Source: an uncultured bacterium (GTDB taxonomy: Bacteria > UBP4 > UBA4092). From it: 35,362 nucleotides of DNA. The notes below the pieces were generated by a model. It did not search any database and was not told the DNA's origin. It saw only the letters and a list, made by a program, of their open reading frames with translations. Of the stretch, positions 1-35,362 are shown in pieces (the first letter of the stretch is position 1; each line of letters opens with the position of its first letter). Location of the stretch: positions 1-35,362 of the forward strand of contig CAZXWN010000019.1 of NCBI GenBank assembly GCA_964644695.1, given 5' to 3'. The position numbers and the translations under genes are program-made.

Positions 1-551
1 GGGTAGAACAGGGGGTTATTTGCAATCCAGCGCCAGGTATGGAATAGCCAGAGGATGCGGATAGTCAGAATAGGGACAGGTACAGATAATAAGATGCCGA
101 TAAATAAGAAAGCGGAAAAGTCTGTTTTCTTAAAAAGAAAGTGTCTTGAGAAAAAGAGAATAGACTTCAATAAAATCAATCCCAGAACGGCCGGAGTATA
201 TTTCCCCTTTTTAGATTTATATTTCGGGGTCAAATCTTCAAACTGGACAACAGGTGTTGTTTGGTTACGCATGAGATTAAGCCGATGTTCAAAACGGTCC
301 ATCCAGTAGGATAAGGAAAACCATCCCAGAATATAAGAAATCAGAATCAGCAACATGAACCAGGGGATCCAGTCCGGTTTTCGGGCTGCCCATAATAAGA
401 TGGGAATTATCAAAACCCATACCAGATAAATGAGCAGGGATTTCATAAAATAGCGTCTATATTGGGCCGGGAGGTCTGCCAGAGAAGACCCGTTATACGC
501 ATTTTTGGGTATCAGATATTTTTCAAGGTCAATATTATACTTATTCAGCAT
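1..551 (-). CDS. Hypothetical multi-pass membrane protein, 3' end runs off the window; probable paralogue of 541..1677
   Basis: Manually translated open frame from ATG at 551 (overlaps the stop of the upstream gene by 11 nt): MLNKYNIDLEKYLIPKNAY...SLLIYLVWVLIIPILLW...WFMLLILISYILGWF...AVLGLILLKSILFF...FLFIGILLSVPVPILTIRILWLFHTWRWIANNPLFY. No stop before base 1; about four hydrophobic segments. Absent from the ORF track because it has no stop. Confidence 0.8.
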   Translation of the reverse strand, partial: MLNKYNIDLEKYLIPKNAYNGSSLADLPAQYRRYFMKSLLIYLVWVLIIPILLWAARKPDWIPWFMLLILISYILGWFSLSYWMDRFEHRLNLMRNQTTPVVQFEDLTPKYKSKKGKYTPAVLGLILLKSILFFSRHFLFKKTDFSAFLFIGILLSVPVPILTIRILWLFHTWRWIANNPLFY

Positions 552-1677
552 TTACATTCCCAAGAGAAAGTGGATTCTTTTTCAGGTAGAACCAGAGACG
601 AATGTTCCAGACCAAGGGGATGGACACAAAAAATAATAACAGGGATGTAGGAAGACAGAAAATACTATCAGTGTCAGTGACAGAAAAACCTCTTATAATA
701 AGCACATAAAAAAGCGTATAACTCCAATAAAACCAAAGCACAAAAAGAGTCGACCTAGTCCAATAAGTCCTGAATAGATAACCACTCATATATTTTCTGG
801 GGTTTGCTGGCGGTTCCAGAGGATAGTATTCTTTCCCAGTTTTCTGAAGAAAGACGGAAGTGTTTAATCCCCTCAAAATATACTTTTGAAATATCCCACT
901 GGTTATAAGACTTATCAGTAATCCAATGGAAATTGAAAGTAAAAAATAAGAGCAATAAACCGGATTTTTTATGTGGATGATACCAACATACAGAAAAACG
1001 AAAACATAATATCCAATATTCCCAAGTGATTTTGAGCGGAGGATATTCTCATATTCACGCAGAGGGGCCTGAATCAAAATATCCACAGGGATAACAGAGA
1101 AGAACAAACTATCTACCAATCCTTCAAATACGGACTTTTTACTCCAAAGGTTCCATGAGAGGTTCGTGTCGCTTTGGAGGAAAGGATTTTGTTTTTTTAT
1201 GAATCGGGTGAATTGAAAGAAACAGACCATAGTGATAAGAAAAGGAAACACAATAAGGATAAATGCCAGATAGGGGAAAATCATCATCTCTCTATGAGTA
1301 TAAGGAGTGAATAGAGATGGAAAAAACAAAAAAAAAATAATAAATCCCTGTACATAGAAAAAAAGAGTTAAGGTAAAAAAACTATCCGGTTTTGTTGGGA
1401 GTTGGTTCAATCTGGAGAGGATAGCAGGTTTTAATTTTTCGAAAATAATCATCCCCAGAACAATGAATAATGCGGAAATAGCCAGCGTTATAAGAAAGAA
1501 AGACATTTTTTGGAATCTGAAAGATACAATAAAAAACAGAGAAAGCCCGAGGAGATGACCCATGAGATTTTTATAGACATGTTTAAAGAGAAAGAAAGGG
1601 TATTGTGAAGGCTGTGCTTTTTCGAAAAGATTTTGAGGAACAAGTTGTGGAATCAATAATCGGCTAAACAGGTTCAT
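541..1677 (-). CDS. Hypothetical multi-pass membrane protein (about 8 TM, probably two internal repeats)
   Basis: 378-aa ORF, GGGAGG SD-like sequence upstream of ATG, many F/L/I-rich hydrophobic segments. Confidence 0.8.
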   Translation of the reverse strand: MNLFSRLLIPQLVPQNLFEKAQPSQYPFFLFKHVYKNLMGHLLGLSLFFIVSFRFQKMSFFLITLAISALFIVLGMIIFEKLKPAILSRLNQLPTKPDSFFTLTLFFYVQGFIIFFLFFPSLFTPYTHREMMIFPYLAFILIVFPFLITMVCFFQFTRFIKKQNPFLQSDTNLSWNLWSKKSVFEGLVDSLFFSVIPVDILIQAPLREYENILRSKSLGNIGYYVFVFLYVGIIHIKNPVYCSYFLLSISIGLLISLITSGIFQKYILRGLNTSVFLQKTGKEYYPLEPPANPRKYMSGYLFRTYWTRSTLFVLWFYWSYTLFYVLIIRGFSVTDTDSIFCLPTSLLLFFVSIPLVWNIRLWFYLKKNPLSLGNVNAE

Positions 1678-1842
1678 GGTCGCCCTCCCGGTTCATTATA
1701 CACAAAATGATTAACCTGGGGAATGGAGATGTTTTGGGGAGGGGGGAAATTAAAATGGGGCAGGGGATAAAAAAAGAATTTTTGGGATTATTTTTTTAGG
1801 GATGTTCGTTCCTGGTTCGTTTCTGATTCGTCGGTGATGGGG

Positions 1843-1851
1843 TGTTATAAT
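1843..1851 (+). promoter_or_regulatory. Extended -10 promoter element (TGnTATAAT) for the esterase gene
   Basis: TGTTATAAT at 1843-1851, 10 nt upstream of ATG 1862; no good SD sequence in between. Confidence 0.5.
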
Positions 1852-1861
1852 ATGGGACATT

Positions 1862-3193
1862 ATGAGGACACCCCTAAAACTATACTTCTTGATATGCTTT
1901 ATTGCATGTTATGGATTGGCCCTGAGTGCCGACCCAATGATTTTTCGATTTGACCCTTCCGTGAATGGAGGCCGACCGTATCTGGAGTCGAGTGTCTTGG
2001 ATAAACCGGTGGATACGACGCTTCGCGTTACGGTTTATGCAGTCGATGGCCCGACAGCCAAAGATACGACAGTGATGGAGGTGAAAACATTTCCCTCCGA
2101 TAAGCCCTTCAAGGTGGAGATTCCGGATCGTGGGAAAGGTCGGGAAGTGGTCGGTGTTTTGGTTCAGTATGAATCTGACTCAACGAAGGCCGCCCCCATC
2201 AAAGATTTTCGGGCGTTGTCTCTGACGACAGGAAAAGTCATTGATGATATGGGAAACCCGAACTGGAAGACTCCGAAGGATTTGCGCCAGTACTGGGACC
2301 GGAGTTTGAAGGAATTAAAAAAATATCCGTTTGGGGTGACAGTGATACCGGCTCCGAAACGCAATTCATCCACGGGGAATTGTTATCAGATTTTGATTAA
2401 TTCCTATGGGAATGTGACCGTGTCGGCCTGGTATTTTGTTCCGAAGTCTGGAGACCGGTTAGCAGGCGTTACGACCGATAAGAAATTTCCGGCCGTCCTG
2501 AGTATGCCGGGGTATGGTGGTGGAATCAACCCTGTTGATTTGACGGCACAGGGATATGCCAGCTTAGCTTTGAGTCCTCGTGGTATGGGGGAAAGCTCAA
2601 CCTGGTGGAATCGGCCTCCGAATTATCATCTGAATAATTTGGATAATCGGGAGAAGACCTATTATCGTCAGGGATATCTGGATGGGGTGAGAGGAATAGA
2701 TTTTTTAGTGTCTCGTCCGGAGATAGATGACAGTCGGTTGTGTACTGAAGGCGGGAGCCAGGGCGGTGCTTATGCGGTAGCGGTGGCAGCCATCGATCAG
2801 AGGGTGGATGTGTGTGCGACGCATGTGCCTTCACTTTCAAACTTTCCTGATTTTGGTTTAATTGGCCGAGCCGGAACTTCCACCAGTTGGTTACCTGCCA
2901 TGCAGGATAAGAAAAAGGGTAAAGCGAATTCCCGTACCATGCAATATCTGGACACCGGAAATTTGGCGACGCTGTTGAAGATACCGACTTATGTGACGGT
3001 AGGTAATTTAGACATGGTGTGTCCGGCATTGAATGGAATCGTGATAAAAAATCGGGCGGCTCGAAATGGTGTCCCGACGGGAATTACTTTTGGCCCGATG
3101 GCAGGTCATACCGTTACAACAGAGATGCGGAAAGCGGCGCGGGATTTTATGGCGGAATATTTGAAACCGATTCCGGAGAATATTTCAAAATAA
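1862..3193 (+). CDS. Secreted acetyl xylan esterase / cephalosporin-C deacetylase-like alpha/beta hydrolase (CE7, AXE1 family) with N-terminal extension
   Basis: Signal peptide; P.DL.QYW...L.EL; PGYGG; RGMG (variant of RGQ); YY...YLD.VR.IDFL.SRPEID; nucleophile motif GGSQGG; D in LDMVCP; H in AGH. Confidence 0.85.
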   Translation: MRTPLKLYFLICFIACYGLALSADPMIFRFDPSVNGGRPYLESSVLDKPVDTTLRVTVYAVDGPTAKDTTVMEVKTFPSDKPFKVEIPDRGKGREVVGVLVQYESDSTKAAPIKDFRALSLTTGKVIDDMGNPNWKTPKDLRQYWDRSLKELKKYPFGVTVIPAPKRNSSTGNCYQILINSYGNVTVSAWYFVPKSGDRLAGVTTDKKFPAVLSMPGYGGGINPVDLTAQGYASLALSPRGMGESSTWWNRPPNYHLNNLDNREKTYYRQGYLDGVRGIDFLVSRPEIDDSRLCTEGGSQGGAYAVAVAAIDQRVDVCATHVPSLSNFPDFGLIGRAGTSTSWLPAMQDKKKGKANSRTMQYLDTGNLATLLKIPTYVTVGNLDMVCPALNGIVIKNRAARNGVPTGITFGPMAGHTVTTEMRKAARDFMAEYLKPIPENISK

Positions 3194-3236
3194 TTCAAGA
3201 AGGCTGTAATCTATCAGCGATTTTCACAGGGAGACT

Positions 3237-3998
3237 ATGGTGAAGATACAATACATTATTCTGGCGGTCATTCTTCTTATTCTGGTTATTCTCTCCATCC
3301 CTTTTTTTAGTGAAGATAAAACCTCTGCGTTATTTGAGGCGGCGCGGTTGGGTAATATCGAAAAGGTAAAGAAGCTGATTTATAACGGAGCCGATTATAA
3401 TGCCAGGAACGAAAAAGGCATTACCGTATTAATGACGGCGGCAGTCACCGACCATCCTGAAATCGTGAAACTTTTATTAGACAAAGGCGCTCCTATCAAT
3501 GTAAAAAATAATTCTGGGAGTACCGCCTTGATGTACATTGCCGACAAGGGTCATCCCGATGTGGTGAAACTTCTGATTCAGAATGGTGCAGACATTAATG
3601 AGAAAAATGAATATGGCTGGACGGCATTATTGATTGCCGCTCTCAATGGCCATGCGGAAGCAGTCAAACTCCTCATTGATGCGGGAGCCGATATTAATGC
3701 CAGGGAAGTTAACACGGGAAGTACGGCTATGATGATAGCCAACAACAAAGGGCATGGGGATGTGGTGAAACTTCTTGTTGAAAGTGGCGCCCTGATTAAT
3801 GATAAAGATAAGAATGGTGTGACGGTATTGATGGTCGCTGCTGATAAAGGTTTCACGGAGACCGTGAAGTTGTTGATCAAAAATGGTGCTGATGTAAATA
3901 TGAAAGATAACAATAGGTGGACCGCATTAAAATTGGCTGAGAAAAAGAACCATACGGAGATAGTGAATTTGTTGAAGGATGCGGGAGCCAAGGAATAA
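3237..3998 (+). CDS. Ankyrin-repeat protein with N-terminal TM/signal segment
   Basis: About 7 repeats of G.T(A/V)LM.AA..GH...VKLLI..GAD.N; SD GGGAGA; hydrophobic N-terminus. Confidence 0.93.
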   Translation: MVKIQYIILAVILLILVILSIPFFSEDKTSALFEAARLGNIEKVKKLIYNGADYNARNEKGITVLMTAAVTDHPEIVKLLLDKGAPINVKNNSGSTALMYIADKGHPDVVKLLIQNGADINEKNEYGWTALLIAALNGHAEAVKLLIDAGADINAREVNTGSTAMMIANNKGHGDVVKLLVESGALINDKDKNGVTVLMVAADKGFTETVKLLIKNGADVNMKDNNRWTALKLAEKKNHTEIVNLLKDAGAKE

Positions 3999-4075
3999 CA
4001 GGGTAGGGATGTCTGAGTTGTTTATGTGATGGGGAACAGGGTCGGTAAAACATTTCAGAAACAGGAGATTTGAAA

Positions 4076-4852
4076 ATGAGAAACCGCATTGGGTGTTGGG
4101 TCATGATGGTGGGGCTGATGTGTTTTATGAGTACCATGTGTGTGGGGAAAAAGATTGTAAATAGTGAGCAGCTTGATTGGAATCAAAAACTGATTGAAGT
4201 CGCGGAAAACGGTGATGGAGAGCTGGGGCGGATTTTGATTGGGTATGGGGCGGATGTGAATTGGAAGAATGAAACCGGTGCTTCAGCTTTGTTCCGAGCG
4301 GTGGAGGGTGGTCATTTAGATTTTGTGAAGCTGCTGGCAGCTCACGGGGCGAACCTCAACCTGTTGGGGAAAGAAGATGAGTCGGTCCTGATGGTGGCCG
4401 CCATGATGGGACATGGGGAGATGGTGAGATATCTTTTGGGACAGGGAATCCGGGTGAATCAAAAAAACATTTGCGGTGAGACGGCTTTGAGTCTGGCGGT
4501 GCGTGGGGGACATGCGGAAATCGTCCAGATGCTTTTGGATAAACATGCTTTAGTGAATGTGACGGACAACACTCGCATGACGCCATTGATGGAGGCTGCA
4601 ACTCAAGGCCACTCCGACATCCTTCGGTTATTGTTGAGTCATAAGGCAAAAGTGAATATGTTAGATATCGACAAACGGTCGGCGTTGATGAAGGCGGTTA
4701 TCCGAGGTCATGAAGAAATCGTTGTCATCTTAATCAAGGCGGGTGCGGATATGAAGGTGAAGGATGCTGATGGACGGACCTGTCTGAATTGGGCCCGATG
4801 GATGGGACAGACACAGATTGCAAGGCTGTTAATGAAAGCCGGGGCGAAATAA
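4076..4852 (+). CDS. Ankyrin-repeat protein with signal peptide
   Basis: About 7 ankyrin repeats (GETALSLAVRGGH, TPLMEAATQGH). ATG 4076 is preferred over TTG 4070 from its spacing to AGGAGA. Confidence 0.92.
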   Translation: MRNRIGCWVMMVGLMCFMSTMCVGKKIVNSEQLDWNQKLIEVAENGDGELGRILIGYGADVNWKNETGASALFRAVEGGHLDFVKLLAAHGANLNLLGKEDESVLMVAAMMGHGEMVRYLLGQGIRVNQKNICGETALSLAVRGGHAEIVQMLLDKHALVNVTDNTRMTPLMEAATQGHSDILRLLLSHKAKVNMLDIDKRSALMKAVIRGHEEIVVILIKAGADMKVKDADGRTCLNWARWMGQTQIARLLMKAGAK

Positions 4853-5610
4853 TGATAAATAAAAGATGGCTGATGATTCTAGGGCTGTCGTTTATTCTTT
4901 GCTCATCAGGTTACAGTGAAAACCCGATGAGCCAGGAAGAATTAAACAATCATTTGAGAGTGAGTGTACAGTCGGGGAATGTTCAGTCTGCAGAGGCTTT
5001 GATTAAACAGGGTGCGGATGTGAATGCTGTTGAGAGAGGCGTTGAAAATTTAACTCTGTTGGAAACGGCCACGGATTATGGCAATTATGAAATGGTAAAG
5101 ATGTTAGTGGCTCAGGGTGCGGTGATGGAATCCAAAAAATATGAACCGTGGCCGTTATTGAAACGTGCCGCCGTGAGTGGAAATAAAGAAATCGTGAAAT
5201 TATATTTGGATAAAGGTTTGGATCCGAATGTGAAAGATGCCTGCGGTGATACGGTTTTGATATGTGCCGCTTATAACAATCATCCGGATGTGGTGAAATT
5301 GTTATGGGAACGGGAAGGCAGAGGGGATGAGGGGCGCTGCCCAACTTTAGTATGGTGTGCCGCTGCGGGTTTGAAAGACCAGGTAAAGCGAGAGTTAAAA
5401 CCAAACGTTAATGTGAATGTGAAATCCATTTGGGGGATGACTGCGCTCATGTGGGCCGCCAATAATGGGCATCAGGAAATTGTGAAATTACTCATTGCCC
5501 GGGGCGCTCAAGTAAATTTGAAATGTGGAGAGAGAACCGCACTTCAAATGGCTCGACAAAATGGTCATAAAGAAATCGTGTCGATGTTGAAAAAAACTGG
5601 GGCGAAATAA
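4852..5610 (+). CDS. Ankyrin-repeat protein with signal peptide
   Basis: Ankyrin repeats (GMTALMWAANNGHQEIVKLLIARGA). Start moved from 4789 to ATG 4852, which overlaps the upstream stop (TAATG) and begins a signal peptide MINKRWLMILGLSFILCSSGYS. Confidence 0.9.
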   Translation: MINKRWLMILGLSFILCSSGYSENPMSQEELNNHLRVSVQSGNVQSAEALIKQGADVNAVERGVENLTLLETATDYGNYEMVKMLVAQGAVMESKKYEPWPLLKRAAVSGNKEIVKLYLDKGLDPNVKDACGDTVLICAAYNNHPDVVKLLWEREGRGDEGRCPTLVWCAAAGLKDQVKRELKPNVNVNVKSIWGMTALMWAANNGHQEIVKLLIARGAQVNLKCGERTALQMARQNGHKEIVSMLKKTGAK

Positions 5611-5616
5611 TAAAAG

Positions 5617-5650
5617 AAAAGGAACCCTTCCGAGAAAGGATTCCTTTTTT
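5617..5650. terminator. Probable bidirectional intrinsic terminator
   Basis: AAAAGGAACCCTTC-CGA-GAAAGGATTCCTTTTTT, an imperfect hairpin flanked by A and T tracts between convergent genes. Confidence 0.7.
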
Positions 5651-5670
5651 CAGTGTTAATAACTTGTGAA

Positions 5671-8421
5671 TTAATTTGACTGTCGTTCGAGCTGTCGGAG
5701 AGAGTTTTGCAGGAGTTTCATTTCTTCTCCATAGCCAGCCCAATCGCCTGCCTTGAGTTTCTGTTGCGCGCGTTCATAGTGAGTCGCAGCCTGCCGCGCC
5801 AGTTCTTTGATGGAGGTGGCTGTGTTAATGCTTTCTTTTTGTTTCGCGGTGGTGTCGGTGGAGTCTGTTGATGGGGCTTCCTGGAGAGTGCCGCCGGTCA
5901 AACCTGCTTTGCCTCCGAAGATGGCCGCGAGCGCATCCTCCAGAGTGGATTCCATAGCAATCTGTTCATCATAAGCCACGACCACTCGTTTGAGTTCCGG
6001 AATCTGTGACTGTTCGGATTTGAGATAGAGGGGTTCCACATAGAGGATGGAATTCTCAATCGGGATAACCAGGAGGTTCCCTCGGAGAACACGAGAGCCC
6101 TGTTGATTCCACAAAGATAGTTGCGGAGAGATGACAGGGTCTTGATCGATACGGGCCTCAATTTGCTGAGGACCATAGACGAGTCGGTCTTTGGGGAATT
6201 TATAGACAATCAGTTTTCCATAGTCTGGATAATCTGACTTGGCCGCCATCCATGCAATCATGTTGGTCTTGGTCGCTGGTGTGAAAGGAACCATCATCAT
6301 GAACTGTTCTTTAGGTTCACCGGGTAACCGCATGATGTTGTAATAGGGGTCAAGGGTCTGGATTTTATCTCCAAAAGTTTCCTTGGGGAAGGTCCATTTG
6401 TCTTCCTGATTGTAGAGGATATGGGAATCTGTCATGTGGTAAGTTTTGAAGATTTCTGCCTGAAGCGTGAACAGAAATTCTGGATACCGGAGATTATCTT
6501 TGAGAGATTCGGGGATGGCAGTGAGAGGCTTGAACAAGCCAGGGAACACCTTCTGCCAAGTCTGAATCAATGGGTCTGTGGGGTCACTGATGTAGGCATT
6601 TACAGAACCGTCGTAAGTATCAATGGTAATCTTCACCGCATTACGAATGTAATTGATACGGGAGCTCACGGGTTGAGAGTAGGGGAACTGATCAGTGACG
6701 GTATAAGCATCCAGAATCCAAACCAGCCGGCCCTGGTCAATGGCGATATAGGGGTCTTCGTCCAGAATGAGGAAGGGGAATATCTTGTTACAGCGTTCCA
6801 CGATATTACGACTCATTACCAAGCGGCTTTCGGGAGTAAGCCGTGAGGTAAAGAGTAAATCTGTATCACCGAATCGCCAGGCAAACATCAAGCGTTTCAG
6901 GAAGGAGTTTCCAATTTGAATCCCTGCTTTACCCTGATAGGTGGTATAGACATTTTCATTTCCTTTGGGATAATCAAATTCTTTTTCCTGAGTTTTGACG
7001 ATGACATAATCACTCTGATTTTCACCGAAATAAAGTTCAGGTCGATCAATCTTGAGTTCCGGTGGAGAGACAGGAGGAATATCCCGGATGAGGAGTTTGG
7101 GGAGGCCTTCTTTTTCAACGGCATTCACTCGGGTCATGGCCACACCGTAACCGTGGGTGTAAACTAACTTCTCATTTGTCCAGGTACGGGCATCTTTGGG
7201 GACATCAATTTCGCGGGGAGATAACATAACCTGCATGTATTCATTTCCAATGCGGTACCGGTCAATGTCCACATCAACAAATTTATAGTACTGACGAATA
7301 ACCTGGATTTGCTGATAGGTATCCCGAAGGGGCCGATAGTCCCAGAGCCGAATGTTATTCAGGGTTGGGGCATTATTTTTCAATGAGGCCTGTGAAAGGT
7401 CATGGATGGCAGCAAAGGGTTTCGACTCAATATTTTCAAGACCGTAAGCTTGGGTCGTGAATTTAATGTTGTGTTGGATATAGGGGGCTTCTTTGGAATA
7501 CTCGTTGGGTGTTACTACAAGGCGTTGAACAATTGCCGGATAGACGGCGCCGAGGATAAAAGATATGGCGATCCAGATACCTACACCCATCAGAGGCAGC
7601 ATGACTTTTTTGAGTTTGAAATTCAGGAGCAGAATGATGCCTAAAACAAGGGTCAGCCCTGTCAGTACCTGATAGGCCAGAAGGTGGGCATGAATATCTG
7701 TGTAAAAGGCGCCGAACCACTGGCGATTCTGGCTGAATAATAAATCGTAGCCAGAGAGGATATAACCGCATGATTTCAGAAGCACCAACACTCCAAGTAA
7801 TGCAGAGAGATGGGACAGAGGGCGACCGGTCAGGATAAATCGACCTCTTGTCGCGCCACGCAAAATGGCGGGGATATAAACGACCAGGGTTCCAAGCAAA
7901 GTAATAAGAGTCAGAGTGAACGCCCAATGATAAAGACCTTCCAATATCGGAAGGGTAAATATATAAAAGGAGACATCCAGTCCAAAGACAGGGTCTGGAG
8001 TGTTGAAGGGAACCCGATGGAACCATGAGACGATTTGGGTCCAGTTGAGAGCCAGCGGCATTCCAATAATAAAGGAGATGAAGGCAGTAATCAGCAGGGC
8101 AGGGCGTTGTTTTCCCAACCATTCACTGACATTCACTCGGGTTTCGCCCACATAGAGAATCTCAGGATTGGAGGGTGATTCGAGCTCTCGTTTTATAAAG
8201 TTCAATGCCAGTGCGATATTTCCCCACATGATTCCAAAGAATAACAGGAAAAAGGTTGTGCGGCTGGCGGTTTCGGTCAGTAACTGAGTCCAATAGCGGT
8301 TCGTGAATCCGACCTCCTTAAACCATAAGTAGTCGGTCATCAGGTTGATCAAGAAACCTCCGAGCATGAAAAGGGCAAAAAACAAAACAAAATAAACCGG
8401 TAATCGGGACTGTCTTCGCAT
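5671..8421 (-). CDS. UPF0182 family membrane protein
   Basis: Family motifs DYLWF.EVG, DPVFGLDVSFYIFTLP, YTDIHA, P.E..KE.PYI..NI..T..AYGL, NIRLWD, YTHGYG, NYIRN.VK...D.YDG, RYP..LF, GNLLVIP, LYVEPLY. Start placed at ATG 8421 behind GGAAGGAG. Confidence 0.95.
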   Translation of the reverse strand: MRRQSRLPVYFVLFFALFMLGGFLINLMTDYLWFKEVGFTNRYWTQLLTETASRTTFFLLFFGIMWGNIALALNFIKRELESPSNPEILYVGETRVNVSEWLGKQRPALLITAFISFIIGMPLALNWTQIVSWFHRVPFNTPDPVFGLDVSFYIFTLPILEGLYHWAFTLTLITLLGTLVVYIPAILRGATRGRFILTGRPLSHLSALLGVLVLLKSCGYILSGYDLLFSQNRQWFGAFYTDIHAHLLAYQVLTGLTLVLGIILLLNFKLKKVMLPLMGVGIWIAISFILGAVYPAIVQRLVVTPNEYSKEAPYIQHNIKFTTQAYGLENIESKPFAAIHDLSQASLKNNAPTLNNIRLWDYRPLRDTYQQIQVIRQYYKFVDVDIDRYRIGNEYMQVMLSPREIDVPKDARTWTNEKLVYTHGYGVAMTRVNAVEKEGLPKLLIRDIPPVSPPELKIDRPELYFGENQSDYVIVKTQEKEFDYPKGNENVYTTYQGKAGIQIGNSFLKRLMFAWRFGDTDLLFTSRLTPESRLVMSRNIVERCNKIFPFLILDEDPYIAIDQGRLVWILDAYTVTDQFPYSQPVSSRINYIRNAVKITIDTYDGSVNAYISDPTDPLIQTWQKVFPGLFKPLTAIPESLKDNLRYPEFLFTLQAEIFKTYHMTDSHILYNQEDKWTFPKETFGDKIQTLDPYYNIMRLPGEPKEQFMMMVPFTPATKTNMIAWMAAKSDYPDYGKLIVYKFPKDRLVYGPQQIEARIDQDPVISPQLSLWNQQGSRVLRGNLLVIPIENSILYVEPLYLKSEQSQIPELKRVVVAYDEQIAMESTLEDALAAIFGGKAGLTGGTLQEAPSTDSTDTTAKQKESINTATSIKELARQAATHYERAQQKLKAGDWAGYGEEMKLLQNSLRQLERQSN

Positions 8422-8746
8422 AAGTAGAACTCCTTCCTCTAATGGGTCCATTCTAGCATTATCCAGGGGTAATTCAGGATTTCAATGGCGACAGGTCTTT
8501 TATAATGGCGCAAACCACAGGATTGGAACCCTTTTCAAATCAATGATAAATGAAATTAGAAAATAAATTTTTCTACAATAATAGTCGGAAATTAGTTTCC
8601 AAAAAGTGGGTTTGGATTCGAAGATTTGATGATTAGGGGGGATTATTATTCGAATAGACGGGTTCAACGATTCCTAAAAGGGGTGCTAATATATGAATTT
8701 GGTGCGAATGATGAAAATATAAGAAAATCCATTGAACTAAATTTGT

Positions 8747-8775
8747 TTGACATTATGATTCTAATCAATTATTAT
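8747..8775 (+). promoter_or_regulatory. Sigma70-type promoter with a palindrome in the spacer
   Basis: TTGACA (8747-8752), 17 bp, TATTAT (8770-8775). The spacer holds TGATT-CT-AATCA (ATGAT-N4-ATCAA). Confidence 0.7.
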
Positions 8776-8782
8776 AGTTTTC

Positions 8783-8908
8783 AGATAGCTAAGAGGTACT
8801 TTGAAGACCCTCCCCGGGTCGAGTAAGAGTACGGACGAGTTATCTACAAAACCCTAATTCCCTTTCCTTGTTGCCCGGTTTCGAACCCTTCGAGACCGGC
8901 TTTTTTTT
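8783..8908 (+). ncRNA. Candidate structured RNA (cis-regulatory leader or sRNA), family unrecognised
   Basis: Starts at the expected TSS of the promoter. Three nested helices (AGAUAGCU/AGUUAUCU, GUACUU/GAGUAC, GACCC/GGGUC), a pyrimidine-rich linker and a strong terminator. Confidence 0.55.
8875..8908 (+). terminator. Intrinsic terminator just upstream of the TPR gene
   Basis: CCGGTTTCGAA-CCC-TTCGAGACCGG (11-bp stem with one G-U pair), then C and T8. Confidence 0.85.
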
Positions 8909-8938
8909 ATCATAGAATCGGGTGAGTAGGATAAACTA

Positions 8939-9538
8939 TTGAGGATGATAAAAGAATGGATACAGAGGCCGTGGAGATTTTCCCGAGTGGTGATACTGGG
9001 GTTGGCCTGTATTGTGGGCGGATTTCTCGGGGGAGTTATCTATTCCGACCGAGTCTATGAGTCATTGCAACAGCAGGACGGTGTTCAATCGGTTGGGATG
9101 CCGGAGGGACATCCGGATGTTATGGAGATGATGGACCCGGAACTTCAATCCTTATTAGAAAAGGCATCCCAGGTACCCCGAGACCCGTTTCTACAGAAGA
9201 AGCTGGGAAACAAGTTTGCGGAGATGGGATTGTATGAGCGAGCTGTGGGGTATTATGAAGCCTCGTTGAAATTAACAGGACATCAACCGGAAGTATGGGT
9301 AGACTGTGGAATCATGTATCGGAATCTGGGGCAGAAAGAAAAAGCGTTGAAATATATTCAGCGGGGATTAAAAGAGGATCCGAAACTGGCACTGGGATGG
9401 TATAACCTGGGGGTAGTGTTGTACCACGACATGAACAATCCGAAGGAAGCCAAGCGGGCGTGGCAGAAGTATATCCAAATGGAACCCACCACAAGTCAGT
9501 CCAGTTCACTGCAGGTCTGGTTGAAATCAGCGCACTGA
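8939..9538 (+). CDS. Membrane-anchored TPR protein with P.GHP motif (resembles CcmI/CycH-type cytochrome c biogenesis accessory TPR proteins)
   Basis: One N-terminal TM, MPEGHPDV motif, about 3 TPRs (LGN.F..MG.YE.A..YY..SL; WYNLG.V.Y; A..AW.KY). Start may be TTG 8939 or ATG 8945. Confidence 0.75.
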   Translation: MRMIKEWIQRPWRFSRVVILGLACIVGGFLGGVIYSDRVYESLQQQDGVQSVGMPEGHPDVMEMMDPELQSLLEKASQVPRDPFLQKKLGNKFAEMGLYERAVGYYEASLKLTGHQPEVWVDCGIMYRNLGQKEKALKYIQRGLKEDPKLALGWYNLGVVLYHDMNNPKEAKRAWQKYIQMEPTTSQSSSLQVWLKSAH

Positions 9539-9778
9539 TATAAATATGAATGAGTGCTGTATGTGGCAGAGAGTAAATAGATGGACCACATTAAACGCAA
9601 GCAAGTTCCATATGAGGACTTGTTATAAATAACCAATTGCGTTTTTAGTTGTATAAATCCTACCGGTATTATTTTATTTTCATCGAATGGTTCAATATTA
9701 ATAAGGGATGGGGAATAGTGTATAATCGGTCAGACTGATAACAGTACTGACTTTAATAATTAGGTGGGAGTAATAAAT

Positions 9779-11098
9779 ATGTCATCATCGGCAGCCAAAC
9801 CGTCAGGTCGTGTCGAGGCCATTGATGCCTTTCGGGGCTTTACAATATTTGCCATGATTTTTGTAATCATGGTGGCGGGATACAAGAATCTTCCTTTTTT
9901 ATTTCCTCAGTTCGGGAGTGTTCCATTAACGACCTTCAAGCATGCGGGAGAAGGGGGTGACCCGGAGGAGTGGAGGCGATGGGAAGAATCTCATCCGGGG
10001 ACTCGGTGGTACATCGGGAATGTAAAATCGGTTAATGCGGATGGGACCTACAATGTTGCGGTGGATATCAACAGCACCACTCAGGAATTCCCCAAGTCGG
10101 TTGTATGGACAGGGAAGGTGATGAAGGCGGCGGACCCCAAGATTGAATATGCCGGTGATGAGGTTATCGGTGTTGAGAAAAACGGACAATGGACGTTTCA
10201 GCAGTCAGGCATCGGGGTAACCTTCTGTGATTTAGTGGCGCCGTTTTTTGTATTCATTGTGGGATTGTGTATTCCGTTATCAAGGATGGCCCGAGGAGAT
10301 GCCCGGTGGTGGAAACATGTTTTAATGAGGACAACAGGCTTAATCCTCCTAGGTGTACTTTATATTTCTCTGATATTAAAAGTGTCCTGGTGGTGGGGGA
10401 TTCTGCAGGCCATCGGAGTTGCCTATTTCATGGGCGCGGTAATTATGTTATTGCCAATGAGCGGCCGCTGGATCGCATTGGCGGCACTGGCAGGATTCCA
10501 CGCCTGGATGTCATTAAAGTTTCCGTGGTGGCTCACACTTGGAGAACCGGGAAAAGAGTTTTGGACTATCGTTGCACCGTTGGGAGATAAACTGCGGCCC
10601 CTGACTTTACACTGTACTCCATGGGGTTCCATCGGATATGGATTAACCACGATAGCGGGAACCTTTTTAGGGGAGGCGGTGGCAACAAAAGACCGAAAAC
10701 AAATCGTGTCCAAGTCCATCCTTTATGGAGTGATTTTCACAGCGATTGGATTAGTGATACATCAGTGGATCCCCATGCATAAAGACATCGTGTCTTCGAG
10801 TTATGGATTATTCACCGCCGGAATCGCCTGCTTCTTCTTCCTGGGATTTTATATGGTGATTGATATATTGGGCTGGAAGCAGGGATGGGTGTGGTTTTTG
10901 GGAGTCTTTGGTGCGAATGCATTGCTGGCCTATTTCATGCAACCTGTGGTGCGGATATTTCTGCAGGCCCTGGGGATATATTCAGGACTGGGTGGACAGG
11001 CAGGCTGGGGAGGAATGTATAAGGGAGTGTTATGGACATTATTATTGTGGTGTGTGGTGTTGGTCTGTAACCGGAAGAATATTTACTGGAAATTATAA
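9779..11098 (+). CDS. HGSNAT-like (heparan-alpha-glucosaminide N-acetyltransferase / DUF5009-type) membrane acyltransferase
   Basis: R..AIDAFRGFTI..MI.V; FKHA; G.T..DLV.PFF.FIVG..IP.S; WGILQAIG.AY; P.HK...S.SY.L..AG; FG.NAL.AY. ATG 9779 follows GGGAG. Confidence 0.85.
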   Translation: MSSSAAKPSGRVEAIDAFRGFTIFAMIFVIMVAGYKNLPFLFPQFGSVPLTTFKHAGEGGDPEEWRRWEESHPGTRWYIGNVKSVNADGTYNVAVDINSTTQEFPKSVVWTGKVMKAADPKIEYAGDEVIGVEKNGQWTFQQSGIGVTFCDLVAPFFVFIVGLCIPLSRMARGDARWWKHVLMRTTGLILLGVLYISLILKVSWWWGILQAIGVAYFMGAVIMLLPMSGRWIALAALAGFHAWMSLKFPWWLTLGEPGKEFWTIVAPLGDKLRPLTLHCTPWGSIGYGLTTIAGTFLGEAVATKDRKQIVSKSILYGVIFTAIGLVIHQWIPMHKDIVSSSYGLFTAGIACFFFLGFYMVIDILGWKQGWVWFLGVFGANALLAYFMQPVVRIFLQALGIYSGLGGQAGWGGMYKGVLWTLLLWCVVLVCNRKNIYWKL

Positions 11099-11117
11099 TT
11101 TAATAAACATACTTGAG

Positions 11118-11145
11118 AAGAGCCGTTTTTATGAACGGCTCTTTT
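11118..11145 (+). terminator. Intrinsic terminator
   Basis: AAGAGCCGTT-TTTATG-AACGGCTCTT followed by TT, 20 nt after the stop codon. Confidence 0.8.
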
Positions 11146-11155
11146 AATTTATGAG

Positions 11156-11464
11156 CATAAGGTGCGAATGGAATTTGTAGTATTCCAGTTTGAGGTGTTA
11201 CACCTTCCCCCTTCGTTTCTGGTTCGTTGGTGAGAGGGAAATTCCGAATGAAAACAAAAGGGCGGATGGTTATCCGCCCGGTCAGATTATCAAAATTGTA
11301 TGAGAGATGATTTGTTACCAGAGAGACAGGTCTCCGAAGTAGGGGTCATCCAGATCCCGGAGGAAGTCGATATCACTGACATTGATTTTACCGACGACAT
11401 CGCTGTTAGCAATGAACTGGAATTGATGATAACTGTTTCGTCCAGGGCCGATGACATAATGATA
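11156..11464. repeat. 309-bp perfect direct repeat, copy 1 (last 150 nt of SBBP gene A plus 159 nt downstream)
   Basis: Identical base for base, by eye, to 18350..18658 (offset 7194). Confidence 0.95.
11251..11279 (-). terminator. Intrinsic terminator of SBBP gene A
   Basis: Minus strand GGGCGGAT-AACC-ATCCGCCC-TTTTGTTTT. Confidence 0.8.
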
Positions 11465-14400
11465 ACCATCGTTGATTCGGCCGAACTCCGCGGATGCCAT
11501 CAACTGCCCCCCGGTACTCCAGAAATCATAACTTCCATTGGAAGGGACTCCGTATAATGCCATGAGGACAATGGACCCATAGGAGTCCAGAGCGCCGGCC
11601 GTTTTTTCAACATAGGCCTTGAATCCGACTTCATGGTCCGGCATGGAACTGGGAGTATAGACTCCAGTATGGTTAAGTTGTGCGGTCAGTTTCTTACCGT
11701 ACTGGATGCCGGTTGTGGCTTTAGAGAAATCGAATTGAACCGCATCATCGACGATATTCAGAGGACAGTCGCCCTCGGTTGTGGACCAACCGTAGGACAG
11801 GTCTGTAAGACTTGAGAAACTACGGTAAGGATATTTCAAAGCACTTTGACTACGGGTATCAATGACATAAGGGATATCGTCCATAATATTTATTTCATCA
11901 ATATAGAGAACACTTTGTTTGGTGCCGGGTTTGAGAATTAGCTGTACATATCCCCTACCAGGTTCCTGGGTATATACGGGGGCTTCAATCCAAGTCCACA
12001 CGGTGGGTACTCCAAAGAGAATGTTACAAGCGATATCCACATGGGGACTGTTGGGGATTGTGCCGTTGAAGTTAAACAGTCCAACCTGGAGGTCATTATT
12101 GGGCGTTGGAGACATGAGTCTCATGCGGGCAATGCCCCATTGATTTTCACTATAATAACGCCATTGGTTAGTACTTGGAGTGAGTTTGATGGCCTGATTG
12201 GTTGAAGTAAAACTGAATCTCCAAACATCACTCGCGATTTGTCCTTTTGAGTCTATTATCTGGGGCAAGTATCCCCATTCTGGAGTAGCCGAATAATCGG
12301 CAAGCATTTCTTTTCCCCAGTCTCCCCAGACCCATTGGGTGGTATCCATCATGTCGCCAATCGGCAATTCATTCGACCAAGTATCAAACCGTTCTTTATC
12401 CATGTCCGGGCCATAGGGAGGTTCACTTTTGGGGGAAGCAATAATATCTACGGATAGACGGTACCCACGATAATAATAACCGGTGATACTCAAGAATAGG
12501 GTGGTTGGATTGATCCATGTGACATTAAGAAGTTTATGGTCATAGATCAAGGAACTGTCATTCCCAAAAGATTCCGGGATAGCAGGTCCGGCCGAGGAAG
12601 TGACATATTGTGACATGTCGATATAGACAGAACTGGTATAGGGAAATGCAAAATGGGGCAGCTTGGAAATTCGATAGGTGGTGATTTTAATGGGAATCCT
12701 AGCGGTGTTAATTTGACCTGAGGAATTCAGGTCAATGTATAAATAACCAGTAGTAGGTTGATTCCATGAACTTAGTGATATAGTTCCATTTGATAACGTT
12801 CCAAGTCCCAGAAAGTTGCCAGATAATGTATAGGGTCCTTGTCCCACCGGATCATAATCAGAGACAGCCAAGGCATTGGGAAGGGATTCTCCCAAGACTA
12901 ATTTGATGGCAGGGAAATCAATGGTACTGGACCCAAACACATGAATATAATTTATCTGACCGAAGGTTGTTGTGCTTAATGAATTTGCGACGGACAGACT
13001 GACGGAATATCGACCTGCAGTGGTATAGGTATGAGTTGGATTTTTAATTGTGGATGTTTGCCCATCCCCGAAATTCCAATTCCAGGAATTAGGGGCCCCC
13101 ATAGTTTCATCCATAAAAGGAACACTCAAAGGAGCCACACCCCGGACCGTTACTGATGAAAACTTTGGCTGAAGATACCAACCTGGCTTAACTTTGGCAA
13201 TAAATCCATCGTATGCACCACCCTTAAAAGTAGTCTGCAACGAATTTACAGTACAAGGGAATGCGGTAGATGACTCTGTCCATCCGGCAACCCACACACT
13301 CCCATCGAAACTTTGAGCAACACTGTAGGCATAATCATGATCTGGTCCACCAAAGAGTGTGGAATGAACCATTGTATTCGTTCGTGTATCCATCCGCACA
13401 ATGTAGATCTGGAACCTTCCATTCTGGGTCGTATCCATCGCGCCGGGACTGCAGGGGAAATAGGCTAACCCTCCAGTTTGTCCAATCAAAGTAACGAATC
13501 CAATTGTGTCTGTTGAAATATTCCATCCGGTTTCAGAATAGTTCCCTCCAATGAAAGTGGAGTAATCCAAACCACTGCCATCTGCTTTTAAAATTGTGAA
13601 GAGTCCATCCCCCAAACCGGTGTTGATTTTGTCATAAGCATTTGCTGTTACCGGGTAGTTTGTTGAACTCGAATATCCAGTGAGAATGAGTCTTCCATCA
13701 GGAAGAATGTCACTTCCCATCGAATAATCATCACTTGAGCCACCCAGGAAAGTGGAATAAATCAACGATGTACCGTCAGCACTTATTTTTAGAGCAAAAA
13801 CATCACTGTAACCACCATTGTAATTTGTATCATAAGCATTTAGTGTGACCGGGAAATTTGTTGAATTGGTTCCCCCCGCCAGTTGGATATTTCCATCAGC
13901 ATCAAGATTGATATTTTTGATATAAGTTTCATCACTGCTTCCCCCAATAAATGTGGAAAAGAGAACTGAATCGCAGGCATTGGTCAGTTTCATGAGGAAG
14001 ATGTCCAAGCCACCATTATAGGTTGTATCCAGTGCACTCACGGTGACTGGAAAGTTTGCTGAATTAGTTTGACCTGTGAGAAGGATGTCTCCGGTTGAAT
14101 CCAGTTTAATGCTTGAGATGGATTCATATCCCTGTCCACCCAAATATGAGCAATATTTGATTTGACTGCCATCTGAACTTAAGCGCATCAGGAAGGCATC
14201 ATTGGATCCTCCATAAAGGGCGGTACTAATCGCATGAGAGGTGACAGGTAAATCTGTAGAGTTGGTATATCCTGCCAATAATATATCCCCATTAGTATCG
14301 ATTGCTAATGTCTCACCCATGTCATTACCAGAACCCCCTAAAGGCCCGATTACATTCGAGACGGTTCCGTTATTATTCATCCTTAGAATGAAGGTGTCAT

Positions 14401-14653
14401 AATCTGGTTGAGTTGTTTTATCGGAATAAAAGCCTGAACTGATGGAATACATAACTGCCAGGACACCCCCATCTCCAGAAGGGATTATGTTACGAAAAAA
14501 GTCTCGGTCATTTCCCCCCAGAAGGGTGGAGTATTCAAGATAATTCGCGGTTTGTCCATTAGTTAGTTTTGCGGCATTTACGGGCGAGATAAGTGAAAGG
14601 ATAAGAACAGATAAAAATCCCAACAGAAAACGGTAAGGTTTATAGCAGGACAT
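11315..14653 (-). CDS. Secreted SBBP beta-propeller + PKD domain protein, paralogue A
   Basis: Signal peptide; repeats of YST(F/Y)(L/I)GG..D...D..G.I...G.T.S.NFPVT..A.D; PKD motif WNFGDG.TS...NPTHTY...G.Y.V.L; about 520-aa C-terminal beta-rich region. Start set to ATG 14653 (GGAGG SD, homologous to the start of paralogue B). Confidence 0.9.
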   Translation of the reverse strand: MSCYKPYRFLLGFLSVLILSLISPVNAAKLTNGQTANYLEYSTLLGGNDRDFFRNIIPSGDGGVLAVMYSISSGFYSDKTTQPDYDTFILRMNNNGTVSNVIGPLGGSGNDMGETLAIDTNGDILLAGYTNSTDLPVTSHAISTALYGGSNDAFLMRLSSDGSQIKYCSYLGGQGYESISSIKLDSTGDILLTGQTNSANFPVTVSALDTTYNGGLDIFLMKLTNACDSVLFSTFIGGSSDETYIKNINLDADGNIQLAGGTNSTNFPVTLNAYDTNYNGGYSDVFALKISADGTSLIYSTFLGGSSDDYSMGSDILPDGRLILTGYSSSTNYPVTANAYDKINTGLGDGLFTILKADGSGLDYSTFIGGNYSETGWNISTDTIGFVTLIGQTGGLAYFPCSPGAMDTTQNGRFQIYIVRMDTRTNTMVHSTLFGGPDHDYAYSVAQSFDGSVWVAGWTESSTAFPCTVNSLQTTFKGGAYDGFIAKVKPGWYLQPKFSSVTVRGVAPLSVPFMDETMGAPNSWNWNFGDGQTSTIKNPTHTYTTAGRYSVSLSVANSLSTTTFGQINYIHVFGSSTIDFPAIKLVLGESLPNALAVSDYDPVGQGPYTLSGNFLGLGTLSNGTISLSSWNQPTTGYLYIDLNSSGQINTARIPIKITTYRISKLPHFAFPYTSSVYIDMSQYVTSSAGPAIPESFGNDSSLIYDHKLLNVTWINPTTLFLSITGYYYRGYRLSVDIIASPKSEPPYGPDMDKERFDTWSNELPIGDMMDTTQWVWGDWGKEMLADYSATPEWGYLPQIIDSKGQIASDVWRFSFTSTNQAIKLTPSTNQWRYYSENQWGIARMRLMSPTPNNDLQVGLFNFNGTIPNSPHVDIACNILFGVPTVWTWIEAPVYTQEPGRGYVQLILKPGTKQSVLYIDEINIMDDIPYVIDTRSQSALKYPYRSFSSLTDLSYGWSTTEGDCPLNIVDDAVQFDFSKATTGIQYGKKLTAQLNHTGVYTPSSMPDHEVGFKAYVEKTAGALDSYGSIVLMALYGVPSNGSYDFWSTGGQLMASAEFGRINDGYHYVIGPGRNSYHQFQFIANSDVVGKINVSDIDFLRDLDDPYFGDLSLW
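11435..11650. repeat. 216-bp perfect repeat shared by genes A and B, copy 1
   Basis: Identical to 14927..15142 (offset 3492); near-identity continues to about 11870. Confidence 0.92.
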
Positions 14654-14806
14654 AAAACAACCTCCAACAGAATCCCCGATTCGTTGGAAAAATATATAAA
14701 TCAAGGTAGATTAAATGTATAACGCATTCCGGATATTAGCAAGTCCGGTTTTTAACCCACTGGGACACTTGATGTTTGGGTTTCAGATTTTAAACAAGAG
14801 AATCTT

Positions 14807-17800
14807 TTACCATAAGGAAATATCCCCGAAATAAGGGTCATCAAGGTCGCGGAGGAAATCCAAATTCCGAACATTGATTTTACCCGGGACATCACTGTTG
14901 GCAATGAACTGGAACTGATGATATCCGTTTCGTCCAGGGCCGATGACATAATGATAACCATCGTTGATTCGGCCGAACTCCGCGGATGCCATCAACTGCC
15001 CCCCGGTACTCCAGAAATCATAACTTCCATTGGAAGGGACTCCGTATAATGCCATGAGGACAATGGACCCATAGGAGTCCAGAGCGCCGGCCGTTTTTTC
15101 AACATAGGCCTTGAATCCGACTTCATGGTCCGGCATGGAACTTGGAGTATAGACGCCAGTCTGGTTAAGTTGTGCGGTCAGTTTCTTACCGTACTGGATG
15201 CCGGTGGTGGCTTTGGAGAAATCGAATTGAACCGCATCATCGACGATATTCAGAGGACAGTCGCCCTCAGTTGTGGACCAACCGTAGGACAGGTCTGTAA
15301 GGCTTGAGAAACTCCGGTAAGGATATTTCAAAGCACTTTGACTACGGGTATCAATGACATAAGGGGTATCGTCAATAATGTGTACATCATCAATATAGAG
15401 AACACCTTGTTTGGTGCCAGGTTTAAGAATCAACTGGAAATAGGCTATACCCGTATCCTGGGTATAAACGGGGGCTTCAATCCAAGTCCATACAGTGGGT
15501 ACTCCAAAGAGAATATTACAAGCGATATCTATATGCGGACTACTGGGGATTATGCCGTTGAAGTTGAATAGTCCAACCTGAAGGTCATTGTTGGGCGTCG
15601 GGGACATGACTCGCATACGGGCAATACCCCATCTATTTTTTCCGTAGCCATACCACTGGTTAGTACCCGGGGTGAGTTTGATGGCCTGATTGGTTGAAGT
15701 AAAACTGAATCTCCAAATATCATTCGCGATTTGTCCTTTTGAGTCTATTATCTGAGGCAAGTATCCCCATTCTGGAGTGGCCGAATAATCGGCAATCATT
15801 TCTTTTCCCCAGTTTCCCCATACCCACTGGGTCGTATCCATCATATCCCCATAGGGGAGTTGGTTTGACCAGATATCAAGGCGTTCCTTATCCATATCCG
15901 GACCGTAGGGTGAGGATGAATTTGGAGAAGCAATAATATCTAATGAAACACGGTATCCCCGATAGAAATAAGGGCCCATACTTACACACAGAGTTGTCTG
16001 ATTGACCCATGATGCAGAAACGAGGTCATGGTCATAAGTCAGGCAGCTGTTATTTCCAAAAGATTCCGGGATAGCGGGACCTGCGGAAGAAGTGACATAT
16101 TGCGACATATCAATATAGGAAGGGCCGGTATAATCGAATGCGAAATGGGGCAGCTTGGAAATCCGATAGGTGCTAATTTTAATGGGGACTTTTGCGGTGA
16201 GGGTAATGCCAGGATGGGTGAGAGTCAGATAGACAAAACCACTGGTAGGTTGACTCCAACCTGACAGGGAGACGGTACCATTTGAGAGGGTTGCCATACC
16301 GAGGAAATTGCCGGATAATTCGTAAACACCCAAACCTTCCGGGTCATAATCAGCGACAGCCAAGGCATTGGGAAGAGCTTCTCCCAAGACTAATTTGATA
16401 GCAGGAAAATCAATGGTACTGGACCCATACACTTTGATATAATCAGGTCTTCCATAGCCCGCTGAACCGAAATAATTCGATGTCTGAAGGTGGACCGTAT
16501 ATTTCCCCGGGGTGGTATAGGTGTGGGTTGGATTACAGAAAGTGGTTGATTGTCCGTCTCCAAAACTCCAGTTCCAGTAATCAGGGGCCCCAAAAGATTC
16601 CTCAATGAAATTGACTGTCAGGGGGGCTATCCCACTGACGGTCGTTGCAGAGAATTTAGGCTGAAGATACCAACCTGGAGTTATCTTCATATAGAAAGCG
16701 TCGTAGTAACTTCCCCTGAAGGTACTTTGTCGTGAGTTAATGGTGCAGGGAAATCCGGTGGTAGATCCTGTCCATCCGGCAACCCAAACACTCCCCTTTT
16801 CACCCACAGCCAGAGTCATCGGACTATCCATATCGTTACCCCCAAACAGGGTACTGTGGATAATGGTTCCAGTGTTTGAGTCTATCCGCATGATAGTGCC
16901 ATCCATGTGTCCATTGTGGGTCGAATCCATTGCACCGGGACTGAGAGGGAATCCAACCGTACCGGCAGCATTCCCGATAAGGGTGAGATAGCCATTTTCA
17001 TCGGCGACCATCCTGCTGTTATAGTCATACCAGAGCCCTCCCAAATATGAGGAGTAGCTAAGGTCTGTTCCATTGGTATTCAGGATGGTCAAAAATCCAT
17101 CAATATTACCCCCATAGGTGTTATCCGCATTGGTGGTTGTGGTTGGGTAGTTGCTGGAATCTGTATAACCGGTAATGGCGAATCTCCCATCAGGGAGCAG
17201 GGCACTTCCTAAGGTATAATCATTGTTTGTTCCACCAATGAAGGTGGAATAAATCAGAGCTGACCCCGTTGAGTTTATCTTCATAGCAAAAGTATCGGAA
17301 TAATTGATATTGTAACTGGTATCATAAGCATTAGAGGTGACCGGGAAGTCGGGGGATCTAGTGTCACCAGCGAGATAGATATTTCCAAGACTATCAATAC
17401 TGATCGTTGCTCCCGCATTATCTTGGTCAGAGCCGCCGATATAAGTAGCGAAGATAATGGAGTCACAGGCATTGGTGAGCTTCATCAGGAAGATGTCACT
17501 TCCCCCATTAAGGGTCGTATCAAAAGCGTCCGTGGTGACAGGGAATGTCGAAGACATTGTATAGCCGGTAATAATGAAATTCCCATCAGGACTTCTTTTG
17601 ATACCATAAGGGGCGTCAAATCGTTCCCCACTGATATAGGAACAATATTTTACTTGTGAACCATCGGGATTAAGTTTCATCAGGAACCCATGTTCATAGC
17701 TTGGTTGATAGACAGTATTTATGGCATTGGTCGTTACCGGAAGGTCGGGAGAAGTGGTATGGCCAACCAAGATAATGTCCCCATTAGTATCTATGGACAG

Positions 17801-18145
17801 AGCTTCTCCAAAATCGTTTCCGCTGCCGCCAAGGGGCCCGATAACTTGAGTTATTGTTCCAGCGGAGTCCAGTTTGAAAATGAAGGTATCATAATTGCCT
17901 GAGGTTGTTTTAGCGGCAAACAGACCGGTGCTGTTGGTATAAAGAATAACCATGGCCCCGCCGTCCTCGGTAGCGATCATATTTCGGATAAACTCATCCT
18001 GTTCACCGCCCAGAAGGGTAGAGTATTCAAGGTAATTAGCATTTTGGCCATTGGTGAGTCTGGTGGCGCTTACGGTAGAGATGAAGGAAAGAGAAAAGAG
18101 GCATAACAAGCTCAGGATAAAACGGATTGGTTTATTACAGGACAT
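14807..18145 (-). CDS. Secreted SBBP beta-propeller + PKD domain protein, paralogue B
   Basis: Same architecture as A; GGAGG SD; 1112 aa. Confidence 0.9.
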   Translation of the reverse strand: MSCNKPIRFILSLLCLFSLSFISTVSATRLTNGQNANYLEYSTLLGGEQDEFIRNMIATEDGGAMVILYTNSTGLFAAKTTSGNYDTFIFKLDSAGTITQVIGPLGGSGNDFGEALSIDTNGDIILVGHTTSPDLPVTTNAINTVYQPSYEHGFLMKLNPDGSQVKYCSYISGERFDAPYGIKRSPDGNFIITGYTMSSTFPVTTDAFDTTLNGGSDIFLMKLTNACDSIIFATYIGGSDQDNAGATISIDSLGNIYLAGDTRSPDFPVTSNAYDTSYNINYSDTFAMKINSTGSALIYSTFIGGTNNDYTLGSALLPDGRFAITGYTDSSNYPTTTTNADNTYGGNIDGFLTILNTNGTDLSYSSYLGGLWYDYNSRMVADENGYLTLIGNAAGTVGFPLSPGAMDSTHNGHMDGTIMRIDSNTGTIIHSTLFGGNDMDSPMTLAVGEKGSVWVAGWTGSTTGFPCTINSRQSTFRGSYYDAFYMKITPGWYLQPKFSATTVSGIAPLTVNFIEESFGAPDYWNWSFGDGQSTTFCNPTHTYTTPGKYTVHLQTSNYFGSAGYGRPDYIKVYGSSTIDFPAIKLVLGEALPNALAVADYDPEGLGVYELSGNFLGMATLSNGTVSLSGWSQPTSGFVYLTLTHPGITLTAKVPIKISTYRISKLPHFAFDYTGPSYIDMSQYVTSSAGPAIPESFGNNSCLTYDHDLVSASWVNQTTLCVSMGPYFYRGYRVSLDIIASPNSSSPYGPDMDKERLDIWSNQLPYGDMMDTTQWVWGNWGKEMIADYSATPEWGYLPQIIDSKGQIANDIWRFSFTSTNQAIKLTPGTNQWYGYGKNRWGIARMRVMSPTPNNDLQVGLFNFNGIIPSSPHIDIACNILFGVPTVWTWIEAPVYTQDTGIAYFQLILKPGTKQGVLYIDDVHIIDDTPYVIDTRSQSALKYPYRSFSSLTDLSYGWSTTEGDCPLNIVDDAVQFDFSKATTGIQYGKKLTAQLNQTGVYTPSSMPDHEVGFKAYVEKTAGALDSYGSIVLMALYGVPSNGSYDFWSTGGQLMASAEFGRINDGYHYVIGPGRNGYHQFQFIANSDVPGKINVRNLDFLRDLDDPYFGDISLW
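14927..15142. repeat. 216-bp perfect repeat shared by genes A and B, copy 2
   Basis: Identical to 11435..11650. Confidence 0.92.
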
Positions 18146-18349
18146 AAATCGACCTCCAACAAAATCCCCGACAAGTGGGTCAACATATAAATCAAGGTAG
18201 ATTAAATTTATAATGCTTTACAGGTTTTGGCAAGGTGGAATTTATAAGGTGTTCATATTGCGGAGTTTTGTAAAATTATGTTTGGTAAAATCTGTAACAA
18301 TGGGGAAAAAACACGGGGTTATTTGAGGGGAAGTTCAGGGGATATTTTT

Positions 18350-18658
18350 CATAAGGTGCGAATGGAATTTGTAGTATTCCAGTTTGAGGTGTTACACCTT
18401 CCCCCTTCGTTTCTGGTTCGTTGGTGAGAGGGAAATTCCGAATGAAAACAAAAGGGCGGATGGTTATCCGCCCGGTCAGATTATCAAAATTGTATGAGAG
18501 ATGATTTGTTACCAGAGAGACAGGTCTCCGAAGTAGGGGTCATCCAGATCCCGGAGGAAGTCGATATCACTGACATTGATTTTACCGACGACATCGCTGT
18601 TAGCAATGAACTGGAATTGATGATAACTGTTTCGTCCAGGGCCGATGACATAATGATA
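18350..18658. repeat. 309-bp perfect direct repeat, copy 2 (end of SBBP gene C plus downstream)
   Basis: Identical to 11156..11464. Confidence 0.95.
18445..18473 (-). terminator. Intrinsic terminator of SBBP gene C
   Basis: Same hairpin as 11251..11279, inside the repeat. Confidence 0.8.
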
Positions 18659-21600
18659 TCCATTGTTGATTTTCCCAAACTCCGCCGATGCAAATAATTG
18701 TCCTCCGGTACTCCAGAAATCATAACTGCCATTGGAGGGGACACCATACAAAGCCATCAGGATGATAGAACTGTAAGTGTTGAAATTCCCCGAGTCGATT
18801 TGAACATTCGCCTTAAGTCCGACATCGTGATTGGGCAGGGAACTGGGTGTATAGACTCCAGAGTGGTTTAACTGGGCAGTCAGTTTCTTACCATACTGGA
18901 TGCCGGTGGTGGCTTTGGAGAAATCGAATTGAACTGAATTATTGACCACATTCAGGGGACAGTCGCCTTCAGTCGTGGACCAACCGTAGGCCAAGTCTTC
19001 AAGATTGGAGAAACTACGATAAGGATATTTCAATTCACTGTGGGTTCGACTATCAATGACAAAGGGTTCAACATCGACGATATCCAACTGGTCGATGTAA
19101 ACAACTCCGGGTTTGGTGCCAGGTTTGAGGATTATCTGTACATAACCCGGTCCAGTATCCTGAGTGTAAAGGGGAGCCTCAATCCATGTCCAGACGGTAG
19201 GAACACCAAAGAGGATGTTGCAGGAGATATCCAGATGGGGGTTGGTTGGAATAACGCCATTGAAGTTAAACAAGCCAACCTGGAGGTCATTGTTGGGGGT
19301 AGGAGACATGACTCTCATGCGGGCAATACCCCATTGGTTTTTGTCGTATGTCCTCCAGTTGTTAGGAGGAGACGTCAATTTATAAGCCTGATTCGTCGAA
19401 GTAAAGGAGAAGGACCAAACTCCCTTGGCGATATTGCCTACGGAATCCACATAGTTACTGATATATTCCCAAGCGGGGACATCGGAATAATCGGTAATCA
19501 TTTCTTTGCCCCAGATACCATACAACCAGTTAGAGTTGTCGAGATATTGTCCAATCGCCAAATAGTTAGTTCGGACATCGACCACTTCAATGTCCATATC
19601 GGACCCGTAGGGGGGCGCACTATTGGGAGAGGCGATAATGTGAACGGGCCATGATGAGTTAAGGGAATAACCGCCCGCATTTTTGAAATACAGCGTTGTG
19701 GAATCAACCCAATGAACATCCAGGTGTTGGGTGTCGTAAACCAGACAACTGTTATTTCCAAAAGAGGGTGGGATGGCAGGGCCAGCAGAGTTGGTAACAT
19801 AAGTCGCCATATTCAAATACATGGGTGTTTCATGTTGGAACCCAAAATGAGGAAGTTTGGCTATTCGGTAAGTGCTGATTTTAATCGGGATTCTTCCGAT
19901 TGTGGTTTGCCCCGAATGGGTGAGGTTGATGTAAATGAATCCAGAGGTTGGTTGTCCCCAGGAGCTGATAGAGATGGTCCCATTGGATAATGTTCCGAGG
20001 TTCAGGAAGTTTTCAACCAGCTGGTAGGTGCCAGTGGACAGGGTGTCATAATCAGCAAGGGCATACGCATTCGGGAGAGATTCTCCTGGAAGCAGCTTGA
20101 TGGCAGGGAAATCCAGGGAGGTAAATCCAACACGGGTGATGGTGATTTTTACCCGAGCGGTCAGAGTAATCAAAGGGTGAGTCATCTTAATGTATAGATA
20201 ACCGGTGGTGGGTTCTGACCAGGGACCCAGAGATACCGTAGAGTTGGAGAGGGTCGCCAGACCGAGGAAGTTCGAAGTTATCTCATAGGTCCCCTGTCCT
20301 TCCGGGTCATGGTCTGAGACGATGAACGCCTTTGGTTTTGCTGTGCCGGGGGTATATTTTATTTCCGGGAAATCAATCGTGCTGGAACTATAGAGATGTA
20401 TATAATTTGTTAGTTCGCAGGTATCCGAACCCAGGGGGTTGGTGGTCACTAATCGCAAGGTATATTGACCGGCGGTGCTGTAAGTATGGGTTGGGTTTTG
20501 CAGTGAGGATGTTTGTCCATCACCGAAGTCCCATGCCCAATAGTCGGGGGCGCCATAGGTTTCGTCGATGAAATCCACAGAGAGGGGCGCAATACCTCGA
20601 GTTTTATTCACAGAGAATTTCGAATCAAGATACCAACCGGGTGTCATCTTCATGATGAAGGCATCGTTGTATCCACCAGAGAAAGTGCTTTGGATGGAGT
20701 TTACTGTACAAGGAAATCCAATCGTAGAATTGGACCATCCAGAAAACCAGACACTCCCGTTTGTTTCGGGAACTATCCCGGTGAAGTAATCATCATTACT
20801 GCCGCCGAGTAGAGTGAAATGAATCATTGTGTTAGTCCGGGAATCCCACCGCATCACAAAGAGTTCCCACCCGCCCGCGTTCGTTGTATCCATCGCACCG
20901 GGGCTAAAGGGAAGGTCTCTTATACTTCCTGTTTGGCCTCCGATGGTGATAATCCCTTGTGTGTCGCAGGACAAGACCACTCCATATTCCCCACCCAGTT
21001 TGCCGATAAAAGTGGAATAATCCAGACCACTACCATCGGATTTCATGATGGTAAAGAAAGCATCTGCCCAGATATCACCCACCGTGTCCATTGCATTGGC
21101 CGTAATGGGGAAGTTTGTTGATTGGCTGTAACCTGTGATAGCAAGCCTCCCATCAGGTAATAAATCACTACCCATGGAGTAGTCATCAAGTGCACCACCG
21201 AGGAAAGTGGAGAAGACCAATTGATATGTGGAGGGATTAAACTTTAAGACGAAAGCATCGGAGTATGTGCCACTCAAGGAGGTGTCATATGCATTGGTAG
21301 TAACGGGGAAGTTTGCAGATCGAGTTGCGCCGGTCAGAAAGAGATTGCCTGCAGAATCAATATTAATGTTCTGGACATTATAATCTCGATCTGAACCTCC
21401 AATGTAGGTTGAGTAGAGGATAGAGTCACAGGCATTAGTCAGTTCTGTCAGGGTGACATCTAAATCACCATTATATGAGGTATCCAGTGCGTTTGCGGTG
21501 ACAGGATAGTTGGAAGAATTAGTATGTCCAGTCAGCCAGATATTACCCGCAGCGTCCAGTTTTATTTGGGAAAGGTAATCAACATTCTGACCGCCTAAAT

Positions 21601-22108
21601 AAGAGCAGTACTTTATTTGGGAGCCATCTGGACTTAACCGCATCAAGAAGCCATCGAAATATCCCCCTTGATAGGTAGTATTTAAGGCGTTAGTTGTTAC
21701 CGGAAGGTCAAGGGAAGCCGTATAACCAATCAATAAAAGATCTCCGTTGGTGTCTATGGCCAAAGTTTCACCCATATCATCCCCGGAACCACCCAGGGGG
21801 CCAATTATTCGGGAGACAGTTCCGGTCGCATCAAATTTCAGGATGTAGGTGTCAAGGTCGGACTGGGTTGTTTTTGTGGTGAAGAATCCGGTGCTGTTGG
21901 AATACATGACCGCGAATATTCCCCCATCATTGGTGGGCGTAATTTTTTTCATAAAATCGCGTTCGCTCCCGCCCAGGAGGGTGGAGTATTCAAAGTAGTT
22001 ACAGGATTGCCCGTTAGTCAATTTTGTTGCGGCGGCGGGAGAAAGAATAATCAAGGTCAGTACTAAAATGAGGCCTGTCAAAACAGGGTTAAACTTTTGG
22101 ATCGGCAC
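18509..22108 (-). CDS. Secreted SBBP beta-propeller + PKD domain protein, paralogue C (extra duplicated ~87-aa module)
   Basis: Same architecture; start set to GTG 22108 behind GGAGG; signal peptide ending ...LSPAAA. Confidence 0.9.
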   Translation of the reverse strand: MPIQKFNPVLTGLILVLTLIILSPAAATKLTNGQSCNYFEYSTLLGGSERDFMKKITPTNDGGIFAVMYSNSTGFFTTKTTQSDLDTYILKFDATGTVSRIIGPLGGSGDDMGETLAIDTNGDLLLIGYTASLDLPVTTNALNTTYQGGYFDGFLMRLSPDGSQIKYCSYLGGQNVDYLSQIKLDAAGNIWLTGHTNSSNYPVTANALDTSYNGDLDVTLTELTNACDSILYSTYIGGSDRDYNVQNINIDSAGNLFLTGATRSANFPVTTNAYDTSLSGTYSDAFVLKFNPSTYQLVFSTFLGGALDDYSMGSDLLPDGRLAITGYSQSTNFPITANAMDTVGDIWADAFFTIMKSDGSGLDYSTFIGKLGGEYGVVLSCDTQGIITIGGQTGSIRDLPFSPGAMDTTNAGGWELFVMRWDSRTNTMIHFTLLGGSNDDYFTGIVPETNGSVWFSGWSNSTIGFPCTVNSIQSTFSGGYNDAFIMKMTPGWYLDSKFSVNKTRGIAPLSVDFIDETYGAPDYWAWDFGDGQTSSLQNPTHTYSTAGQYTLRLVTTNPLGSDTCELTNYIHLYSSSTIDFPEIKYTPGTAKPKAFIVSDHDPEGQGTYEITSNFLGLATLSNSTVSLGPWSEPTTGYLYIKMTHPLITLTARVKITITRVGFTSLDFPAIKLLPGESLPNAYALADYDTLSTGTYQLVENFLNLGTLSNGTISISSWGQPTSGFIYINLTHSGQTTIGRIPIKISTYRIAKLPHFGFQHETPMYLNMATYVTNSAGPAIPPSFGNNSCLVYDTQHLDVHWVDSTTLYFKNAGGYSLNSSWPVHIIASPNSAPPYGSDMDIEVVDVRTNYLAIGQYLDNSNWLYGIWGKEMITDYSDVPAWEYISNYVDSVGNIAKGVWSFSFTSTNQAYKLTSPPNNWRTYDKNQWGIARMRVMSPTPNNDLQVGLFNFNGVIPTNPHLDISCNILFGVPTVWTWIEAPLYTQDTGPGYVQIILKPGTKPGVVYIDQLDIVDVEPFVIDSRTHSELKYPYRSFSNLEDLAYGWSTTEGDCPLNVVNNSVQFDFSKATTGIQYGKKLTAQLNHSGVYTPSSLPNHDVGLKANVQIDSGNFNTYSSIILMALYGVPSNGSYDFWSTGGQLFASAEFGKINNGYHYVIGPGRNSYHQFQFIANSDVVGKINVSDIDFLRDLDDPYFGDLSLW

Positions 22109-22206
22109 AATAAGACCTCCAATAGGAACTACTATTGCCAAGAATTCAACGAATCAAGGATTATTCAAATTATAGCTCTATATTGGATTTGACAAAATGG
22201 CTGAGG

Positions 22207-23028
22207 TTATTGAATGGTCAGTAATTTTTGGGTGTCATAAGGACCCACAGAATATGCTGCGGTATTTTTGTTGAGAAGGGTGTAATGCGCAGGGATGGAA
22301 CGGGACAATTGGCTGGCTTCCGGTTTTTTATCAACAAGGGTCCCCATGGGGGTATATATGAGAAGTGTTCCATTTAACTTCTTGCGCAATTTAGTGGCGC
22401 CTTCCATCGTGAACTGAATTTGTGATACTGGAGACACTTTTGCGTCAGAATGGGCGGATGGATCAATCTCAAAACGGTATTGCAATTTACCCAGCGTTCC
22501 GAAATATATCAGGTCTATGCCGGGATAGAGATTTTTGTATCGGACTTGCTGATAAGTCCGAATATTGCTGATACTGCCGGAGGGGTTATTGCCTGTCAGG
22601 TAATTGATTTTACCGGGAAGCTCAGCTTCACCCAGAATTTCACATTGGGGATTGGTGTGAAGGAAACGTTTTTTTAAGACAAGATGTTTTGTGATAACCG
22701 TTTCGGGATTTTTATTATTGGGAGATGTTTTTTGGGCGGAAGGTTTCACGGATTGAACGATGTCGCTGATAATGCCATCCGCAGTGAAATAGAGTGCACC
22801 GCCCGGTCCTTGTGTGTAAAAACGAACCGTTGAGTCCATCTGTCCTTGATTGGAAACAAAAGCCAACGGCAGATTAGCATAAGACTTCATAGCATTGGTT
22901 TTGGTTTGTGCATCTACTCTATTTGCTGGAGGTGCCGATGGAGTTGGATTTTTAGCTGACGCAATAGATATGAGAGAAATGATCAATAGTGAAAAAATTA
23001 TGTGGGAGAGTCGTGGGCTACGAGTCAT
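22207..23028 (-). CDS. Stand-alone secreted N-terminal domain of SBBP-repeat proteins (DUF7948-like, name from memory)
   Basis: Signal peptide; YANLPLAFVSNQGQ...VRF; GKINYLTGN; Y..V.Y.NLYPGIDL.Y.G; ends GPYDTQKLLTIQ, where fused homologues continue L.IDP...YSTYLGG. Confidence 0.8.
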   Translation of the reverse strand: MTRSPRLSHIIFSLLIISLISIASAKNPTPSAPPANRVDAQTKTNAMKSYANLPLAFVSNQGQMDSTVRFYTQGPGGALYFTADGIISDIVQSVKPSAQKTSPNNKNPETVITKHLVLKKRFLHTNPQCEILGEAELPGKINYLTGNNPSGSISNIRTYQQVRYKNLYPGIDLIYFGTLGKLQYRFEIDPSAHSDAKVSPVSQIQFTMEGATKLRKKLNGTLLIYTPMGTLVDKKPEASQLSRSIPAHYTLLNKNTAAYSVGPYDTQKLLTIQ

Positions 23029-23114
23029 TATTATTCCTAACCTGCAAATTTATAAAAAGTATAAAGCGCTGTGGAGAGGACTGTCAATTTCGCAGAAATT
23101 CAGGGAGGACAGAA

Positions 23115-25745
23115 TTATTTTTTAGGAGTAAATATGGCGTATTGGTCGCGCCCCGCCTGTTTGGCCTGATACAATGCGATGTCCGCATCCCGGATAAGCT
23201 CAAAGGGTTTATTATAAGAATCATTTCCAATGACAATGCCTAAAGAAGTGGTCACAGTCTGGGGTTCATCGTTTAAGTATATCGGCTGGTTCAGTTCTTC
23301 TTTCAATCGTTCAGCGACCAAGATAACATCACTTTCTTCATGGATGTCTTCCAGTAACAGAACAAACTCATCTCCCCCCAGTCGGGCAGCAGTATCTGTT
23401 GGGCGGATGATATGTTCCAGCTTTCGGGCCACATCGACTAAAAGCCGGTCACCTTCCAAATGGCCAAGTGTATCGTTGACTTCCTTGAAGCGGTCTAAGT
23501 CCATCATTAATACGGCATATTTATAATCACGATGACGCTTTTGCTGGCTCAGACAGCGGCCAATTCGTTCCAGCAACAGAGTGCGGTTGGGTAATCCTGT
23601 CAGCTGGTCTGTGAGTGCCTGTATTTTGAGTTTGTGTTCCGTTTGTTTTCGTTCTGTTACATCTGCCATACCAATAACAAAAACTTCATCGCCACGATAT
23701 CGCATGGTAATGACGGACATATCGACCCAAATAATCTGACCACTGGTGGAGCACAATCGGATTTCAAATCCCACAACTTGATTATCGTTGCTAGCCATTT
23801 GTTCTAATAAAGCCTTGCGGTCGGTGGGATTATAATAGAAGTTGAGCATCTTCAGGTTGTCCATATAGAGTTCACTGACACCTAACATGGCAGTTGCCGC
23901 CTGATTAGCAATAATAATTGTAGAGTCTTCCTTGCGGGTAATGAGCATGGGGAACGGGGCCGCCCGGAACACAGCTCGGAAATTCTCCTCACTTTCACGA
24001 AGAGCTTCTTCTGACTTTCGTCTTTCCGTCACGTCCCGGAATGTCCAGACTTGCCCTGTTGTCTCATCTCCAACACGATAAGGTGAAATATAACGTTCCA
24101 GAATTCGGGAATCTTTCAGCTCCATTAATTCATATCCTGAGACTTTATTGTTGAATGCCGAATCTTCATTCAAACGATAAAACAGACCGGGTTGTTTGAC
24201 TTTGCTTTCTAGAACTTCGATACGATAATCTGAATCCTCAATAAACTTGTCATCAACCTCCAGTTTCCATAAGCTTTCAAACTGATGGTTATAGTTCAGT
24301 ACTTGTCCATGATGGCTGATCACCAGTAATCCATCTGTGGATGATTCTATGACTGCTTGCAACAAACTTAAAGAACTGCGGAGCTCCTGTTCGGTTTCCT
24401 TGCGGGAAGAGATGTCAAGTAAAAAACCAATAGACCCGATTGATTGTCCCTTTTCATCGCGTAATTCAACAGAGGTGTCTGCGACCCATTTTAAATCGCC
24501 ATCTTTTGTTTGGATCTGATAATCAACCGTCCATTGGGCTACAATCCCTTCACGAACACTCCTGACAGCATCATCTGCAGTCAGCCCTTCCAGTTCTCCT
24601 CGAAAATGAGTCTGGATATGGAGTTTTCCCCATAGTTCTGGAGTGAACTCATCGGGTGGATATCCGGTGAGTTGAGTGATCCCTTCCCCCACAAAGAAAT
24701 ATCGGTTGGGATTAATACCTCGATGATAGGGAACCCCACCGGCGGCGGTTATCGCACGGCGGTAGATACCTTCAATCTTCTCAACAGCTTCATTGGATTT
24801 CTTTATATCCGTAATATCTCTGTTTCTGGCGCGCCGGCCCAAAAACTTTCCATCATCATCATAGATGGAACGGCAGATGTGTGAAATCCAGCGGATGGAC
24901 CCATCTTTATGTTGAATCCTGAATTCGGACTCCCCACAAGGTGTTTCCTTAAAAGAAGCTATATGGTGAAATAGTTTGTCCCGGTCTTCTGGATGGACAA
25001 TATTTTCCATAAGTTTTGGGTCCGCATAAAACTCTTCCGGCGTATATCCTGAAGCCTCTTCACAGGCAGGAGACACAAAAACAAATTTTCCCGTGGGACT
25101 GGTCCATGTTTCCCAATCGAATGTGAGTTCTGCCATGGTCCGATACTTTTCGGCACTGGCCTGGATATTCTTCTCCATGGTTTTTCGTTCCGTGATATCA
25201 GAAAACACAGTTGCAAAATGTCCTCCCTGAATCCGAAACGCAGAGATAGAAAAATGTTTCTTCAGGGGTTCGAAGTAGGTCTCAAAGATGGTGGGTTCCC
25301 CTGTCTGAGCTACTTTGGCATAAACATCTAAAAAGGGTGGTTTTTCAAAAGAATTTATTTCAGAAGCCTTTTTCCCGACAATATCCCCGGTCAGTCCGGT
25401 GTGTTGATAAAAGGAGGGATTCACTTGAAGATATTCATAATCCACCGGTTCTTTATTCTCATTGAACAGAACTTTGTGAATGGCCATACCCTCCTGCATG
25501 TTATTCATGACGGCAGAAAGAATCTCGCTTTTTAATGATTCGCTATCCAACAAAGCCTGCTTCTGAGTTATAGATAAATAAGGCCTGAAAAGAATATATA
25601 GAAAGACATGGGAAGTAAAGACAACTCCCCAATAGGTTATGATTTGAGTTGGAGAAAGTTTTGCCAACCACCCAACCAAACAAATAAATATCCCAATTGC
25701 AACCAGGAGGGTTATTAAAAAACCCACCCAAATATATTTACCCAT
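23115..25745 (-). CDS. Membrane-anchored multi-PAS diguanylate cyclase (GGDEF)
   Basis: Two N-terminal TMs; about 5 PAS/PAC units ending D(I/V)(T/S).RK; D.LTGLPNR; DLDRFKEVNDTLGH..GD; RLGGDEF with RxxD (RPTD) I-site; no EAL domain. Confidence 0.93.
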   Translation of the reverse strand: MGKYIWVGFLITLLVAIGIFICLVGWLAKLSPTQIITYWGVVFTSHVFLYILFRPYLSITQKQALLDSESLKSEILSAVMNNMQEGMAIHKVLFNENKEPVDYEYLQVNPSFYQHTGLTGDIVGKKASEINSFEKPPFLDVYAKVAQTGEPTIFETYFEPLKKHFSISAFRIQGGHFATVFSDITERKTMEKNIQASAEKYRTMAELTFDWETWTSPTGKFVFVSPACEEASGYTPEEFYADPKLMENIVHPEDRDKLFHHIASFKETPCGESEFRIQHKDGSIRWISHICRSIYDDDGKFLGRRARNRDITDIKKSNEAVEKIEGIYRRAITAAGGVPYHRGINPNRYFFVGEGITQLTGYPPDEFTPELWGKLHIQTHFRGELEGLTADDAVRSVREGIVAQWTVDYQIQTKDGDLKWVADTSVELRDEKGQSIGSIGFLLDISSRKETEQELRSSLSLLQAVIESSTDGLLVISHHGQVLNYNHQFESLWKLEVDDKFIEDSDYRIEVLESKVKQPGLFYRLNEDSAFNNKVSGYELMELKDSRILERYISPYRVGDETTGQVWTFRDVTERRKSEEALRESEENFRAVFRAAPFPMLITRKEDSTIIIANQAATAMLGVSELYMDNLKMLNFYYNPTDRKALLEQMASNDNQVVGFEIRLCSTSGQIIWVDMSVITMRYRGDEVFVIGMADVTERKQTEHKLKIQALTDQLTGLPNRTLLLERIGRCLSQQKRHRDYKYAVLMMDLDRFKEVNDTLGHLEGDRLLVDVARKLEHIIRPTDTAARLGGDEFVLLLEDIHEESDVILVAERLKEELNQPIYLNDEPQTVTTSLGIVIGNDSYNKPFELIRDADIALYQAKQAGRDQYAIFTPKK

Positions 25746-25908
25746 TCAATTCCCTGCTGTGATTTGCTAAAACCAGAATAATTTTCATTAGCTGTATAAG
25801 TATTCTGTTTTTATAGAAATACCCCTGAGTATTTCTTTCCTACATAATACAACAATTTTGTTAATAATTGTATAAAAATTAAGTATTTATTGACTGTATC
25901 TTTTCATT

Positions 25909-28539
25909 TTATTGATTCATCCAAACGCGTCCAAGGTTGCCATCCACTCGAACTTTTTGCCCATCTTTCAGCTGACCAAGTATCCCTGGAATATTAAGAA
26001 CGGACGGAATCCCAAACTCACGGGCCACAATAGCCCCGTGGGACATAGTCCCTCCCGCCTCAACAATGATTCCAGATGCCTTCAGAAACAAGGGTGTCCA
26101 GCCTGGGTCTGTTGTGGGTGCCGCCAGTATTTCTCCCGGTTTCAGCCGGAACCCCTCCTCAGGGTGCCGGATGATGCGGACGATACCCTCTGCAACTCCG
26201 GTCGCCGCACCAATCCCCTGATAATATCCACCGGTTGTAACCTCAGCCGCCGGAGCATATTGTGGGGCATCTTCGATAATCAGGTCCGGGGCATCCAGCT
26301 GCTGCCATTCTTGATACAACTGCTTTCGTTCCTCAATCAGGTCTTTCAATCCCGCCCCATCCCAGTCATCAGCTAATACCGATAATAATTCCGACCAGTC
26401 ACAATGGTGCACATCCTCCGGACTATTCAGTATCTCTCTCTGAACCAGTTCCTTCCCGATGTGGTCACAAAGCTGTTGGAAGGGCATCAATATCCGGATC
26501 ATTTCGGATTTGGCTTGCTCCCTCAACTCAGCTCCCCACACAGCTTGACCGACATGGAATTTCACCAGTAGCCGTATAATCAGGGAACACTTCTGGTTGA
26601 TTTCTTTCCAGGCCGCCTTTCGGGTATCTTCTTGTCTCTTTTTAAGTCCCTTATAATCCGCAGTCGGCAGCATATCCCGTATTCCGCACAACAGATAGGA
26701 CGGGTCATTGGCCCACCGGGGATTTTTCATGTCGGCTTCATAGACAGCCCGGTGACCAAATTCCTTGAGATATTCGGTAAAAGCTTTCCTGAAAGGAGAA
26801 TCTTCCGCGAATCTATGGGGCCAGTCTTTTGGATTAAATTCCATTGACTCAAACCATGCCCTCGCTTCAGGGTCTTTCCGGGCAATCTCTGCCATCCGTA
26901 CCAGCTGATACCCGTGTTCGGCAGACACGATTTTTCCAGCACCCATCATCAGGGAATGGGTCAACTCCTCTGTTCTCTCTCCAAACACAGACCGAAGAGT
27001 ATTCTGTAAAGTAATCAAGGGTATCCCGGACATCCCGTTGATTAAGGCAATTGTCGGAAGCAGTGACCTGCTGTGATGATACATATCATCCACACCCACT
27101 AACATTTCTTTGATGGATAACGGATGCTGTTCCTTCTTCATCCAATGTCGGCAGAAAGCGCGGTTTCGTTTGAATTCCTGAGGAGCTTTCCATTGCATCC
27201 GGAGTGCCGGAATCGCTGTCAGGATGTAACGCCATGCTCGGACGGCTTTTTTCCACAGGGGCCGGGATTCCGATTCCGGGATTTTGAACTCCGCCTGATG
27301 TCCTCCGGTCAGGCGATTGGTAACATCGGGTTTCACTCCCAGGGCATCGAAAAAGGACCACTGTAATACCGTCAAATTGAAATACCCTCGCCCCTTATAT
27401 AATCGGTAATAGGGAATCCAGGGAGGGCGTTTGTAATGTATCAAATCAAAAGGGACATCTAATATCGCATAGACCAGGGATGAAAATATTTTACGGGACA
27501 AGGTGGACTGGACCATGGGGACCGCGTCTTTGATGTTGGCATTGGACCAGTGGTCGGGCAGGTTCATCAGTGCCGGGTAAGTGCATCGAGGCTTGGCGGT
27601 TACGGGGCGGGCTTGTAATATCCACCAGGACTTCCCGTCATATAACCATTCCACATCTATGGGGATTTCTTCCTGATTCAGAGCCGCTGCCGTTCGTTGC
27701 ACCAATCGGCCCAACTGTTGGACCTGGGTATCATTGAAGACAAGGGAAGGTTTCCCTTTTGTTGAGGGGTTTAATGTCTCGACACCCCCGGAAGATTTCA
27801 GGACGGTTTGCGCTTGATGGCGTCCCGGTCTTCGGGATTTGATGTCCTGTTTATATCTTCGTAAATCCAGGATATATTCATCCGGGTCTGTCTGACCGCT
27901 GACGATGGCTTCCCCCAGTCCGGGACCGGCTTGTATCACCAACTCATCTTCACGCCCATTATGAGGGTTACAGGTGAAGGCAACTCCGGAGGCTTCCGCG
28001 TCTTTCATCTCCATCATTACCAGACCCATAGAGGCTTCTTTATGGTCCAGTCCGATTTTTTCCCGGTAAGCGATTGCCCGCGGACTCCACAAGGAGGCGT
28101 ATCCCCCGCGGATTCCATCCCGGATTTGTTCAAATCCGATACAATTCAAAAAGGAATCATGGATTCCCGCAAAAGAATGTTTCCCGGAATCTTCCTGAGG
28201 GGCGGAGGACCGGATGGATACAGGTTTTCGGTCCCATCCGGTTTCTGTCAGACATTGAATGAGTTCCGATTCCAATTCCGGGGGCAGGGGAGACTTCAGA
28301 ATCATCTCCCGGAGTTCCTTTAACCATCCCACCCGATCCGACTCGGGCATTTTATCTATCTTTTCGGCCGGTTTAAGATTGTTGTATTGAAAAAACAGGA
28401 CACAGGCCGAAGAGTCTATCACCCGGAAATCGGGGATTGGAAATTGATAATGTTTCAGACGGGACAGGTTCCAACCTTTCCCGCCGGATATTTCCGGCTT
28501 CTGGGTCAGGACCTTTTCAAAGTCTAGTATATGGGTCAT
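25909..28539 (-). CDS. PEP-synthase/PPDK-superfamily enzyme with ATP-grasp, central and C-terminal phospho-His domains (rifampin phosphotransferase / PigC-like architecture)
   Basis: GGKG.NL; RSSA..ED....SFAG; SGVAFT.NP; GLGEAIVSG...PD; D.EW; LQARP.T; FGHR...E; TDPGWTPLF; GG.MSHGAIVAREFGIP; VDG..G.V. Confidence 0.88.
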   Translation of the reverse strand: MTHILDFEKVLTQKPEISGGKGWNLSRLKHYQFPIPDFRVIDSSACVLFFQYNNLKPAEKIDKMPESDRVGWLKELREMILKSPLPPELESELIQCLTETGWDRKPVSIRSSAPQEDSGKHSFAGIHDSFLNCIGFEQIRDGIRGGYASLWSPRAIAYREKIGLDHKEASMGLVMMEMKDAEASGVAFTCNPHNGREDELVIQAGPGLGEAIVSGQTDPDEYILDLRRYKQDIKSRRPGRHQAQTVLKSSGGVETLNPSTKGKPSLVFNDTQVQQLGRLVQRTAAALNQEEIPIDVEWLYDGKSWWILQARPVTAKPRCTYPALMNLPDHWSNANIKDAVPMVQSTLSRKIFSSLVYAILDVPFDLIHYKRPPWIPYYRLYKGRGYFNLTVLQWSFFDALGVKPDVTNRLTGGHQAEFKIPESESRPLWKKAVRAWRYILTAIPALRMQWKAPQEFKRNRAFCRHWMKKEQHPLSIKEMLVGVDDMYHHSRSLLPTIALINGMSGIPLITLQNTLRSVFGERTEELTHSLMMGAGKIVSAEHGYQLVRMAEIARKDPEARAWFESMEFNPKDWPHRFAEDSPFRKAFTEYLKEFGHRAVYEADMKNPRWANDPSYLLCGIRDMLPTADYKGLKKRQEDTRKAAWKEINQKCSLIIRLLVKFHVGQAVWGAELREQAKSEMIRILMPFQQLCDHIGKELVQREILNSPEDVHHCDWSELLSVLADDWDGAGLKDLIEERKQLYQEWQQLDAPDLIIEDAPQYAPAAEVTTGGYYQGIGAATGVAEGIVRIIRHPEEGFRLKPGEILAAPTTDPGWTPLFLKASGIIVEAGGTMSHGAIVAREFGIPSVLNIPGILGQLKDGQKVRVDGNLGRVWMNQ

Positions 28540-28657
28540 CCCGGGATAACTCCCTCATAAAACGAAGACTATAAATTCAGAATATCACAATCATCTCTCT
28601 TTCTTTACGAATATTCTCTCCTTCTCTTCCAATTTTCCCCATCTTTCTTACCTTATT

Positions 28658-28700
28658 CCTATCGGACCCATAGGACCTATAAGACCTATTGGACCTATCC
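28658..28700. repeat. Degenerate 9-bp tandem repeat (consensus CCTATAGGA), about 4.5 copies
   Basis: cctatcgga cccatagga cctataaga cctattgga cctatcc. Confidence 0.75.
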
Positions 28701-28940
28701 CCCTCCCTCCTTCATCCCTTCCCCCTTGACATCCCTGTCCACTCCGCCTCCTGAAACGAACCAGATACGAATCGGGTACGACCCTCACCTTATTATGGTT
28801 ATTCTCTACACTCCCGGTAACCTGTTAACCCGCTCAATCCCATCAATTTAGAATATTACTGGAAAATGCGGATAACCCTTGTCAACCGACTGTGGACTTT
28901 GTGGGTAAGGTGACTTCATATAAAAAGGAGGATATTGGGT

Positions 28941-30641
28941 ATGAATACGGCAATACGGTTATGTGTGGGATTGTTTTTATGTTCATCAATGGTAATGGCC
29001 ACTCCGGGAGCAACCTCAAATAAAGAAAAGGCTACTCCCTTCACGACTAAAACGAAATCCGTCGTGTTATTCAAAAATGGATTGGGCTATTTCCAACGGC
29101 AAGGCACCGTGAACCTGAACTCTGGCGACTGGGTACAGACCCCGTTGACCTCAAAAGCCGTCATGGGCAGTTTTTGGGTGGGGACCTTTGATAAAAACCT
29201 CGAAATAAAAGAACTTGTATCTTCCAAGGAAAAGCTTGCCAAACAGACGGACTCCATTTCCATGGACGAAATGCTAAAAGCAAACATTGGCAAACTGGCT
29301 GTCATCTATACGGGGAGCACTTCGATGACAGGCTACATCCTGTCCATTCCCGAAGACCGGAAAAATCAGCCAAACACCTTCCAAGATTCGCGTTATGGAT
29401 ATTCCCCTTATAGTTACGGCCCCAATATGGGACCCCAGACCTTTGCTTCCAATCTGGTTCTTTTGAAAGATGCTTCTGATTCTAACAAAATAATCACTCT
29501 CCAAAAAAATCAAATCTTCTCCATTACCTTCCCGGAAGGTTGTAACACCCAATACAACCGGGAAGAAGAAACTCCCGTCATGAAGATTCGGCTGGATGGT
29601 AAATCATTGGAAAGCGATATTGCCCTGAGTTATCTCCAAAAAGGCATCATCTGGGTTCCCTCTTATTTCCTGGACCTGAAAGATGACACTCACGGTAAAC
29701 TAACCATGAAAGCCGCGGTCATTAACGAGGCAGAAAACCTTGAAAATACCGAAATTAATTTTGCCGTAGGATTCCCGAGATTCCAGTTCGCCGAAGTGAT
29801 TACGCCGCTCAACCTGGACCAGGCTATCCAGCAATTCATTAATGCTTTGAACAACATGGACCGGGGTCAGGGACAATTTTATGGTGCCAACAATGTGTAT
29901 ATGGCCCAGAGCATTGATTATAACTATGATAATCGGGGTAACCGGGCCATTGACTTTGGATACTCCGCCAATAACCTGTCAGGCAAAAATGAAGAAGACC
30001 TGTTCTTCTATAACCTTAAAGACGTTTCTCTGAAACAGGGTGAACGGGGAGAGTATCCCGTCTTCTCCACCGATGTCGATTTAAAGCATGTCTATGAATG
30101 GTCAGTGGGCGAATCTATTAAAACCGGCTCTGGAGAACAGAAAGATGTACTCTGGCACACTATCAGAATGACCAATAAGTCCAAACTTCCCTGGACTACC
30201 GGTGCTGTCTTTGTTTCCTCTAATGGAAAACCTGTGGCGCAAAGCTCATTAAATTATACCCCTCAAGACGGTTTGAATAACCTTAAACTTACCGTTGCTT
30301 CTGATGTCATGGCGGAATCGTCTTCTGTTGAAATAGCCCGTGGTGAAGCAACGCGGCTTGGAAAAACCTCAACTCCAGGTATGCCCTTTATGGTCTATTA
30401 CCCAATCACTGTAAAAGGGACGCTGGTACTTCGTAACTTCAAGGATCAGCCTATTGATGTTGAGGCTACTAAGAAACTATCCGGAAAAGTCCTGGATGCT
30501 GGAAAAAATGGGAAAGTAACTGTTAAAGCCGATGTGTTGAATGCGGTAAATCCTGAATCTGAGATTACTTGGAATATCCATTTGAATCCGGGTGAAACAC
30601 TGACTTGGGATTATACCTATGAGTATTATGTCAAACAGTAG
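28941..30641 (+). CDS. Secreted DUF4139-like protein
   Basis: Signal peptide; V.LFKNG.GYF.R.G; LSYL..GI.W.PSY.L; A.V.N....L; F.Y.L..VSL..GE; N.S..PW..G; L.N. AGGAGG SD 9 nt before ATG 28941. Confidence 0.7.
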   Translation: MNTAIRLCVGLFLCSSMVMATPGATSNKEKATPFTTKTKSVVLFKNGLGYFQRQGTVNLNSGDWVQTPLTSKAVMGSFWVGTFDKNLEIKELVSSKEKLAKQTDSISMDEMLKANIGKLAVIYTGSTSMTGYILSIPEDRKNQPNTFQDSRYGYSPYSYGPNMGPQTFASNLVLLKDASDSNKIITLQKNQIFSITFPEGCNTQYNREEETPVMKIRLDGKSLESDIALSYLQKGIIWVPSYFLDLKDDTHGKLTMKAAVINEAENLENTEINFAVGFPRFQFAEVITPLNLDQAIQQFINALNNMDRGQGQFYGANNVYMAQSIDYNYDNRGNRAIDFGYSANNLSGKNEEDLFFYNLKDVSLKQGERGEYPVFSTDVDLKHVYEWSVGESIKTGSGEQKDVLWHTIRMTNKSKLPWTTGAVFVSSNGKPVAQSSLNYTPQDGLNNLKLTVASDVMAESSSVEIARGEATRLGKTSTPGMPFMVYYPITVKGTLVLRNFKDQPIDVEATKKLSGKVLDAGKNGKVTVKADVLNAVNPESEITWNIHLNPGETLTWDYTYEYYVKQ

Positions 30642-30644
30642 GGC

Positions 30645-30711
30645 TTGAGACAAAACTATCTTTCGTCCATAATGATTGAAAAGACTAACCCCGGCTTAAC
30701 TGTCGGGGTTA
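30645..30711 (+). promoter_or_regulatory. Promoter and 5' stem-loop for the S9 peptidase
   Basis: TTGAGA (30645), 17 bp, CATAAT (30668); hairpin TAACCCCGGC-TTAACT-GTCGGGGTTA at 30686-30711 with no U tract. Confidence 0.55.
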
Positions 30712-30734
30712 CCTATTATTACGGAGGCCAATCG

Positions 30735-32645
30735 ATGAAACAAATCCTGGTCGCACTACTACTTACAGGAGGACTGTTAGGTCTTATGACAGATTCAACA
30801 GAAGCAGCAAAAGTACCCTCTTTGATTCCCAGAGAGGTCTTATTTGGAAATCCCCAGAAGGCACAACCCCGGTTATCTCCCAATGGCCAGAAGATGGCTT
30901 ATCTGGCACCGGTCAATAATGTTCTTAATGTTTGGGTCCGGACGATCGGGAAACAGGATGATACCCCCATTACATCTGATACCGTTCGGGGGATACGCCA
31001 ATATTTCTGGGCACAGGATAATGAACACATTCTGTATATGCAGGATGCCGGAGGAAATGAGAACTGGCGTCTATATGGAGTTGATATTAATACCCGGGAA
31101 ACCAAAGACTGGACGCCGTTTGAGAATGTACAGGTCCGGATCGCTGACCATGATAAACGGTTCCCGGACATTGTCCTTCTTGAAATGAATAAGGAAAATC
31201 CCCAGGTCCATGATATGTACCGCCTGAACCTGAAGACCGGTGAAATGGTGATGATTGCCAAAAATCCCGGGTCCTATGATGGTTGGATCACCGATGTAAA
31301 CCAGAAGGTTCTCGGTGCGTCTCAGGCCCGGCCCGATGGTGGATTTGATCTGTTGGTAAGAGATTCCACCGAGGGAGAGTTCCGGGTGGCCTATCAATGG
31401 GATTATGAAGACAGTGCCGGCTCAGGCCCTATGGGATTTACCCTGGATGGCAAGTCCATGTATATGAAAGATATGAAGGATGCCAACGCCAGCCGATTGG
31501 TAAAACTTGACCTTGCCACCGGTGGACTGGAAGTCATTGCCGAAGACAAAATCTATGATTGTGGTGGAGTGATGTTCCATCCAGACTCCTGGGAAGTACA
31601 AGCGGTCTCTTTTGAACGCGCTCGTAATGAATGGAAGGTATTAGACCCTGCCATTGCTAAAGACTTTGAGATTCTCCAGAAACTGAATTCGGGTGAGATG
31701 TCCATTGTCTCCCGTGACAATGCAGACCGGACCTGGTTGGTAGCCTTTATTCAAGATGACCAGCCTGTATGTTGGTATGTCTATGACCGGAAGACCCGGA
31801 AAACAGAATTCCTGTTTAACAACCGTGATGACCTGAAGAAGTACAAACTGGCTTCTATGGAACCCATCTCCTTTACCAGCCGGGATGGTTTGACCATTCA
31901 TGGATATATTACTTTCCCTGTGGGAAGAACTCGGAAGAATCTCCCGATGGTAGTCAATGTCCACGGTGGACCCTGGGTCCGGGACTCCTGGGGATATGAC
32001 CCGGAAGCGCAATGGCTGGCAAATAGAGGGTATATTTGTCTGCAGGTGAATTACAGGGGTTCGACTGGATATGGTAAGGCCTTCTTGAATGCCGGCAATA
32101 AAGAATGGGCCGGAAAGATGCACAACGATATCATTGATGCTGTAAACTGGGCGGTGAACAATAAATATGCTGACCCGCACCGTGTGGCTATCTATGGTGG
32201 TTCCTATGGTGGATATGCGGCATTAGTTGGCGCCACTTTCACACCGGATACCTTTAAGGCGGCGGTGGATATTGTAGGCCCTTCTAATCTGATTACCCTG
32301 ATTAAATCCGTACCTCCTTACTGGTCCACCTTCCTTGCGAATATGAAGCGGCGGGTAGGTGACCCTGATACCGAAGAAGATTTCCTGAAGTCCCGGTCTC
32401 CTCTCTATAAGGTGGATAACATTAAAATCCCCATCCTTATTGGGCAGGGTGCCAATGACCCCCGAGTAAAACAGGCGGAGAGTGAACAGATTGTCGAGGC
32501 CATGAAGAGAAAAGGTCTGGACTATGAGTATGTTCTGTTCCCGGATGAAGGACATGGTTTTGCTCGTCCGGAAAACCGGCTTAAGTTCTATGGGATTGCC
32601 GAGAAGTTCCTCCATAAACACCTCAATGGAATTTACATGGAATAA
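30735..32645 (+). CDS. Secreted S9 family (prolyl oligopeptidase-like) dipeptidyl/acylaminoacyl peptidase
   Basis: LIPR..LFGNP; VHGGPW.RD.WG; NYRGSTGYGK; GGSYGG (Ser); GANDPRV (Asp); DEGHGF (His). Start moved to ATG 30735 behind GGAGG. Confidence 0.95.
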   Translation: MKQILVALLLTGGLLGLMTDSTEAAKVPSLIPREVLFGNPQKAQPRLSPNGQKMAYLAPVNNVLNVWVRTIGKQDDTPITSDTVRGIRQYFWAQDNEHILYMQDAGGNENWRLYGVDINTRETKDWTPFENVQVRIADHDKRFPDIVLLEMNKENPQVHDMYRLNLKTGEMVMIAKNPGSYDGWITDVNQKVLGASQARPDGGFDLLVRDSTEGEFRVAYQWDYEDSAGSGPMGFTLDGKSMYMKDMKDANASRLVKLDLATGGLEVIAEDKIYDCGGVMFHPDSWEVQAVSFERARNEWKVLDPAIAKDFEILQKLNSGEMSIVSRDNADRTWLVAFIQDDQPVCWYVYDRKTRKTEFLFNNRDDLKKYKLASMEPISFTSRDGLTIHGYITFPVGRTRKNLPMVVNVHGGPWVRDSWGYDPEAQWLANRGYICLQVNYRGSTGYGKAFLNAGNKEWAGKMHNDIIDAVNWAVNNKYADPHRVAIYGGSYGGYAALVGATFTPDTFKAAVDIVGPSNLITLIKSVPPYWSTFLANMKRRVGDPDTEEDFLKSRSPLYKVDNIKIPILIGQGANDPRVKQAESEQIVEAMKRKGLDYEYVLFPDEGHGFARPENRLKFYGIAEKFLHKHLNGIYME

Positions 32646-32674
32646 ATAAACTCACAAAACCGAGAAATGATGAA

Positions 32675-32710
32675 AGCGGCTCGGACTCCGGGCCGCTCTT
32701 TCTTTTTTCT
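32675..32710 (+). terminator. Intrinsic terminator
   Basis: AGCGGCTCGG-ACT-CCGGGCCGCT then CTTTCTTTTTT. Confidence 0.85.
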
Positions 32711-32759
32711 AAGTTTGTATTATGATGGATAACGAAAGACAAAGAGTTGAAGGAGCGTT

Positions 32760-33125
32760 ATGGCTAACTTTCTGCAAAAAGTGAAGATTGGCACCGGTAC
32801 TTTGATTTACTGGGCGGGTATGGTCCTGGGACATATTGCCGTGGGATTGTATCTCTGGATGATGTTCACCAGTGGGGTTCCTCATATCTGGAATATACCG
32901 TTTAAGTTTGCATTGCGGCACATTGCCCACTGGTTGGCGTTGGGTGGAGTTTTGTATGGATGGAAGAACGGGTACCTGGGTGGAATGTTGGTGGTCGTGG
33001 CATTAGTGTTCCGGTTGACCCTGGACCTGATTGTAACAAAGACCTTCTTTGGAGATTACTTCTTATTACTGATGGCTGCCGGGTTATTGATGCTGGTGGG
33101 TGGTTATATCCGCGGTCGCCGATAA
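32760..33125 (+). CDS. Small hypothetical membrane protein (about 4 TM)
   Basis: AAGGAG SD; 121 aa, almost entirely hydrophobic helices. Confidence 0.75.
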   Translation: MANFLQKVKIGTGTLIYWAGMVLGHIAVGLYLWMMFTSGVPHIWNIPFKFALRHIAHWLALGGVLYGWKNGYLGGMLVVVALVFRLTLDLIVTKTFFGDYFLLLMAAGLLMLVGGYIRGRR

Positions 33126-33186
33126 AACCTTGTACGGGTAATCCTGATATCAAAAATAAATACAAAAAGATTGGGGAGTTTGTACG

Positions 33187-35241
33187 ATGAAACGATGGAA
33201 GATTGCATTGATTGTCAGTTTGGTTTTGGGGTTGATATGTCTCACCTCTTGTGGCAGAAAAAAAGCAGCCGCACCTAAAGTGGGAGTCTTATTTGCCAAT
33301 TTCGATACCGAGAGTGACGACTCCTGTAACTGGGGAGAATACATCTGTACCTTACTTCACTCCAAAATACCCTATGCCCCGAACCAGTTAATGTTTGTTC
33401 CTAACTTGTTTCGGACGGATGCTGTCTGGAATCGTATGTATCCTTACATGGGAAAAAAAGATATCAGTATGTCCGATAAAATCTATCTCGCAAGACTTTA
33501 TAACATTAACAATATCCTGCGGGGTAAGGTAACCAAAAAAGGGACGACTCTGTCCTTTGAGGGTGATATCTATGATTATGCCAAATCTAAATCCCTCTCC
33601 ACGATATCTGTTCAAGGCAGTATAAATGATCCCGGTGATTTCATGAATCGGCTGAGTCTGGAAGTCCTGAATAAAATGAAAGTGTCCTTGACCCCTGAAA
33701 ACAATAAATATTTGGCGCGGAATGTGACTGGGAATAGCACGGCGTTTGCTATGGGGGCACAACTGTTTGATAACGATGACACAAATGATGAGAGTTTGGT
33801 GAATCAAATCCTCAGTCAGGATAAAGATTTTTGGTATGTACGGAATCTATGGGTGTTTTCTGGGGCTTCTACGCAACAGGAATCCATGCAACGGATAGAG
33901 CAGAATCTAAGAGATTTCCCGGATTCTGTATATTTAAAAACCAGGGCTCTCCTTTACCTGGAAAGGGTAGGTTCTGATAACCCGCGAATGGTGTCCTGGG
34001 CAGACGAAATCCTTAAGGATAATCCATTAAATATGGAAGCTCTGGGTTTCAAGGCAGAGGCTTTGATGTGGGAGAAAAAACATGAGGATGCCATCAAAGT
34101 TGCAGAGACAATGGTTCAGACGTATCCCAATTGTTGGTTCTCGCATGATATCCGGCGGTATGTTTTTGCTGAGATAGCGAGCAGGGCCCAGGATGGCCGA
34201 TACATTAAGGATATGAGTCGGGCCGATCGAGAGACTATGTCGAAAGCTAATGCTGAGGACACTAAAGAATCGCGTATTGCTTATGAGATGAATCCCCGAG
34301 ATCCCTACGCTATCAGCAAAATGGTTGATCCGAGTTGGGATGATGAAGAAAATGAAAAGTATTTCAGTAAAGTGACCGCCATAGACCCTGGATACTTTGA
34401 GGTTTATGAAAGGATGTGGGTTTGTTATATTCCGGGGTATTCGAATCAACCCTATAAGTGCCGACAGGTGATTGCGGAGGGTGTGAGATTAAATCCCGAT
34501 AGATACAAATTTGCGCATCTCGCTTTATATAACATCTGGTGGCATACGGAGGTTTATCCTGGAACACCAGATATCAGTATCTATGCTGCAGATTCAATCA
34601 CCATCAAAAAAGCCGCTCAGTGTGTTGTTGATGTTTGGAAAAAGAATCTTCAGCCGGCAGCGGCGGCAGACTGTTTCCGGGATATCAAAATGCTGGATCG
34701 TGTTGGAGAAGTTGCCAAGGCGTGGGAGCTTTTAGAGATACTTCCCAGAGACCAGAAGTATTTTCAAGACATGGCCTATCATGAAGTTCTCACTTATCAA
34801 TGTATGATGGCTCATCGATTGCAAAAATATGACAAAGTCCATGAGTATGGGGAACTGGCGCTCCAGTCTGGAGCCTGTAATGTTTGTGCGGCAAATGTTT
34901 ATTACACTTATAGTTTAGTGGATTTTCATAACAACGATAAAACGGCTGCCTTTGCAAACATGGAGAAGGCCCTGGCATCGGATCCTAATGATGCTTTTAT
35001 TAAAGCGGAATATGCTTACTATGCTGCGCAATATAATTACAATCTGGATGTAGCCTTAAAGTATATCCGGGAAGCCATCAAGGAGCGGCCGTCCTCTGCG
35101 CGTAATTATGGAATCCTGGCGCGGCTTTATTACTCCAAAAATGATAAAAAACAGGCTGTGTTACACATCAAAGAAGCCCTTAGCCGAGATGCTGATAACG
35201 AATGGCTGAGACAGGTGAAAGCAAAAATCGACAAGATGTGA
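33187..35241 (+). CDS. TPR-rich lipoprotein with TolB-N-like N-terminal domain and a DUF4034-like helical region
   Basis: Lipobox LTSC after a basic/hydrophobic leader; N-terminal alpha/beta region (V.VL..NF...; IL.G.V...G); C-terminal TPRs (ALASDPND; LARLYY....K.A...IKEAL). Confidence 0.7.
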   Translation: MKRWKIALIVSLVLGLICLTSCGRKKAAAPKVGVLFANFDTESDDSCNWGEYICTLLHSKIPYAPNQLMFVPNLFRTDAVWNRMYPYMGKKDISMSDKIYLARLYNINNILRGKVTKKGTTLSFEGDIYDYAKSKSLSTISVQGSINDPGDFMNRLSLEVLNKMKVSLTPENNKYLARNVTGNSTAFAMGAQLFDNDDTNDESLVNQILSQDKDFWYVRNLWVFSGASTQQESMQRIEQNLRDFPDSVYLKTRALLYLERVGSDNPRMVSWADEILKDNPLNMEALGFKAEALMWEKKHEDAIKVAETMVQTYPNCWFSHDIRRYVFAEIASRAQDGRYIKDMSRADRETMSKANAEDTKESRIAYEMNPRDPYAISKMVDPSWDDEENEKYFSKVTAIDPGYFEVYERMWVCYIPGYSNQPYKCRQVIAEGVRLNPDRYKFAHLALYNIWWHTEVYPGTPDISIYAADSITIKKAAQCVVDVWKKNLQPAAAADCFRDIKMLDRVGEVAKAWELLEILPRDQKYFQDMAYHEVLTYQCMMAHRLQKYDKVHEYGELALQSGACNVCAANVYYTYSLVDFHNNDKTAAFANMEKALASDPNDAFIKAEYAYYAAQYNYNLDVALKYIREAIKERPSSARNYGILARLYYSKNDKKQAVLHIKEALSRDADNEWLRQVKAKIDKM

Positions 35242-35342
35242 CGGGATAAGTAGTTGTTCAAATCGAAGAGAAAAGAGTTAACCACAAGGTGGAGGGAAAA
35301 CTCAGCTGTGGCGGTTCCTCTCATGATTTGGTCAGCTCTTGT

Positions 35343-35362
35343 GGAGGAGGATGTTATTAATG
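35343..35362 (+). promoter_or_regulatory. SD sequence and start codon of a next gene that runs off the window
   Basis: GGAGGAGG followed by ATG at 35360-35362. Confidence 0.55.

What the first reader, a model, noticed from the sequence alone, without database searches (positions are those of the whole stretch)
8747..8945. Unrecognised structured RNA between a consensus promoter and a terminator: candidate new riboswitch/attenuator or sRNA
Seen: TTGACA-17-TATTAT, then AGAUAGCU[AAGAG]GUACUU[UGAA]GACCC(UCCCC)GGGUC[GAGUAA]GAGUAC[GGACG]AGUUAUCU (8783-8845), a U/C-rich linker, and an 11-bp terminator with U8 ending only about 30 nt before the TPR gene. Known: opposed GAA/AGUA strands are the loop-E/sarcin-ricin motif, typical of functional RNAs. 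Seen: GGGUCGAG (8816-8823) can alternatively pair with UUCG(A)ACCC (8880-8888), which would break the terminator. Inference: either a transcriptional switch controlling the TPR gene, or an independent ~125-nt sRNA with C-rich anti-SD seeds (UCCCC loop, UUCCCUUUCCUU). I cannot match it to any riboswitch class I know.
Basis: partly seen in the sequence, partly recalled or inferred. Interest (0 to 1): 0.72.

Follow-up and report, generated by a model that had tools for sequence, protein, structure and literature searches.

The report
Conserved small RNA beside TPR gene
This is a short, strongly conserved non-coding RNA gene in an uncultured bacterium that most likely silences a pilin-like gene by base-pairing; it shows no sign of being a riboswitch, and no expression data were available.

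Summary
The promoter-like site (8747-8775), the three-tier hairpin (8783-8845), the unpaired C/U-rich linker (8846-8874) and the 11-bp terminator with U8 (8875-8908) are all present. Rfam has no match.

Only one other genus (G001) has a homologue, plus one 97%-identical strain contig (L061).

- **G001:** promoter hexamers and spacing are kept, and linker plus terminator are about 94-96% identical, with 41 nt in an unbroken identical run. The 5' hairpin sequence is not alignable. The adjacent TPR protein is only 35% identical.
- **L061:** 0 differences in 8747-8956, against 20 in the 295 nt just upstream.

Conservation sits in the single-stranded linker and terminator, not in a folded 5' domain. 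This fits a trans-acting base-pairing sRNA and argues against a riboswitch. The proposed antiterminator is about 20 kcal/mol worse than the terminated fold and is absent in G001.

The linker's best complement in the genome covers the ribosome-binding site and start codon of a prepilin-like gene (-34.4 kcal/mol; rank 1 of 2523 crude gene starts). A different prepilin-like paralogue scores best in G001. Hfq is encoded.

Expression is untested. The RNA-TPR adjacency survives rearrangement, so a leader role is not excluded.

The parts
8747..8775 (+). Promoter-like site: -35 TTGACA (8747-8752), 17-nt spacer, -10 TATTAT (8770-8775). The inferred transcription start is about 8782-8784.
   Evidence: 11 of 12 matches. 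G001 has the same hexamers and spacing, TTGACA-17-TATCAT, also 11 of 12. There are 0 differences in strain contig L061. The start site is inferred, not shown.
8783..8845 (+). 5' three-tier hairpin that begins at the inferred +1, with apical loop UCCCC. It is probably a 5' stabilising stem-loop, and its loop may be a second C-rich seed.
   Evidence: MFE -24.6, z -3.99, 0 of 200 shuffles. There are 0 of 126 differences across the sRNA in L061. The sequence is not alignable with G001, but G001 also has a long imperfect hairpin (74 nt, -27.4) starting at its inferred +1.
8846..8874 (+). Single-stranded C/U-rich linker (ACAAAACCCUAAUUCCCUUUCCUUGUUGC), the proposed seed.
   Evidence: Mean unpaired probability over 8846-8873 is 0.91. 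It is 100% identical in G001 and lies within a 41-nt identical run. It is complementary to the translation start region of the prepilin-like gene G000:C8:92996-93601(-), duplex -34.4 kcal/mol.
8875..8908 (+). Intrinsic terminator: 11-bp stem, 3-nt loop, then C-U8. It may also be the Hfq-binding 3' end.
   Evidence: In G001, 9 of 11 pairs are unchanged and 2 change on one side while remaining paired (U-G to U-A, A-U to G-U). There are 0 compensatory double changes.
8909..8938 (+). Spacer of 30 nt between the terminator and the TPR start codon. It contains the ribosome-binding region and a GGATAAACTAT block that is also present before the G001 TPR gene.
   Evidence: 0 of 48 differences in 8909-8956 in L061. 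The shared block is seen. A weak promoter-like site (9 of 12) at 8890-8918 is not conserved in G001.
8939..9538 (+). Membrane-anchored TPR protein (199 aa from TTG 8939), the only neighbour that stays next to the RNA in G001.
   Evidence: Pfam TPR families. No specific NCBIfam family reaches its cut-off. The G001 orthologue is 35% identical (66 of 191) and aligned in register from residue 15.

Best explanation
The region 8783-8908 is an independent gene for a small regulatory RNA of about 125 nt. It is transcribed from the promoter-like site at 8747-8775 and ended by the intrinsic terminator at 8875-8908.

The RNA has three modules:
- a 5' hairpin beginning at the first transcribed base, whose shape but not sequence is kept, most likely protecting the 5' end;
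- an unpaired C/U-rich linker that serves as the seed;
- a terminator hairpin with a U8 tail, the usual binding platform for Hfq, which this genome encodes.

The linker resembles an anti-Shine-Dalgarno sequence. It is proposed to pair with purine-rich ribosome-binding sites and so block translation initiation. The best candidate target is the monocistronic prepilin-like gene at G000:C8:92996-93601(-), where the predicted duplex covers the ribosome-binding site and the AUG.

**Shown here:** the anatomy, the conservation pattern, the complementarity and the presence of hfq.

**Inferred:** transcription, the 5' and 3' ends, Hfq dependence, repression of the pilin-like gene, and whether some transcripts read through into the TPR gene.
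For: **1. The conservation pattern is that of a seed-bearing sRNA.**
- Between two genera the linker plus terminator are 94% identical over 67 nt (E 3.1e-23). Mean column identity is 96% over 69 columns, with 41 identical bases in a row.
- Orthologous proteins are far less alike: 35% (TPR), 56% (UPF0182) and 63% (444-aa protein).
- The 5' hairpin sequence does not align.
- Promoter hexamers and spacing are kept.

**2. A 97.1%-identical strain contig (L061) shows local constraint.**
- It has 0 differences in 8747-8956 (210 nt).
- It has 20 differences in the 295 nt immediately upstream, 56 of 2097 in the UPF0182 gene and 16 of 566 in the TPR gene.
- If the 20 intergenic differences fell evenly over the 505 nt, the chance that none hit the 210 nt is about 2e-5 (my arithmetic).

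**3. The seed is accessible.** Its mean unpaired probability is 0.91.

**4. A target candidate stands out.**
- In an ungapped complementarity scan of both strands of the 3.07-Mb genome, the best non-self site scores 50 against 36.5 for the next.
- It lies antisense over the ribosome-binding site and start codon of a prepilin-like gene.
- The duplex energy is -34.4 kcal/mol.
- Among 2523 crude gene-start windows it ranks first. The next is -26.4, the median is -10.4 and the first percentile is -20.5.
- Among 41 prepilin-like starts, 0 of 100 shuffled linkers reach it (shuffle minimum -28.4).

**5. G001 shows a similar signal.** The identical linker pairs best with another prepilin-like start (L082, -27.1 kcal/mol, covering the GGAGG ribosome-binding site). 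This was among 21 starts recovered from 23 fetched loci out of 38 matches. 0 of 100 shuffles reach it; the shuffle minimum is -26.1.

**6. Hfq is encoded.** PF17209 scores 88.4 bits, above its cut-off.

**7. Coding explanations are excluded.** There is no shared leader peptide and no ORF of 40 aa or more on the opposite strand over 8783-8908.
Against: - **No expression data.** No run on record as RNA holds the locus. The four runs laid were probably DNA contigs.
- **Too few homologues.** Only two genera carry the RNA, so covariation cannot be tested. The terminator shows 0 compensatory changes among 11 pairs.
- **The genome-wide target statistic is modest.** 1 of 80 shuffled linkers produced a genomic match at least as good, 53.5 against 50.
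- **The target is not a conserved orthologue.**
  - The closest G001 relative of the G000 target (59% identical) pairs only at -15.1.
  - The G001 best-pairing gene shares no neighbours with the G000 target.
  - The family is large, with 32 to 60 matches per genome, which gives many chances for a match.
- **41 invariant bases exceed what a seed normally needs.** This hints at an additional constraint such as a protein site or a cis function.
- **RNA and TPR gene stay adjacent despite rearranged flanks**. In G001 no other consensus promoter lies in the 210 nt before the TPR gene. This fits a leader role.
- **Consensus promoter matches are at chance frequency in this genome**.
Confidence: 0.55

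Rival explanations
1. The RNA is a cis-acting leader or attenuator of the TPR gene. Transcription from 8747-8775 normally stops at the terminator, and a trans factor binding the invariant linker and 5' arm of the terminator allows read-through into the TPR gene. The factor would be an RNA-binding protein or another RNA, not a small-molecule aptamer. The short RNA would then be a by-product, or would have a second role in trans.
For: - RNA and TPR gene are adjacent in both genomes although the neighbours differ. The upstream gene is UPF0182 in the window and an AraC-type gene in G001. The G001 UPF0182 orthologue is on another contig, and the 444-aa neighbour lies 11 kb away.
- In the window only 30 nt separate the U-tract from the TPR start codon.
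- In G001 the scan finds no other promoter-like site in 1200-1900.
- 8909-8956 also has 0 of 48 differences in L061.
- The 41-nt invariant run reaches into the 5' arm of the terminator.
Against: - No alternative fold competes with the terminator. The forced antiterminator gives -21.2 against -41.4 kcal/mol.
- The 5' domain is not conserved.
- The distance from terminator to TPR start differs sevenfold, 30 nt against about 210 nt.
- There is no shared leader peptide.
- The G002 TPR homologue has no such element upstream.
- The linker does not pair with the TPR start regions beyond the genome median, at -10.0 to -11.8.
- A weak 9-of-12 promoter-like site at 8890-8918 could serve the TPR gene in the window.
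Confidence: 0.2
2. It is a small RNA that acts by binding or sequestering a protein rather than by base-pairing with mRNAs. The invariant linker plus terminator would be the protein-binding surface.
For: The unbroken 41-nt identity between genera is more than base-pairing seeds usually need. Target complementarity falls on non-orthologous paralogues in the two genomes.
Against: - No repeated protein-binding motifs are evident in the linker by eye.
- CsrA, the best-known sequestered regulator, was not found in this 98.67%-complete genome, and the RNA lacks GGA repeats.
- The 27-pair duplex with a translation start region ranks first genome-wide. A protein decoy would not be expected to show this.
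Confidence: 0.1
3. It is a classical metabolite riboswitch of a new class. The 5' hairpin would be the aptamer and the terminator the expression platform.
For: The hairpin has sizeable internal loops, including GAA opposite AGUA, and lies between a promoter-like site and a terminator directly before a gene. It is invariant in the close strain.
Against: - The putative aptamer is the least conserved part between genera, while the linker and terminator are nearly invariant. This is the opposite of riboswitch behaviour.
- The antiterminator is about 20 kcal/mol less stable than the terminated fold.
- No Rfam family matches.
- There is only one copy in the genome, and the element is absent from 3 of the 5 genomes of the phylum.
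Confidence: 0.04
4. It is not a functional element: a chance promoter-like match, a stable hairpin and the terminator of nothing in particular.
For: Consensus promoter matches occur at chance frequency in this genome. There are no expression data.
Against: - Identity with another genus is 94-96% where proteins are 35-63% identical.
- The close strain has 0 of 210 differences here against 20 of 295 next door.
- Promoter hexamers are conserved at the same spacing.
Confidence: 0.03

Closest known systems
RoxS/RsaE-type sRNAs of Firmicutes (C-rich regions pairing with Shine-Dalgarno sequences). The properties are recalled, not taken from a call.
   Same: A short RNA with its own promoter and an intrinsic terminator. 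Unpaired C-rich stretches are complementary to purine-rich ribosome-binding sites, and the predicted action is to block translation initiation.
   Different: There is no sequence or structure match: no Rfam family reaches gathering score. The main seed here is one long C/U-rich linker rather than several CCCC loops. The organism belongs to a different, uncultured phylum, and the candidate target is a prepilin-like gene rather than central-metabolism genes.
LhrC family of Listeria (Rfam RF00616)
   Same: It gave the only sRNA-type weak Rfam match, over 8835-8906, which is the linker plus terminator. From recall, LhrC uses CU-rich UCCC motifs to bind ribosome-binding sites.
   Different: The score is 17.4 bits against a gathering score of 110, with E 6.1, which is noise level. 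This RNA is not a member.
Xanthomonas sX13 (recalled: C-rich loops that target G-rich motifs in mRNAs, including type IV pilus-related genes)
   Same: A C-rich seed pairing with G-rich 5' regions, and a pilus-related candidate target.
   Different: This RNA is unrelated in sequence (no Rfam match). Its seed lies in a linker rather than in hairpin loops. From recall, sX13 acts independently of Hfq. The role of Hfq here is unknown, though the gene is present.
Terminated leaders that also act in trans (recalled example: SreA/SreB, the SAM-riboswitch-derived RNAs of Listeria)
   Same: A short terminated transcript lies directly upstream of a gene on the same strand and has a plausible trans target elsewhere in the genome.
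   Different: There is no conserved aptamer and no alternative fold here. Read-through into the TPR gene has not been shown.

Membership tests
Any curated RNA family (Rfam 15, 4227 models), including all riboswitch classes | Score at or above the family's gathering threshold | tested here: not met
   0 matches at gathering score in the whole window. With E up to 10 on 8450-9000 there were 10 matches, all far below gathering. The best was snoR120 at 24.7 against 55; LhrC scored 17.4 against 110.
Riboswitch (generic) | A ligand-binding 5' domain that is more conserved than the expression platform | tested here: not met
   The 5' hairpin is not alignable between G000 and G001, while the linker and terminator are 94-96% identical.
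Riboswitch or attenuator (generic) | Mutually exclusive terminator and antiterminator folds of comparable stability | tested here: not met
   The forced antiterminator gives -21.2 against MFE -41.4 kcal/mol. In the nascent transcript it gives -16.5 against -27.4.
Ribosome-mediated attenuator | A conserved leader peptide | tested here: not met
   The window has a possible 17-codon frame from a TTG. The same frame in G001 has no start codon and shares only the last three residues, which lie in the conserved nucleotides.
Trans-encoded base-pairing sRNA (Hfq-type architecture) | Its own promoter and an intrinsic terminator with a long U tail | tested here: met
   An 11-of-12 promoter-like site conserved in G001, and an 11-bp stem plus U8 in both genomes. 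The transcript itself has not been observed.
Trans-encoded base-pairing sRNA (Hfq-type architecture) | A conserved, accessible single-stranded seed | tested here: met
   Linker unpaired probability is 0.91. The linker is 100% identical in G001.
Trans-encoded base-pairing sRNA (Hfq-type architecture) | Complementarity to a translation start region beyond chance | tested here: met
   -34.4 kcal/mol, rank 1 of 2523 crude gene starts. 0 of 100 shuffles reach it within the pilin-like family, in both G000 and G001. However, 1 of 80 shuffled linkers finds an equally good site somewhere in the genome, and the target genes are not orthologues.
Trans-encoded base-pairing sRNA (Hfq-type architecture) | The chaperone is encoded in the genome | tested here: met
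   Hfq (PF17209) scores 88.4 bits, above its cut-off, at G000:C1:66781-66969. Binding was not tested.
Trans-encoded base-pairing sRNA | A discrete transcript of the predicted size, and a regulatory effect on the target | not testable with these tools
   No RNA holder was listed. The four runs laid were probably DNA contigs.
Loop-E / sarcin-ricin motif | GAA opposite AGUA within a helix, conserved in homologues, with the S-turn geometry | tested here: inconclusive
   The strands are present: GAA at 8803-8805 opposite GAGUA at 8821-8825. This part of the RNA has no alignable counterpart in G001. The geometry cannot be tested here. The motif consensus is recalled.

The most novel reading that the evidence does not exclude
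The RNA and the TPR gene form one conserved two-part unit in an uncultured candidate phylum. A transcript ends at a very strong terminator, releasing a trans-acting RNA that shuts off a particular prepilin-like paralogue. Regulated read-through, through a factor recognising the 41-nt invariant linker and terminator arm, would switch on the membrane TPR protein. One promoter would then set a choice between surface-fibre subunits and an assembly or partner protein. This would be a protein- or RNA-dependent antitermination element of a kind not yet described, combined with a trans-acting leader.
Probability: 0.12. Interest if true: 0.6.

Novelty: new member of a known kind. Interest (0 to 1): 0.36.

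Why it matters
Regulatory RNAs are essentially unknown in uncultured candidate phyla. Two full-text searches turned up no paper on this RNA or on small RNAs in this lineage, judged from titles and abstracts only, and Rfam has no model for it.

The genomes of this phylum each carry dozens of prepilin-like genes, with 32 to 60 matches per genome. How one of many paralogues is chosen for expression is an open question. A small RNA that masks the ribosome-binding site of a single paralogue would be one answer.

The practical value is a concrete, testable RNA-target pair and a seed alignment for a future RNA family. The finding does not bear on riboswitch discovery.

Tried and rejected
**Searches for more homologues**
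- Rfam at gathering score and at E up to 10 gave nothing usable.
- BLAST of 8740-8915 against 40 relatives found only G001. All other hits had E of 0.008 or worse and were short.
- The phylum holds only 5 species genomes, so a wider search inside it was impossible.
- A covariance model of linker plus terminator (R1, built from 2 sequences) found only G000 and G001 at about 103 bits. The next hit (28.1 bits, E 0.0045) is the ordinary terminator after a pilin-like gene in G001. The G004 hit at 23.2 bits is not alike either.
- A degenerate 22-nt linker pattern was scanned in the large collections.
  - Metagenome contigs: 9 loci, of which 1 is real (L061).
  - Genome contigs: 4 loci, of which 1 is real (L067, which carries the same RNA sequence as G001; its record title reads 'bacterium UBP4_UBA6127').
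  - The other 11 loci have no terminator or flank similarity and are taken as chance.
- The same kind of pattern with up to 3 mismatches in the 5 genomes gave two extra G001 sites and one G002 site.
  - None lies at a gene start.
  - The reversed control pattern also gave 1 hit, so these sites are at chance level.
- The region upstream of the G002 TPR homologue holds no such RNA. That gene follows a membrane pyrophosphatase-like gene and its terminator.

**Expression**
- No RNA holder was listed.
- Laying X14, X16, X17 and X18 gave only low-depth contigs, flagged 'probably DNA', and told nothing about a transcript.
- One X16 contig spans 8687-8967. Its only listed differences are at 8727 and 8729, upstream of the -35; two further differences are not listed.

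**Other tests**
- The terminator has 0 compensatory changes, and two sequences give no statistical power.
- The linker pairs with the TPR start regions at only -10.0 to -11.8 kcal/mol, about the genome median, so autoregulation by pairing is rejected.
- Neither G001 locus shares neighbours with the G000 target gene, so positional orthology is rejected.
- CsrA was not found.
It was replaced by an ungapped scan.
- Earlier findings by place (near) and by sequence returned nothing.
- For both literature searches only the listings (titles and abstract starts) were seen. No paper was opened.
Full report
**Observation.**

- A sigma-70-type site, TTGACA-17-TATTAT, lies at 8747-8775 with 11 of 12 matches.
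- Seven bases later the stretch 8783-8845 folds into a three-tier hairpin with stems of 8, 7 and 5 bp, internal loops AAGAG/GGACG and GAA/GAGUA, and apical loop UCCCC. Its energy is -24.6 kcal/mol, against a shuffle mean of -13.8 (sd 2.7), z = -3.99, and 0 of 200 shuffles fold as well.
- The terminator at 8875-8899 has 11 pairs, 6 of them G-C, a 3-nt loop and a C-T8 tail.
- The whole 133-nt stretch folds at -41.5 kcal/mol, z = -4.19, and leaves 8846-8873 unpaired. The mean unpaired probability of the linker is 0.91.

One caveat applies. Matches of at least 11 of 12 to the promoter consensus are as common in this genome (118) as in shuffled copies (119, 124, 110). The promoter match carries weight only because it is conserved, as described below.

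**Known families.**

No Rfam family reaches its gathering score anywhere in the window. A permissive scan of 8450-9000 lists 10 matches with E up to 10, all noise. The best is a eukaryotic snoRNA model at 24.7 bits against a threshold of 55. LhrC scores 17.4 against 110 over the linker and terminator.

**Where else it occurs.**

The element is single-copy in its 3.07-Mb genome. The phylum has only five species genomes in the collection.
- BLAST against 40 relatives finds the RNA in one other genome, G001, of the same family but another genus. The covariance model of linker plus terminator, run on the phylum's five genomes, gives the same result.
- Pattern scans of the large metagenome and genome collections add one strain-level contig (L061) and one titled record carrying the G001 sequence (L067, title 'bacterium UBP4_UBA6127'). 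The other 11 of 13 loci are chance matches.
- G002, G003 and G004 lack it. The G002 TPR homologue has no such element upstream.

**The conservation pattern decides between the readings.**

*G001.*
- The -35 and -10 hexamers and their 17-nt spacing are kept: TTGACA-17-TATCAT, 11 of 12.
- The RNA again begins with a long imperfect hairpin at the inferred +1 (74 nt, -27.4 kcal/mol). The hairpin's sequence cannot be aligned with that of the window.
- From 8844 onward, linker and terminator are 94% identical over 67 nt. This includes 41 identical bases in a row.
- The four differences lie in the terminator. Two are in its loop. Two are in its stem, where they keep pairing (U-G to U-A and A-U to G-U) without any double change.
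- Orthologous proteins of the two genomes are much less alike: 35% (TPR), 56% (UPF0182) and 63% (444-aa protein).

*Strain contig L061 (97.1% identity over 3169 nt).*
- It has no difference at all in 8747-8956.
- It has 20 differences in the 295 nt just upstream, 56 of 2097 in the UPF0182 gene and 16 of 566 in the TPR gene.

The element is therefore under purifying selection. Between genera the selection bears on the unpaired linker and the terminator rather than on the folded 5' domain. A riboswitch would show the opposite pattern.

**The switch proposal.**

- In the nascent transcript, before the 3' arm of the terminator is made, it gives -16.5 against -27.4.
- It requires opening the stable 5' hairpin, and I saw no counterpart in the different 5' domain of G001.
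- A ribosome-dependent attenuator is also unlikely. The window's possible 17-codon frame has no start codon in G001 and shares only the residues encoded by the conserved nucleotides.

**A candidate target.**

An ungapped complementarity scan (G-U allowed) of the 31-nt linker against both strands of the genome gives one outlier, score 50 against 36.5 for the next site.
- The site lies antisense over the ribosome-binding region and AUG of a 201-aa gene at G000:C8:92996-93601(-).
- That gene has a prepilin N-terminal methylation motif and weak GspG/pilin similarity. A terminator-like site follows it.
- The duplex is -34.4 kcal/mol, about 26 pairs with three single interruptions.
- Among 2523 crude gene-start windows it ranks first. 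The next is -26.4, the median -10.4 and the first percentile -20.5.
- Against the 41 prepilin-like starts of the genome, no shuffled linker reaches it (0 of 100; minimum -28.4).
- The genome-wide control is weaker: 1 of 80 shuffled linkers finds a match at least as good somewhere (53.5; mean maximum 39.3, sd 2.9).

In G001 the identical linker pairs best with another prepilin-like start, covering its GGAGG (L082, -27.1). This was among 21 starts recovered from 23 fetched loci out of 38 matches. 0 of 100 shuffles reach it; the minimum is -26.1.

Three points count against the target.
- The closest G001 relative of the G000 target pairs only at -15.1.
- The two candidate targets share no neighbours.
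- The family has 32 to 60 matches per genome.

I therefore treat the target as a good lead, not as established.

**Supporting context.**

The genome encodes Hfq (88.4 bits). No CsrA was detected in this 98.67%-complete assembly. That a terminator hairpin with a long U tail is the usual Hfq-binding module is established knowledge, recalled here and not tested. Likewise recalled is that a hairpin at the very 5' end protects transcripts from 5'-dependent decay. This would explain a 5' domain whose shape, but not sequence, persists.

**The TPR gene.**

RNA and TPR gene are neighbours in both genomes although everything around them differs.
- The upstream gene is UPF0182 (divergent) in the window and an AraC-type gene in G001.
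- The G001 UPF0182 orthologue is on another contig, and the orthologue of the 444-aa downstream gene is 11 kb away.
- In the window the U-tract ends 30 nt before the probable TTG start at 8939. In G001 the gap is about 210 nt, with no other promoter-like site in the scan.

Some read-through into the TPR gene, or co-regulation, is therefore plausible, and I keep a leader or attenuator role as the main rival. The linker does not pair with the TPR start regions beyond the genome median. The TPR protein matches no specific family; all NCBIfam hits are far below their cut-offs.

**What could not be done.**

- No run on record as RNA holds the locus, and the four runs I laid were low-depth contigs flagged as probably DNA. 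Expression, transcript ends and read-through remain untested.
- With two sequences there is no power for covariation.
- The loop-E reading of GAA/AGUA cannot be assessed: the strands are there, but that part has no alignable homologue.

**Comparison with known systems and verdict.**

In architecture and predicted action this RNA works like the C-rich, ribosome-binding-site-masking sRNAs known from other bacteria (RoxS/RsaE, LhrC and sX13; their properties are recalled). It is a member of none of them.

Two full-text searches found no paper describing it or any small RNA of this lineage. Only listings were read.

It is best filed as a new member of a known kind: a real, conserved, unannotated small RNA gene of narrow distribution. 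The riboswitch reading is rejected and the cis-leader role remains open.

My confidence figures are:

| Claim | Confidence |
|---|---|
| It is a functional RNA element | about 0.9 |
| It acts mainly in trans by base-pairing | about 0.55 |
| The named prepilin-like gene is a true target | about 0.4 |

Noticed in passing
G000 genome-wide; for example G000:C8:92996-93601, G000:C2:43965-45894: There is a very large family of prepilin-like proteins with the N-terminal GFTLIELL motif. G000 has 41 such N-termini, and the five genomes of the phylum have 32 to 60 matches each.
   Followed up: partly
window 9522 onward: The 97%-identical strain contig L061 stops matching the window at 9522, just before the end of the TPR gene, and continues with about 1 kb of unrelated sequence. 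A contig of run X14 has a 255-letter loose end at the same place. This looks like a strain-variable junction.
   Followed up: no
window 8929-8939 and L002 1761-1771: The block GGATAAACTAT lies directly upstream of the TPR start codon in both G000 and G001, although the rest of that spacer is unalike. It may be the ribosome-binding region or a regulatory site.
   Followed up: no
G000 whole genome: Near-perfect sigma-70 consensus sites (at least 11 of 12) are no more frequent than in shuffled sequence: 118 against 110-124. Promoter-consensus scans have little predictive value in this organism.
   Followed up: partly
L055 1501-1522 (+ strand) and L056 1501-1522 (+ strand), both in G001: These are G-rich stretches complementary to the RNA's linker at 3 mismatches. 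Each is followed within about 30 nt by a terminator-like hairpin, and neither lies at a gene start. They are at chance level by the reversed-pattern control, but could be other small RNAs or sponge-like sites.
   Followed up: partly
window 4789-5610, 11315-14704 and 9764-11098: Neighbouring genes include an ankyrin-repeat protein (273 aa) and a 1129-aa protein with PKD and beta-propeller repeats. A 444-aa membrane protein has only a weak NagX-like acyltransferase match, 43 bits against a cut-off of 480.
   Followed up: no
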